64,000 bases of DNA from an uncultured Gemmatimonadales bacterium (lineage in GTDB: Bacteria; Gemmatimonadota; Gemmatimonadetes; Gemmatimonadales; Gemmatimonadaceae), in assembly GCA_963707505.1 (NCBI GenBank), contig CAVPQB010000004.1, positions 256,001-320,000 of the forward strand, given 5' to 3'. Both the position numbers and the translations under genes were made by a program. This document shows, piece by piece, positions 1-64,000 of this stretch (its first letter is position 1; every line of letters begins with the position of its first letter). The notes beneath the pieces are model-generated. The model ran no database searches and was not told where the DNA came from. It saw nothing but the letters and a program-made list of their open reading frames with translations.

Positions 1-1271
1 GCACCGTCGACGCCCGACTGGTCGCACTCGACGCCGGCACTGGAAAGAAACTGTGGGACGTTCAGGTCGGTGATAACGAGAAAGGCTACCACATCACGTC
101 GGCGCCGCTCGCGGTGGACGGCAAGATCATCACCGGAATCAGCTGCGGCGAGCAGGGCGGCCGTTGCTACGTCACGGCCTATGACGCAAGCACCGGAAAA
201 TTGGTCTGGCGCTTCTACACGATTCCTTCTCCGGCGGAAGGTGGTTGGTGGGGAAAGTGGCGCACGACGGATGATTGGGGCTTGTCGTTCGGACGAGACA
301 TCGCGAAGGAAAAGGCGGACAGCGCCAGCTATCCCGATTCATGGGAACGTGGCGGCGCGCCGATGTGGCACATACCGCTCGTCGACACAAAGCTTGGCCT
401 CGTCTATCTGAACGTCGGCAACGCGGCACCGGATCTGGACGGCTCCGAGCGCCCGGGCGACAATCTGTATTCAGATTGCATGGTCGCGCTCGATCTCGAG
501 ACCGGCAAGCTGCGCTGGTACTTCCAGGAAGTGTCGCACGACAGGTGGGATTACGATCTTGCATCGCCGCTCGTGATGCTCGACCTGAAGGATTCCAGCG
601 GTGCGACGGTTCCCGCACTCGCGGAAGCCGGCAAGACGGGATTCGTGTACGTGGTGGACCGCAGGAACGGCAAGCCGATTCGCCGGAGCGACGCGTTCGT
701 TCCGCACGAAAACTTCATGAAGTCGCCGACCGACAGTGGCATCATGATCCAACCGGCCACGCTCGGCGGATCTGACTGGTCGCCGCCGGCGTATTCGCCG
801 CAGACAGGCTATCTCTACGTCGACGGGAACTACATCCCGATGCTGTACAAGCTGCATCACGAACAGCTGCAGCCACCCGCGCAGTACTGGGGCGGCGCGG
901 TGCTGGTGCCGACAGTCGGCAGCTACGGGCTCTTCACCGCGATCGATCTGAACACGGGCAAAATCGCGTGGCAAACGCGCACCGCCAAACCGCTGATCAG
1001 CGGTGCCGTCGCGACGGCCGGCGGAATAGTGTTCACCGGCCTTACAGATCAGAAATTCGCAGCGTACGACGCTCGGAGTGGTGCGGAGCTGTGGCACTAT
1101 GCCACCAGGGCCGGAGTGAACGCGCCGCCCATCACGTACATGATCAACGGCCGTCAGTACGTCGCGGTCGCGGCCGGCGGAAATTTGCCGCTTAACAGCG
1201 TTCGTGGCGACGAGCTGTTGGTCTTCGCGCTTCCCACGGCAACGCGTATCGCAGGCGCGGCGTCCCAGTGA
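1..1271 (+). CDS. PQQ-dependent dehydrogenase (beta-propeller), 5'-truncated by the window edge
   Basis: The frame is open from base 3 (TVDARLVALDAGTGKKLW...). It has PQQ propeller W-motifs (LVALD..TGK..W), GDNLYSD, HDRWDYD, GKTG and the C-terminal APPITYMINGRQYVAV. Confidence 0.93.
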   Translation, partial: TVDARLVALDAGTGKKLWDVQVGDNEKGYHITSAPLAVDGKIITGISCGEQGGRCYVTAYDASTGKLVWRFYTIPSPAEGGWWGKWRTTDDWGLSFGRDIAKEKADSASYPDSWERGGAPMWHIPLVDTKLGLVYLNVGNAAPDLDGSERPGDNLYSDCMVALDLETGKLRWYFQEVSHDRWDYDLASPLVMLDLKDSSGATVPALAEAGKTGFVYVVDRRNGKPIRRSDAFVPHENFMKSPTDSGIMIQPATLGGSDWSPPAYSPQTGYLYVDGNYIPMLYKLHHEQLQPPAQYWGGAVLVPTVGSYGLFTAIDLNTGKIAWQTRTAKPLISGAVATAGGIVFTGLTDQKFAAYDARSGAELWHYATRAGVNAPPITYMINGRQYVAVAAGGNLPLNSVRGDELLVFALPTATRIAGAASQ

Positions 1272-1858
1272 ATACCGCTGCGCGCATAGTCGCCATCGTC
1301 ACCGTAGCCGCATCCGCGTTGGTCATTGCGCCGCCCACGGCTCATGCGCAGGAAGGCCGCCCCCAGGTCGCACGCCAGCCAGCCAAGAAAACGAGCGGGA
1401 AGATCGAAACGAACGAAGATCTCCAACCAACGGTTCTGCCACCGCTCCCGCCAGGAATGACGCTCGACATGATTCGCGCCGGAGACCAGCTCTTCCACAC
1501 GAAAGCCGGCTGCTTCGTCTGTCACGGATCCGAGGGACAGGGAATGCCGGCCGCTGGTGATGCAATAACAAATTCCCTATCCTACGTGCAGCACGATTGG
1601 CGGCAGATAGACTCGCTCATCACCGCTGGCCTTCCCGATGCATACACGCGAAGTCCGATCGCGATGCCGCCGCGCGGAGCGCGGAGCGACCTCAGCGATG
1701 CCGAGATCCAGCGCATTGCCGCTTACGTGTGGGCGATAAGCGCGGTCAGGGGTGAGCCATGGCCAGGCGGTCATGCGAACCACGATTCGGTAAGCAGTGT
1801 TGCAGCGCCGTCGGGCACCGTACCCAGGCCGGCGCCGCGCAAGTCCAAACTGCCATGA
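1268..1858 (+). CDS. Secreted monoheme cytochrome c
   Basis: Signal peptide (AHA|Q), CFVCH heme motif and distal Met in MPPRG. The GTGA start overlaps the upstream stop. Confidence 0.88.
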   Translation: MNTAARIVAIVTVAASALVIAPPTAHAQEGRPQVARQPAKKTSGKIETNEDLQPTVLPPLPPGMTLDMIRAGDQLFHTKAGCFVCHGSEGQGMPAAGDAITNSLSYVQHDWRQIDSLITAGLPDAYTRSPIAMPPRGARSDLSDAEIQRIAAYVWAISAVRGEPWPGGHANHDSVSSVAAPSGTVPRPAPRKSKLP

Positions 1859-1906
1859 GCTGGTCGCGCCACGGGTCAGCTTTCGATTTCGACGCTGAAA
1901 TCAGCG

Positions 1907-3628
1907 TTGAGATCGCCATTGTCCGCGACAGCCCTCTGCATCGCCACCGGAGTTTCGATTGCGTGCGACAACGTCGCGAGTGCGCGCCGCGCGGATCGCA
2001 TCGACATCTCGGCTGCCAACGCCAGGCTGACGAAGGACATGCGCGACGCCGCCACGTGGCCGTCGTTCGGGCGCGATTACACCAACGATCGCTACTCGCC
2101 GCTGTCGCAAGTCAATACCGGTAACGTCAGCGGTCTTCAGCTTGCATGGACATACCACACGGGTATCACGCAGGGATTCGAAACTTCGCCCGTCGTGAGC
2201 GGTGGAGTGGTGTACATCTCGACGTCGCTGGGACATGTGGTCGCACTCGACGCGCGGACGGGGCGCCGCCTCTGGGAACACGTTGAGACAACTGGCCGCA
2301 CGATCCATTGCTGCGGCGTGATAAATCGCGGTGTCGCGCTGTACGGCGGACGCATATACATGTCGACGCTGGACGCGCGACTCGTCGCGCTCGACGCCCG
2401 CACCGGCAACGCAATCTGGACTGCCCGGGTCGGCGACAACACGCAGGGCTACAGCCTCACCGCCGCGCCGCTCGCCGTCGACGGGAAGATCATCATCGGG
2501 ATCAGTGGCGGCGAGTATGGCATCCGCGGCTACGTGAGCGCGTACGACCCCGCGACCGGCAAGATGTTATGGCGCTGGTACACGATTCCGTCACCGAGTG
2601 ACGGCGGGTGGTGGGGAAAGTGGAATACCGCAGATCCGTTCGGCACTCCATTCAATCGCGACATCGCCGGTGAGAAGCGTGACTCGGCGAAATACGCCGA
2701 TGCATGGAAGACTGGCGGCGCGCCGATGTGGCAGACTCCGGCATACGACACCGCAACGCACACGCTCATCTTCTCGACAGGGAACCCGTCACCCGATGTG
2801 GACGGAAGCATGCGGCCGGGCGACAACCTCTACGCCAACAGCATCGTCGGTCTCGATGTCCGTACGGGCAGGATCAGGTGGTACATGCAGGAGGTCTCGC
2901 ACGACGTTTGGGATTTCGATGCGGCCAGCCCCGTAATGCTCTTCGACACAAAAGACGCGAGCGGGCAGACCGTTCCGGCCGCCGCCGAAGCAGGCAAGAC
3001 CGGTTGGCTTTATGTGGTCGATCGAAGGAACGGTCATCCGATTCGCAAGTCGCAGGAGTTCACTCCGCACACCAACATGTTCACGCAGCCAATGCCGCAG
3101 GGCATCAAGCAGAAGGCCGGAGCGTTTGGTGGATCGGAGTGGTCGCCGGCTGCATACTCACCGCAAACTGGTTATGCGTACGTGCTCGGCCTGGATCTCG
3201 CCATCGAGTACAAGGTCCGACATGAGGATCGTGATCCCGGCGCGTGGTGGGTTGGTGGCGCGTACTATGGCGCGACCGCGAAACCAGCGGGAACGTTCAC
3301 GGCTATCGACGTCAACACCGGCAACGTTGCGTGGCAGGCAAAATTCGACAAGCCCATGATCGGCGGCGCACTCGCAACGGCCGGCGGCCTCGTATTTACC
3401 GGGACCTCGGATAAACGATTCGTCGCATTCGACGCGCGCACCGGACAGACGTTGTGGCAGTACAACGCGAGCGCGGGCGTCAACGCGCCACCCGTCAGCT
3501 ACGCCATCGGCGATACACAGTTTGTCGCCGTCGCAGCAGGCGGAAACTGGATCGTCGACAGCCCACGTGGCGACGCCCTGCTCGTCTTCCGGCTCGGTGC
3601 GGCTCCGGCGGCCAGAGGCGGGCGATGA
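1907..3628 (+). CDS. PQQ-dependent alcohol dehydrogenase-like quinoprotein (paralog 2, probable lipoprotein)
   Basis: WPSFGRDYTNDRYSPL, vicinal CC in HCCGVINRG, GGEYG, GNP, GDNLY and HDVWDFD. N-terminal signal ends in SIAC. Confidence 0.93.
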   Translation: MRSPLSATALCIATGVSIACDNVASARRADRIDISAANARLTKDMRDAATWPSFGRDYTNDRYSPLSQVNTGNVSGLQLAWTYHTGITQGFETSPVVSGGVVYISTSLGHVVALDARTGRRLWEHVETTGRTIHCCGVINRGVALYGGRIYMSTLDARLVALDARTGNAIWTARVGDNTQGYSLTAAPLAVDGKIIIGISGGEYGIRGYVSAYDPATGKMLWRWYTIPSPSDGGWWGKWNTADPFGTPFNRDIAGEKRDSAKYADAWKTGGAPMWQTPAYDTATHTLIFSTGNPSPDVDGSMRPGDNLYANSIVGLDVRTGRIRWYMQEVSHDVWDFDAASPVMLFDTKDASGQTVPAAAEAGKTGWLYVVDRRNGHPIRKSQEFTPHTNMFTQPMPQGIKQKAGAFGGSEWSPAAYSPQTGYAYVLGLDLAIEYKVRHEDRDPGAWWVGGAYYGATAKPAGTFTAIDVNTGNVAWQAKFDKPMIGGALATAGGLVFTGTSDKRFVAFDARTGQTLWQYNASAGVNAPPVSYAIGDTQFVAVAAGGNWIVDSPRGDALLVFRLGAAPAARGGR

Positions 3629-4239
3629 AGCTCGCTCAGCTCGGCGTCCTCGCGATTGTGATAATCGCGCTGATCCTGCTCGTCGCGCTCGCGCGCACCG
3701 GCGGTCCCAGGCAGGACCCCGCGTTCTTCGCGTACGGAAACCAGACTCGCGTGGTCGCTCTTCCGGCACAGGGTCGCAACAGGCTGACGACCGCACGTGT
3801 GCTCGATCACGACGATGACACGCAGCCGGACACGCTTCCAACACTTCCGTCGCGCATGACCCTGAGCATGATCGTCGACGGTGATGCGATCTATCACCGC
3901 GAAGGCGGCTGCTTCCTGTGCCACGGTGAAGAAGGCACTGGCGTGCAGCAGCGTGGCTCCGCGATTACAAACGCGGTTCTCAAGGTCCCCGTCGCAGACT
4001 CTGGTGGTTGGGACGCACTCGATTCGTTGATACTAAACGGCGTTCCCGAATCGGTCACACGCTCCTCCATCGGAATGCCGCCGCGTGGGATCCACTCCTC
4101 CCTCAACACCGATGAGAGCCGCCGCGTTGCAGCGTACGTGTGGGCGATATCGCAAACTCGCGGCGAGCCATGGCCCGGTGGACACACGAGTCATTCGAGC
4201 TCCAGTTTCGTCACCATTGCCAGAACTACCGGCCCATGA
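3625..4239 (+). CDS. Membrane-anchored monoheme cytochrome c (paralog of 1268..1858)
   Basis: ATGA overlap at 3625, N-terminal TM helix, CFLCH and MPPRG. The AAYVWAIS..RGEPWPGGH tail is shared with the first cytochrome. Confidence 0.88.
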   Translation: MKLAQLGVLAIVIIALILLVALARTGGPRQDPAFFAYGNQTRVVALPAQGRNRLTTARVLDHDDDTQPDTLPTLPSRMTLSMIVDGDAIYHREGGCFLCHGEEGTGVQQRGSAITNAVLKVPVADSGGWDALDSLILNGVPESVTRSSIGMPPRGIHSSLNTDESRRVAAYVWAISQTRGEPWPGGHTSHSSSSFVTIARTTGP

Positions 4240-5183
4240 ACGAGCTACCCGGCGGAATACCGAACATGCTCGCGCCGCGTGGGATCGCGGCGCAACATCT
4301 GGCGACGCTCGGATGGGTCCTGATCGTCATCTCCATCATCGTGCTCATCCTCGTTCTGATAGCGCTGCTCGCGCCACTCGGACGCAACCGGGAGCGCGCA
4401 GTGGACCACGAACGCGGGTACAACGCGCGCGAGCACAGTTTCGTCCTGGCGGTCGGCGCAGCAATCCCGGCATTGATACTGCTCGGTGTGTATTTGTACT
4501 CGATGAAGGACATCGGCCTGTGGGAGTTTGGCAGCCACTCCACTGCCGACGTCGAGGTGATAGGGCATCAGTTCTGGTGGGAAGTGCGCTATCCCAAACT
4601 CGGTATCCACACCGCCAATGAGATCTACATTCCGTCCGGTACACGCGTGAGGATCGCGTTGATGTCGTCCGATGTCATTCACTCGTTCTGGGTGCCGCAG
4701 CTGCACGGAAAGCTCGATCTCATTCCTGGACGCGTGAACCGCTTTTGGATCGAAGCTGACAGCGCAGGACAGTATCGCGGCGAATGCGCGGAGTTCTGCG
4801 GTCCACAACACGCGCACATGGACTTCACCGTAGTCGCCGTGCCGAAAGGTGAATTCTCGCGCTGGGCGGCGGACCAACAGAAACCTGCCGCGCCACCGGC
4901 AGATCCCGCCGCCGTGGAAGGACGACGCGCGTTCCAGTTTGCCGGATGCGCATACTGTCACACGGTCGACGGCAACGGCGCCGCGGGACGCGTTGGCCCG
5001 GATCTCACGCACTTCGCCAGCCGACTCACCATCGGTGCCGGCATGATGCCGAACACACGCGGCGATCTTGCTGGCTGGGTGGTTGGAGCACAGCACCTCA
5101 AGCCCGGAATCCGCATGCCGGACGTCACCATGTCGGGCGAGGAGCTGCAGGCGGTACTCGCGTATCTCGAAGGACTGAGGTAG
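4236..5183 (+). CDS. ctaC: Cytochrome c oxidase subunit II with fused C-terminal cytochrome c (caa3 type)
   Basis: Two TM helices, GHQFWW, DVIHSFWVP, CuA motif CAEFCGPQHAHM and C-terminal CAYCH...MP. ATGA overlap. Confidence 0.95.
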   Translation: MNELPGGIPNMLAPRGIAAQHLATLGWVLIVISIIVLILVLIALLAPLGRNRERAVDHERGYNAREHSFVLAVGAAIPALILLGVYLYSMKDIGLWEFGSHSTADVEVIGHQFWWEVRYPKLGIHTANEIYIPSGTRVRIALMSSDVIHSFWVPQLHGKLDLIPGRVNRFWIEADSAGQYRGECAEFCGPQHAHMDFTVVAVPKGEFSRWAADQQKPAAPPADPAAVEGRRAFQFAGCAYCHTVDGNGAAGRVGPDLTHFASRLTIGAGMMPNTRGDLAGWVVGAQHLKPGIRMPDVTMSGEELQAVLAYLEGLR

Positions 5184-5191
5184 GAGAAACA

Positions 5192-7099
5192 ATGGGAGTC
5201 ACCGCATCGCTGGATGAGAGACTCGGTTTCCTGTGGGAAACGCCGCGCACGTTCATGGGTGCGTTGACGACCGTGGATCACAAGACTCTCGGCAAGCGCT
5301 ACCTCATAACCGCGTTCGTCTTTCTCTGCCTCGGTGGAATCGAAGCGGCGATGATGCGCGCGCAGCTCGCGCGGCCGGGCGAGCATCTGCTCTCACCGGA
5401 AGCGTACAATCAGCTCTTCAGCATGCACGGGACGACGATGATGTTCCTGTATGCCGCACCGGTACTCTCCGGCTTCAGCAACTACTTCGTTCCGCTCCTC
5501 GTTGGGTCGCGCGACCTCGCGTACCCTCGCCTCAATGCGTTCAGCTACTGGATATTTCTGTTCGCCGGAATCTTTCTCTACTCCAGCTTTCTCGTTGGCG
5601 CGGCGCCGAATGGTGGATGGTTCAACTATGTCCCGCTCACCACACGGCCATTCGATCCCGGCATCAACATCGATTTCTACAATATCGCGCTGATCTTTCT
5701 CTCGGTATCGACCACAGTCGGTGCAATCAATTTCATCGTGACGATCCTGCGCATGCGGGCGCCGGGGATGACGCTGGGCCGCATGCCGATCTATCTGTGG
5801 AGCACACTCAGCATCTCCGTCGTCATTCTCTTTTCCCTCCCAGCGCTCACCGGTGCGTGCCTCATGCTGGAGCTGGATCGCCGGCTCGGCACACACTTCT
5901 TTGATCCCAGTGGCGGCGGAAGCTCGCTCTTGTGGCAACACCTTTTCTGGGCGTTCGGCCACCCGTGGGTGTATGTAGTCGTTCTGCCCGGCTTCGGAAT
6001 TGTATCGATGGCGTTGCCCGTGTTCGTGCGCAGGCCGCTCGCCGCTTTCGAGTACGTCGCCATGTCCACTGTAGCCATCGCGATAATCGGCTTCGGCGTC
6101 TGGGCGCACCACATGTTCGCCGTGGGGCTTCCAACCGTCGGTATGGGATTCTTCAGCGCAGCGAGCATGATAATCGTTCTGCCCAGCGGAGTATCCGTAA
6201 CCGCATGGTTACTTACTTCCTGGACCGGAAGACCGGTCTACACCACGAGCTACCTGTTCATCCTCGGCTTTCTCGTGATCTTCGTGATCGGCGGCCTCAG
6301 TGGCGTCATAACCGGCATCGTGCCGTTCGACTGGCAGATCCACGACACCTACTTCGTGGTCGCACATCTGCATTACGTGTTGATCGGCGCGAACCTGTTC
6401 CCCGTCATTGCCGGCGTCTACTACTGGTTTCCAAAGATGACCGGCCGCCTCATGAGCGAGCGCATCGGCAAGTGGAGCTTCTGGTTGATGTTCATCGGCT
6501 TCAACATCGGCTTCTTCCCGATGCACATTGCGGGAATTCTCGGGATGCCGCGCCGGGTGTACACGTATTACGAAGGAATGGGCCTCGACACCGTCAACAT
6601 GGTGGAGACGATCGGCTCGTACATCTTCGCCGTCGGTGTGCTCGTCTTCATCATCAACGTGATCCTGAGCGCGCGCCGCGGTCCGCTGAGCGGACGTGAT
6701 CCGTGGAACGGTGCCACACTGGAATGGTCCGTTCCGTCGCCGCCACCGCCGTACAACTTCGAAGTGCTTCCGATAGTCACCACGCGCGATCCGATGTGGG
6801 ATGAGCCGCTCGAGAACATCCGCGGTGGTCAAAACGATCCCTCGCGCACTCTTACCAGCGGCCGCGAGACACTCACCACGACTGTGATGCACGCCCGTCC
6901 CGTGGGAATTCTACACATGGCCGAAGATTCGATCTGGCCACTGCTGCTTGCGCTGTCGCTCACGATTCTGGCTTACTCGTCGCTGCTCGACGTGACGATC
7001 GTTTCGATAATCGCCGGCATCGCCGCGCTGTTGTCGATCGGCGGCTGGTTCTGGCCCGAGCCGCTGCGTGACCGCGAGGAAGGGCGGGCGACGCCATGA
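5192..7099 (+). CDS. ctaD: Heme-copper oxidase subunit I (atypical proton channels)
   Basis: TVDHK, HGTTMMF, GHPWVY, WAHHMF, HDTYFVVAHLHY and GMPRR. AGGAG RBS precedes the ATG at 5192. Confidence 0.96.
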   Translation: MGVTASLDERLGFLWETPRTFMGALTTVDHKTLGKRYLITAFVFLCLGGIEAAMMRAQLARPGEHLLSPEAYNQLFSMHGTTMMFLYAAPVLSGFSNYFVPLLVGSRDLAYPRLNAFSYWIFLFAGIFLYSSFLVGAAPNGGWFNYVPLTTRPFDPGINIDFYNIALIFLSVSTTVGAINFIVTILRMRAPGMTLGRMPIYLWSTLSISVVILFSLPALTGACLMLELDRRLGTHFFDPSGGGSSLLWQHLFWAFGHPWVYVVVLPGFGIVSMALPVFVRRPLAAFEYVAMSTVAIAIIGFGVWAHHMFAVGLPTVGMGFFSAASMIIVLPSGVSVTAWLLTSWTGRPVYTTSYLFILGFLVIFVIGGLSGVITGIVPFDWQIHDTYFVVAHLHYVLIGANLFPVIAGVYYWFPKMTGRLMSERIGKWSFWLMFIGFNIGFFPMHIAGILGMPRRVYTYYEGMGLDTVNMVETIGSYIFAVGVLVFIINVILSARRGPLSGRDPWNGATLEWSVPSPPPPYNFEVLPIVTTRDPMWDEPLENIRGGQNDPSRTLTSGRETLTTTVMHARPVGILHMAEDSIWPLLLALSLTILAYSSLLDVTIVSIIAGIAALLSIGGWFWPEPLRDREEGRATP

Positions 7100-7689
7100 C
7101 AGCTCCCGAATCCATTCCGGCACCCACCGGCGGAGGCCCACTCGATCGCCACGATCTTTCGTGGTGGGGCATGGTGCTGTTCATTGCAACCGAGGCAACG
7201 CTGTTCGTTTATCTCATCGCGAGCTACTTCTACGTAGGTGGTTCGGCGACCACGTGGCCACCGCTCATCCCCGGCATACAGATAACCGGGATCAACACGA
7301 TTCTCCTGCTGTTGAGCAGTGGCTCGGCGATCATCGCGGACCGCTCGGTGAAACGCGGCCGAATCGGTGCACTGCAGGCTTGGCTCATCGTCACGATCGT
7401 ACTCGGCGCGGTATTCCTCACGTTGCAGATGCATGAATACACAACGCTCGAGTTTCACCCGCAAACCGACGCATACGGCTCGTTCTTCTATCTGATAACC
7501 GGTCTGCACGGTGCGCACGTTGCCGCTGGGCTCATCATGCTCGTGTACGTCCTGGTGCGCGCGCTCGCGGGTCACTTTGATGCCGTCCGAAATTCCGCGG
7601 CGAGAAATGCGATCCTCTACTGGCACTTCGTGGATGTGGTGTGGCTTGTAGTGTTCACCTCGCTGTATCTACTACCGAGGCTCCGGTGA
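7096..7689 (+). CDS. ctaE: Cytochrome c oxidase subunit III (short form)
   Basis: WWGMVLFIATE, FFYLITGLHGAHV and YWHFVDVVW motifs. ATGA overlap. Confidence 0.95.
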   Translation: MTAPESIPAPTGGGPLDRHDLSWWGMVLFIATEATLFVYLIASYFYVGGSATTWPPLIPGIQITGINTILLLLSSGSAIIADRSVKRGRIGALQAWLIVTIVLGAVFLTLQMHEYTTLEFHPQTDAYGSFFYLITGLHGAHVAAGLIMLVYVLVRALAGHFDAVRNSAARNAILYWHFVDVVWLVVFTSLYLLPRLR

Positions 7690-8942
7690 TGATCGGGCCG
7701 GTGATTGGCAGCTTGCTGCTCCACGTCGCCGACGCCGACGTAGTCACGCCTGCCAACATCTGGCAGCACTGGGGCGGCGATCCCGGCGCGCTTCTCTCCG
7801 TTGTTATCATCGGAACATTGTACGGCGTTGGAGTGCGGCGCCTGTGGACGAGGGCGGGGCGCGGGCACGTGGTGTCACGCGGCGAGGTCGCGTCGTTCTA
7901 TCTCGGAATTATCACGCTGCTCCTCGCACTCTGCTCGCCACTCGATGCAGTCGCCGACACACTGTTTTCCGCCCACATGCTGCAGCACGTGCTGCTCATC
8001 AGTGTGGCCGCGCCGCTCGCGATCCTTGGCGCGCCGCTGCTTCCGTTTCTGTGGTGCCTGCCGCACGATGCTCGCATAGCCGCCGGACGCACATGGAACG
8101 CGAGCGGGATGCGGCGTGGCGCTGCAATACTTGTTCTGCCCCTGTCTGCGTGGGGCCTTCACACCATCGCATTGTGGGGATGGCACCTTCCCGGCCCGTA
8201 CTCGGCCGCGCTCGCCAGCGCGCCCATCCATGCACTGGAGCACAGCTGCTTCTATCTCACTGCGCTACTCATGTGGTGGGTTGCACTCAAGCCCCTTCGC
8301 GGCCACGGCGGAATTGCGGGCTCTCTCTTCGTGCTCGTTGGCACCATGGCGCAGAGCGGTGCACTTGGCGCGATTCTCACGTTTTCCGGCACACCATGGT
8401 ACTACTCGCAGAGCGCAGGCGCCGCGCTGTGGCACCTGACCGCGCTCGAAGATCAGCAGCTGGCCGGACTCATCATGTGGATTCCGGCCGGATTCGCGTA
8501 TCTGATCGCACTGCTCGCTGTGCTGCGCCGAGTGTTCGATGTGCCGGAGCCGTCGAAGTTGGCGGGCGGTATCGCCGCTGCGACAGTACTCATCATCACC
8601 ACATCCATATCTGGCTGCAGGCGCGAGACGAGCGAGACGAACGGCGATCGGGAAGTGGCGGGTGGAGATGTGCATCGCGGGGCGCTGGCCATCCAGCATT
8701 ACGGATGCGGTTCCTGCCACGCGATTCCTGGTATCCCCCTGGCGACCGGCGCAGTCGGGCCGCCGCTCGCCGGAATTGCCGAACGTGGCATGATAGCCGG
8801 AATAGTCCCGAACACACCGGACGAGATGGTCCGGTGGATCGTCATGCCGCAATCCATGTCGCCAGGCAACGCGATGCCCGATCTCGGGGTATCGGACGGG
8901 CAGGCGCGCGACATCGCGGCTTACCTCTACACGTTACATTAG
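7686..8942 (+). CDS. Caa3-type CtaG-like oxidase assembly factor fused to a C-terminal cytochrome c
   Basis: SPLD..ADTLFSAHMLQH, HALEH and LEDQQLAGLIMWIP (CtaG family), then in frame CGSCH...GPPL...MP. Confidence 0.85.
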   Translation: MMIGPVIGSLLLHVADADVVTPANIWQHWGGDPGALLSVVIIGTLYGVGVRRLWTRAGRGHVVSRGEVASFYLGIITLLLALCSPLDAVADTLFSAHMLQHVLLISVAAPLAILGAPLLPFLWCLPHDARIAAGRTWNASGMRRGAAILVLPLSAWGLHTIALWGWHLPGPYSAALASAPIHALEHSCFYLTALLMWWVALKPLRGHGGIAGSLFVLVGTMAQSGALGAILTFSGTPWYYSQSAGAALWHLTALEDQQLAGLIMWIPAGFAYLIALLAVLRRVFDVPEPSKLAGGIAAATVLIITTSISGCRRETSETNGDREVAGGDVHRGALAIQHYGCGSCHAIPGIPLATGAVGPPLAGIAERGMIAGIVPNTPDEMVRWIVMPQSMSPGNAMPDLGVSDGQARDIAAYLYTLH

Positions 8943-8948
8943 AAAGGC

Positions 8949-9266
8949 TTGACGAACCCCATTGACCCACGACGGCTGGCCCTCGGCGCAGCCCAAAAAA
9001 TTCTATTCGACGGACGCGACCCCGAGACGATCCTCGACCGGATCGCCAACATGGGAAACGAGCCGTCACAACCTTCCTATCGCCCTATGTCACGTCCCCG
9101 CGACAGAATTCTTGCCAACCTCGACGAGATGTATCGCGAGGCATTCGAGCGCGCCAAGGCCACTGGCGACCAGTCCCAGATGGCCACCCTCGACTTTGCG
9201 TACCGCAGAGAGCAGCTGTATTTCGAGATCCTGCTCGACGTGCGCGATGCGATGGAGCGCAGATAG
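8949..9266 (+). CDS. Small helical hypothetical protein (alternative start ATG 9087)
   Basis: Fills the gap between the oxidase operon and TerC. AGAAAGG precedes TTG 8949. No recognised motif. Confidence 0.55.
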   Translation: MTNPIDPRRLALGAAQKILFDGRDPETILDRIANMGNEPSQPSYRPMSRPRDRILANLDEMYREAFERAKATGDQSQMATLDFAYRREQLYFEILLDVRDAMERR

Positions 9267-9288
9267 GGTTTGACCGGTGGGCGCGGAG

Positions 9289-10227
9289 ATGATCCATTCT
9301 CCGCTGATCCCATGGATCGCGTTCAACGCGGTCGTCCTGATCGCACTCGCGATCGACCTGGGTCTGTTCAGCACGAACAAGAAGCTTTCAGTAAAGGAAG
9401 CTGCGATTCGAAGCGCCGTGTGGGTCGCTCTCGCCCTTCTCTTCGCTGCTGGGGTCTTTTACTTCCAGGGCCATCTCGCCGGAGTCGAGTTCATCACGGG
9501 CTACCTCGTGGAGTATTCGCTCTCGGTCGACAACATATTTGTGATGGTATTGATCTTCTCCTACTTCAACATCAAGGAGGAGTATCAGCATCGCGTGCTG
9601 TTCTGGGGCATACTCGGCGCTCTCGTCATGAGGGGACTCATGATCGCGGCCGGTGCGGCCCTGTTCAGCCGGTTCGGTTGGATCACATATGTGTTTGGCC
9701 TCTTCCTCGTCATTACGGGGATACGGATGGGCATGGGCGGCGAGAAGCACGTCGATCCCGGCGCCAATCCAGTGCTCAGGTTGGTTCGTCGTCTGATCCC
9801 GGTTTACAATGAATACGAGGGCGAGCATTTCTTCGTCCAGGTAAGCGACGAGAAAGGCGCAGCGAAGCGCAGAATGGCGACTCCACTGTTCGTCGTGCTG
9901 GTTCTGATCGAGACGATGGATCTCGTTTTCGCGGTCGACAGCATACCAGCGGTGTTCGCCGTGACGCGCGTGCCGTTTCTGGTTTACACGTCGAATGTCG
10001 CAGCGATACTCGGGTTGCGATCGCTGTACTTCCTGTTGTCGGGCGTTGTCGGCAAGCTTCGGTATCTCACCATTGGTCTGGCTTTCATACTCGTCTTCGT
10101 GGGACTCAAGATGCTGACGGCCGCGTGGTACGAAGTTCCCACAGTCGCATCACTCGGTGTGATAGTCGTCATCCTCGGGACCGCCGCCGGTGCTTCCATC
10201 TACGTGGACAGAAGGGAATCCGTGTGA
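9289..10227 (+). CDS. TerC/Alx family membrane protein
   Basis: EYSLSVDNIFV, QHRVLFWGILGALVMR, DLVFAVDSIPA and YTSNVAAILGLRSLYF. Confidence 0.95.
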   Translation: MIHSPLIPWIAFNAVVLIALAIDLGLFSTNKKLSVKEAAIRSAVWVALALLFAAGVFYFQGHLAGVEFITGYLVEYSLSVDNIFVMVLIFSYFNIKEEYQHRVLFWGILGALVMRGLMIAAGAALFSRFGWITYVFGLFLVITGIRMGMGGEKHVDPGANPVLRLVRRLIPVYNEYEGEHFFVQVSDEKGAAKRRMATPLFVVLVLIETMDLVFAVDSIPAVFAVTRVPFLVYTSNVAAILGLRSLYFLLSGVVGKLRYLTIGLAFILVFVGLKMLTAAWYEVPTVASLGVIVVILGTAAGASIYVDRRESV

Positions 10228-10502
10228 CCGGCACCGGGCTGTCGGTCATCGTGACGAACGCCCGCGTCGAGACTGGCAATCCCGCACGTCCCTGGGCGAC
10301 GGCGCTCGGCATCCGGGACGGAAAGCTTGCAGTTGTGGGTACGGCGGCGGAGATTCTCAAGATGGCGCGCGCAGACACGAGGGTAATCGACGGAGCCGGA
10401 CGACTCCTGACGCTTCCTCCGGGAGCGGTCGCGGGAAGTCACGTGACGGTGACTGTTGCGCCAGACGGCCGTTTGACTGTCCACTCATCGCAGGAGCCGT
10501 AA
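10224..10502 (+). CDS. Stand-alone amidohydrolase-3 beta-sandwich (small-domain) protein
   Basis: GTGA overlap with the TerC stop. IVTNARVETGNPARPWATALGIRDGKLAVVG...RVIDGAG aligns by eye with the N-terminus of the downstream amidohydrolase. Confidence 0.7.
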   Translation: MTGTGLSVIVTNARVETGNPARPWATALGIRDGKLAVVGTAAEILKMARADTRVIDGAGRLLTLPPGAVAGSHVTVTVAPDGRLTVHSSQEP

Positions 10503-10507
10503 TAAGC

Positions 10508-12454
10508 GTGGCTCCCAAGTCTCATCCGCTGGATCAGATACTCGGCACACAGGCAGCAGTACGCGTGTTGCGCGTGCTCTCACCAGGAGGAGAGCACGCG
10601 CCCCCACGCATCGCGCGCGAAACGAAGATCAGCAGACCCGCGGTGCGCGAGGCGATCATTCGCCTCGAGAAGGAAGGCGTCGTCGAGCGCGTCGGCGATG
10701 GCCGAAACGTGTTGTACAGAATCTCGTCGAATCACCCACTAGCAAAACGAATCGTGAAGCTTTTCAAGACCGAGGCGAAGCGGGGAACGCTCGCCGGATT
10801 GTTGCTGTTCTGCGCGTCTTCGTTGTTCGCCCAGGGAACCGTGACAGCGCCAGCGCCAGCCGACCTCATAGTGACCGGCGGCCACATCTACACGGTTGAC
10901 GACACGCGGCCGGCAGCGCAGGCGTTCGCGGTGCGCAACGGCGTCTTCACATTCGTCGGATCGACGAGCGAGGCGATGACGCTCAAGGGCCCGAACACAC
11001 GCGTTATCGATCTGCATGGTGCGACGGTCCTGCCCGGTCTCGCCGATGCGCATGGGCACCTGACAGAGCTTGGCGAAACGCTGCACGAAGCCGATCTCGC
11101 CGGCAGTCTGTCATACGAAGAAGTGATCGACAGGACGAAAAAACACGCCGGCGCCGTTCCCAAGGGCGAGTGGATAATGGGACACGGCTGGGATCAGAAT
11201 CGCTGGGCATCCAAACAGTTTCCGACGAGCGATGCGCTGACACGCGCGTTCCCCGACAATCCGGTCGTGCTGGAGCGCATTGACGGACACGCACTGCTCG
11301 CCAATGCGCGTGCAATGCAGGCGGCGAACATCACCGCGGCCACGAAGGATCCGAGTGGCGGCCGAGTCGTTCGCGACGCCAGCGGCAATCCGACCGGTGT
11401 ATTCGTCGACAATGCACAGGGCCTGATCGACCGCGCCGTTCCGCCGCCGACCGATGCGCAGCTGGAACAGGCCATTTCTGCAGCCATTGCCGACGTGCAC
11501 CGCTGGGGCCTCGTCTCGATCCACGATCCGGGCGAGCCGCGCAGGATCATCGACGTCATGGAGTCCATGGCGAAGAAGGGCACCTTCGATCTCCGTGGCT
11601 ACATACTCATAGCCGACGACAGTGCGGCGATCGCGCACTACTACTCCATCGGTCCGCGTAGCGAGCTGTATGGCGGTCACCTCTGGGTCCGCTCGATCAA
11701 GCTCTACGCTGACGGCGCACTCGGCTCGCGTGGTGCAGCACTACTGTCTCCATACTCCGATGATCCTGGCAACACGGGTTTGCTCGTCTCCACCGAAGCG
11801 CATCTTCAAAGTGTTGCGACATCGGCGCTACAACACGGTTTCCAGGTTGCCACTCACGCGATCGGCGATCGCGGCAACAGAAACGCGCTCGATGCATACG
11901 AGGGCGCGCTCAAGGCTGTGCCGACCGCCGATCATCGCTTTCGAATCGAGCACGCACAGATTCTCGATCCCGCCGACATCCCGCGCTTTGCGCAGCTCGG
12001 TGTGATTCCGAGCATGCAGGCGAGTCACCAGACCAGCGATATGCGCTGGGCAGAGGACAGGCTCGGTCCATCGCGCATACGCGGTGCATACGCATGGCGC
12101 TCACTGCTCAATACCGGCGTGATCATTCCGAACGGCACCGATTTCCCGGTCGAGAACGTCAATCCACTCATCACGTTTCACAGCGCGGTTACACGCGCCG
12201 ATTCCACCGGCTGGCCCGACGGCGGCTGGTATCCTGAGCAGAAGATGACGCGGGATGAGGCGCTCAAGTCGATGACGATCTGGCCCGCATATGCCGGATT
12301 CCAGGAGCACGTGATGGGCTCCATCACTCCCGGCAAGTACGCGGACTTCACCGTGCTGGATCAGGACATCATGACGATACCTGCGAGCGACATCCTCAAG
12401 ACGAGCGTCGTCTCGACGTACATCGGTGGCAAGAGCGTTTACGAGCGCAAATAG
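10508..12454 (+). CDS. YtcJ-like metal-dependent amidohydrolase with N-terminal winged-helix domain and internal signal-like segment
   Basis: PGLADAHGH, KLYADGALGSRGA, HAIGD, RIEHAQ and GTDFP. N-terminal IARETKISRPAVREAIIRLEKEGVV is an HTH. Confidence 0.88.
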   Translation: MAPKSHPLDQILGTQAAVRVLRVLSPGGEHAPPRIARETKISRPAVREAIIRLEKEGVVERVGDGRNVLYRISSNHPLAKRIVKLFKTEAKRGTLAGLLLFCASSLFAQGTVTAPAPADLIVTGGHIYTVDDTRPAAQAFAVRNGVFTFVGSTSEAMTLKGPNTRVIDLHGATVLPGLADAHGHLTELGETLHEADLAGSLSYEEVIDRTKKHAGAVPKGEWIMGHGWDQNRWASKQFPTSDALTRAFPDNPVVLERIDGHALLANARAMQAANITAATKDPSGGRVVRDASGNPTGVFVDNAQGLIDRAVPPPTDAQLEQAISAAIADVHRWGLVSIHDPGEPRRIIDVMESMAKKGTFDLRGYILIADDSAAIAHYYSIGPRSELYGGHLWVRSIKLYADGALGSRGAALLSPYSDDPGNTGLLVSTEAHLQSVATSALQHGFQVATHAIGDRGNRNALDAYEGALKAVPTADHRFRIEHAQILDPADIPRFAQLGVIPSMQASHQTSDMRWAEDRLGPSRIRGAYAWRSLLNTGVIIPNGTDFPVENVNPLITFHSAVTRADSTGWPDGGWYPEQKMTRDEALKSMTIWPAYAGFQEHVMGSITPGKYADFTVLDQDIMTIPASDILKTSVVSTYIGGKSVYERK

Positions 12455-12457
12455 CGC

Positions 12458-13498
12458 ATGTACTCGACCTGCCTCTTCTGCCACAATAACCTCGGCGCGA
12501 ACGAAGTAGTCGAGCATTTCCCCATCGGCCGCCGCCTGGCGTTCGATGGGGCGAAAGGCAGGTTGTGGGTCGTCTGTCGCACGTGCGAGAGATGGAACCT
12601 CACGCCCATCGAGGAGCGATGGGAAGCCATCGAAGAATGCGAGCGACTGTTTCGCGACACAAAGCTGCGCCTGTCCACGGAGCACATCGGACTCGCGCGT
12701 GTGAGCGAGGGTCTGGAACTCGTTCGCGTTGGAGATCCGCAGCGTCCCGAGATGGCTGCATGGAGATACGGTGATCAGTTCGGCAAGCGACGCCAGCGGC
12801 ATTACATCATGGCCGGAGCTGGCGTCGTCGCTGTTGGCGTGCTCGTGTCTGGGGCTGTTTCGGTTGGACTCTTCGCAGGCGGCGGAGCCAGCCTTTACAG
12901 CGTGGCGTTTAACAGCTTCAACGCAGTACGGGGGCGACGCGTCGTCGCGAAAGTTCCTACGCCGAACGGAATTGTGAAAGTCACTCGCGCACAGTTGCCG
13001 CACGCAAAGATCATTCGATCGTCCGAATCGGCCTGGCAACTTTCGCTTCCCCAGGGCACCCACAAATGGCGCGGGATGAATTCCCGGCGTATCGACGCCG
13101 GGCCCAGAGTGAACCTGGATCCGCACGACGCGATCCCGGCACTTGCCGCCCTCCTTCCCGCAGTGAACGGTCGCGGTGGAACGAAGCGCCATGTCCAGAC
13201 TGCAGTCGAACTCGTCGAGCAAGCGGGTAATGCAACCCGACTCCTGGATACTGCTGCTTCATTTGCAATGAAGACAAGTCGGAGCGCGACGGCACAGGGC
13301 CGCCTTTCCAACATCCCACTCGAAGCCCGTCTCGCACTCGAGATGATGACGCACGAAGACGACGAGCGTCGCGCACTCGAAGGTGAGCTCGCCGCTCTCG
13401 AAGAACGATGGAAGGAGGCTGAGGAGATCGCCGAAATCTCCGACAACATGTTCCTCCCATCGTCGATCACAGATTGGATGAGCAAGATACGAGGGTGA
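12458..13498 (+). CDS. Hypothetical membrane protein with N-terminal double CxxC (Zn-ribbon) and C-terminal coiled coil
   Basis: CLFC...CRTC, one hydrophobic helix and an acidic C-terminal helix. Starts 3 nt after the previous stop. Confidence 0.75.
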   Translation: MYSTCLFCHNNLGANEVVEHFPIGRRLAFDGAKGRLWVVCRTCERWNLTPIEERWEAIEECERLFRDTKLRLSTEHIGLARVSEGLELVRVGDPQRPEMAAWRYGDQFGKRRQRHYIMAGAGVVAVGVLVSGAVSVGLFAGGGASLYSVAFNSFNAVRGRRVVAKVPTPNGIVKVTRAQLPHAKIIRSSESAWQLSLPQGTHKWRGMNSRRIDAGPRVNLDPHDAIPALAALLPAVNGRGGTKRHVQTAVELVEQAGNATRLLDTAASFAMKTSRSATAQGRLSNIPLEARLALEMMTHEDDERRALEGELAALEERWKEAEEIAEISDNMFLPSSITDWMSKIRG

Positions 13499-13570
13499 TG
13501 AACACCACCACGTGGGATCGCGCGCAACCGCGTCGGTGTACAAACGTGCTCACTTCATAACGGAGTAACG

Positions 13571-14599
13571 GTGGCCACACCGCTGCTTGAATTCTTCGGC
13601 CTCGTGCCCGGCGCCTCCAAGCGCGGCACTGTGGACGTCGTCGCGCCGGTACGCACCTTCGCCGACGTGATTCTCCCGCCCAAGACGCGCCAGACCCTGG
13701 AGCAGGCTCTCGCACAGGTGCGCAACCACGACCTCATCTTCCGGCAGTGGGGACTCGGCGAGCGTCACGCGACGGGACTCGGCCTCGCATTCAACTTTGC
13801 AGGCCCCCCGGGCACCGGGAAGACGATCTGCGCCGAGGCCATAGCGCAGGCGTTGGGACGACGTCTTCTGGTCGTCCGCTATTCTGAGATGGAGTCGATG
13901 TGGGCCGGCGAGACACCCAAGAACGTCGCTGCGGTGTTCCGTGTCGCAGACGAGCAGGGTGCGGTGCTTTTCTTCGACGAAGCCGACGCGATCGCCGCGC
14001 GACGCTCGACATCTGACCTGCAGCCGATGCAGCGCGAGTCGAACACGACTGTGAACGTGCTGTTGCGCGAGCTCGAGAGTTTCAACGGCGTCGTGATATT
14101 CGCGACGAACCTTGCCGCGAACTTCGATCCCGCGTTCGAGCGCCGCATCCGCACGCACGTTCTGTTCGAGCGACCTGGTGCCGAAGAGCGCGAGCAGATC
14201 TGGCGCGTGCAGATCCATCCCGACAAGACACCGCTCGCCGCGGACGTCGACTTCCACGTGCTTGCGGACCTGTTCGACGCGAGCGGCGGCGAGATCAAGA
14301 ACGCGGTCCTCAAGGCAGCCGCGATGGCCGCTGCCGAGCCCGCGACAACATCACCGCGTGCGATTCACCAGGCACACTTCGAGGCCGCGATGCGCGACGT
14401 GCTCACGGCCAAGAGCATCATGCGGCAATCGCTGTTCGATCCGGATCAGATGCCGGAAGACAGCGCCGAGAAGCGGGTGATGGCGGCATTTCAGGAGGCG
14501 CAGGGGCGATGGGCGGCGGCGGTGCGGGTCACCCTGATCGTTGCGGGCGCCGCGCTGGTGCTCGCTGCCATAGCGCTCCTCGTGACTCTGGTTCGTTAG
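13571..14599 (+). CDS. Classic-clade AAA+ ATPase with C-terminal TM helix
   Basis: Walker A GPPGTGKT, pore loop SMWAGE, Walker B LFFDEAD, ATN...DPAFERR and a hydrophobic C-terminus. Confidence 0.9.
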   Translation: MATPLLEFFGLVPGASKRGTVDVVAPVRTFADVILPPKTRQTLEQALAQVRNHDLIFRQWGLGERHATGLGLAFNFAGPPGTGKTICAEAIAQALGRRLLVVRYSEMESMWAGETPKNVAAVFRVADEQGAVLFFDEADAIAARRSTSDLQPMQRESNTTVNVLLRELESFNGVVIFATNLAANFDPAFERRIRTHVLFERPGAEEREQIWRVQIHPDKTPLAADVDFHVLADLFDASGGEIKNAVLKAAAMAAAEPATTSPRAIHQAHFEAAMRDVLTAKSIMRQSLFDPDQMPEDSAEKRVMAAFQEAQGRWAAAVRVTLIVAGAALVLAAIALLVTLVR

Positions 14600-14748
14600 A
14601 GTTTCGAACGATCGTCCGATCGAGTTATCACGCACGATTTGCCGACCGTGCAGGTCCCGTCCGGCTTAACGTTCGCCTCGTTTTGACGTCGTATGTTTAG
14701 CCGCGCGATCGGGCATGCGCGGCATCAAATCAAGGAGAAGTGAAAGAC

Positions 14749-15261
14749 ATGAAGCTACAATTTCTGGCAGTAGCGGCTGCAGCTGGTCTGATGGCCGTTC
14801 CCGCACTGCACGCTCAGGCAACGACCCCGCCTCAGGCATCGATTACGGGCCACAATCCCCCGCAGCGCGGGATGATGATGCACCGCGGGATGATGCGGAA
14901 CCTGAATCTTACCGCAGACCAGCAGGCCAAGATGAAGGCGATCCACGAGAAGTACGCGCCCCAGATGAAGGCCGCGCGTGAGAAATCCAAGCCGGACTTC
15001 GACGCCATGAAGAAGGCTCGCGCAAGCCACGACACCGCGGCGATGAAGGCAGCTCGTGCCAGGCTCCAGGCCGACATGGCGCCGACCCAGAACGTCATGA
15101 AGCAGCAGATGGCGGAGATGCGTGCGATCCTGACACCTGAGCAACAGCAGAAGATGGACAGCGCGCGCGTGCACATGCAGGGGCGCATGGGCGGACGTGG
15201 ATTTCATTCGGGAATGGGCGCCAGACAGACGCAGCCGGTAAAGCCAGCCAGCACGTTGTAG
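14749..15261 (+). CDS. Spy/CpxP family periplasmic chaperone
   Basis: Signal peptide (LHA|Q), Met-rich, two LTxxQ motifs (LNLTADQ, ILTPEQ). AAGGAG RBS nearby. Confidence 0.88.
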   Translation: MKLQFLAVAAAAGLMAVPALHAQATTPPQASITGHNPPQRGMMMHRGMMRNLNLTADQQAKMKAIHEKYAPQMKAAREKSKPDFDAMKKARASHDTAAMKAARARLQADMAPTQNVMKQQMAEMRAILTPEQQQKMDSARVHMQGRMGGRGFHSGMGARQTQPVKPASTL

Positions 15262-15302
15262 TCGCCACCGGCCGGCTTTTTCAACCAAGCTCCTTTGCAC
15301 CC

Positions 15303-15342
15303 GACGCGGGCCGTCCTGATTGGATTGCCCGCGTCTTTTTTT
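15303..15342 (+). terminator. Intrinsic terminator after the Spy/CpxP gene
   Basis: 9-bp stem GACGCGGGC/GCCCGCGTC followed by T7. Confidence 0.7.
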
Positions 15343-15423
15343 CATCGGCCTGATTGCAGAACACCAACAGATATTCTCCCTCGCGCGGAACGCCCGCGCT
15401 CACAACCCAAAAAGGGAGATGTC

Positions 15424-15789
15424 ATGACTATCAGCCGGATACTGTTCGCCGCCATCGCATGTTGCGTCACCACCAGCTCGATGAGCGCGCAATCAAACCA
15501 TACCTATTCGCGCCCGAAGGCCGCCATGTGGACCGCGCTGCAGCTCACCGAACCGCAGAAGGCACAGGTGAAGGTCGTTCACGAGAAGTACGTGCCCGTA
15601 ATGAAGGCTGCGCGAAAGATCGGCGCTGACAGCGCAGCCACGATCAACGATCACGAGATGCGCGACGTGCGCGTATTGCTCACGTCGTCGCAGCAGCTGA
15701 CGTTCGATTCGTACATGACGGGCGGGAAGAGGTCGAAGCGGAGTGCGCAGGTGAAAGTGATGCCGGCGAAGATCGCGGTGCCGAGGTGA
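15424..15789 (+). CDS. Second, shorter Spy/CpxP-like protein
   Basis: GGGAG RBS, signal peptide, LQLTEPQ and LLTSSQ motifs. KVVHEKY matches KAIHEKY in the upstream paralog. Confidence 0.75.
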   Translation: MTISRILFAAIACCVTTSSMSAQSNHTYSRPKAAMWTALQLTEPQKAQVKVVHEKYVPVMKAARKIGADSAATINDHEMRDVRVLLTSSQQLTFDSYMTGGKRSKRSAQVKVMPAKIAVPR

Positions 15790-15831
15790 GGTCGCGACTG
15801 GATGATGAGAGTCGTCATCCCCGGAAAGCCC

Positions 15832-15864
15832 GTCATCCCCGCGAAAGCGGGGAACCACGGACGA
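15832..15864 (+). repeat. Left 33-bp inverted repeat (CGTC-type REP hairpin) of the GIY-YIG element
   Basis: GTCATCCCCGCGAAAGCGGGGAACCACGGACGA is the exact reverse complement of 16257..16289. A degenerate copy lies at 15813..15830. Confidence 0.95.
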
Positions 15865-15920
15865 GGCCATGAACTTAGATCCCATATTTGCAGGAGTGGT
15901 CACTCGATTGAGAGACTCTC

Positions 15921-16238
15921 ATGAGAACACCAACCGTGTACATCCTCGCCAGCAAACCCCGCGGAACTCTCTACATTGGCGTGACATCCAACCTGGTGCG
16001 GCGTATCTGGCAACATCGAGAAGGCGCTACCGATGGATTCACCACTCGGCATCGAATCAAGCGTCTGGTGTGGTACGAACAACATCAGACGATGCTCAGC
16101 GCAATCGCACGAGAGAAGCTTCTGAAGCGATGGTTGCGGCCATGGAAGTTCGAGCTGATTCAAACGATGAATCCGAGATGGCGCGATCTCTGGCCCGACA
16201 TAATCGGCCTGTCGAGACCGCACACTCCTGCAAACTAG
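15921..16238 (+). CDS. Short stand-alone GIY-YIG endonuclease
   Basis: VYILAS...TLYIGVTSNLVRRIWQH, AIAREKLLKRW and NPRWRDL. 105 aa. Confidence 0.93.
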   Translation: MRTPTVYILASKPRGTLYIGVTSNLVRRIWQHREGATDGFTTRHRIKRLVWYEQHQTMLSAIAREKLLKRWLRPWKFELIQTMNPRWRDLWPDIIGLSRPHTPAN

Positions 16239-16256
16239 GATTGGCGATTCGCATCG

Positions 16257-16289
16257 TCGTCCGTGGTTCCCCGCTTTCGCGGGGATGAC
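16257..16289 (-). repeat. Right 33-bp inverted repeat of the GIY-YIG element
   Basis: TCGTCCGTGGTTCCCCGCTTTCGCGGGGATGAC. Confidence 0.95.
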
Positions 16290-16432
16290 AACCGCCACCG
16301 GTTGCAAATTTTGTCGCCTAGCGTAAAACCGCGCAGCCGAACAATATTCGGCCCCAACAGAACGACGTCGTCGCGGCCGGCTGTGCTGAAGCCGCGACGA
16401 CTGATTCAACCATTCAACTCGCGGCCGACATC

Positions 16433-18046
16433 ATGCCGAATTTTCGCCCCGTAACTCTGCTTGCGTCTATAGTCTGCGCGAGCGTCGTCGCCGCTTCCGC
16501 TTCGGCAGCGGTCGCGCACGCACAGAAGTCGGACTCGGCCGACCTTCTCATCCGCGGTGGCACAGTTGTGGATGGAACCGGCAGTCCGGGCCGAACCGCG
16601 GACGTCGCGGTTCGCGGCGATCGCATTGTCTTTGTCGGTAATGCCGCGACCGCGCACATTCGCGCAGCCCGTACGATCGATGCCCGCGGCCTGATCGTCG
16701 CGCCCGGCTTCATCGACTCGCACACTCATGCGGAATCGGATCTGTCCAGCCCGGCAAGACATGGCAACATCAACTACCTCATGCAGGGCGTGACGACTGT
16801 CATGACCGGTAACGATGGATCGAGCCCACTCGACGTCGGAAAGACGCTCGACACCTGGCAGCGCCAGGGGATCGGCACCAACGCAGCCATGTTCATCGGC
16901 GAGGGATCGGTGCGCGGACACGTGCTTGGAATGTCCGACGCCAAGCCCACCGCTGCGCAGATGGACAGCATGCGTGCGCTCGTCGCGCGCGGAATGGACG
17001 GCGGCGCACTCGGCATCTCCACCGGTCTTTACTACGCGCCCGGAAGCTATGCCTCGACCGAGGAAGTGATCGAGCTTTCCAGGGTTGCAGCGCAGCACGG
17101 TGGAATCTACGACACGCATCTCCGCGACGAGAGCTCCTACACCGTAGGACTCATCGGCGCGGTGAATGAGGCGATCCGCATCGGGCGCGAGGCGCACATG
17201 CGCATCCACATCTCGCACATCAAGGCGCTGGGCACCGATGTGTGGGGTGAGAGCGACACGGTGATCGCGCTCATCAACAATGCACGCGCCGCGGGAATCG
17301 ATGTTGTCGCGTGTCAGTATCCGTACACCGCGTCCGGTACGAGTGTTGGCGCGTCACTTCTGCCACGTTGGGCCGAGGAGGGTGGGCGGGACTCGCTGCT
17401 TGCGCGGATTGCGGATGCGCCCACGCACGCGCGGCTTGTCGCGGACATGCAGAACAACCTGCGCCGACGCGGCGGAGCTGCCGCGCTGCTCATCACGACT
17501 CAGCACGATACCGGTGCGACCGCTGGCCTGCGTGGCAAGACGCTGGATCAGGCTGCGAAGGCGCACAACCGCTCACCGATCGACGAGGCTATCGAGATAG
17601 TGAAGAGCGGTGACGCGAGTGTCGCGTCGTTCAACATGAAGGACGCCGACATCGACAACTTCATGAAGCAGCCGTGGGTGAGCACCTGCTCCGACGGATC
17701 GGGCGGTCACCCGAGAAAGTATGGAACGTTTCCGAGGAAGCTGCGTGAGTACGTGTACCAGCGACACGTTCTCACGCTTCCGCAGGCCGTGCATGTGAGC
17801 AGCGCGCTCACCGCGCACACGCTCGGAATCAAGGATCGCGGAACGCTCGCGGTTGGTAACTACGCCGACGTCATAGTCTTCGATCCGAAGACAGTCGCGG
17901 ACAAATCGACATACGAGCAGCCAACGCTTCTGGCAGTGGGCATGCGATACGTGCTGGTGAACGGCGTTCCCGCGGTCGATGGCGGAACGTACACCGGCGC
18001 GCTAGCGGGGCGCGCCATCAAGCGTGTGGGGACACCGGCGCCGTAG
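16433..18046 (+). CDS. N-acyl-D-amino-acid deacylase (D-aminoacylase family), secreted
   Basis: Signal peptide, PGFIDSHTH, QGVTT, GISTGLYYAPG, THLRDE, HISHIK and HPRKYGTFPR. Confidence 0.9.
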   Translation: MPNFRPVTLLASIVCASVVAASASAAVAHAQKSDSADLLIRGGTVVDGTGSPGRTADVAVRGDRIVFVGNAATAHIRAARTIDARGLIVAPGFIDSHTHAESDLSSPARHGNINYLMQGVTTVMTGNDGSSPLDVGKTLDTWQRQGIGTNAAMFIGEGSVRGHVLGMSDAKPTAAQMDSMRALVARGMDGGALGISTGLYYAPGSYASTEEVIELSRVAAQHGGIYDTHLRDESSYTVGLIGAVNEAIRIGREAHMRIHISHIKALGTDVWGESDTVIALINNARAAGIDVVACQYPYTASGTSVGASLLPRWAEEGGRDSLLARIADAPTHARLVADMQNNLRRRGGAAALLITTQHDTGATAGLRGKTLDQAAKAHNRSPIDEAIEIVKSGDASVASFNMKDADIDNFMKQPWVSTCSDGSGGHPRKYGTFPRKLREYVYQRHVLTLPQAVHVSSALTAHTLGIKDRGTLAVGNYADVIVFDPKTVADKSTYEQPTLLAVGMRYVLVNGVPAVDGGTYTGALAGRAIKRVGTPAP

Positions 18047-18082
18047 GTGGATTCACATCGCGTCTTGGGAATCCATGTGGCC

Positions 18083-18114
18083 CTCGTCATTCCCGCTTGC
18101 GCGGGAATGACGAG
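18083..18114. repeat. Solo palindromic REP (CGTCATTCCCGC-N4-GCGGGAATGACG)
   Basis: CTCGTCATTCCCGCTTGCGCGGGAATGACGAG forms a 14-bp stem between convergent genes. A partial copy lies at about 18126..18141. Confidence 0.9.
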
Positions 18115-18158
18115 ACTTGAGCACGCTCCCGCGGAATGACGACCTTGCAACTGCACCC

Positions 18159-18938
18159 TCACATCGTGAATTCGCTGCGGTAGCCCAGCTGTTCCGATAG
18201 CGAGTTGGCAGCCTTCAACACCGCCTCGCTGCACAGCTTTAGCCTGTCTGCCGGAACTCTGGAAATCGGCGCGCCGATGGTGAGCGCGCCGACCACCAGT
18301 CCCGTGTGATTCCGGACCGGCGCTCCGACGGCAGCGAGGTCGTCCTCCATTTCGGCCCACGCAACGGAATAGCCCTGCTCGCGCACCGTCGCCAGCTCTT
18401 CGAGGAAGTCGTCGAGGTTGGTTATGCTTCGCGCGGCAAGCTTTGGAAACTGCGCCGGCAGCAGTCGTCGCAGCTCCGCGGGGGCGTGCCAGGCCAGCAA
18501 GGACTTGCCCGCGGCGGTGGCATGCACAGGAAGCCGGCGACCAACCCAACCCGTATGCATGATGGGACGCGGGCTCTCGACCGCCGAAAGGTTCATCGCT
18601 TCGGACCCGACCAGCACCGCAAGATTGGAAGTCTCACCCGTGGTAGTCGCGAGCCACTGAAGCTCGGCGATCGCCAGCCGCTGGAGGCTTGTGGCATCGC
18701 GTGCCAGCTCGCCGATGACCGCGAGCCGCGCGGATAGCCGGTAGCGCAGCGACACCGGGTCGCGATCGAGAAATCCCGCAGACTCCATCGCGCTCAGCCA
18801 GCGTGACAGAGTTCCCTTGGAAAGTCCGAGCTGGTTCGCTGCATCGACCACGCCGACCTCGCGCAAGCTGGGCGAAAACAGCTCCAGCACGCTCATGCTC
18901 TTTTTCAGCACAGTCCTTCCCGTGACAGGTGAATGCAA
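18159..18938 (-). CDS. IclR family transcriptional regulator
   Basis: N-terminal HTH (LGLSKGTLSRWL), GETSNL, HATAAGK, VREQGYSV and AVGAPV. Confidence 0.93.
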   Translation of the reverse strand: MHSPVTGRTVLKKSMSVLELFSPSLREVGVVDAANQLGLSKGTLSRWLSAMESAGFLDRDPVSLRYRLSARLAVIGELARDATSLQRLAIAELQWLATTTGETSNLAVLVGSEAMNLSAVESPRPIMHTGWVGRRLPVHATAAGKSLLAWHAPAELRRLLPAQFPKLAARSITNLDDFLEELATVREQGYSVAWAEMEDDLAAVGAPVRNHTGLVVGALTIGAPISRVPADRLKLCSEAVLKAANSLSEQLGYRSEFTM

Positions 18939-19105
18939 CCCGGTTGCAAACTCTAGAACTCTAACGCATTCGCTTATATACGCACGGGAGCGGCCGTTGT
19001 GATGAGCGAATCCCTTGCTTTCGCGGGATCGGGGAGAAAATCCATCCTTGCGCTATACGACATGCCGTACGATGTTAATTCCGCGTTAAGACAATTGATG
19101 GGACG

Positions 19106-19126
19106 GAGTTGCAGAATATGCAACTC
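19106..19126. promoter_or_regulatory. Candidate IclR operator
   Basis: Perfect inverted repeat GAGTTGCA-N5-TGCAACTC in the divergent iclR/susC gap. A related TGCAAC-N3-GTTGCA lies at 18934..18948. Confidence 0.6.
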
Positions 19127-19239
19127 TTTTTCGATATGTTCTTGACGCCAGGCGATGCACGAAGCGACCCTCTACCGCGGAGAACAGGTGTTAGTTGCCA
19201 GCCCTTGTCTGCTCGCTCCCTTTCAACAGGACATCTGAC

Positions 19240-22200
19240 ATGATTACTGATCTGCTTCGCGCCCGCTGTCGTGGCGCGATTGGCGCGTTCGTGCTGCTTG
19301 TGTCGTTCGCTGGTGTGGCTGCTGCCCAGACGGGAACCATTACGGGACACGTGACGGTGAAGGGCACGACCCAGCCGATTCCCGACGCGCACGTGACCGT
19401 CACGGGGACCAATCTTGGCGCGTCGACCAACGCGACCGGCGCCTACAGGATTTCCGGTCTGAAAGCGGGAACGTACAGAGTGCGCGCGCTGCGCATCGGG
19501 TATGCAGAGCAACAGCAGTCGATCACCATCACCGACAGTCAGTCGCCAACCCTCGACTTCGCGCTCGAACCAGTTGCGACCAAGCTCGAAGGGGTTGTGA
19601 CTACGGTGACAGGTCAGCAACGAAAGATCGAGGTCGGTAACGCGATCGCGCAGATCGACGCGGCCAAGGACGTCCAGACCAAAGCAGTGGCGAACGTGGC
19701 CGATCTCCTCACGTCGCGAGCGGCCGGCGTTCAGGTGACGCCCGGTCTCAATACCGGCGGCGGATCGCGCATCCGCATTCGCGGAACGAGCTCGCTGTCG
19801 CTCTCCAACAATCCGATCTACGTCATTGACGGCGTTCGCGTCGAAGGAACGACCGGGTCATCGACGTTGAGCGTGGGCGGAACGACGCCGGACCGAATCG
19901 ACGACATCAATCCTGAAGAAATTGCATCCATCGAAGTAGTTCGCGGCCCATCAGCGGCGACGCTGTATGGCACCGACGCGGCAAACGGCGTGATCGTCAT
20001 TACGACGAAACACGGCATCGCCGGGAAGACTGAGCTGAAGTACTTCACCGAACAGGGCGTACACGTCGACAACAACACCTATCCGGATGCCTACACCGGA
20101 TGGACGACGGGCAAGACTGCGGCGACGACGTCGAGCGTGTCCAACAGGGTGAATTGTTATCTGACCGCCCAGGCGTACGGCACCTGTACGCAGGACAGCG
20201 TGACCAGCTACAATCTCTATAACGACCCTCAATCGACGCCGAACGGCGCCGGTTATCGTCAGGCGCACGGGCTTCAGTTGAGCGGCGGATCACCGGCAGT
20301 TCGCTACTTCATGAGTGGCCAGTGGGAGAGCGAGGATGGCGTCCTCAAGGTGCCGGAGTTCGACCAGGCCTATCTCGCGGCGCACAATCTCAAGCTTCGC
20401 CCGGAAGCGGCCGACCCGAACCACATGGGCAAGATCTCGACCCGCGCGAACTTCAACATGGCGCTCAGTCCGAAGTTCGACCTCGCGTTCAACACGGGCT
20501 ACACGTCGCAGAACATGCGACTCCCGACGAGCGACGACTCGGGAACCGAAGGAGTCGCCGGCAACACGTACGGCGGACCGGGATTCAAGTACAACATCAT
20601 CCGACGACCGGCGACACGTTGTACGGCTGGCGTCAGTTCACGCCACGCGACATCTACCAGGTCTACACCAATCAGGCGATCCAGCGCGTGATCACGGGAG
20701 GCAACTCCAACTGGCGGCCGACCGACTGGCTTCACGGTCCGCGCGGATCTCGGCCTCGACTACATCAACCGCACGGACACGCAGCTCTGCCGCTTCGGCA
20801 GAGTGCCCGGACCTCGGCGGCGACAGCCGGCTCGGCTTCAAGATCGACAACCGTACCAACTTCTTCACCTACACTGCCAACGTCAGCGGCAGCGCGACAC
20901 ACCAGATCAACGACGATGTCGGATCGACCACGACGATCGGCGTCCAGTTCATTCGCAGTCTGTTCGATCGCAATGGTGCGAGCGGGATTCACCTCTCGCC
21001 CGGCGCAACCACGATCAGTCGGCGCTGGCACATCAGCGCCGACGAGTCGACCACGGAGACCCGCACGCTCGGCGCCTTCCTCGAAGAGCGTCTTGCCTTC
21101 AGTGACGACCTGTTCCTGACCGGCGCGGTGCGCTCGGATCGCAACAGCGCATTCGGTGCGAACTTCAAGACGGTTCTCTATCCCGAAGGTGTCCGCATCG
21201 TGGGTCATCTCGAACCAGTCGTTCTTCCCGAAGTTCAGCTGGGTCAACCAGTTCCGTCTTCGCAGCGCTTACGGCGCATCGGGCGTCGAGCCTGGAACCA
21301 CCGACGCCGTGCAGTACTACTCGGCGACAACGCACTTACGTCCGAGTGCGGGACGCGCCGGCCGTCGTCTTCAGCGCGCTCGGCAACCAGCAATCTCAAG
21401 CCGGAGCGGTCGTCGGAGTTCGAGGTTGGCGTGGACGGAACGTTCTTTGGCAGTCGCATCTCCAGCGAGATTACGTACTACAGCAAACAGTCCAAGGATG
21501 CACTCATCAGCCGCGTTCTGCCGCCGTCGCTCGGCACCGGAACCACTGCACGTCTCGAGAATCTTGGGCAGGTGAGCAACAAGGGCTGGGAAGCGTTGCT
21601 CACGTTGATACCGATCCAGCACGTTGGATACGGCTGGGACATCACGTTCAACGGATCGACGAACACCAACAAGCTGGTGAGCCTGGGCGGGGTGCCGCCG
21701 ATCGTCCTGAGCACGACGCAGCAGGATCGCGAGGGATATCCACTCAACGGCTGGTGGACAAAGCCAATTCTGAGCTACAGCGACAAGAATCACGACGGCA
21801 TCATCGAGTACAACAAGGACCCGCATTGAGCGAGGTTACGGTCGGCGATACTGCGGCGTATCTCGGCAACTCGATGCCGAAGTACGAGGTGGCGATGACG
21901 AACGGCATCGACTTCTTCCACCGCCTGTTCCGCGTCGGAAGCGATGCTCGACTACAAGGGCGACTTCAAGATCTACAACAACACCGAGCGCATCCGTTGC
22001 GCGAGCCGCAACAACTGCTCCGGTCTGATCAATCCGGCGTCATCGTTGTTCGAGCAGGCACGCACGGTTGCGGTGCGCGAGCATCGCCGAGTCGTACCGT
22101 CGCCGGCTTCATCGAGCCTGGCGACTTCATCCGCTTCCGCGAGCTCAACGTTACGTTCACGGCTCCGGACCGCATGGGCGCACAAGGTTCTCCACGGCCG

Positions 22201-22363
22201 AGCCTGGCCGTCACGCTCGCTGCGCGCAACCTCGGCATTCTCTGGACGAAGTACAGCGGTGTCGATCCCGAAGCGTTTGCGACAACGGGCGACGCGCCGT
22301 CGGAATTCCAGGCGTTCGCGCCACCGACGTACTACATGCTCCGCTTCTCCACTCGGCTTCTAG
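19240..22363 (+). CDS. SusC/RagA-type TonB-dependent receptor (multiple frameshifts)
   Basis: Signal peptide, carboxypeptidase-reg domain, plug (IRIRG..SLS, DINPEEIASIEVVRGPSAATLYG), barrel pieces (LKPERSSEFEVG, RFRELNV) spread over all frames, ending LGF-stop. Confidence 0.88.
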
Positions 22364-22376
22364 GATGACACCTCCA

Positions 22377-23790
22377 ATGACTTCACAAATGACAATACGT
22401 TCGCGCGGCTTCTCTGCTGCGCTGGGCAGCGCCGCTCGCGGCTGCTGGTACGCTCGCGCTTGCCGCCTGTAACGTCTCTGACGTGCTGAAGGTTACAGAT
22501 CCGGACATCATCAATCCGAGCGACGTACAGTCCGCCGCCGGTGCGTACGGCGGTCCGCGTATGGCGCGATCAGCACGACTCAATGCAGCAACCAGCGGTG
22601 GTAGTAGCTGGCTCCGAAGGATTGTTTCTTCTGAGCGGCTTGCTCGCTGACGAGTGGATCAACGGTGATTCCTTCATCGACCGTCAGGCAGTCGACCAGC
22701 GCGTGATCAATCACGTCGAACAGCTTCCTCACCGACGTCGACCGGATGCTGCACCGTGCGAGGCTGTCGGCCACGCAGGCAGTACAGTCTGCTGCAGAAG
22801 TACAGTCCCAACGGTCCGCCGTCGGACATCGCCGAGATGTACTTCGTTCAGGCGTACGTCGAAAACGTGATCGGCGAGAATTACTGCAATGGTCTCATAC
22901 TGAGCACCGTCACCAACGGCACGGAAGTGTACGGCTCGCCGATGTCGACGACGGATGCGTTCAACCTCGCACTTGCGCATGCCGACAGTGGACTTGCGCT
23001 GATCACCGGCAACGTCTGCCGCCGATCTGAGAGTCGAAGGACGCGCTCATGGTGACGCGCGGCCGCATCCTGCTCAATCTCAACAGGCCGGCGGACGCCG
23101 GCCTGGCGGTAGCGGGCGTGCCAACCAGCTTCGTATACCAGAATCTGCATTCGCAGGCTACCACCGACAATCAGATCTGGAGTTACAACAACATCGCGCG
23201 GCGCTACAGCGTCAGCACCGGTGAAGGTACGAATGGTCTGAACTTCGCGACGTGCGAACGATCCGCGAATCCCCATCTGCACAGGTGGCGATACAAAGTG
23301 CAAGGCGATCGGCGCCACGTTCAGCACGCGAGACGACGGGTCGACTCCGCTATTCGTACAGATCGATCTGGCCGACGCGCGATGCTTCGGTGACGATCGT
23401 TGGCGGTGTCGAAGCGCGTATGATCGAAGCCGAGGCGGCGTTCCGCGCAGGCAATCCAGCCGGCGCGATCGCCAAGCTCAATCAGGCACGCAGTGAAGGC
23501 GGTGTCGCCGGACTTCCAGCGAACGCTGACCGATCCCGGTACGGACCCGGCACGCGTCGATCTGATTTTCCGTGAGCGTGCATTCTGGCTGTTCTCGACC
23601 GGGCATCGTGTTGGCGACATGCGCCGCCTCATCAAGTTCTACAACAGGCCCGCCGAGTCGGTCTTCCCGACGGGCGCCTGGCACAAGGGCGGGCAATTAC
23701 GGTACGGATGTGAACTTCCCTGTTCCGCAGGCGGAGCAGAACAATCCGAACCTGCCGTCTGCTCAGACATGCACTGACCGCAACGCGTGA
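22377..23790 (+). CDS. SusD/RagB-type outer-membrane lipoprotein (multiple frameshifts)
   Basis: LAAC lipobox, DPDIINP, GLLADEW, EARMIEAEA, ERAFWLFSTGHRVGDMRR and FPVPQAEQNNPN occur in different frames. Confidence 0.85.
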
Positions 23791-25964
23791 TGCATTCGGC
23801 ATTTTCGCAAAGCGCCATGCGGTCGCTCCTTGTAGTTCCGCTTTTCGTCTGTGCCTCCACGATCGTGGAGGCACAGACGGGTCCGCCGGATATCGCGAAA
23901 CACGTAGAGGTGCGGCGCACGGAACATGGTGTGCCGCACATTCGTGCAGATAACATGGAAGCGGCCGGGTATGGTCTGGGGTACCTTCAGATCGAAGATT
24001 ACGGTGCCCGTGTCGCGATGGGTTTGCTGCACTCGCGGGGTGAGATGGGTCGCTGGTTCGGACGCGACAGCATCGAAGGTGACTTCAACGCACGTCTGAC
24101 GTACGAGACAGCGGTCCGCGGATATCCCACGCTCGATACGGATACACGCGCGATCTATGACGGATTCGCCGAGGGCGTGAACCGCTACATCGAGCTGCAT
24201 CCCGAGGAGTTTCCAACGGGATTCGCGCCGCATTTCACCGGCTATGATGTACTCGCGCATGAGGTGTCGGGCGCATCAGCGCGTGAGGCTGCGCGGTTTC
24301 TCAGCAGGGTCGATCCCAAGGCGCGCCGCGCCAGAAACGCGGAGCCGGAAGTTGCAGTTGCGTCCCCGATCGCCGGCGGTCAGGATCCGCCGGACGAAGG
24401 TTCCAATGCGTGGGCCTTCGCGCCCAGCCGCACCAAGTCGGGACACGCGATTCTGTTGCGCAATCCACATCTAAACTGGAATTCCGGTTACTACGAGGCG
24501 CAGCTCACGGTGCCTGGAGTGATGGATTTTTACGGCGACTTCCGCATAGGCAGTCCGTTCGGAGTGGTCGGAGGCTTCAATCGCGACCTCGGGTGGTCGA
24601 CGACCAATAATTCGCCGCTGCTTTCCCAGATTTACTCGCTCGACGTCGATTCAACTCAGGTGGATCACTACTTGCTCGATGGTGCGTCGATTCCGTTGCA
24701 ACGCCAGCTGACGACAGTGGAGTTTCGCAACGGCAACGGTCTGTCGAGTGAGACGCGCGAAACGTTTCGCACCACGCTGGGGCCGGTCATCTATCGTGGC
24801 AATGGCAAGATCTACGTTTTGAAGGCAGCTGGTGATGGCGATGTTCGCGGTGGCGAGCAGTTCCTGCGCATGATGCGCTCGCACTCGCTCGCCGAGTGGA
24901 AGGACGCGATGCGCATGAGAGCGCGCATCACCTCCAACTTCACCTACGCGGATCGCGCCGGCAACATTCTTTACGTGTGGAACGCATCGATACCGAAACT
25001 TCCGCTGCCGAGCGGCGGTGATACGGCCGCGGTACCGATCACGCGCACGTCCGAAGCGTGGACCAGCTACATACCGTTCGACTCGCTGCCGCAGTTGCTC
25101 AATCCGAAGGGTGGGTATGTCGAGAATTCGAATGACCCGCCGTACTTCACCAACCTTCAGCAACCGCTTGACCGTTCAAAATATCCCGCGTACTTCCCCG
25201 AGCCGCGCCTCGGTCTGCGACAGCAGCTTGCGCTCAGTCTGATCAACAACGATCGCAAGTTGAATCTGCAGGATGTGCTCGCGCTCAAGCATTCGTACAG
25301 GATGCTGCTCGCAGATCGCGTACGTGACGATCTGGTGAAGGAAGTGCGCGCGTCCAATCCGTCGCCGGATGTCGCAAAGGCGATCGACATGATTGCCAAT
25401 TGGGACAAGACTGTCGCACCTGGGAGTCGCGGCGGGGTCCTGTTCGAGATGTGGTGGCGCAAGTACATCGATCACACTCGGCCCGACACGATGTATGCCG
25501 TGCAGTGGACCGAGAAGCAGCCAGCATCGACGCCAAGCGGGATTCGTTTTCCAGATCGCTCGGTCGACGCGTTCAAGTGGGCTGTCGAGGAGACTACGCG
25601 ACGCTTTGGAGCCCCGGACGTCGCCTGGGGTGACGTGCATCGCGTGCGAATCGGAAAGGTCGATGTTCCGGTTGGTGGCTGCAACGGTGACATCGGATGC
25701 TTCCGTGTTCTGTGGTACAAGGACGATCCCGACGGCAAGCGCGAAGCAAACGGTGGTGATGGCTGGATTCTCGCGGTGGAGTTCGACAACGAGCCACAGG
25801 CCTACTCCGTACTCGCTTACGGAGAGAGCTCAAGGGAGGATTCACCTTTCCACAGTGACCAGGCGGAGATGTTTGCTCGTGGCGAGCTCAAGCGCGTCTA
25901 CTGGCAGGAGAAGGATGTAGAGACGCACACTATCCGACGCTACCGTCCTGGGGAAAAGCGGTAG
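23787..25964 (+). CDS. Penicillin/AHL acylase family Ntn hydrolase
   Basis: GVPHIRA, GSNAWA nucleophile site, LLRNPH, NFTYAD and final YGES...DQAEMF. Confidence 0.93.
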   Translation: MMHSAFSQSAMRSLLVVPLFVCASTIVEAQTGPPDIAKHVEVRRTEHGVPHIRADNMEAAGYGLGYLQIEDYGARVAMGLLHSRGEMGRWFGRDSIEGDFNARLTYETAVRGYPTLDTDTRAIYDGFAEGVNRYIELHPEEFPTGFAPHFTGYDVLAHEVSGASAREAARFLSRVDPKARRARNAEPEVAVASPIAGGQDPPDEGSNAWAFAPSRTKSGHAILLRNPHLNWNSGYYEAQLTVPGVMDFYGDFRIGSPFGVVGGFNRDLGWSTTNNSPLLSQIYSLDVDSTQVDHYLLDGASIPLQRQLTTVEFRNGNGLSSETRETFRTTLGPVIYRGNGKIYVLKAAGDGDVRGGEQFLRMMRSHSLAEWKDAMRMRARITSNFTYADRAGNILYVWNASIPKLPLPSGGDTAAVPITRTSEAWTSYIPFDSLPQLLNPKGGYVENSNDPPYFTNLQQPLDRSKYPAYFPEPRLGLRQQLALSLINNDRKLNLQDVLALKHSYRMLLADRVRDDLVKEVRASNPSPDVAKAIDMIANWDKTVAPGSRGGVLFEMWWRKYIDHTRPDTMYAVQWTEKQPASTPSGIRFPDRSVDAFKWAVEETTRRFGAPDVAWGDVHRVRIGKVDVPVGGCNGDIGCFRVLWYKDDPDGKREANGGDGWILAVEFDNEPQAYSVLAYGESSREDSPFHSDQAEMFARGELKRVYWQEKDVETHTIRRYRPGEKR

Positions 25965-26060
25965 CGTGGCCGGCCCGGTTGTGCTCAACACCGGGCCGAC
26001 GACGCGATGGAGCAGTTCGGGTGGGAAGATCATTTCAAGACACTGGAGATTGGGCAGTAG

Positions 26061-26714
26061 ATGACAGAGCACGTGCGGTACGTCGAGCAGTCCCCCATGC
26101 GCGTCGGCCCGGTAACGCTGGAAGGAAGTCGTGTCCGGCTGATACCAATGACGCTGGATCACGTTGAAGCATTGTTCGAGGCGGCTGACTTCCCTGCGAT
26201 ATGGGAGCACACCACGACCCAGCCGATGGAAACGGTCTCCGACATAAAGACATACATAGAAACCGCGCTCGCCGAGCAGGCGGCCGGTCAGACGATTCCC
26301 TTCGTGACGACGGACCGTGTTACAGGTGAAGTGCTCGGATCCACGCGTTTTGCCGACATCAGCCCCAACGACAGGCGCCTCGCGGTTGGTTGGACATGGC
26401 TGCGCCCCGACCGTCAACGCACCGGAATCAACGGCGAGGCGAAGGCGTTGATGCTCCAGCAGGCGTTCGACGTCTGGGGCGCACTGCGGGTCGAGATCAG
26501 GACTGACGTGCGCAACACCAGATCAAGAGCGGCGATCGAGCGGATCGGTGGCACCTATGAGGGGACCCTTCGACAGCACATGATCGTCGACGGCCGCGTG
26601 CGCAACACCGCCTATTACAGCGTCATCGACACCGATTGGCGGGATCCTGGTCACCGTGCGTACAAGAACGCGCGTTCCTATGGCATCATCCCCAGGGTCG
26701 AGCCACTGGTCTGA
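26061..26714 (+). CDS. RimJ/RimL-type GNAT N-acetyltransferase (copy 1)
   Basis: LEGSRVRLIP, GSTRF, GWTW, RVEIRTDVRNTRSRAAIERIG. Confidence 0.9.
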   Translation: MTEHVRYVEQSPMRVGPVTLEGSRVRLIPMTLDHVEALFEAADFPAIWEHTTTQPMETVSDIKTYIETALAEQAAGQTIPFVTTDRVTGEVLGSTRFADISPNDRRLAVGWTWLRPDRQRTGINGEAKALMLQQAFDVWGALRVEIRTDVRNTRSRAAIERIGGTYEGTLRQHMIVDGRVRNTAYYSVIDTDWRDPGHRAYKNARSYGIIPRVEPLV

Positions 26715-26751
26715 GCACCGCCGGTCCTGTCAGCTAGATTTGAAGGCGAAG

Positions 26752-27573
26752 ATGTCCTCCCAGCCGACTTTCAACGTGGGCTCGCCCGAAAGCGCCGGAT
26801 CCATCACCATCCGCCGTGTCGCCACGCTCCCCGAATACGACGAGTGCGTCGTCATCGAGCGCGAAACGTGGGGCAGTCAATTCGCCGAGGTGGTACCGAG
26901 CATCATTCTGCGCATCGCCCAGGAAATGGGCGGCGTTACAGCTGCGGCGTTCGCGGCCGATGGCTCCATGCTCGGCTTCGTTTTCGGCATTACCGGCGTT
27001 CGCGACGGCGAGCTTGCTCACTGGTCAGACATGCTGGCGGTGCGTGTTGGCGCGCGTGACATGGGTCTCGGGAAGAAGCTCAAGACATACCAGCGCGATC
27101 TCCTGCTCGAGATCGGCGTGCGCAAGATGTACTGGACGTATGACCCTCTCGTGGCGCGCAATGCATATCTCAATCTGATGCAGCTCGGTGCGCGCGCGGT
27201 GGAGTATCGCACGAATTTCTATGGCGAGGATACGGGCAGTGTATTGCACAGCTCACTCGGCACGGATCGGTTCATCGTTGCCTGGCAGCTCGACGACACC
27301 GCGCCGCGCGGCGGCGGCCTGGACACTGTAGAGTGGGCGAGCACACCCCTCATCGAGGAAGTACTGCCGACTATCCTTCCCGAGGATGCGCGTGTGCGGG
27401 TCGCTATACCGAATGATATTTTTGCAATACTCGACGCCGACGCAAAGCGTGCTGCCCGGTGGCGTGAGACAACTCGCACCGCCCTCACGACGTATCTTGA
27501 CCGCGGATATTCCGTCCTCGGCTTTTTGCGCGGCGATGACGCCGCGCCTGGCACCTATTTGCTGGCACGATGA
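26752..27573 (+). CDS. GNAT acyltransferase, probable D-amino-acid N-succinyltransferase type
   Basis: HWSDMLAV, GLGKKLK.YQR, WTYDPLVARNAYLNL, NFYG and TDRF. Directly upstream of NSAR/OSBS. Confidence 0.8.
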   Translation: MSSQPTFNVGSPESAGSITIRRVATLPEYDECVVIERETWGSQFAEVVPSIILRIAQEMGGVTAAAFAADGSMLGFVFGITGVRDGELAHWSDMLAVRVGARDMGLGKKLKTYQRDLLLEIGVRKMYWTYDPLVARNAYLNLMQLGARAVEYRTNFYGEDTGSVLHSSLGTDRFIVAWQLDDTAPRGGGLDTVEWASTPLIEEVLPTILPEDARVRVAIPNDIFAILDADAKRAARWRETTRTALTTYLDRGYSVLGFLRGDDAAPGTYLLAR

Positions 27574-27595
27574 CACGCACCAACGGACTCAATCG

Positions 27596-28720
27596 ATGAT
27601 TCGAATTCAGGAGATCACCCTTCACGAAATTCGGCTTCCACTCAAGGAGCCATTTCGTATCTCGTCCGGCTTGTGCACCGAGAGGCGAATCATGCTTCTC
27701 AAGGTGCGCGATGCCGACGGCGTCACGGTGTGGAGTGAATGCGTCGCCGGCGAGCGCCCCAACTACGCCTCTGAAACGATCGACGCCGCATGGCTCGTGA
27801 TCAGCGAATACGTCGCGCCGCGCGTGTTCGGAACGGAATTCGAGCAGGCTGCGCACGTTCACCCGGCGCTCGAGGTCAACTTCCGTGGCCACAACATGGC
27901 GAAGGCCGCGATCGAAATGGCCTCATGGGCGCTCGTCGCCGAGCGCGATGGCATGCCGCTCGCGCGACTGCTCGGCGGCACGCGTACCGAGATTCCTACA
28001 GGAATATCAATCGGTATTCAGGCATCGCCCGATGCGCTGGTCGCACGCGTCGGACGTGCGCTCGCCGACGGATATCGCAAGATCAAGCTCAAGATCGAGC
28101 CAGGTCACGACCTGGATTTCATTCGCGCGGTACGCAACGCGTATCCTGATGCACCATTGATGGCGGACGCGAACAACGCCTATACTCTCAAGGACGCCGC
28201 GCATCTCAAGCAGCTAGACCCGCTTCACCTCGTGATGATCGAGCAGCCGCTCGCGTATGATGACATCGTGCGTCACGCCGAGCTGCAGCACATGCTCACG
28301 ACGCCGATCTGCCTGGATGAGTCGATAACGAGCGTGGATCGCGCCGAGGATATGATCACGCTCAAGAGCGGTCGCATCATCAACATCAAACCCGGCCGCG
28401 TTGGCGGATTCCAGCAGGCGCGCGCGATCCACGACCTGTGCGCCAAGCATGGAATACCAGTTTGGTGCGGCGGAATGCTGGAGAGCGGAATCGGTCGCTC
28501 GTACAACGTTGCGCTCGCATCGCTCCCGAATTTCACCATCCCTGGCGACCTGAGCCCGAGCGCGCGGTACTGGGAGCGTGACGTCATCAAGCCCGAGTGG
28601 ACGATGAGTCCCGAAGGCATGATGCAAGTGCCGCTGAATCGTGCAGGCATCGGTGTCGCGGTAGACGAAGATCGCATCGACGATCTCACCGTCCGTTCCA
28701 CCACGCTCAGCGCGAAGTAA
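27596..28720 (+). CDS. menC: o-succinylbenzoate synthase / N-succinylamino-acid racemase (enolase superfamily, NSAR/OSBS type)
   Basis: KIKLK, MADANNAY, IEQPL, CLDESI, INIKPGRVGG, WCGGMLESGIG and PGDLS.SARYW. Confidence 0.9.
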   Translation: MIRIQEITLHEIRLPLKEPFRISSGLCTERRIMLLKVRDADGVTVWSECVAGERPNYASETIDAAWLVISEYVAPRVFGTEFEQAAHVHPALEVNFRGHNMAKAAIEMASWALVAERDGMPLARLLGGTRTEIPTGISIGIQASPDALVARVGRALADGYRKIKLKIEPGHDLDFIRAVRNAYPDAPLMADANNAYTLKDAAHLKQLDPLHLVMIEQPLAYDDIVRHAELQHMLTTPICLDESITSVDRAEDMITLKSGRIINIKPGRVGGFQQARAIHDLCAKHGIPVWCGGMLESGIGRSYNVALASLPNFTIPGDLSPSARYWERDVIKPEWTMSPEGMMQVPLNRAGIGVAVDEDRIDDLTVRSTTLSAK

Positions 28721-28738
28721 CACAACAGAGAAACCGAA

Positions 28739-29962
28739 ATGCCGAAACAAACAACAAGCGACAGTTCCGCGCCGCGCGTTCCTGATTCCGTGCGCGCCCT
28801 GTTCCCCGACGATCTTGCTCTTCAGCTCTCCGCGCTGCGCCGCGACCTGCATCGCAATCCCGAGCTGTCGTGGCACGAGAAGCGAACGTCGGAGCTGCTC
28901 GCGTCGACGCTGGAAGGGTTCGGCGTCACCGACATCAAACGTGTCGCCAATACGGGACTCATCGCACGCGTACCGGGTCGCGACCACTCCGCACCGATAG
29001 TCGCGCTGCGCGGAGACATCGATGCGCTACCAATCCACGAAGATACCGGATTGTCGTTTTCGTCGGCAAACGATGGCGTGATGCACGCATGTGGTCACGA
29101 CGTGCATGCGAGCTGGGCTGTTGCGGCGACGCGCCTGCTGCTCGAATCGCCAGCGCGTGGCGACGTGCTCGTCGTCTTTCAGCCTGCCGAAGAAGTCGGC
29201 GAAGGCGCGCGCGCGATCCTTGCAACCGGCGCGCTCGACGCGGTGCGCGCCATATTCGGCGGCCACGTCGATCGCAGATTCGAGGTTGGGCAGATCGTCG
29301 CGCAGGAAGGCGCACTCGCTGCATCCACCGATACCTTTCGCATAACGCTCACCGGAGCCGGATCGCACGGTGCACGTCCGCACGAGTCACGCGACCCGAT
29401 CGTCGGAGCAGGTGCGCTGATAGGCGCGTTGCAGACGATCGTGTCGCGACAGCTGGATCCCGCAAAGCCGGGCGTGGTGACGGTGGGTACGATCAAGGGT
29501 GGAAGCGCACCGAACATCATTCCAGACAGCGTCGAGCTGAGCGGCACCATTCGCGCGACAACCACCGAGACGCGCACGCTGCTCACAGGTGAAGTGCAGC
29601 GCATGGCCGAGGCAATCGCCGCAACGTACGGACTAACCGCCGCTGTTGTGCTCAAGGGTGGAACTCCGCCAATCGTAAATCCCGCGATCGGCGCCAACTG
29701 GGCGCGCCAAGCCGTCACTCAGGTGCTTGGCGCCGATGCGCTCGTGCCGCTTGGCACCACCAACATGGGTGGTGAGGACTTCGCGGAGTACATCCAGAAG
29801 ATTCCCGGCTGCTTCATGCGAATTGGTGCACGCGAGAAAGGTGGCCGCGTGATCGCTGCGCACTCGCCGTCGTACTATGCATCGGAGGACGCACTGTTCA
29901 TTGGTGCGGCCGTTCTGGCGGAATGTGCTCGCGTCGCATCGGAGTCGCTGGCGGGGAAGTAG
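28739..29962 (+). CDS. M20D amidohydrolase (HipO/aminoacylase-like)
   Basis: HRNPELS, RGDIDALP, MHACGHD, FQPAEE, GSHGARPH and GGEDF. Confidence 0.92.
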   Translation: MPKQTTSDSSAPRVPDSVRALFPDDLALQLSALRRDLHRNPELSWHEKRTSELLASTLEGFGVTDIKRVANTGLIARVPGRDHSAPIVALRGDIDALPIHEDTGLSFSSANDGVMHACGHDVHASWAVAATRLLLESPARGDVLVVFQPAEEVGEGARAILATGALDAVRAIFGGHVDRRFEVGQIVAQEGALAASTDTFRITLTGAGSHGARPHESRDPIVGAGALIGALQTIVSRQLDPAKPGVVTVGTIKGGSAPNIIPDSVELSGTIRATTTETRTLLTGEVQRMAEAIAATYGLTAAVVLKGGTPPIVNPAIGANWARQAVTQVLGADALVPLGTTNMGGEDFAEYIQKIPGCFMRIGAREKGGRVIAAHSPSYYASEDALFIGAAVLAECARVASESLAGK

Positions 29963-29967
29963 TCTTC

Positions 29968-30816
29968 CTAGTAGTCCACCGGCCGCAGATACGACTCACC
30001 AATCGCTGTCGGACTCAGCATCGCCACCGTCGGAAGCTTGCGCTTCCAGTGAGTCGAGCCGAGCCGCTTGCGCACGATCTCCACGTCGTCGGGAGCGAAG
30101 CCGTGCGCAACGATCTCTTCTGGTGTGTATCCGGTCAGCAGCCAGTTGAGAATCGCATCGGCCTTCGCGTACGAGATCCCGAAATCGCTTTCGTCAGTCT
30201 GACCCTGAATCAGGTCAGCTGATGCGGGCTTGTTGATGATCGCGTCGGGAACACCGAGGAATCTGGCAAGCTCCCACACCTGCGTCTTGAAGAGATCGCC
30301 CAACGGGTTGATCGGCGGCGAATCATCGGCGTGCCAAGTGAAGTAGCCAAAGAGCCGCTCGGTTTTATTGCCAGTGCCGACCGGCAGCGCATGGTACTTC
30401 GCCGAGAGGTCGAATAACACGATCATTCGCATCCGCGCCATTACATTGCCGCGACGGGATGCGTCGGCGTCGGCCTCATTTTCGAGATATCCATCCACCG
30501 CGGAAGTGATGTCGATCGTGCGCTCCACCAAGCCGAGCGCGTCGGTTACAAGCTTCGCATGCTCGAGTGATTGTCGGTTGCTCGTGCGATATGGCATACG
30601 GACTGCGATCGTATTCTCGGCACCGAGCGCGCGGGCGCACAGAAATCCGGTGACCGCAGAGTCGACTCCTCCCGACATGCCGACCACCGCTTTCCTGAAA
30701 TCACGCCGCTTGAATTCTGCGCGCAGAAAGGCAACCAGCCATTCGGTCGTGAGCTCGCAGTCGAGTGCGAGCGGCGGTGGCGTTGTGCCTGTGATTAGTG
30801 GAGCGATGGGTTTCAC
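29968..30816 (-). CDS. nadE: NAD+ synthetase, synthetase subunit
   Basis: GMSGGVDS, GNVMARMRM, GTGNKTE, PLGDLFKTQV, KPASADL and HWKRK. Confidence 0.96.
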   Translation of the reverse strand: MKPIAPLITGTTPPPLALDCELTTEWLVAFLRAEFKRRDFRKAVVGMSGGVDSAVTGFLCARALGAENTIAVRMPYRTSNRQSLEHAKLVTDALGLVERTIDITSAVDGYLENEADADASRRGNVMARMRMIVLFDLSAKYHALPVGTGNKTERLFGYFTWHADDSPPINPLGDLFKTQVWELARFLGVPDAIINKPASADLIQGQTDESDFGISYAKADAILNWLLTGYTPEEIVAHGFAPDDVEIVRKRLGSTHWKRKLPTVAMLSPTAIGESYLRPVDY

Positions 30817-30822
30817 GAGAGC

Positions 30823-31722
30823 CTATTCACGCTCGCCGGCGCGTCCAAGCGAGCGCAGCATGTGCGGCAACATCGTTTTGAGATCCGCTAGCAGCGGCGA
30901 GGACGCGCGCGCACGCGTGATGTCGCGCAGGTCGAGTGCGACAGCTATCGAAGCCTCGTCCCACAACGGTGCGCGCGCGCGAATGTCGCCGTGCGGGCCC
31001 GCGATAACCGATCCGCCGGGAAATGCCTTTCCCCCCTCGTTGCCCGTGAGCTGAATCAGTGCTACGAACACGCCGTGCTCTTCCGCGCGGTCGCGTGCGA
31101 GACGCTCCCATCGATGCATGCTCGCGGGTCCGCGTATCTCCTCGTCCGGTTGTGGCCACGCGCCCCGCGCTGGAGATGCGGATGGAACGAAGATGATCTG
31201 CGCGCCGTCGAGCGCCGCTGCGGTAGCGGTGAGCGCATGCCACGCATCCTCGCAGATGAGGATTGCAGCGCGTCCCCAGCGCGTGTCGAACGCGCGGACC
31301 CCGAGCCCATGTTCGACGAACCTTTCTTCATCGAAGAGACCGTACGTGGGGAGAAAGACCTTGCGGTGCACGTGAGCGATCACCGGCTCGTCGCCGCCGA
31401 GCGTGACGTACATCGCGCTGTTGAAGTATGTGTTCTCGTGCAGCTCGTAGAATCCGGCAACTACATCGACGTGCCCGGCACAACGCGCGCGAAACGCACT
31501 GTTGAGGTCGGTCGCGAAAGTCGAGGCCGGCAATGCGACATCACGAACACCCCCCTCGACGAAATAGCCGGTAAGCACGGTTTCCGAGAACGCGATGACG
31601 TCAGGCCGCGGCTCAGCGCTCATGAACGACTCGAACAGTTGTTCGAATCGCTTGAGATTGCCTGAATAATCGCCCTTCTTCGGCTGGAATTGCGCGATGG
31701 TGAGGTTCACAACGTCGGCCAT
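30823..31722 (-). CDS. Nitrilase-fold C-N hydrolase, probable glutaminase subunit of NAD synthetase
   Basis: E-K-C triad (FSET, HRKVFLPTYGLFDEERF, ICEDAW) and SASP. Ends 6 nt before nadE. Confidence 0.88.
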   Translation of the reverse strand: MADVVNLTIAQFQPKKGDYSGNLKRFEQLFESFMSAEPRPDVIAFSETVLTGYFVEGGVRDVALPASTFATDLNSAFRARCAGHVDVVAGFYELHENTYFNSAMYVTLGGDEPVIAHVHRKVFLPTYGLFDEERFVEHGLGVRAFDTRWGRAAILICEDAWHALTATAAALDGAQIIFVPSASPARGAWPQPDEEIRGPASMHRWERLARDRAEEHGVFVALIQLTGNEGGKAFPGGSVIAGPHGDIRARAPLWDEASIAVALDLRDITRARASSPLLADLKTMLPHMLRSLGRAGERE

Positions 31723-31821
31723 GGTAGAAACTTCACACTGGTCGGAAGGGGGCGGTAGGTGCAGCGGATATATCCACGCCGTGCGCGGGAGCACCAATTC
31801 GGTGAGTGGATGGACGTCGTC

Positions 31822-32739
31822 TTACCGCACCCGCAATATCCCCTCGCTTACCAGCACGGATTCTCCAGCGACTCTGACCGCAGAAATATTCCCGCCGCTC
31901 CTTTCCGCCGACAGCGACAGAATACTCGGTCGCCCCATCTCGAATCCCTGCTCGACGGTCCAGCTCAGCACCGCACCATCTGCCGAATGTTTCGCGAGAT
32001 ACGCCGCAAGACACGCAGCTGCAGAACCGGTAGCGGGATCCTCGCCGATCCCAAGGTCCGGTGCGAACATCCGCGCGCGGATGTTCGCACCGCGCCTCGA
32101 CACGGCGCTCGCGTCGAAGAGATACACTTCCTTCGTCCATCCATTCGCCAGCACTCGCTCCCACGTCGCACGGTCGAGCTTTGCGCGACTGACTGCATCG
32201 CGGCTCGTGAGTGGCGCAATGAGGAATGGAACTCCGCACGACACCGCCTCTGCTGTCAGCGATGTCGTCGACACGTCGGATGCATCCAGCGACAGCAGAG
32301 CCGCGATGTCGCGTGCCGTGGGCGCGTCGCTCCTGAACTCCGGCGCCTGCGCGGTCGTGAGCTGCGCAGAGACTGGCTTCCCGTTCTCGACGCGGATCGT
32401 CACCGGCACCGGTCCCACGCCCTCGCCGAGTACGATGTGCGTCTCGCCTTCGGTCAACGGGATCATTCCAGTCGCAGCAAGCAGGAACGCAGTCCCTACG
32501 GTAGGATGTCCCGCGAACGGCAGCTCTCGGCCCGGCGTGAAGATCCGGACGCGCCGGGTGTGCGATGCGTCTTCGGGTGGCAGTATGAATACGGTTTCGG
32601 AGAGATTGAACTCTCTGCAGATCTGTTGCATCTGCTCCGTGCTCAGTCCGCGCGCGTCGGTGAGTACCGCGAGCGGATTGCCGCCGAATATCGTATCGGT
32701 GAATACGTCGAGCGTGTGAAACGCGTATGAGTCGCTCAA
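31822..32739 (-). CDS. PhzF family isomerase
   Basis: DVFT..FGGNPLAV, NLSETVF, RIFTP..ELPFAGHPT, EDPATGSA and EQGFEMGRPS. The TTG start overlaps the GNAT stop. Confidence 0.93.
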   Translation of the reverse strand: MSDSYAFHTLDVFTDTIFGGNPLAVLTDARGLSTEQMQQICREFNLSETVFILPPEDASHTRRVRIFTPGRELPFAGHPTVGTAFLLAATGMIPLTEGETHIVLGEGVGPVPVTIRVENGKPVSAQLTTAQAPEFRSDAPTARDIAALLSLDASDVSTTSLTAEAVSCGVPFLIAPLTSRDAVSRAKLDRATWERVLANGWTKEVYLFDASAVSRRGANIRARMFAPDLGIGEDPATGSAAACLAAYLAKHSADGAVLSWTVEQGFEMGRPSILSLSAERSGGNISAVRVAGESVLVSEGILRVR

Positions 32740-33392
32740 ACCACCGGCTCCGGGTTCGGTGTGATGCCGTATGATACAGCGTTCTTGTAGGCGCGATGAT
32801 TCGGGTCGCGCCAATCGTAGTCCATGATGCTGTAGTAGACCGTATCGCGCACGCGTCCGTCGCGCACCACCATGTGCTGTCGGAAAGTCCCTTCGTACAA
32901 CCCGCCGATGCGCTCGATCGCTGCACGCGATCTCGTATTGCGCACATCGGTCTTGATCTCCACGCGCAACGCGCCCCATACATCGAAGGCCTGGCGCAAC
33001 ATCATCGCTTTCGCCTCGCCATTCACTCCCGTGCGCTGCCGGTCGGGACGCATCCACGTCCATCCGATCTCGACGCGGTGATCGGCGAGGCTCATGTTCG
33101 CGAATCTCGTCGAGCCGATGATCTCGCCAGTTACCGGATCGGTCGTGACGAATGGGACTGCGGTTCCGGTCGCCTGCTCAGCGAGCGCAACATCGACGTA
33201 GCGTCGCATGTCGTCGGCGGTATTTATCGGACGTGTTCCGGTGTGCTCCCAGATCGCGGGGAAATCCGCGGCTCTGAACAACGCATCTACGTGATCGCGT
33301 GTCATTGGAATGAGACGGGCCCGTAGCCCTTCAAGGGTTACGGGCCCGACATGCATGGGAACCTGCTCGACGTACCGCGTCGCGTCTGTCAT
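32736..33392 (-). CDS. RimJ/RimL-type GNAT N-acetyltransferase (copy 2)
   Basis: Close paralog of 26061..26714. Confidence 0.9.
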   Translation of the reverse strand: MTDATRYVEQVPMHVGPVTLEGLRARLIPMTRDHVDALFRAADFPAIWEHTGTRPINTADDMRRYVDVALAEQATGTAVPFVTTDPVTGEIIGSTRFANMSLADHRVEIGWTWMRPDRQRTGVNGEAKAMMLRQAFDVWGALRVEIKTDVRNTRSRAAIERIGGLYEGTFRQHMVVRDGRVRDTVYYSIMDYDWRDPNHRAYKNAVSYGITPNPEPVV

Positions 33393-33446
33393 CTCAGCCT
33401 GAATCTCCGATCGAAGTTATCAGACGAGAAAGATAAGACATACGCG

Positions 33447-34921
33447 TTAGAGAATCTCCGTCTTGCGCGACTCCTTCGATTCACGACGTGACACGCCAAG
33501 CTCGACGGGCAGATCGAAGTGCCGGTGCCGCACAGCTGCCGCATCGCGTCGCGCGATCTCGGTGGGATCCGCGGCGAGGTATTCGGTGGGAACATGCGTG
33601 CCGCGGCGCGCCAGCTTCTCCGTCATGATCGTGTAGCGCATCATGAGCGACGAGATGATGAACGCCGCGCTGCAGCCGCCGAGCAACGGCAGAAGGCCGA
33701 TCGGCTGTCGCGTCGTCTCGAAGGCGAACACGACGGACGTGAGCAGCGCGCGTGATGCGCCGGCGAAGATCGCCGCCATTCCGACCAGTGCCGCGATGCG
33801 CGGGTCCACGCCCAGGCCCGGGAACCAGTGAACGCACAGTATGCCGAGCAGCGCGCCGAGGCCGCCGCCGATCGTGAACAACGGTGCGAGCGTTCCGCCC
33901 GACGTGCCGCTGCCGAGTGCGATCGACCATGAGACGAACTTGAGCACGACGAGCGCTATCAGCACGACGTTGGTGAAGTTGCCGGCCAGAATGTTCGAGA
34001 TGTTGTCGTAGCCCACGCCCAGAGTGCGCGGCTCGAAGTATCCGATGACGCCGACCACGACGGCGCCCAGTGGCAGGGAACCACATCCAGTGGATCGGCA
34101 GCTTCTCGAAACCTTCCTCGATGTAGTACAGCGACTTGGTCACGCCGACAGCGGCGATTCCGACTATCGCGCCCAGCACCATGTACGTCGTCAATGCCTC
34201 GCCACTCGGCTGCGTCAGCTGCGGCATCGCGAAGACGCCGGCGGAGCCCTCGAATACCATGCGAATGCCCGTCGCCGTCGCGGACGCGAGCGCGACTGGG
34301 ACGAGCGAGCGCGGGCGGTATTCGAACAACAGCAGCTCGATTGCGAGAAGCACCGCGGCAACGGGAGTTCCGAAGATCGCCGCCATTCCGGCGGCCGCGC
34401 CGGCCGCGAGCAGTGTCTTGCGCTCGTCGGGCGTGGTGTGAAGCACCTGACCGACGAGCGATCCGAGCGCGCCGCCTGTCGCTATGATCGGGCCCTCCGC
34501 GCCGAACGGTCCACCCGAGCCGATCGCGATCGCGGCGGACAACGGCTTGAGCACGGTGATCTTCGGCGAGATCTTGCTCTCGTTGGTGAGGATTTGCTCC
34601 ATCGCCTCCGGGATTCCGTGACCGCGAATTGCCCCCGATCCGTACCGCGCCATCAGCCCGACGATGACGCCGCCGATCACCGGCATGATCACCACCCAGA
34701 TGCCGAGGTGATTGTCGGCCGGCGAGACGCTGCGGGCCGTGAACTGGCCGAAGAACGATGATGTTGGTGACGAGAGCGATCGCCGCGATGAGCAGTCTCG
34801 CGATTCCCACCGCTCCCACGCCAACGATTATCGCAAGACCGGATATGACCAGCGTTCGGCGTTGTTCGACGTCGTAGAAAGGTGGAGTGTGCTGTGCTTC
34901 AACTGCTGCCGGATGCGTCAT
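33447..34921 (-). CDS. ClC family chloride channel/antiporter (frameshifted near 34755 and 34070)
   Basis: GHGIPE, GGPFGAEGP, AGAAAGMAAIFGTP and GTSGGTLAP across three overlapping ORFs. Confidence 0.88.
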
Positions 34922-35393
34922 CTTCGAAGATCAGGGTGGCGGGTTCTTCATCGGCGCCCATCAGGGAGACGAGGCTGTTCAATTCGCTCGATAGCTGGCC
35001 GAGCGAGCCGGCGGGCATAGCGGAGAGTGCCCGGGTGAGGCGCTCCTGCACCGTGGGCGGCTTGCGATGCATGAGCGCTGCTCCTTCGGCCGTTATGACG
35101 ACCTGGGTGCGTCGGGCGTCAGCAGCGGAGCTGAGGCGGGAAACGAGTCCCTTGGCCTCGAGCCGGCTCACTACTACCGACACCGAGCTCTGGTCGGTGG
35201 AGGTACGCGCCGCGAGGTCGTTCATCGACTCGGCGGGTGCCTCGAGCAAGAGTTGTAGAACGAACGTTTGAGCGGTACTCAGTCCGGTTTCTCGCTCGAC
35301 CGACACGGCAGTCGTTCGAAGGGTCCGGACGAGGCGACGGATCGCCACGAGGGCGCTGCCGACCGACTCCGGTGGATTTGTATTGGAACCCAT
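34899..35393 (-). CDS. MarR family transcriptional regulator
   Basis: GLSTAQ.FVL, DQSSVSVVVSRLEAKGLV and DARR..V.IT.EG. Confidence 0.9.
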   Translation of the reverse strand: MGSNTNPPESVGSALVAIRRLVRTLRTTAVSVERETGLSTAQTFVLQLLLEAPAESMNDLAARTSTDQSSVSVVVSRLEAKGLVSRLSSAADARRTQVVITAEGAALMHRKPPTVQERLTRALSAMPAGSLGQLSSELNSLVSLMGADEEPATLIFEDDASGSS

Positions 35394-35468
35394 GCGTATG
35401 AAGCTAACACACCGTGCTGCAAGGACATAGGAGGCAAAGTGTACCAACGCAGGGTTATCTTCGAAAGC

Positions 35469-37501
35469 ATGACCCTTGCCGCACGGCGGATCGCCCTGAC
35501 CAGCGCGCTCCTGCTCCTTGCGACGCCTGTGCTGCGCGCGGGCGCCCAGAGCAGTTCGGCCGATCCGTGGCGCATCGACCCTCTGCCGCAGGCGTCGCTC
35601 GTTTTCGCGAACGACGGAGCGCTGGTGGGCGAGATCGGCAAAGAGCTGCGCACCAGCATCTCGATTCGCACACTCCCGAAGTACGTCGGTCAGGCCTTCG
35701 TGGCGGTCGAGGATCAGCGCTTCTATCAACACAACGGCGTCGATCTCATCGGCATCGCTGGCGCGATAAAGGACGACATCATGGGCGACCGGCGCGGCGC
35801 GAGCACCATCACGCAACAGCTGGTCGGCAACATGCATCCGGACATCATCAACCGGAATGACAGGGATCAGTCAGCGCTCGCGCGGCTGGAACGCAAGCGT
35901 CGTGAGCAGCAGGCTGCGCGCGAGATGGAGAAGCACTACAACAAGGAACAGATCCTCGAAGGCTATCTCAACGTCATATCGTTCGGGCACGGCTACTACG
36001 GAATCGAGAGCGCCGCGCAGCACTACTTCGGAAAATCGGCGAGCAAGCTGACACTTCCCGAAGCGGCGACACTCGCAGCGATGCCGAAGGGTCCCGGCGA
36101 TATACGATCCGGTGCTGCATGCAGCGCGCACGGTCGAGCGACGCAATACGGTTCTGGCGCTGATGCTGCAGCAGCACTACATCACGCAGTCAGAGTTCAA
36201 CAGTGCGCGCGCTACTCCGCTCGTCACGGCTCCCAACTGGGGAATGCCGGCGCCGGCCCAGTACTTCGTCGATGTCGTGCGCATCCAGGCAACTCGCGCC
36301 GGGATTCCGGTGATGTCCGGCGGCTATCGCATCTATACGAGCATCGATCCGGTGATGCAGACCGCTGCAACCGACGCACTGCGCGATGAAGCAAATGCAA
36401 TAGAGGCGCGGCCAGGATACAAGCATCCGACAATCGCCTCTGGGAACGACTATTTGCAGGGAGCGGTAGTCGCGCTGGATCCGAACACCGGAGACGTGCG
36501 CGCACTCGTCGGCGGGACGGGACTACGCACGCAGCTCGTACGACCGCGCCATCGATGGAATGCGTCAGCCGGGCTCGTCGTTCAAGCCGATCGTCTACGC
36601 TACAGCGGTAGCAGACAGTCTCGCACCGACGACGATGCTCGCGGATACTGCAATCGCGATCCTTCTCCCGAACGGTCGCTACTACCGTCCGGACGACGAC
36701 GATCACCGTTACCTCGGCATGATCACGATGCGCGAGGCGCTCGCGAAGTCGCGCAACATCGTTGCCGTCGAGCTGGGCCAGAAGCTCGGCATGGATTCCG
36801 TCATTGCGACCGCGCGGCGGATGGGAATCACGTCGCCGATCGCCCCCGTTCCGGCAAGCGCGATCGGTGCGTCGGCGGTGCAGCCGCTGAATCTCATCAG
36901 TGCGTACACGACTTTCGCGAATCTCGGCACGCCAGTGACGCCGAGGTTCATATACAGGGTCGAGGATCCGAGCGGCAAGGTCGTGATGTCGCAACCGGTT
37001 CACGCGTTGCCGCCGGCGTTGGATCCGCGTGTTGCGTTCGTCACACGCGACATGATGCGCGACGTGGTAGATCGTGGAACTGCGACTGCCGTGCGCAAGT
37101 ATGTGCCGTCCAGCATACCAGTCGCTGGAAAGACGGGAACTACGAACGACAATACCGATGCGTGGTTCATCGGAGTTGCACCGGGGATCGTCGCCGGTGT
37201 ATGGATGGGCTTCGATCGTCCAACGCCGATGGGCAGCGCGTCGGCGGGTGGCGCGATCGCGGCACCGGTGTGGGGCCGCATGGTGTCGGCCTATCTCAAT
37301 GCGCGCGGCGCTCGCGCAACCGACTGGATGCCACCAATCGGCGTGATAAGCGCGGATCTGGATCGCGCGACGGGGCAGATGGCGAACGCACTCACACCGC
37401 CGAACCGACGCTATACGGAGTACTGGGTCGAAGGAACGGAGCCGGATTCACTCAAGCTGGATCCGTGGACTGCGTTCAAGGGCGGCGCGCTGGTTTTCTA
37501 G
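35469..37501 (+). CDS. Class A penicillin-binding protein (PBP1A type; frameshifts near 36093 and 36516)
   Basis: EDQRFYQH, GASTITQQL, RQPGSSFKP (SxxK), SRN and KTGT. Confidence 0.92.
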
Positions 37502-37596
37502 CTGCCGCGAAAAACGTCGCTCTGCCACCGGGCGAGCTTCGCCGCTGTTCGGACGATTCATGATCCAGGGCTCTTCGATCATCGCGTCCCGCAGCT

Positions 37597-38627
37597 CTAC
37601 CGCACGAAGTTTATCGCCATCACCGGCGTCACCGACCCGGACGAATTCCTCCCCGGCATGATTCTGCGGACGCCGAAAATCACGCCCAGATTCGGAGTCC
37701 AGTTGTATTCCACAGCTGGAATGAAGCCGATCGCGTCGCTCCATCCTGAGCTCGTGGTGAGACCACGCGAGCTCTGTACGTTGGCGGGATTCAGAATGTC
37801 GTTTGCGCTTACGATGGTACTCGCATGCTGTCCGTAATTGACGTCAAGGCCCAGCACCCATCGCTTCGTCAGGCTGTACTCGCCGGATGCGTCGGCGAAG
37901 AACGAACCTCCCGGCTTCGCGCGGCCGCGAAATCCAGCTTCTGTACCGTACACGCTCACGTCCCGTACGGCAACGTTATTCGAGAACGCCTGCGACAGAT
38001 CCAGTCGCGTACGCAGTATCCTGCCGTTTGGCATCCAGAAATACGTCTGCGAGTAGATCGACAACGTCGTCGTGTACGCGCCCTGTCCCATCCCATCGCT
38101 CGGCCGGTCGCCCAACCGATCGTACTTTCCCGTGGGAAATGTCTCTTCCACCAGGGCGGATACGGTCGGAATCCAGCTGCCTTCGTGAAATTGCGTGAGC
38201 CTGTATTGGGCGAGTACGCTCACGTCCCCCAACCCGACATGCGAGCTGCTCGGTCCGCCGTTGGAGTTCCTGCTCTGCTGGTTGTAACCGATGACGGGAA
38301 TGAATCCGACCGCAACGCGATCTGCGAGTCCGTACACCAGAAACGCACTCGATCCGAAACTGTCCGCGTGGGGGTGCGCACATCATAGACATACGGCTCG
38401 AACAGGAAGTGTCCTGGAGGTAACGTTCCCGCACCCGCTGCTGCGATGGGGCCAGTCCACCATGCGTCGCTGGGAGACTGCCGGACGCTGTCGGAGCCGG
38501 TCTGCGCCGACATGCGCAGCGACAGCAATGCTACAAGCAGACTGCAGTACCGGAGGTGTCTCCGCACAATCCGTGTCGTCCACTCACGGATCCGCCTGCC
38601 CACGCGATGGCTGATCTGGAAGGCCAT
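37597..38627 (-). CDS. Putative outer-membrane beta-barrel ('transporter'/MetA-pathway-like), frameshift near 38350
   Basis: Signal-like N-terminus, WWTGP...FEPY, GLGDVS..QYRL, FPTGKY and alternating beta-strand pattern. Start uncertain. Confidence 0.65.
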
Positions 38628-39391
38628 GTCTCGAGTACGAGAGTGGCAGAGAGCGGGCAGTTCGAGTCAGCCGCCAGCGCTCCACCGGCGCACAGAGCCG
38701 CTCCTTCGAGCAACGCGTGCTTCCGTTCGGTCCATTCGCGTAATGCGCAAAGCTTCGCACGGTGACGGTTGTATGCACTGACATCGTCGAACTGCGCGAA
38801 CCACACGAATGCATGTTCGCCCTCACGCACAGGCAGTCGCGGGAATGTATTTTCGGCCGGCTTCCGTTTCCAACGCTGGCGCGCGGTGGCGCACCGCTCG
38901 CGATCATCTCCGGTGCAATCATTCGCTCGAAGAAGTCCGCGAAGCCGGCACTCGCATGTGGTACGATCGTATAGATCGTGACGACCGTCAGTCCGGTTGG
39001 AATGCACGTCGCGCGAGTGTCCGCTCGACTCACCTTCTCCACGCTCGAAACCGGATGCGGGGTCGCGGGACAGAAGCAGGCGCACGTTGTCCGAGTCGAT
39101 CATCGTAGCATTCGCCATATCACGGTGCGTCGTCCACGCCGGCCCATCGTAGAACGCCGCCAGCGCAGTCTTGCGTGAGCCCATGTCCGTGAAGCCACGC
39201 AGCCAGGTGAAGACGTCCGGATGGTCGATGTCGCGGAATTGTGCAATGACATCCATGCCACACTCTTCCTGCGTCTCCACGAACTCACGGTCGAACAGCG
39301 CGATCAACGTCTCGCGTGTGCCGGGATGCAGCGTGTATCGGCGCAACTCCACGACCGGCCATGACGTGTTCGGCCCCGCCGGGCTTGTCAC
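38584..39391 (-). CDS. NIPSNAP family protein (frameshifted)
   Basis: VVELRRYTLHPG, FTWLRGF, AFYDGP.W, DSDNVRLL and ENTFPRLPVREGE. GTGA overlap with the upstream gene. Confidence 0.8.
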
Positions 39392-39942
39392 TCCTGCCTC
39401 GAATGCACGTTGAACGATCGTCGCCGAGTCGGCACGCGCGTGAAGCTCATGATCCAATTCGTCTCCCACGTTCTGCCGCCGTCTGCGGAATATGCCTGTT
39501 CCCACCGGCACTTCTCTCGCGTGAGGCTCGTCCAGTAAAAGCGGACGAAAATGCTGCGCTCCTGGAACGCCTCCTGATTGTAGAATTCGCCGTAACCGTT
39601 CCTGAAATCACCGATCATCATTGGCTGATCGAGTGTCCCGTTGTCGGCGGTGGACCAGTGGATCGCCCACTGCCGAGACAACGGGCTGTAGAGACGCAAC
39701 GCGAGCCCGCGCAACCTGCCGCCGGGGAGTTTTGCGTCGAGCTCTTCAATGTTTGCCTGACCATCCCACAGCGGCCGCTCCACCGCGGTTCCATCGAACT
39801 CGTACCGCTCGCTCGATCCGGACAGCGGGTGGCATAAACGCCGATGATGGACCGCCCATCGACCAAGCAGAAAGTCGAAATCGTGAGATCCGTCGTGTAG
39901 CGGAGCAATCGCCGTCGCTGCGAATTCCCGGGCGGTCGTCAT
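39388..39942 (-). CDS. DUF1579-like protein
   Basis: HDFDFLLGRW..HHRRL and RWEQAYSADGGRTWETNWIM. Confidence 0.82.
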   Translation of the reverse strand: MTTAREFAATAIAPLHDGSHDFDFLLGRWAVHHRRLCHPLSGSSERYEFDGTAVERPLWDGQANIEELDAKLPGGRLRGLALRLYSPLSRQWAIHWSTADNGTLDQPMMIGDFRNGYGEFYNQEAFQERSIFVRFYWTSLTREKCRWEQAYSADGGRTWETNWIMSFTRVPTRRRSFNVHSRQE

Positions 39943-40026
39943 GGACGGATGATCGCCAGGAACTGGCCTGTTCACCAGCGCCATTTATTATCTTTTCGGG
40001 ATGACCACTTTGGCGACACTCCAGCC

Positions 40027-41514
40027 GTGAAAGCCACCGCGAGTCCGGAGATCCTTTCGCTCCTTCCCATCGACCGGGATTTGAGGATTCCGCTCCAGCA
40101 GCAGATCTACGATGGTCTTCGAAATGCGATTCTTACAGGGCTGCTGCGCGCGGGGCAGCGCGTCCCGTCGACTCGCGCGCTCGCGACGGACCTCGGCGTG
40201 TCGCGTCTGCCAGTGCTCACGGCCTACGATCAACTGCTGCACGAAGGGTATCTGGAAGGACGTATCGGGTCCGGAACCTTCGTGAGCGTTTCGTTGCCGG
40301 ATGATGCGCTCCGCTCCGTATCTCCGGGACAGACCCGGCAATCCGCGAAGTATTCGTCACCTCGGTCGGCGCGCAGTGGCCGTCCGTCCGATCGGCTGCC
40401 ACGCCAGCGAGATGATGGCGGGTTTCGTCCGTTTCGCGTCAGTCTACCCGCGCTCGATCAGTTCCCGCACACGATCTGGTCGCGGCTCGTCGCTCGTCAC
40501 GCGAGAGCGCTCACGCCAGCGCGAATGGCATACGGTGATCCGGCCGGCGTCGGGTCATTCAGAGCGGCAGTGGCAGAGCACCTGCGCACCGCACGCGCGG
40601 TGCGATGCGAAGCCGAGCAGGTACTCATCGTGTCTGGCTCGCAAGCAGCGTTGTGTATCTGCGCAGCGGCGCTACTCGGCCGCGGCGACGTCGTAGCGAT
40701 GGAGGATCCGGGATATCCCGGTGCGCGCTCCGCACTTGCGACAACGGGAGCAGTCATCGCACCGGTCCCGATCGATCATGAAGGGATTCAGGTAACGTCA
40801 CTCAGTGCACTCGGTTCGAAAGTACGCGCGGCATACGTGACGCCGTCACATCAGTATCCCATGGGAACGGCGATGACCGCAACGCGTCGCCTGGAGCTCA
40901 TCGAGTGGGCGACACGACATTCCGCGTGGATCCTCGAAGACGACTACGACAGCGAGTTCCGGTACGTGAGCCGTCCATTGGGTGCGCTGCAGGGAATGGA
41001 CGCGCACGAGCGCGTGATCTACATAGGCACGTTCAGCAAGGTGCTGTTCCCGTCGATTCGTGTTGGCTACATCGTAGTTCCGCCATCGCTCTGGAATGAC
41101 TTCCTCGCTGCGCGCGAGGCGCTCGACATATTTTCCCCGACCCTCTATCAGCTCGCGCTCAGGGATTTCATACGCGAGGGTCACTTCGCAAGGCATCTCC
41201 GTCGCATGCGCGCACTGTATCTGAACCGGCGCGCTGCTCTACTGGAAGGGCTCGCCAAACACTGCGACGATCGTCTTGTGATCTACAACGCCGATGCGGG
41301 GCTGCATATCTCGACTCTGCTGCCAGACGGTGTCGATGATCGCGACGTCATTCGACGCATGACTGAGAGAGGGCTATCAGGGGCCGCGCTGTCGACGTGC
41401 TATGCGGCCGATCTGTCGCAGACTGGATTGCTGCTCGGCTTTGGCGGATCCGACGAAACCAGTATCACCAATGCGACGCATGTGCTTGGGAGACTGTTGC
41501 GTCAACGTATGTAA
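40027..41514 (+). CDS. MocR/GabR family PLP-dependent transcriptional regulator
   Basis: GntR HTH (PSTRALA.DLGVSR), VTPSHQYPMG, EDDYDSEFRY and GTFSK. Confidence 0.95.
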   Translation: MKATASPEILSLLPIDRDLRIPLQQQIYDGLRNAILTGLLRAGQRVPSTRALATDLGVSRLPVLTAYDQLLHEGYLEGRIGSGTFVSVSLPDDALRSVSPGQTRQSAKYSSPRSARSGRPSDRLPRQRDDGGFRPFRVSLPALDQFPHTIWSRLVARHARALTPARMAYGDPAGVGSFRAAVAEHLRTARAVRCEAEQVLIVSGSQAALCICAAALLGRGDVVAMEDPGYPGARSALATTGAVIAPVPIDHEGIQVTSLSALGSKVRAAYVTPSHQYPMGTAMTATRRLELIEWATRHSAWILEDDYDSEFRYVSRPLGALQGMDAHERVIYIGTFSKVLFPSIRVGYIVVPPSLWNDFLAAREALDIFSPTLYQLALRDFIREGHFARHLRRMRALYLNRRAALLEGLAKHCDDRLVIYNADAGLHISTLLPDGVDDRDVIRRMTERGLSGAALSTCYAADLSQTGLLLGFGGSDETSITNATHVLGRLLRQRM

Positions 41515-41528
41515 ATAATGCCTGGACG

Positions 41529-42608
41529 CTATTGCCCCTGCCGGACCGGAGCCGACTGCGTTCCGATTGCCAGATCACGCTGATCGGTTGTGTCGCAGTC
41601 TCCACACTCCGGATCGACCGCATGAAACTCCGCCCCGACGTTCCCAGCCGGACAAACGTGAATCACCGCGTTACTCACATGAGGCACGTGATGAACGAGC
41701 TGATGCTCAACCGCCGCGGCAATGGTATGTGCCTCACCAACGCTCAGTGACGACGCAACGACGACGCTTGCTTCCGCATACAGCTGGTGCCCCATCCATC
41801 GCGCGCGCAGATCGGTGATGTCCTTCACACCATTCACTTCCAGCGCCGCTGCGCGAAGCTGATCCAGCGTCTCCGGATCCACGCCGTCGAGTATCCGTGT
41901 GAAGATCGTCTTCGCGCTGGTCCACACGATTCCGAAAATGGCGATCGTGATCACGACTCCTGCGATCGGATCGGCGATCGGGAATCCTAGATAGACGCCA
42001 ATTGCACCGGCCAGAACGGCGAGCGCTGTCCAGCCGTCAGCGCGGGCGTGATGGCCATCTGCAATGAGTGCTGCGCTCGCGATCTCGCGGCCAACCTTTA
42101 TGCGAATTATCGCCACGGTCTCATTGCCGGCGAAACTGACGATCGACGCGATAGCGACGATGGCCAGGTGGCCGATGGGTTGCGGATTCACAATGCGGGA
42201 GATTGTCTCGTAGCCCGCGAAAAGCGCATTCATGAACAGGACTGCCACCACCAGTACTCCGGCCAGATCCTCCACACGTCCATAGCCGAACGAGAAACTC
42301 CGGCCCGGCTCTCGGCGCATCAACGCGAACGCGACCCAGAGTGGGATTACGGTCGCGAAGTCGCCGAAATTGTGGATCATGTCGGCGAGCAACGCGGTAC
42401 TATGCGACATCGCGACTACGGCCAGCTCCACGATGCTGATGGCCAGCAGGAGAATCCCCGACCACTTGACCGCCCACAGGCCGCGCTCCGAGCTGGCAAT
42501 CGACGGATCCACTATCCCGTGGGAGTGGTCATGGTCGCCGTGGCCGTGCCCATGGCCATGCGTGTGGCCGGTCTCGTGCTGATCGTGCGTGTGTTGGGCC
42601 GTTCCCAT
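41529..42608 (-). CDS. Cation diffusion facilitator with His-rich N-terminus
   Basis: HGHGHGHGDHDHSHG, ALLADMIHN..D, GYGRVEDL and ADGHHARAD. Confidence 0.93.
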   Translation of the reverse strand: MGTAQHTHDQHETGHTHGHGHGHGDHDHSHGIVDPSIASSERGLWAVKWSGILLLAISIVELAVVAMSHSTALLADMIHNFGDFATVIPLWVAFALMRREPGRSFSFGYGRVEDLAGVLVVAVLFMNALFAGYETISRIVNPQPIGHLAIVAIASIVSFAGNETVAIIRIKVGREIASAALIADGHHARADGWTALAVLAGAIGVYLGFPIADPIAGVVITIAIFGIVWTSAKTIFTRILDGVDPETLDQLRAAALEVNGVKDITDLRARWMGHQLYAEASVVVASSLSVGEAHTIAAAVEHQLVHHVPHVSNAVIHVCPAGNVGAEFHAVDPECGDCDTTDQRDLAIGTQSAPVRQGQ

Positions 42609-42667
42609 CGCTAGTTTGTCCCGAAGGCGGATGCGTCTTGCCGATGCTACCTGAACCATAGAAATAT

Positions 42668-44215
42668 ATGCGCACGCTGTACGTGCTCTCGCGCGTGCTT
42701 CCATTCATCCTCTCGTTCCGGCGCGATGTGAGGCGCTGGATCGTGATCGGACGGCCGGCGAAGCGCTCGAAGTCGTTCCATGCGCGCCGCGCGGAACGCC
42801 TCGTTGCGACGATCGCCAAACTCGGGCCCAGCTTCGTCAAGATCGGACAGATTTTCGCCGGCCGCGCGGATCTCCTGCCAGAGCCCTACCTGAGCGCTGT
42901 GAGTACGCTCACCGACCGCGTTCCGGCCGTCCCGGTCGAGCAGATAGAGCAGGTAATTCTCGAAAGCTATGGCCGTCCGGTAACCGACTTGTTCACCGAC
43001 TGGCATCGCGTTCCGCTCGCGTCCGCGTCGCTCGGCCAGGTCCATCGCGCACGCTATCTCGACGTCGACGTTGTCGTGAAGGTGCTGCGCCCGCGCATCG
43101 AGCGAACCGTCGCATCCGATGTCAAGGCGTCCGACTTCATCCTTCGATGGGCTGAGCACTTCTTCCCAAATCCTCATGTGCTCGGATTGCGCGCAATACT
43201 CGCTGAGTTTGCGCGCAGAATCGGCGATGAGATGGACTTTCGCAAGGAAGGAGAATACGCCGAGCGCATCCGCAACAACTTCGCGTTCAATCCGAAAGTT
43301 GCGGTGCCGATAGTGTTCGCAGAGATGACGCGGCAACGCGCGCTGGTGCTCGAGTACATGGCCGGAACGCGCATCGACGCACTCGCACCGTTGATCGCGA
43401 GCGGCAAGGTCGATACCGAATATCTGGTGCGCACGGTGATGGAGCTGTACGTGCAGATGATGCTCGTCGATGGATTCTTCCACGCGGACCCGCACCCTGG
43501 AAATCTTCTGTGGGGCGACGACGGACGCATCGTCCTGCTCGACTTCGGGCTCGTCGTCGACGTTCCGCAATCGACGCGGCTCGCGCTGGTGCGCACTGTC
43601 TTCGCCGCAATCAAGAAGGACGCGTCAGGCGTCGTCGATGGCTTCTACGCACTCGGCCTCGTTCAGGAAGGTGTTGACCGGCACGTCATCGTGCGACTCG
43701 TGGAAACTCTGCTCGGCATCGCGTTCGAGCGCACCACCGCACAGGAACGGATCGAGTTCGTCGAGCGTGAGCTGCTCGCGGATCAGGTGCTCGAAACGCT
43801 GTACGATTTCCCCGTGATACTACCACCCGACATGGTGTACTTCGCGCGCACCGCTGCGCTCATCGAAGGACTCGGCGCTCGCTACGATGCGCGCTTCAAT
43901 GCGCTGCTCGTCGTCGCACCAATCGCCCTCAAGATGCGTCGCGAGATCCTGACATCGCTCGGTGAGATGGACCGGCTCGACGCCAGAGATCCAGTTCAGG
44001 TCTTCTCGGGCTTCCTTCGCGCAGCGGGCGGGATCGTATCGAGAGCCGCGCGCGAGCTCAGCATGGTGGCAATCGAAGCGATCAGCACGATCCAGCCGAG
44101 CCAGGAAATACGCTCCGCCCAGTCGAGATCTGCGAGCACGCGCCAGATAACGAGCGGTGCAGTGAATACGGTTGCGAGAGTGGAGGAGCCGGGATCGGGA
44201 GAGTCGCGTACGTAA
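42668..44215 (+). CDS. ABC1/UbiB (AarF) family atypical kinase
   Basis: LGPSFVKIGQ, ASASLGQVH, VKVLRP, FHADPHPGN and LLDFG. Confidence 0.93.
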   Translation: MRTLYVLSRVLPFILSFRRDVRRWIVIGRPAKRSKSFHARRAERLVATIAKLGPSFVKIGQIFAGRADLLPEPYLSAVSTLTDRVPAVPVEQIEQVILESYGRPVTDLFTDWHRVPLASASLGQVHRARYLDVDVVVKVLRPRIERTVASDVKASDFILRWAEHFFPNPHVLGLRAILAEFARRIGDEMDFRKEGEYAERIRNNFAFNPKVAVPIVFAEMTRQRALVLEYMAGTRIDALAPLIASGKVDTEYLVRTVMELYVQMMLVDGFFHADPHPGNLLWGDDGRIVLLDFGLVVDVPQSTRLALVRTVFAAIKKDASGVVDGFYALGLVQEGVDRHVIVRLVETLLGIAFERTTAQERIEFVERELLADQVLETLYDFPVILPPDMVYFARTAALIEGLGARYDARFNALLVVAPIALKMRREILTSLGEMDRLDARDPVQVFSGFLRAAGGIVSRAARELSMVAIEAISTIQPSQEIRSAQSRSASTRQITSGAVNTVARVEEPGSGESRT

Positions 44216-45411
44216 ACGCGCACCGCGTGGCGCCGCTCGATTCTGATTCCACGCTGAATTGCCGAATCGAGTTGTGCGGAGTTCATCGCGCGCCAGTCCG
44301 GAATCTGCATCACGCTCCAGCCTGCGGCGGTGCTGCCGTAACCGTGATTATCCGATCCAGCGACGACCGCGAGATTCAGCGTATCCGCGAATCGAATGAT
44401 TGCTGCTCTGCGCTTCTGTATGACGCCGACCCCCTTTGGCGCCGCGTCGCTCAACTCGACAGCGTAGAGTCGCGCGAATCCGTGCTTTTCATTCTCGGGG
44501 ATCATGTCGATGTTACCGGGAATCGTGAGAATGAGCAGCGGTGCCGCGGCGGTTACGGCAAGTGCCGTGTCGCGTTCCGGATCGTGCCAGTTGCCCTTTG
44601 GATCTATCGCGAACGTCGAGTCGATTCCGATTGCGACTATGTGCTCGTACTGGTCGCGCGCTTCGAGCCCGGGGAGCAGGATAGTGCCGTCACCGGCGTG
44701 GGCAGGATTGCGCCGCATCCCGGCCAACGCGCCTGCAAGACTCTTGTGGTCAGTCACGTACGCGACATCGAACCCCGCGCCCGTATGCCAGGCGCGATTG
44801 CGCTCCGGCGTGAACCATGACCTTCCGTCCCACGAAGAGTTGGTGTGACTGTGAAAGTCGATCACGACGTCGTTGGGGTCGTGCATCATGATCGCTGCCA
44901 TCGGCCGCGGAATCACGGCCCCGGTCGCGTAAACGATCAGAATCACTCCCAGCGTCGCGAGTGCAATGCCAGCTTCACGAAAAATTGATGTGCGTACGGA
45001 CCGCGCGCGCAACACTCTCCAGGCGATGACGCAGAGGACCGCGGTCGCGAGCACGGCTGCGTGCTGTTGCAACGACAGCAACGTCAGAGCGTCCAGTACC
45101 GTGCAGATCGGTGCGAACATCGTGTACGCTGCCGAGTGGATGAGGGTCGCGTCTGGCGCCGGCAGCCCGGTCTCCGCGTTCAGGATCGGCGTCGCCCCGA
45201 CTATGGAGGTAGCGAGGACGAGAATGGCTGCGAAAGCAGCTACGATGAAGCCAATCGAGTTTTTTGAGGATCTCACTGCCGGAAATCTATTTTGGCGATC
45301 GCGGCGCGGCGATTGCGATAGGGGTATCCGCGTCGCCGTGACAGCGAGTGGGCCGGCCGCCACGTAACTTAGACGCCATACCACAATGAAACGAGGAACC
45401 CAATGAGACAT
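43996..45411 (-). CDS. Membrane-bound PHP-domain metallophosphoesterase (start uncertain)
   Basis: DFHSHT, VTDH and GSDNHG, with several TM helices. Confidence 0.8.
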   Translation of the reverse strand: MSHWVPRFIVVWRLSYVAAGPLAVTATRIPLSQSPRRDRQNRFPAVRSSKNSIGFIVAAFAAILVLATSIVGATPILNAETGLPAPDATLIHSAAYTMFAPICTVLDALTLLSLQQHAAVLATAVLCVIAWRVLRARSVRTSIFREAGIALATLGVILIVYATGAVIPRPMAAIMMHDPNDVVIDFHSHTNSSWDGRSWFTPERNRAWHTGAGFDVAYVTDHKSLAGALAGMRRNPAHAGDGTILLPGLEARDQYEHIVAIGIDSTFAIDPKGNWHDPERDTALAVTAAAPLLILTIPGNIDMIPENEKHGFARLYAVELSDAAPKGVGVIQKRRAAIIRFADTLNLAVVAGSDNHGYGSTAAGWSVMQIPDWRAMNSAQLDSAIQRGIRIERRHAVRVYVRDSPDPGSSTLATVFTAPLVIWRVLADLDWAERISWLGWIVLIASIATMLSSRAALDTIPPAARRKPEKT

Positions 45412-45777
45412 CTGTTCGCTTCGCTAGCTGTAGCCGTCGCACTTGCTCCTGCTGCGCTAGCCGCGCAGAGCTTTTCCGCACCCACCGCACTCGTGCCGCC
45501 GTCACCGGCGCCGGTCGTTGCATCTGCCCCGGCGACTACCCCGTCGATGGTCCGGCCGGACGTAGCCGGCATCAGCGTCAAGGCCGACGCGAACGCCCCG
45601 CTCGCCGTCAACACGGCTGCCGCGGCCGGATTGCACCAGGGCGAGGGCGTCGCACTGATGGCAGTCGGCGGGGCAGGACTTGTCGCAGGTCTCTTGATTG
45701 GCGATAGCGCCGGAACGGCGATCGCGATCGGTGGTTTGGCTGTGGGATTGGTCGGACTGTACGAATACGTACGATAA
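45403..45777 (+). CDS. Small secreted/membrane protein with glycine-zipper C-terminus
   Basis: GAGG RBS, signal peptide, Pro/Ala linker and GxxxG helices. Confidence 0.7.
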   Translation: MRHLFASLAVAVALAPAALAAQSFSAPTALVPPSPAPVVASAPATTPSMVRPDVAGISVKADANAPLAVNTAAAAGLHQGEGVALMAVGGAGLVAGLLIGDSAGTAIAIGGLAVGLVGLYEYVR

Positions 45778-45788
45778 ATCGTATCTGT

Positions 45789-45824
45789 AATTCGTCATTC
45801 CCGCTTTCGCGGGAATGACGAATT
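45789..45824. repeat. Solo palindromic REP, probably also a bidirectional terminator
   Basis: AATTCGTCATTCCCGCTTTCGCGGGAATGACGAATT forms a 16-bp stem, then a T-run, between convergent genes. Confidence 0.9.
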
Positions 45825-45830
45825 TTTCTA

Positions 45831-48365
45831 CTACACCGCCACCGCTAACGGCGCCTCTTCCTTCGCCGGCTCCAGTGCGTATTGCAGCACCTCGGTCAGC
45901 GTCTCCACCGGATGGAAGGTCAGCTGCGACCTCACTTCATCCGGAATGTCGTCGATGTCCGGCTCGTTTGCCTTGGGCAGGATGATGTGCTTGATGCCGG
46001 CGCGGTGAGCACCGAGCACCTTCTCCTTCAAACCGCCGATCGGCAATGCGCGACCACGAAGTGTGATCTCGCCCGTCATCGCAACGTCGCGACGTACCGG
46101 ACGGTCACTCATCTCGGAGACGAGCGCTGTCGCAATCGCCAGTCCGGCACTCGGTCCGTCCTTCGGAATTGCTCCCGCAGGAACGTGAATGTGCGCTTCA
46201 ATAGATCCAAGTCTGTCCTTCGGAATTCCAAGTCGTGCTGCGTTGTTGGTTGCGTAAGTAAACGCCGCACGTGCTGACTCCTTCATGACGTCGCCCAGCT
46301 GACCCGTGAGGATGAGCGACACCGCGCCGCCCACTCCTGCGGTCTCGACACTGTCGTTCGAGCGGTTTCCGTAGAAGCGCCGTATCGACGCCTCGACGAA
46401 CATGATGTCCCCGCCCATCGGCGTGTAGTACATACCCGTCGCGACACCAACCTCGTTCTGTGCCTGGATATGCTCCGGATGCACCTTCGGTCTTCCGAGT
46501 AGAGTGCGTACCTCGTCGGCATCGACGACCTTCGGCACTTCGTCGTTGCTCGCGATCTTGCGTGCGAGTTTCCGCGCAACCGCGCCGATCTGACGCTCGA
46601 GCTGACGAACGCCAGCTTCACGAGTGTAGTTCGACACGACCGACATCACCGCATCATCGGTGAACTCGATTCCCTTGTCGTTCAGTCCGCTTTCCTCGAG
46701 CTGCTTCGGAAGCAGATACTTCTTAGCGATCTCCGCCTTCTCACGCTCGGTGTAGCCGGCAAAATCGACGACTTCCATGCGATCGAGCAGCGGACCTGGG
46801 ATGTTCTGAATGAAGTTCGCTGTCGCGATGAACAGCACCTCGCTCAGATCGAACGGGATGTTGAGATAGTGATCGGTGAACGTGTCGTTCTGCGCTGGAT
46901 CGAGAACCTCGAGCAGCGCCGACGACGGATCACCCTGATACGACACGCCAAGCTTGTCCACCTCGTCCAGCAGGAAGACAGGATTCCTGGTTCCAGCCTG
47001 CTTCATCCCCTGTAGGATTCGGCCGGGCATTGCACCGACGTACGTGCGACGGTGACCGCGGATATCAGCCTCGTCGCGCGCTCCGCCCAAGGCGATGCGC
47101 ACGTACTCGCGATTGAGCGAGCGGGCGATCGATTTCGCGATCGACGTCTTGCCGACGCCGGGCGGTCCGACGAACAGAAGAATCGGTCCCTTCGCCATCG
47201 CACGGGACTTGACCTCCTTCTCATCCGTGATCGACTCGGCCTCAGGCTCCTCGCCGAGTGACGGCGTTGCCTCGTCCTTCTCGACACGCAGCTTTTCCGC
47301 AGGTACGGCGCCAGTCTCCTTGACCTCCTCGGCGAGCTGCTGTGCCCTGAGCTGACGAACCGCCAGGAATTCGAGCACGCGATCCTTCACGTCCTGCAGC
47401 CCGTAGTGATCCGCGTCCAGAACCTCGGTCGCATGCTTGAGGTCGAGGTCGTCGTTCGAACGATCGTTCCAGGGGAGCTCGGCAATCCATTCCAGATAGG
47501 TACGGATGACCTGGGCTTCCATGGACTCGCGTCCGGACCGCTCGAGTCTGCCGAGCTCGCGCTCGACTTCGGCTCGGCCTTCCTTTGGCAGATGGAGCTT
47601 GGATAGTTTCTCCCGGAGCTCCTCGACTTCCTTGGACGAGTCTCCGTCGCCCAACTCCTTCTGGATCGCCTTCATCTGCTCGCGGAGGTACATCTCGCGC
47701 TGCCGCTCGCCCAGCTCTTCCTGGACCTGTGACTTGATGTCCTCCTGGGCCTCGAGCATCTCGATCTGGCGCTGCACCTGAACCAGCACGCGGCGCAGGC
47801 GCTCCTCGACGCTCAGTGTCTCGAGCAGACCCTGCTTTTCCGCGACGGGTAGATCGATGTAGCCGGCCACGAGGTCGGCGAACCGCCCTGGCTCGGTGAC
47901 CGATTCCAGGACCTGATGGACGACCTCTTCAGGGAGGCCGCGCTTCTCACCCAGCTCGCCGGCCCGCTCCCGGGTTTCCTTTTCCAGCGCTTCGAAGGCG
48001 GCGTCATTCTCGTCCACCGGGTTCATCTCCTCGGCGGGAACGACCACGGCGCTCAGGAAGCCCTCGGTCGTGGTGTACTGCAGGGCGGTTGCGCGCTGCT
48101 CGCCCTGGAGCAGGAGCTGGACACCGCCCAGGCCGCGCTGGATCTGCCCGATCCGGGCGATGACGCCCATAGAGTAAAGGATGTCCGCCGTGGGCTCATC
48201 GCTGTTATCGCGCTGCGCGACGGCGAAAACGAGCCGGTCGGCCTTGAGGGCTGACTCGATTGCTCGCAAGGTTCCCGGGCGACCCGCCGAGATGGGCGAG
48301 GTGAGGCCTGGGAACATGACCGTTCCTCTCAAAGGAAGAACGGGAATAGTCTGACGTTGTGCCAT
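45831..48365 (-). CDS. lon: ATP-dependent Lon protease
   Basis: PVLPLR N-domain, [33 protein letters not shown] (catalytic Ser) and GGLKEK. Confidence 0.97.
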
Positions 48366-48565
48366 GATGGAATTATCGGATTCGTCGTGGACGCCGAGCG
48401 GCAGTTGATCGAGTGATCTGATCGAGTCTGCCATTTGGCGCAAACCGTGAGCCGTATCGCGTGTCTAACGCGCAACGGCCCCGATGACGCTAAATTGCAT
48501 ATTCCGCGCACCAAGTTCCACGCCAGCACGGCAGGATTCTTTATGGTAGCATGCCGGTCTGACGT

Positions 48566-50525
48566 ATGACCGAGCCCGAAAGTCTGCCAAACCGGCCTGA
48601 CGATGCGCTACGCGCACAGTTGGGTCGGGTGCTCGAGGCCAACTACGAGCTCGATCAGGAGATCGGCCGAGGAGGCATGGGCATTGTTTACCGTGCCCGC
48701 GATCGCCGACTCAAACGTCTCGTTGCTGTAAAGGTTCTTCCGCCCGACCTCGCGTATCGTGCGGATATTCGTTCGCGCTTTCTGCGCGAGGCGGAAACAT
48801 CTGCACAACTAAGCCACCCGTCGATCGTTCCCATTTATACGGTCGAAGAAGCGGACAATCTCGTCTTCTTCATCATGGGATACGTCAACGGGGACACGAT
48901 CGCGCAACGCCTGCGGCAGCGCGGCCCAATGGCTCCGGAAGAAGCGCGCCGGATTCTGTGTGAAGTCGCCGACGCGCTCGCATACGCGCAACGCGCGCAA
49001 TGTTGTACACCGGGACATCAAGCCGGATAACATCCTGCTCGATTCCGATAGCGGTCGTGCGATGGTGACGGATTTCGGAATCGCGCGCGCGGTGAGCGAA
49101 GGCAATGATACGCGTCTCACTACTACCGGTCTCGCGATCGGAACGCCGGCCTACATGTCGCCGGAGCAGTGCGCGGGCGATCGCGGCGTGGATGGCCGGA
49201 GCGACATTTATTCCCTGGGTGTCGTTGGTTATCAGATGCTGTCGGGCGATCTCCCGTTCGTCGCATCGAACACGCCCGGCATGTTCGTGAAGCATCTCAC
49301 GGAACAACCCCGCCCGATCGGCGAGCGCGTGCAGGACCTGCCCGAAGACCTCGGCGCGATCATCATGCGTTGTCTTGCGAAGGAGCCGAGTGATCGGTTC
49401 GCGACAGCGACGGCACTCGTGGATGCGCTCAACGGACGGACGCAGACGCTCGGTGTTCCGTCCAATTCCCCATACCAGCCGCGTCCCGCGGCGGAGCCGA
49501 TCCGCACGCAACAGATGAGCCGGCCGCAAACGCCGGTTCGGCCCACTTACAATCCGTCGCGCGCCGTGGAGATGGCGCGCTGGGAAGCGCAGCCGGTTCG
49601 TGCGTATCGCAAGAAAGTCATAACATGGCTCGCCGTCAGCGCCGCGTTCATACCGCTCGGCATTTTCGGTGACCATTCATTCTTCTTCATAGATGCCGTC
49701 TGGGGTGCGACGATAGCCGTCGGCTACTCCAAGCTGTGGAATCGCGGCTATGATTGGCGCGACGTGTTTCGCCAGCCGCGCGATGCGCTCTTCGCCGACG
49801 TGGTGAACGAGCGGATCGACGATGCGCGCGCGCTGTTCGATCCACAGAAGCGCGAGATCGCGCGCGAGCGTCTGCGTGCGCGCATGCGCGACGGAAGTGG
49901 CCTCACGTCCTTTTCGCCGATGCCGTCCGGTCTGGCGCCGGGACCCATGCAGGGAATGACGGGATTTCACTCCACCATTTCTGCAGACGTCGTCGAGCGC
50001 TACCCGATCGTGCAGGAAGCAGCCGTTGCACGGGCGGACATTCAGCGAATGATGAACGGGTTGTCGGATGAAGAGCGCAAGCTCGTTCCGGATGTGGCGT
50101 CATCCGCGGACTCACTGTACGTCCGCATCGAGCAGCTGGTATCCGCGATCGACAACATGGACCGCGCGAACGTGCCCGGAATGGGTGACGCGATCGAGCG
50201 CGAGATCAGCGAGCTGGAAGCGGAAGCAAATCCGCTGGAGGAAGAGGCGAGCGAGGGACGCGTGCGTCGACTGGTACAGCTTCGCCGGCAACGCGTGTCG
50301 CTGCGCGAGATGCGCAACCGGCGCGGAGCGGCAGACAACAAGTTGAACCGCGCGATCAGCGCGATGCGGCAGCTTCGCATGGATGTCGGCCGTCTCTCGA
50401 CCGGCACGCGCTCATACGACAGCGTTACGCAGGTTGCGGAACAGGCGGTGGCGATCGGAAAGGAAGTCGATGCCGTACTGTACGCGCAGGACGAGATGGC
50501 GAGAGTCCTCCGGCGTGATAGCTGA
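48566..50525 (+). CDS. Hanks-type Ser/Thr protein kinase with 2 TM helices and C-terminal coiled coil (frameshift at about 48990)
   Basis: GRGGMG and VAVK lie in the first frame. HRDIKPDN, DFG and GTPAYMSPE lie in the second. One extra A in GCGCAACGCG. Confidence 0.92.
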
Positions 50526-51738
50526 TCGGCGCACGAGCGCCGTTCTCTCATTGAATGCGCGGACGGGAATTGGGTTGATCGTTGGATTCGCGCTGGTGTC
50601 GCTCGCCGCCTGCGGCGAGCCAGCGCGATCTGCAACCACCAGTGAGTCTGCCTCTGCATCGGCGCCAGCCGCTCGCACTCACGATGCTGCGGCCGCGAAG
50701 GATTCGGTGCTGCATCCTGATACCGCTCCGACTCCCGTCACATACGTGTCGCATCCGGATACGTTGCGCGGGCTGTATGTCAATCGCTGGGCGGCACTCG
50801 GCAACAGCATGTGGAAGTTGATCGACATCGCGAAGCGCACCGAGATCAACGCGCTCGTCATAGACGTAAAGGACGATCGCGGCCTTGTGCTGTACAAGTC
50901 GCGCGTGCCGCTCGCGCAGAAGATCGGCGCGGATACCAACCGGCCGATGTCACAGCGCCGCCTGACCGCGCTGTTCGACTCGCTGCGCGCGAACAACATC
51001 TATCCGATCGCTCGTATCGTAGTCGCGAAAGATCCGCTACTCGCCGGCCAGAAACTGGAGTGGGCGATCAAGCGCCGCGCCGACGGCAAGCCGTGGCTCG
51101 ACAAGAACGGACATCCGTGGCTCGATCCGACGCAGCCCGCTGTGTGGCAATATGCGATCGATCTCGCGCGCGAGGCGCACGACGTTGGTTTCAGTGAAGT
51201 GCAGTTCGACTATGTGCGTTTTCCCGATGACGATCGCATGGTGCGCGAGGCGTCATTTCCACTCGCACATGGTCGCACGCGCGCGCAGGTGATTCACGAT
51301 CAGCTCGGCGTCGTGCGCGATTCACTCAAAGCGGATAACATGCCGATGACGATCGATGTCTTCGGACTTACCGCGACCGATACGACCGACATGGGAATCG
51401 GGCAACGGTGGGAAATGTTCATCGATCGCGCCGATGTAGTCCTTCCAATGGTCTATCCCTCTCACTTCGCGCCCGGCACATACGGGCTCGGCAGCCCGAA
51501 TGCGCATCCATACGCGACTATCGATCGCGCGCTCAAGGACATGAAGCGACGAACGGCTGGACTGAAGAGCGCAGCCGCGATAGTGCCCTGGTACCAGGAC
51601 TTCACACTCGGGCCGCCCGCGTATGGCGCATCGCAAGTCAGAGCCCAGATCAAGGCCGGTTACGACAACGGCTTCCATAGCTGGATCCTCTGGAATCCCG
51701 GCAGCAAATATCATACTGACGCGCTCGAGGCGAGGTAG
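50515..51738 (+). CDS. Putative glycoside hydrolase lipoprotein (DUF4015-like)
   Basis: LAAC lipobox, NALVIDVKDD, IARIVV.KD, QFDYVRFP, PMVYPSH and WILWNP. Confidence 0.82.
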   Translation: MIADRRTSAVLSLNARTGIGLIVGFALVSLAACGEPARSATTSESASASAPAARTHDAAAAKDSVLHPDTAPTPVTYVSHPDTLRGLYVNRWAALGNSMWKLIDIAKRTEINALVIDVKDDRGLVLYKSRVPLAQKIGADTNRPMSQRRLTALFDSLRANNIYPIARIVVAKDPLLAGQKLEWAIKRRADGKPWLDKNGHPWLDPTQPAVWQYAIDLAREAHDVGFSEVQFDYVRFPDDDRMVREASFPLAHGRTRAQVIHDQLGVVRDSLKADNMPMTIDVFGLTATDTTDMGIGQRWEMFIDRADVVLPMVYPSHFAPGTYGLGSPNAHPYATIDRALKDMKRRTAGLKSAAAIVPWYQDFTLGPPAYGASQVRAQIKAGYDNGFHSWILWNPGSKYHTDALEAR

Positions 51739-51904
51739 TCTTAAATCTCTAAGTCGTTGTGAATAAAGAACATAGCATGCTACCCCCTGGCATTTGCTGG
51801 AAAAGGCGCTATTATTGCCGCGCGGGACGCATATGGGCGCTAACCGGCCGGAACGTTCGAGGCGCGGATGCATCTGCCCCTCAAACCCCAAATCGTGAGC
51901 GCGT

Positions 51905-53038
51905 ATGGCCGAGCTGACGTCCGCTGCCCCGGAAGCCGAAACCGGTTCGACTGAACCAACCGAGCCGTCGATCGAGTTTCCACTCGATTGGCTTCTCGAT
52001 CATGCCGCACCGCCGATCCAGTATCGCGCGTTCGTCGACGTCGCGCGACTTCCCCCAGGGCCAAAGCTCGAAACGCTGTCACTAGCGTCGCCGTACGCCA
52101 TCAAGGTCGCGGTTACGCAATCGCTGGACGGAACGTGGAGCGAGCGGATGCTCACACTTCCCAAAGCCGGCAAGGATGGGGTGCAGGGACTCGGCACCAT
52201 CCCGGCGGTCGAGCGCCTGCTGGAATACGGATGGCATCGCGATTCTCCACCACTGGCGCAAGCTCGGCGACCACTCTTTCGTCTTCTGGCAGAAGACACC
52301 GATCCGCGCTTTCTGTACGAGCTGCGTGCGAGCGCGAAGGTGCCCGACATAGCGCTGCGTGGTCGCCAGATTCTGCGTGAGGCGTCGTCCGCTGCGCTTG
52401 CGCACGCCGGCTACGAAGCAGATCCGCGTCTTCGCGGCTCCGCACGTCGCGCGATGGAGCGCATCGATGCGTACCTCGACTCGGCGCTCGCGGATAAGCC
52501 GTGGGTCCGGATCGGAAACCGCCACGTTCTGGCGGAGAGTGCGTCGCCACCTTCGATATATGCGCTGATGATGGTCGCACACATGCCCATCTTCCGAAGC
52601 GAGCACTATCCGGAGATGGAGCGGCTCTACGCGTATCTGTCGCAGCCCAAGCCGACGCAGGAAGCTGTGCAGATGTACGGTAAGGAGATCGTCACGCAGC
52701 CGCATCTTGTGATGGGTGATCTTCTGCACAACAAGAACGTCGTCGACGCAGACATTCCTTTCGCCCTGACGTGGCTCGAGATCATGGCGCGACTTGGCTT
52801 TCTCAAGCGGAACGAAACCTGGCTCAAGCTGTTCGAGCGTTTCGTTGACGACTGCGGGCGGGATCGCGTATGGCGGCCGCACAACAAGGGGACGACTGGA
52901 CCAACCACTACCAATCCGTACGCGTGGCCCAAGTTCCCACTCGAGACGAATCTCGAGGGAGATGGGCGTTGGACCGACGTGACGTTCCGGATCGGTCTCA
53001 TCGCACGACTTCTGGGTTGGCAGATCAAGCTGGTCTGA
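51905..53038 (+). CDS. Hypothetical protein (possibly prenyltransferase/alpha-alpha-barrel-like)
   Basis: Long ORF with WLL..A.PPIQYR, QSLDGTW and the C-terminal RWTDVT. No confident family. Confidence 0.65.
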   Translation: MAELTSAAPEAETGSTEPTEPSIEFPLDWLLDHAAPPIQYRAFVDVARLPPGPKLETLSLASPYAIKVAVTQSLDGTWSERMLTLPKAGKDGVQGLGTIPAVERLLEYGWHRDSPPLAQARRPLFRLLAEDTDPRFLYELRASAKVPDIALRGRQILREASSAALAHAGYEADPRLRGSARRAMERIDAYLDSALADKPWVRIGNRHVLAESASPPSIYALMMVAHMPIFRSEHYPEMERLYAYLSQPKPTQEAVQMYGKEIVTQPHLVMGDLLHNKNVVDADIPFALTWLEIMARLGFLKRNETWLKLFERFVDDCGRDRVWRPHNKGTTGPTTTNPYAWPKFPLETNLEGDGRWTDVTFRIGLIARLLGWQIKLV

Positions 53039-53064
53039 TCCCGGGGAGAATCCCGCCGGAGAAA

Positions 53065-53928
53065 ATGTTTCCGGCGGGTGATTCACGCTTCACCACCTCA
53101 TACCACACGCTCCCACTGAAAACCGGAGCGACGACGGTTCGCGTGATCGAGACTGGCGACGCGAGCGCGGAGCGTGTAGTCGTGTGCGTGCACGGATGGG
53201 CATGCTCTGTCTATTCGTTTCGCAGGCTGATGCCACTGTTGGCTGGTGCCGGATTGCGCACAATCGCGATCGATCTGCCGGGGCACGGCCTTTCGGACAA
53301 GCCCGGGGACGCGCGTGTGTACACGCTCGACGCGCAGGTCGAATGCGTCCTGTCGGCGATGGATTCGCTGGGAATCGCGCGCGCAATACTTGTCGGGCAT
53401 TCGATGGGCGGCCCAATCTGCGCGCGAGCGGCAGTGCTCGCGCCGGATCGCGTTACTGGCCTGGCGCTGCTCGCACCGGCCGGATTCGGCACGGAGTGGG
53501 AGCTCAGGATTCTCCGCGCAATCACGCCGCGCCTTGTCGCGCCGGCATTACCGCGGCTGTTGCACAGAGGGATGATCGCGGCGGTTTTCGCGGTGGTCTA
53601 TGGGAGTCTCTATCGGCCGACCGCGCACGATGTCGATGAGTACTGGGCGCCGAGCCAGTTCCCGGGGTTCGTGCCCGCCATGTGGGATCTGCTGCACCGT
53701 TTCGAGTGGAGCGCCGGAACCGACTGCGGCTTTGGGACCATTTCTGCACCAACGGCGATAATGGATGGCCGGCGCGACAATCTGGTGATCCGGAGATGGG
53801 TACGACGCTACGTGGAGGTGCTGCCGCACGCCTCTCTGACAGTGATCGACGGTTGCGGCCATGTGGTGCCAGAGGAAGCCCCGGACCTGGTAACTCAAGC
53901 AATCAAGGGGCTGATTGGTTATATTTAG
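53065..53928 (+). CDS. Alpha/beta hydrolase
   Basis: VHGW, DLPGHGLS, GHSMGG nucleophile elbow and GHVVPEE. Confidence 0.92.
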   Translation: MFPAGDSRFTTSYHTLPLKTGATTVRVIETGDASAERVVVCVHGWACSVYSFRRLMPLLAGAGLRTIAIDLPGHGLSDKPGDARVYTLDAQVECVLSAMDSLGIARAILVGHSMGGPICARAAVLAPDRVTGLALLAPAGFGTEWELRILRAITPRLVAPALPRLLHRGMIAAVFAVVYGSLYRPTAHDVDEYWAPSQFPGFVPAMWDLLHRFEWSAGTDCGFGTISAPTAIMDGRRDNLVIRRWVRRYVEVLPHASLTVIDGCGHVVPEEAPDLVTQAIKGLIGYI

Positions 53929-53935
53929 TATCAAA

Positions 53936-55102
53936 ATGAGTTTAGAGACGAAGTTGGAGGAGACCGCCCTCACATTCGCGGACCTCGGGTTGAACCCCGA
54001 TGTTCTGCAAGCGGTTCAGGACGCTGGATATGTACATCCGACCCCAATCCAGGCCCAGGCAATCCCGCTGGCGCTAGAAGGCAGAGATCTCATAGGCCTC
54101 GCCCAGACGGGAACAGGGAAGACTGCGGCATTCGCGCTCCCAATCTTGAATCAGCTGACGGGTGGCCCGCATCGAGCCAGGGCGCTGATTCTGACCCCGA
54201 CCCGCGAGCTGTGCGTGCAGGTGGAAGAAAACTTCCGAAAGTACGCCGAGCGCTCGGGCCTCAAGACGCTGGCTGTTTATGGCGGTGTGGCGCTCGAACC
54301 CCAGACCAAGGCGTTGAGGAAGGGCATCGACATAGTGATCGCTACACCGGGCCGACTGCTCGACCATCTCGAGCGTCAGAACGTCGTGTTCGACGATCTG
54401 GAGATTCTGGTACTGGACGAAGCGGATCGCATGCTGGACATGGGTTTCGCCCCGCAGATCAACCGAGTGGTTGCCGAGATCCCGAAGTACCGGCAGACGA
54501 TGCTATTCAGCGCGACGATGCCGCCTGAGGTCGAGGCGCTTTCGCGGAAGTATCTGCGCAAGCCGCACGTGATCCAGGTTGGACGGCGCTCGATGGCCGC
54601 GATCGGCGTCACGCACGCTGTCTATCCCGTTCCGCGCATACGGAAGACCCAATTGTTGACCGAGCTGCTCAAGAACAAGGAGATGGACTCGGTTCTGATC
54701 TTCACGCGCACCAAGCATGGCGCCGACCGCGTCGTGCGTGATCTGCGTCAGGCCGGCATCCAGGCCACCGCGATGCACGGCGACAAGACGCAGAAGGAAC
54801 GCACGCGTGCGCTGGACGACTTCAAGGACGGTACGATGCGCGTTCTGGTCGCGACCGACGTGGCCCAGCGCGGACTGGATGTATCGGGCATCACCCACGT
54901 GATCAACTTCGACGTTCCGCAGGAGCCCGAAGATTACGTGCATCGCATCGGCCGTACCGGCCGCGCCGAGTCGAGTGGCGACGCATATACGTTGATGTCG
55001 CCGGACGAGATTGCGATGGTCCGTACCATCGAGCGTGTGATCGGGCAGGAAATCCCCCGCATCTCCGTTCCCGGCTACGACTTCGGTACCACCGCCGCGT
55101 AG
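53936..55102 (+). CDS. DEAD-box RNA helicase (RhlE-like core)
   Basis: Q motif, AQTGTGKT, PTREL, DEAD, SAT and HRIGRTGR. Confidence 0.96.
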   Translation: MSLETKLEETALTFADLGLNPDVLQAVQDAGYVHPTPIQAQAIPLALEGRDLIGLAQTGTGKTAAFALPILNQLTGGPHRARALILTPTRELCVQVEENFRKYAERSGLKTLAVYGGVALEPQTKALRKGIDIVIATPGRLLDHLERQNVVFDDLEILVLDEADRMLDMGFAPQINRVVAEIPKYRQTMLFSATMPPEVEALSRKYLRKPHVIQVGRRSMAAIGVTHAVYPVPRIRKTQLLTELLKNKEMDSVLIFTRTKHGADRVVRDLRQAGIQATAMHGDKTQKERTRALDDFKDGTMRVLVATDVAQRGLDVSGITHVINFDVPQEPEDYVHRIGRTGRAESSGDAYTLMSPDEIAMVRTIERVIGQEIPRISVPGYDFGTTAA

Positions 55103-55127
55103 ACTCGTAGCAGGGAAACCACCAGAG

Positions 55128-55219
55128 CGTCATCTCCGCGAACGTGTCCTGGGATATCCGTCATTCCCGCGAAAGCGGGGATGACGACTCTTTGAGTTTC
55201 CGCCTTCGCGGAAGTGCCG
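55128..55219. repeat. Cluster of CGTC-type REP copies
   Basis: Full CGTCATTCCCGCGAAAGCGGGGATGACG at 55159..55186. Degenerate copies at 55128..55142 and about 55197..55219. Lies between convergent genes. Confidence 0.85.
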
Positions 55220-55230
55220 CCGGCTCTGCG

Positions 55231-55698
55231 TCATCGTCGCACGCGTCCGAGCCTCGAGACGGTGACCGTTTCCGCGGCTGAGCCGCGGGTGACTATAAGG
55301 GTGAGATTTGAAACACCGAATCCCATCCCGAGCTGCGAATAAACCACAGGCGAGCGGCTTGGCGCGAACCGAACGCCGTGTATCGCCCTTTCGTCTCGTC
55401 GGCGAATCGTATCCACGCCTGCCCTCAACGTGAGCCGCGCGGGGGCTGAATCGATGTCGACGCTCACGCGTTCGCCGCGCGTCATGGCGAGATGTCGAGC
55501 CAGCTCGAGAAGCGCAGTGGCATCGGAGGCAGCGTTGCTCACCGCGATCCGGTCGAGTGCGTAGCGGGTCCTCGGTATTGCGACACCCGTAAGAACGCCT
55601 ATAATCGTCACCACCAGAAGCAGCTCGAGAATCGTAAATCCGAATTTCCGGCTCGACGCTCGGTGGGAATGATGCGTGCAGTATGATAAACGGCGCAT
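55231..55698 (-). CDS. Orphan FimT/GspH-like minor pilin
   Basis: Prepilin site G|FTILELLLVV, LELAR..A.TRG and C-terminal SRLGRVRR. Confidence 0.85.
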   Translation of the reverse strand: MRRLSYCTHHSHRASSRKFGFTILELLLVVTIIGVLTGVAIPRTRYALDRIAVSNAASDATALLELARHLAMTRGERVSVDIDSAPARLTLRAGVDTIRRRDERAIHGVRFAPSRSPVVYSQLGMGFGVSNLTLIVTRGSAAETVTVSRLGRVRR

Positions 55699-55776
55699 GA
55701 GACACTGTAGCATGAGCAACAGTTTGCGGTTGAATCGTGTCTCAGTGCGTAGTATCAAACCGTTGCGGAGCAACAA

Positions 55777-58074
55777 ATGGCTATCATCCCTCGGCTCGCG
55801 ATCCTCGCCTGCGCCGCTGCATTCGGCTGCGCGGGGCGCTCGGCGCCCACACCATCACCTGCGCCGGCGGTTCCTGGCGAAGTCCCTCAACCAACCCCGC
55901 CGACGATAATTCCGAACGTGCGGCTGGTGAGTGACACCAACGCTGTGCCGCCGTTCTCGGATACTGCGCTGATCAAGTGGGGACCGGAGCCTGAAGGCAC
56001 GGTACACACACTTCCACCGCACGAATACGATCTACAGCACCAGTCTCTCCGAGTGAGATTCGACTGGTCGCGTCACGCGGTTGTTGGAAGCACGACACTA
56101 CGCATCGCGGCTCTCGATCATCCCATTACCGACGTACCGCTCAACGCCGTCGGTATGACGATTCGCCGAGTCGCTACGGGATCCGCGCCGCTCAAGTTCG
56201 ATTACGACGGCGAGATGCTGATCGTTCATCTACGCCGTCCGCTGGCGGCGCGTGCGAGAACGTCCTTCACGATCGACTACGAAGCTCTCAAGCCAAAGAA
56301 GGGCGCGTATTTCATCGACAGAAATCACTACATGTGGACCCAGGGCGAGGCGCAGGACAACCGGTACTGGATTCCGACATACGATCATCCTGACGATAAG
56401 ACGACGTGGGAGATCTCTGTCACCACGGATCCGGGTGAGAGCGCGCTGTCCAATGGCAAGCTCGTGAGCAAGCGCGCAGTGAAGGGCGGCACGTTGTGGA
56501 ACTGGTCACAGGAGCGGCCCGCATCCACGTATCTGATGAGCGTCGTGACTGGCAAGTACACCGTGGTGCGCGACCACTGGCATGACGTGCCGGTCGAGTA
56601 CTGGACGTATCCGGATTCGGTCGAGGCGGCGAAGCGCGGATTCGGGAAGACTCCGGATGCGATCGACGTATTCTCGCGCAAGACTGGAATTCCGTATCCG
56701 TGGGCAAAATATGCGCAGAGCGTGGTGCCGGATTTCATTTTCGGCGGCATGGAGAACGTGAGCGCGACCACGCAGAATGACGACGGCATGCTGCATCCGG
56801 CGTGGGCCGAGCCGCAGTTCAATGCTGACGGGTTGATGTCGCACGAGCTGGGGCACCAGTGGTTCGGCGATCTGCTCACGACGCGGGAATGGTCCCATGC
56901 GTGGCTCAATGAGGGGTTCGCGACCTTCATGGAGCAGACGTATCGCGAAGCGTCTCGTGGTGTCGATGAAGGGATGTGGGACAGGATGGAAGCAGAGCAG
57001 GAGACCATCGACGCAGATCGCCGAAATCGCCGGCCCATCGTGTACGACAGGTACGTCAAGGATCCGCTCGAGGTCTTCTTCAGCGGCCACATCTATCCCA
57101 AGGGTGCGACCGTGCTGCAGATGTTGCGGCACCAGCTCGGCGACTCCGTATTCTGGGCGGCCATGCATCATTACGCGCAGTCGCACATGTATCAGAACGT
57201 GGTGACGGACGATCTGAGGCGTGCGTTCGAGGAGAGCACCGGCCGCGATTACAAGACGTTCTTCGACCGGTGGGTGTATGGCGCCGGATTTCCCGTCTTC
57301 AAGGTCTCAGCGTCATACGACAGCTCTGCGAGACGATTGTCGCTGCACGCGGACGAGATCCAGCCACGCGACTCGCTGACCGGCTATTTCGATGCCGACG
57401 TGGACGTGGAAGTGCTGACTGATGGAGCGCCGGTGCATGGCACGATGTCCGTGCGAAACGGGAAGGGTGATCTCGCGCTGGCGCTATCGTCTGCGCCTCG
57501 CGCGATCGAGTGGAACAAGGGCTCGTGGGTTCTCTCGTTGACGGATTTTCCGCGATCCACCGCCATGCTGGACTATCAGCTGGCGCACGGCGACGACGTC
57601 GCGGCGCGGGACGAGGCTATCACCTTGCTCTCTGCTCGGAAGGGCGATGCCGCCGCCGCTCGCGCCATCGCAACGGCCGCCGCGGACGATCCGTTCATCG
57701 GATTGCGCGGGCGTGCCGTAGCTGGGCTCGCCGCCTTCCCGAACGATTCGGTGGCACGCGCGGCGGTGTTCATCGCGGCACATGATACCGCATCGCGCGT
57801 TCGCCAGATTGCGATGGAATCGCTTGCAAGCTTTCCAGGCGCCGACACCGATTCATTGCTGGCGAGTGTGGCGCGTGCCGATGCGTCGCCCATCGTGCGC
57901 GGAACCGCATTAGCTTCCTACATAAAGGTCGCTGGTGACGCCGCGCTGCCGTTGGCGCGAGAGGTGATGGCGGAGACCTCGTGGCGCAACGTGTTGCGCG
58001 CACCGGCGATGAACGTCTTGAAGGGGACGCACAGCGAAGCGGCGCGCGCGCTTTACCAGAAATACGCTAAGTAG
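55777..58074 (+). CDS. M1 family aminopeptidase lipoprotein with C-terminal HEAT repeats
   Basis: AFGC lipobox, GGMEN, HELGH-x18-E (WLNEG) and IYPKG. Confidence 0.93.
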   Translation: MAIIPRLAILACAAAFGCAGRSAPTPSPAPAVPGEVPQPTPPTIIPNVRLVSDTNAVPPFSDTALIKWGPEPEGTVHTLPPHEYDLQHQSLRVRFDWSRHAVVGSTTLRIAALDHPITDVPLNAVGMTIRRVATGSAPLKFDYDGEMLIVHLRRPLAARARTSFTIDYEALKPKKGAYFIDRNHYMWTQGEAQDNRYWIPTYDHPDDKTTWEISVTTDPGESALSNGKLVSKRAVKGGTLWNWSQERPASTYLMSVVTGKYTVVRDHWHDVPVEYWTYPDSVEAAKRGFGKTPDAIDVFSRKTGIPYPWAKYAQSVVPDFIFGGMENVSATTQNDDGMLHPAWAEPQFNADGLMSHELGHQWFGDLLTTREWSHAWLNEGFATFMEQTYREASRGVDEGMWDRMEAEQETIDADRRNRRPIVYDRYVKDPLEVFFSGHIYPKGATVLQMLRHQLGDSVFWAAMHHYAQSHMYQNVVTDDLRRAFEESTGRDYKTFFDRWVYGAGFPVFKVSASYDSSARRLSLHADEIQPRDSLTGYFDADVDVEVLTDGAPVHGTMSVRNGKGDLALALSSAPRAIEWNKGSWVLSLTDFPRSTAMLDYQLAHGDDVAARDEAITLLSARKGDAAAARAIATAAADDPFIGLRGRAVAGLAAFPNDSVARAAVFIAAHDTASRVRQIAMESLASFPGADTDSLLASVARADASPIVRGTALASYIKVAGDAALPLAREVMAETSWRNVLRAPAMNVLKGTHSEAARALYQKYAK

Positions 58075-58160
58075 CGAAACGGCGCGCGCGCTCGACAGGC
58101 TGATCCCACGCATGATGATATGCACAATCGAGACATCGTGAATCTGCTAGAAAGGCAAAA

Positions 58161-59240
58161 GTGAGAATCGCTCTTTCCACCGGCGGCGGCGATGCGCCGG
58201 GCCTGAACGCGGTCATCCGCGCGGCGGTTCTTGGCGCGCTCGACCGCGGCTGGGATGTGCTCGGCGTCACGAAAGGTTACGCCGGACTGCTCGGCGAGGA
58301 GGATGTCGTCCCTCTGACTCGCGCGACTGTCCGCGGCATCGGGCACCTCGGCGGCACCATCCTCCGCACCACCAATCGCGGCAATCCGTTTTCATATCCG
58401 GTGCTCCAGAGCGACGGAAGCTACATGATCGTCGACCGATCGGACGAGCTGATCGCGCGCGCATCCGAGCTCGGAATCGAGGCTCTCATCTCGATTGGCG
58501 GCGATGGCTCGCTCTCGATTGCACAGCAGCTATCGAGCAAGGGAATGCGAGTGGTCGGCGTCCCCAAGACGATCGATAACGACGTGAGCGGAACAATCAC
58601 GACGTTCGGCTTCGATACTGCGGTCCAGACCGCGCTGGAAGCGATCGACAAACTGCACACGACGGCCGAATCGCACGACCGGGTTTTCGTGCTGGAAGTA
58701 ATGGGGCGCGACACCGGATTCATCGCGCTGCACGCCGGTCTGGCAGGATCGGCGGATGTGATTCTGATTCCGGAAATCCCTTATGATCCGGATCGCGTGT
58801 GCGAGAAGATCGTGTCACGCAGTCTTGGCGGACGTCATTTCTCGATCGTCGTCATGGCCGAAGGAGCACATGAGGCGGGACGTGAAGCGGGTGTACTCGG
58901 TGCTTCAATGCCCGGCCAGGCAGTGCGCGTCGGCGGAGTTGCCGCGCAACTTGCGGAACTGATTCAGGAGCGCACGGGTAAGGAGTCACGCTCGATGGTG
59001 CTGGGCCACCTGCAGCGTGGCGGACAACCGACGGGATACGACAGATTGCTCGCTACAAGATTTGGTGGCGCCGCGGTTCGCGCAGTTGCGGATGCAAAGT
59101 GGGGCCACATGGTAGCGCTACAATCGCCGCACATCGTTACCATTCCGATTGAAGAGGCGCTACGCGAGCAGAAGCGCGTGGATCCAAATCATGATACAGT
59201 GTTGACCGCTCGGGCCACCGGGGTCTCGTTCGGCGACTGA
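58161..59240 (+). CDS. pfkA: 6-phosphofructokinase
   Basis: TGGGDAPGLN, GGDGS, PKTIDND, EVMGR and LGHLQRGG. Confidence 0.95.
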   Translation: MRIALSTGGGDAPGLNAVIRAAVLGALDRGWDVLGVTKGYAGLLGEEDVVPLTRATVRGIGHLGGTILRTTNRGNPFSYPVLQSDGSYMIVDRSDELIARASELGIEALISIGGDGSLSIAQQLSSKGMRVVGVPKTIDNDVSGTITTFGFDTAVQTALEAIDKLHTTAESHDRVFVLEVMGRDTGFIALHAGLAGSADVILIPEIPYDPDRVCEKIVSRSLGGRHFSIVVMAEGAHEAGREAGVLGASMPGQAVRVGGVAAQLAELIQERTGKESRSMVLGHLQRGGQPTGYDRLLATRFGGAAVRAVADAKWGHMVALQSPHIVTIPIEEALREQKRVDPNHDTVLTARATGVSFGD

Positions 59241-59242
59241 AG

Positions 59243-59270
59243 CCGCGGCGCGCCATATGGCGCGCCGCGG
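59243..59270. repeat. Perfect 28-bp palindrome immediately after pfkA
   Basis: CCGCGGCGCGCCATATGGCGCGCCGCGG is its own reverse complement. Confidence 0.85.
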
Positions 59271-59436
59271 TGGGGATCGAAGTGCCGGTGCCGCGATCGC
59301 GGCGCCACAGCCTGCCATGCAGCGTGGAATCAGGACAGGCTGCCGCGGCCGCTCCCAATCGACCCCTGACCAGCCAAAACCGGCCGCGAAACGCAAGTTT
59401 GTAGCCAACCGCGGTATCCCGTCATATATTCCAAGG

Positions 59437-59760
59437 ATGACTCGGCTGAACCTCGCACGGCTGGCTGTGGTGGGTACACTCATCACCTTCGCCCTTCCGC
59501 TCGCTTCCCGCGCGGAAGAGCCGGGCCCGGTCACGCTCAAGACGCCGTCCGATACGCTGACCAAACTGGACAAGGCCAAAGGTGACCGCGCAGCCCCGGC
59601 ACCCAAGAAGAAATTGAAGGGACGCCAGGTGGTTCCAGTTCAGCCGCGCTCGACATACGGCCCCGATCAGCCCTGGGAAACCGAGTTCTACGTCGAGAAT
59701 GACATCGCAGGCCAGCGTGAGATTCAGCTTGCGCTCGCTTCCTTCGTCCGGCATCGGTAA
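59437..59760 (+). CDS. Small secreted hypothetical protein
   Basis: Signal peptide (SRA|E), followed by a terminator. Confidence 0.6.
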   Translation: MTRLNLARLAVVGTLITFALPLASRAEEPGPVTLKTPSDTLTKLDKAKGDRAAPAPKKKLKGRQVVPVQPRSTYGPDQPWETEFYVENDIAGQREIQLALASFVRHR

Positions 59761-59784
59761 TCCAGCCAGTCGCATCAGCCACGG

Positions 59785-59808
59785 GGACCCGATAGGGTCC
59801 TTTTTTTT
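59785..59808 (+). terminator. Intrinsic terminator
   Basis: GGACCC-GATA-GGGTCC followed by T8. Confidence 0.8.
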
Positions 59809-59823
59809 GACAGGAATCGCAAC

Positions 59824-61026
59824 ATTACCTCGATCGACAGTACCGCGCGCCCAACGCTTCCGTCTCTAGACGAGGCGCTCGCACGCGAGCTGGATACGAT
59901 CGAGCGTGCGGGACTCAAGCGCGTCATGCGAACGGTGACGCGCGGAGAGGGAGTCGAGATGCTGCAGGACGGCAGGCGCGTCGTCGACTTCTCATCCAAC
60001 GATTATCTCGGCCTGGCCGGCGATCCACGCATCGCGCGCGCAGCCGCCGAAGCGTTGACCACCGGTAGCACCGGCGCCGCCGCAGCAAGACTCATCTCCG
60101 GCACGCAGGCCGCCCACGTCGAGCTCGAACGTGAGATCGCGAGATTCAAGGGCGCTGAAGCGGCACTGCTTTTTCCCAGCGGGTACGCTGCGAACGTCGG
60201 AACCATCCAGGCGATCGCAGGACGGCGCGACGTCATCTACGCCGACCAGCTCAACCACGCGTCGCTCATCGATGGCGCGCGTCTCTCCCGAGCCGAAGTG
60301 CGTGTCTTTCCGCACATGGACCTCGCTGCATTGCGTACGATGCTCGAGGCCGACGCCGGCAGCTTTCGCCGTAGGTTGATCGTGGTCGATGGCGTGTTCT
60401 CGATGGACGGCGACATCTTCCCGCTCGCCGAGCTCGTTCCGATCGCGCGGGAATTCGGAGCGTGGACCTACGTCGATGACGCCCATGCGACGGGCGTACT
60501 CGGCGCTAACGGACGAGGCTCGGCGGAGCACTGTGGCGTGGAAGGAGAGATCGACGTGATCATGGGGACGCTCGGGAAGGCGGTCGGTACGATCGGCGCC
60601 TTCGTCTGCGGCTCGAGCGTGTTGACAGAATACCTGTTGAATCGCGCGCGCTCATTCATATTCACGACAGCCTCGCCACCAGCGCTCGCGACGGCGACGC
60701 TCGAAGCGTTGCGCATCGTCAGCGCGGAGCCGGAGCGGCGGCGTGAGTTGCGACGCAACGCGCGCTATCTGCGTACCAGGCTGCGCGAGATCGGACATTC
60801 TCCAAGCGGGGAGGACGACGGCTACATCGTGCCAGTAATGCTCGGTGAATCGGAGCGGACTACGTTTGTAGGTAACGCGATGCGTGAGGCAGGATATCTG
60901 GTGGGTGCGGTCCGTCCGCCAACAGTTCCGATGGGCCAATCGCGTCTTCGCATCACAGTGAGTGCCGCACACGACGCTGGTCACATCGATGGGCTGGTCA
61001 GCGCGCTTGGCACGGTGTTGAATTGA
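59824..61026 (+). CDS. bioF: 8-amino-7-oxononanoate synthase (start uncertain; first ATG at 59926)
   Basis: FSSNDYLGL, SGYAAN, NHASLIDG, FSMDGD, DDAH, GTLGK and RPPTVP. Confidence 0.95.
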   Translation: MTSIDSTARPTLPSLDEALARELDTIERAGLKRVMRTVTRGEGVEMLQDGRRVVDFSSNDYLGLAGDPRIARAAAEALTTGSTGAAAARLISGTQAAHVELEREIARFKGAEAALLFPSGYAANVGTIQAIAGRRDVIYADQLNHASLIDGARLSRAEVRVFPHMDLAALRTMLEADAGSFRRRLIVVDGVFSMDGDIFPLAELVPIAREFGAWTYVDDAHATGVLGANGRGSAEHCGVEGEIDVIMGTLGKAVGTIGAFVCGSSVLTEYLLNRARSFIFTTASPPALATATLEALRIVSAEPERRRELRRNARYLRTRLREIGHSPSGEDDGYIVPVMLGESERTTFVGNAMREAGYLVGAVRPPTVPMGQSRLRITVSAAHDAGHIDGLVSALGTVLN

Positions 61027-62297
61027 CAGCGCAGCTTTCAGACGTCGTCAGCGCCGATGCACGCCACATCTGGCATCCGTACACGCAGCACCTCGGCGCA
61101 CTGCCCGCAATTCACGCTACCGGCGCATCCGGCGCATTCATCCACACCGCTGACGGACACAGGATATTCGATGCGATCTCGTCGTGGTGGGTGACGCTTC
61201 ACGGCCACTCGCATCCGGCGATCGTCGATGCGATCGCGCGCCAGGCTGCAATGCTCGACCAGGTGATCTTCACGTCGTTCACGCACGAGCCAGCCGCGCT
61301 GTTCGCGCGCGATCTCGTCGAGATCCTCCCCGACGGGTTGAGCCGCGTTTTCTTTTCGGACGACGGATCGACCGCGGTCGAAGTTGCGGTAAAAATGGCG
61401 CTGCAGTATCACGCCAATCGCGGAAGCAAACGCTCGATCATCGTCGCGCTCGAGAATGCGTATCATGGCGATACTTTCGGCGCGATGAGCGTGAGCGGGC
61501 GCGGGACCTTCACAGATCCGTTCAGCTCGCTCCTGTTCGACGTTCGCCGCCTCCCCGATCCGACTACGGGTGATACGGTTGCGGCGCTCGATGAGCTACT
61601 GGCGCGCGAGGGGGCCGCTATCGCAGCGCTCATCGTCGAGCCGTTGCTGATGGGTGCTGGCGGAATGCTGATGTATGGCGAGGAAACGCTCGCGGCGCTC
61701 AGGATGCGCGCGCGCGACAACGATATCCTCTTCATTGCGGATGAAGTGCTGACGGGTTTCGGCCGCACCGGGCCGTTGTTCGCCTGTGAGAGGGCCGCGA
61801 TTGCGCCGGACATCATCTGTCTGAGCAAGGGTCTGACGGGCGGCACGCTGCCGCTCGGCGCAACGGTCGCCACGGACGAGATATTCGATGCGTTTCTGAG
61901 CGAGGACAGACATCGCACGCTGTTTCACGGCCATTCGTATACGGCGAATCCCATAGCGTGCGCGGTAGGCCGAGCTTCGCTCGCGTTGCTGGATGATGAG
62001 TGCGCGCGGCGGCGTCAGGCGATTCACGACGCACATCTCGCCGGAATCGCGACTGTCAGATCCCACCCGCTCGTTCGAAATCCGCGGACGATCGGAACTG
62101 TAGCGGCTTTCGATCTGGCTGTCGGCAGTGGCTATCTGAGTCCGATTGGGCGAGATCTCGCAGCATTCGCGCTGGAGTGCGACATCCTCTTGCGGCCACT
62201 TGGCAATGTGGTGTACGTGCTTCCACCGTTTTGCGCGACTCCGGCAGATCTCGCCGGGGTTTATTCCGTAATCGGTCAATTCCTGGAATCGCTATGA
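61023..62297 (+). CDS. bioA: Adenosylmethionine-8-amino-7-oxononanoate aminotransferase
   Basis: IWHPYTQ, SSWWVTLHG, GSTAVEVAVK, YHGDT, DEVLTGFGRTG, SKGLTGG and HGHSYTANP. Confidence 0.96.
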   Translation: MTAQLSDVVSADARHIWHPYTQHLGALPAIHATGASGAFIHTADGHRIFDAISSWWVTLHGHSHPAIVDAIARQAAMLDQVIFTSFTHEPAALFARDLVEILPDGLSRVFFSDDGSTAVEVAVKMALQYHANRGSKRSIIVALENAYHGDTFGAMSVSGRGTFTDPFSSLLFDVRRLPDPTTGDTVAALDELLAREGAAIAALIVEPLLMGAGGMLMYGEETLAALRMRARDNDILFIADEVLTGFGRTGPLFACERAAIAPDIICLSKGLTGGTLPLGATVATDEIFDAFLSEDRHRTLFHGHSYTANPIACAVGRASLALLDDECARRRQAIHDAHLAGIATVRSHPLVRNPRTIGTVAAFDLAVGSGYLSPIGRDLAAFALECDILLRPLGNVVYVLPPFCATPADLAGVYSVIGQFLESL

Positions 62298-62956
62298 TCG
62301 GCATAGGGGTAACCGGAACCGATACAGGGATCGGCAAGACCATCGTGTCTCGCTCGATAGTGGCGGCGTTGCGGGGCAGCTTCGCGCGAGTCGCGGCTAT
62401 GAAGCCGGTAGAAAGCGGCGGTACGGAAGACGCCGAGTCGCTGTGGCGGGCGACCAGCATGACGTATCCGATGGAATGGGTCGGTCCGGTTTCACTCGCG
62501 GAGCCACTCGCGCCACTCGTTGCAGCACGGCGCGCGAATACGCCGGTCGATCTCGACGCGATCGACGGCGCATTCCACCGTCTGTGCGCAGATAGCGATG
62601 CAATTGTCGTGGAAGGGGCCGGTGGCTTGCTCGTTCCCATCACGGAGGACGAGTCGTTCGCCACGCTGTTCCGGCGCTGGCGTCTCGAGCTGGTGATTGT
62701 TGCGCCAAACCGGCTCGGCACCGTGAATCACACGTTGTTGACCGTGCGCGCTGCGAGAGAGTTTGGTATCCGAATTCGCGCAGTCGTGCTCAACACGATG
62801 ACCGACCAACCGGAAGGTATGCCGGAGCGTACCAATCTGGGGTTGCTCAGGGAATTGTTGCCTAACATTCGCGTCATTCCATTCGCGTTCACGCGAACGC
62901 CGGATGATGCGTCGAACATATCACTTACTGATCTCGGACTCGATGATGCACCATGA
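62294..62956 (+). CDS. bioD: Dethiobiotin synthetase
   Basis: [22 protein letters not shown] and [14 protein letters not shown] overlap. Confidence 0.95.
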
Positions 62957-64000
62957 TTGGAACGCCCTCGCCGACGAAGCGCTCGACGGACGAATCATAT
63001 CGCGCGATTCTGCGCGTGCAGTACTCGCGGCGCATGATGACGAACTGTTGTCTCAGCTTGCCGCTGCGTATCGCGTGCGCCGGCATTTCTGGTCCAACAA
63101 GGTGCGTCTCCATTTTCTGTTGAATGCGCAGAGCGGCCTCTGCCCGGAAGATTGCCATTACTGCTCACAATCGAAAATCTCCACGGCGGACATCGAGAAA
63201 TACCCGTTGCTCGCGCGCGAAAGGATTCTCGACGCCGCCGAGCGTGCTGCGACACTCAAGGCAGGGACGTTCTGTCTCGTGATAAGCGGCAGGGCACCGG
63301 GCGAGCGCGTGTTCGGCAAGATTCTCGACGCCGTTGGTGAAATCAAGGCGAATCACAATCTCAGGGTGTGTGCCTGCTTGGGGCTGCTGAACGACGATCA
63401 GGCACACCGGCTCAAGGCCGCGGGTGTCGATACGGTGAATCACAATCTCAACACCAGCGAGAGCTACCACGGCGAGATCTGCACGACCCACACGTTCGAG
63501 GATCGCAAGGCGACGATCCGGAACGTGCACGAGGCGGGAATATCGAGCTGCTCGGGCGGAATCATCGGCATGGGCGAGAGTGACGACGACATAATCGACC
63601 TGGCGTTGTCGCTGCGCGAGATGGACGTGTCCAGCGTCCCGGTGAATTTTCTCATTCCGATCGACGGCACTCCGCTCGCTGGAATCAACGAGCTCAATCC
63701 ACGTCGCTGCCTGCGCGTGCTGTGTCTCTACCGGTTTCTGTTGCCGAGCAAGAAGATCCGCATTGCTGGCGGCAGAGAGGTGCATCTGAGATCATTGCAG
63801 CCACTCGGCCTGTATCCAGCCAATTCGCTGTTCATCGGTGATTACCTGACCACTGCGGGTCAGGAGGCAAGGGCGGACCTGGAAATGATCCGCGACGCTG
63901 GCTTTGTACTGGAGGCACCGGACGGCACCCCGCTCGTGGGCGATCCGCTGGAAGGATTGGACGAATATCTCGCCGCGATGCCAGCCGTGGGCTACGCCGC
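62943..64000 (+). CDS. bioB: Biotin synthase (radical SAM), runs off the window end
   Basis: My translation gives [45 protein letters not shown] and [12 protein letters not shown]. No stop before base 64000. Confidence 0.96.

Follow-up and report, generated by a model that had tools for sequence, protein, structure and literature searches.

In the window, the whole 64,000-nucleotide stretch of Gemmatimonadales DNA analysed here, a gene for a small GIY-YIG nuclease of the Ssn family lies between two inward-facing hairpin repeats, together forming an SRM-ssn-SRM cassette. The enzyme likely binds and cuts single-stranded DNA at the hairpin, and the cassette is likely to have been relocated or replaced now and then by cutting and recombination among repeat sites, not by true transposition; we assign this reading a probability of about 60%.

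On its left side, the cassette is preceded by decayed repeat remnants (positions 15800–15831, not assigned to a strand), made up of a remnant of a reverse tag and a truncated forward copy, with a hairpin at 15800–15820; these are the decayed copies that an earlier note on this DNA had placed beside the left arm. Base 15831 is the C of the left CGTC tag. The left perfect arm (15832–15864, plus strand) contains a CGTC-type REP or SRM hairpin followed by a tail, and matches the SRM pattern at 15831–15858. The right perfect arm (16257–16289, minus strand) contains an inward-facing SRM hairpin, matching the pattern at 16263–16290. Each arm is 33 nucleotides long, the two are separated by 392 nucleotides and they are 100% complementary, as had been claimed from the sequence. 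Folding predicts a 7-bp stem with a GAAA loop in each arm, in agreement with the hairpins described earlier. The stems of the arms pair over 7 bp, against 8 bp in the commonest genomic copies, because the pair at the foot is mismatched. The C after the palindrome is retained in both SRM matches. A (C)GTCAT tail had been proposed for each arm; the left tag is indeed CGTC, but the right one is TGTC. The 33-bp repeats of the earlier description are only the perfect part of longer arms, which remain alike, imperfectly, up to about 68 nucleotides (52 of 68 identical). The left extension (15865–15899, plus strand) and the right extension (16222–16256, minus strand, overlapping the last codons of the gene) include a perfect 12-nucleotide inner inverted repeat (15887–15898 and 16223–16234), the core of a subterminal motif that is common to gene-less elements and to the cassettes of genus-mates.

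The ssn gene itself (15921–16238, plus strand) encodes a 105-residue protein, by sequence a single-domain GIY-YIG nuclease. The other open reading frames over the interval overlap the GIY-YIG frame or the arms, and this frame is the only cargo with a family match (PF01541), in line with its being named the sole cargo before. Two LTXXQ/Spy-like genes precede the cassette, and an amidohydrolase gene follows it. The Spy-like genes, arranged in tandem at window positions 14740–15789, share an 82-nucleotide stretch that is 73% alike, probably reflecting an old duplication. A sigma-70 promoter scan gave no sites, and a terminator scan gave one weak terminator-like site, at chance level. Among sequencing runs, none of RNA was listed, and three low-depth DNA runs cover the locus piecewise, where two joints resting on 21 letters are left out.

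By every test run, the 105-residue protein appears to be an Ssn. GIY-YIG (PF01541) is its sole Pfam match, with an E-value of 1.9e-14, while an NCBIfam search returned no family for it. The comparison protein, used in place of the SsnA accession CAX49033.1, was P0136, a 94-residue protein named as from Neisseria meningitidis that carries Y6, Y17 and E64. Of 92 aligned residues 58 are identical (63%), and the E-value for the pair is 7e-42, which falls within the homology thresholds for Ssn (E below 1e-10 over more than 75% of the length, or, when applied strictly, an identity of 60% or more). With 105 residues and a single GIY-YIG domain, the protein is also below the family's size limit of 150 residues, and both SRM matches lie within the 500 bp allowed on either side of the gene. 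The catalytic residues Y7, Y18 and E65, the counterparts in the alignment of Y6, Y17 and E64 in Neisseria SsnA, are invariant in all 11 aligned proteins. In the protein tree, a quick search in which 73 of the 131 inner branches are open, the protein is located in a large group with Neisseria proteins, apart from the distant GIY-YIG genes. Among 8000 proteins scored, more than 6400 match at an E-value of 1e-20. The structure model has a pLDDT of 70.6; a fold search with it gave no match at an E-value of 0.001 or better, and a sequence search of solved structures returned no Ssn structure among its matches. UPF0213 proteins and Slx1 are the nearest solved structures by sequence and fold, but the matches are weak (E 8e-5 by profile and 3e-3 by fold, with about 27% identity) and the distant GIY-YIG genes examined have no hairpin flanks. 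In all six genus pairs, dN is 0.19–0.26 against a dS of 1.6–3.3 or saturated, and the ssn gene is under purifying selection in the genus. It is present as a single copy in this assembly, which is 83% complete.

The Ssn family (cd10448), of which SsnA is the N. meningitidis member, was defined by Chenal et al. in 2025 (PMC11893778). There, SRMs are reported on both sides of 42% of Ssn homologues, and four homologues bind and cut single-stranded DNA a few bases upstream of their hairpin. The N. meningitidis enzyme has no activity on double-stranded DNA or RNA and plays a role in transformation in vivo. The statement in the earlier note that no mechanism had been demonstrated is therefore outdated as regards recognition and cleavage. 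Since our protein belongs to the same family by sequence, it is likely to cut single-stranded DNA beside the hairpin of this genome. The cassette further resembles the published system in having a single-domain GIY-YIG protein of about 100 residues with the same catalytic residues and an SRM on both sides; the paper describes the arrangement as NTS-ssnA-NTS, likens it to IS200/IS605 and REP systems, and proposes it as a domesticated IS200/REP-like element, with the REP analogy in its Discussion. The differences lie in the host lineage (Gemmatimonadota here, with a named Gemmatimonadota record, L005, sharing the neighbourhood), in the stem variant, which has an unpaired base pair at its foot, and in the arms of about 68 nucleotides, the subterminal motif and the matching gene-less elements, of which no description was met in the accessible part of that paper. 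Its table contains four rows of cultured Gemmatimonadota, none showing SRM enrichment and three without a homologue; Gemmatimonadota names were sought in 12 of its 14 supplements, and the two remaining files could hold more examples. As far as the text of a 2026 preprint was available (10.64898/2026.09.22.753630), SsnA loci serve there only as a benchmark.

An ordinary repair-type GIY-YIG gene, similar to UPF0213, could have come to lie between two abundant repeats by chance, and the gathering of repeats in intergenic hot spots would fit this, as would the UPF0213 proteins being the nearest solved structures. The homologues argue against such a coincidence. A search of species genomes gave 99 related loci; among the best 80 of them, the published SRM pattern is present within 500 nucleotides on both sides in 24, against 1 of 544 control windows; this is the enrichment of homologue flanks that had been suggested as a check. 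On at least one side, the pattern is found within the same distance in 47 of these 80 loci, while a custom detector finds inward-facing hairpins within 250 nucleotides on both sides in 40 of the 80, a count without matched control. None of the five distant GIY-YIG genes in the tree (33–35% identity) has a repeat label. Together with the sequence-specific cleavage published for close homologues (PMC11893778), the proportion of 24 of 80 against 1 of 544 largely refutes the coincidence, which we consider very improbable. When repeat types are mapped onto the protein tree, 37 changes are needed against a shuffled mean of 79.3, and none of 200 shuffles is as low, with the labels being crude regex classes that miss some real hairpins. 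The covariation of repeat and phylogeny that had been put forward as a further check is present as clustering, but kin share repeat labels, so this clustering is no demonstration of co-evolution.

The same upstream peptide motif precedes the gene in 18 of the best 80 of these 99 loci, all distant. Many Lysobacteraceae (L008 and 17 other loci) have the cassette after the same gene, which in L008 places it between gspE and xpsF of a type II secretion operon. From the shared motif, with gspE and xpsF in the one locus checked, it follows that there the cassette is mostly inherited in place. In a sister family, homologues occur in 42 of 125 genomes, with up to six per genome and several containing internal stops; at its loci (L089–L093, L100, L105, L106 and L133–L151), the flanking hairpins have longer loops and other stem types.

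The hairpin family has 107 copies at 76 sites of the genome, counted within five mismatches of a 24-nucleotide core. The SRM pattern matches 86 times, against 31 to 36 times in five genomes simulated with a first-order Markov model. There are 23 close repeat pairs, all inward-facing, and the cassette is the only pair with no mismatches over 33 nucleotides, the others having 3 to 12. Also, an 11-nucleotide tail variant is confined to the two cassette arms. The pairing of the cassette arms exceeds chance. Collapsed, fully palindromic hairpins account for 32 of the 107 copies. The family has the features of CGTC-tagged REPs: a CGTC or TGTC tag, a stem of 8–9 bp (7 bp paired in the cassette arms), a loop of 4–5 nucleotides, a CCA tail and many dispersed copies. 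The CGTC repeats described by Di Nocera et al. in 2013 (PMC3733652) include Neisseria dRS3, are mostly arranged as pairs with the tags outside and are said to be without a dedicated transposase. Their CGTC-1 family is similar to ours in the CGTC or TGTC tag, the 4-nucleotide loop, the CCA tail, the pairs with outside tags and the position just after stop codons; it differs in that no dedicated enzyme was found for it, where a GIY-YIG gene is present here. In the parts of the two papers that were accessible, GIY-YIG does not occur in PMC3733652, nor do Di Nocera or CGTC REPs in PMC11893778, and dRS3 links them.

Other repeats surround this family. Inward-facing CGTC pairs of 101–102 bp (10 copies, such as C4:8767-8868 and C4:237800-237901 of this genome, G000) and of 112 bp (3 copies, with an inner palindrome) have conserved interiors, unlike those of the 182-bp elements described below, and one more single hairpin is located at window positions 18088–18111. 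A separate GTAG/GTGG-tagged REP family, with 24 matches in this genome, shares junctions with the CGTC family; in close relatives it holds CGTC-family junctions (L110–L112, upstream of the amidohydrolase gene), and one locus of G014 (L207) has two CGTC arms enclosing a GTGG-type hairpin. No RAYT was seen with repeats of this family on its flanks. Two Y1 transposase-like genes (PF01797) are present in the genome, L192 (G000:C6:582144-582467) and L193 (G000:C6:766487-766648), both bounded by short inverted repeats beginning GGGGTCAG, like the TIR-flanked genes of PMC3733652. A RAYT was considered as partner of the CGTC hairpin and rejected, with no such hairpin in the examined flanks of these two genes.

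Six gene-less elements of 182–201 bp in the genome share the long arms of the cassette. Past the hairpin, the forward ends of all six give better alignments with the cassette arms than any of 300 shuffles. The interiors of the 182-bp elements contain no coding remnant of ssn by blastn or tblastn, so that cassette and elements share their ends only. In this they resemble insertion sequence and MITE systems, in which gene-less elements have the ends of a gene-bearing one. A strict pattern for the subterminal motif has matches in 5 of 22 genus genomes, and the motif also flanks the cassettes of genus-mates at other sites.

REPtrons, composed of a RAYT HUH/Y1 transposase gene and GTAG REPs, are similar in having a small enzyme gene between inverted hairpins that are spread through the genome, in single copy and with patchy presence. 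The cassette gene, however, matches PF01541 only and lacks the HUH/Y1 tyrosine transposase feature, its flanking tags are CGTC and TGTC instead of GTAG, and no joining chemistry is known for it. It is REPtron-like in layout, not a REPtron member. Of the REPtron-like selfish unit that the earlier note had proposed, the hairpin flanks of the homologues and the cutting at the hairpin by the family have stood up; HUH and GTAG features are not found. In a full analogue of a REPtron, Ssn would autonomously excise and insert the cassette and the gene-less pairs, and thereby make the CGTC repeat family. The architecture, the predicted cut geometry and the long arms of the gene-less elements are consistent with this, as are the clustering of repeat type on the protein tree, the report of CGTC repeats without a dedicated transposase (PMC3733652) and the examined flanks of the two Y1 transposase-like genes, free of CGTC hairpins. 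It is nevertheless improbable, given the single copy, the lack of an exact insertion boundary or target duplication at the six gene-less sites and the sharing of labels among kin, and no joining activity is reported in the accessible part of PMC11893778.

The genus genomes compared are 67–99% complete and related to one another. A homologue is present in 7 of the 22, all of which hold 10 or more repeats; of the 15 in which none was found, 7 still hold 10 or more, including G015 (99% complete, 29 matches). Two genomes are flagged as unpublished: G007, the source of one cassette, and G017, the source of one of the junctions surveyed below; both also enter into the counts of 7 of 22 and 7 of 15. 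The junction after the second Spy-like gene was surveyed in 13 genus genomes and two further loci. In this genome, G005, G009, G007 (where the gene is apparently frameshifted) and L002, it is occupied by a cassette. G003 and G013 have a CGTC pair without the gene, G018 has the remnant of a CGTC repeat where its contig ends, G014, G015 and G016 have GTAG-type arrays, and G008, G017, G020 and G021 have no marked repeat. In G020 (L125), two small open reading frames resembling a toxin-antitoxin pair are found there in place of repeats. As the cassette is at the shared junction in G005, G009, G007 and L002, the site must be old.

Within the genus, cassettes are found at five junctions, of which the four other than this one are in G003 (two), G016 and G019; in the copy of G016, the codon that corresponds to E65 is a stop. 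Three of these four junctions carry a gene-less repeat in this genome, two of them collapsed hairpins and one a 201-bp element. Against a background of 76 repeat sites per about 3485 genes, the binomial p-value is 4e-5; a generous base rate raises it to 3e-3. The count is weakened since junctions gather repeats of any kind. The genus homologues are on one branch (SH-aLRT 97 in the quick tree, with one alphaproteobacterial row inside). When the L002 cassette is compared with ours at the same junction, 74% of silent sites differ, against 43–54% in three neighbour genes (Fisher p 9e-6), and its stem variant is different, which suggests replacement or independent entry. The GC3 of ssn is 0.63, against 0.75–0.83 in comparison genes, and may inflate its silent divergence. 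The L002 record is labelled Acidobacteriaceae, but its neighbour genes are 78–98% identical at the protein level to those of the window, so this label may be wrong. A gene fixed in synteny across relatives would, according to the earlier note, have told against a mobile unit; in the genus the gene occurs at five junctions, of which this one is common to several relatives.

Clean empty sites, which had been proposed as evidence to look for between the Spy-like and amidohydrolase genes, were not found at this junction in the three closest relatives, G014, G015 and G016, which have GTGG/GTAG-type repeat arrays instead. The six sites of gene-less elements gave no alignable empty site, exact boundary or target duplication in three close relatives, most holding other repeats, often of the GTAG type. 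In relatives whose flanks are about 90% identical, this junction and six others contain either other repeats or DNA that does not align. In keeping with the earlier observation of no obvious target-site duplication, none was found at the cassette or at the six gene-less sites.

Alternatively, Ssn could be a domesticated tool of the host that serves the cell, for example by trimming single-stranded DNA at repeats when it enters the cell or is replicated, with a stationary cassette and repeats spread by recombination, slippage or another enzyme. The published role in Neisseria transformation in vivo (PMC11893778) would agree with this, as would the single copy under purifying selection, the upstream gene common to 18 of 80 loci and the abundance of repeats where no homologue was found, as in G015. 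We regard it as unlikely, though worth serious consideration, in view of the five cassette junctions within one genus, the patchy presence in 7 of 22 genomes, the up to six matches per genome with internal stops elsewhere in the phylum and the excess silent divergence at the junction shared with L002.

Occasional relocation or replacement of the cassette is favoured by the five junctions, the gene-less repeats at three of the four others and the divergence of L002, and mobility is plausible on these comparisons. The single copy, the old shared site, the upstream motif shared by 18 of 80 loci and the lack of an exact empty site at seven junctions argue against frequent movement. The mobile unit of the earlier note would then be a cassette that may relocate now and then. 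A literature search, with subscription journals mostly outside its coverage, returned no paper in which Ssn was shown to drive mobility. Cleavage by GIY-YIG nucleases is hydrolytic, and these enzymes are not known to rejoin DNA in the manner of HUH enzymes. Joining would therefore be left to host repair, with the arms as homology. By analogy with its homologues, the enzyme would bind single-stranded DNA at the hairpin and cleave it a few bases 5' of the tag. Given the inward orientation of the arms, the two cuts would be expected immediately beyond the ends of the cassette, on opposite strands. A deletion between the stem halves that both arms have in direct orientation would produce a fully palindromic, collapsed hairpin, and an internal deletion of the cassette could give gene-less elements with long arms. 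If repair used the arms in this way, it would account for cassettes relocating into sites that already carry repeats and for two arms that match each other but not the other copies; collapsed hairpins would then be scars.

Because the pairing of gene and repeat and the cleavage of single-stranded DNA are already published, the locus itself is ordinary. The long arms, the matching gene-less elements and the turnover of sites in a single genus add modestly to the evidence on mobility. With an intact cassette, five sites, long-armed gene-less elements, and collapsed hairpins at junctions where relatives have a cassette, the genus offers a compact test case for Ssn mobility and repeat making. The protein is a further candidate Ssn-hairpin pair for single-stranded DNA tools, from a phylum sparsely covered in the part of the published table that was available. 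More tentatively, and at somewhat short of even odds, Ssn cassettes may form a separate class of mobile elements in which a GIY-YIG nuclease is the driving force. The enzyme would cut outside both inward-facing hairpins, and the cassette would move between repeat-bearing junctions, leave collapsed hairpins upon loss and keep a family of gene-less 182-bp elements with 68-nucleotide arms. If so, the CGTC REP superfamily would derive from Ssn, an origin that, like Ssn mobility, is presented as hypothesis only in the accessible part of the 2025 paper (PMC11893778).
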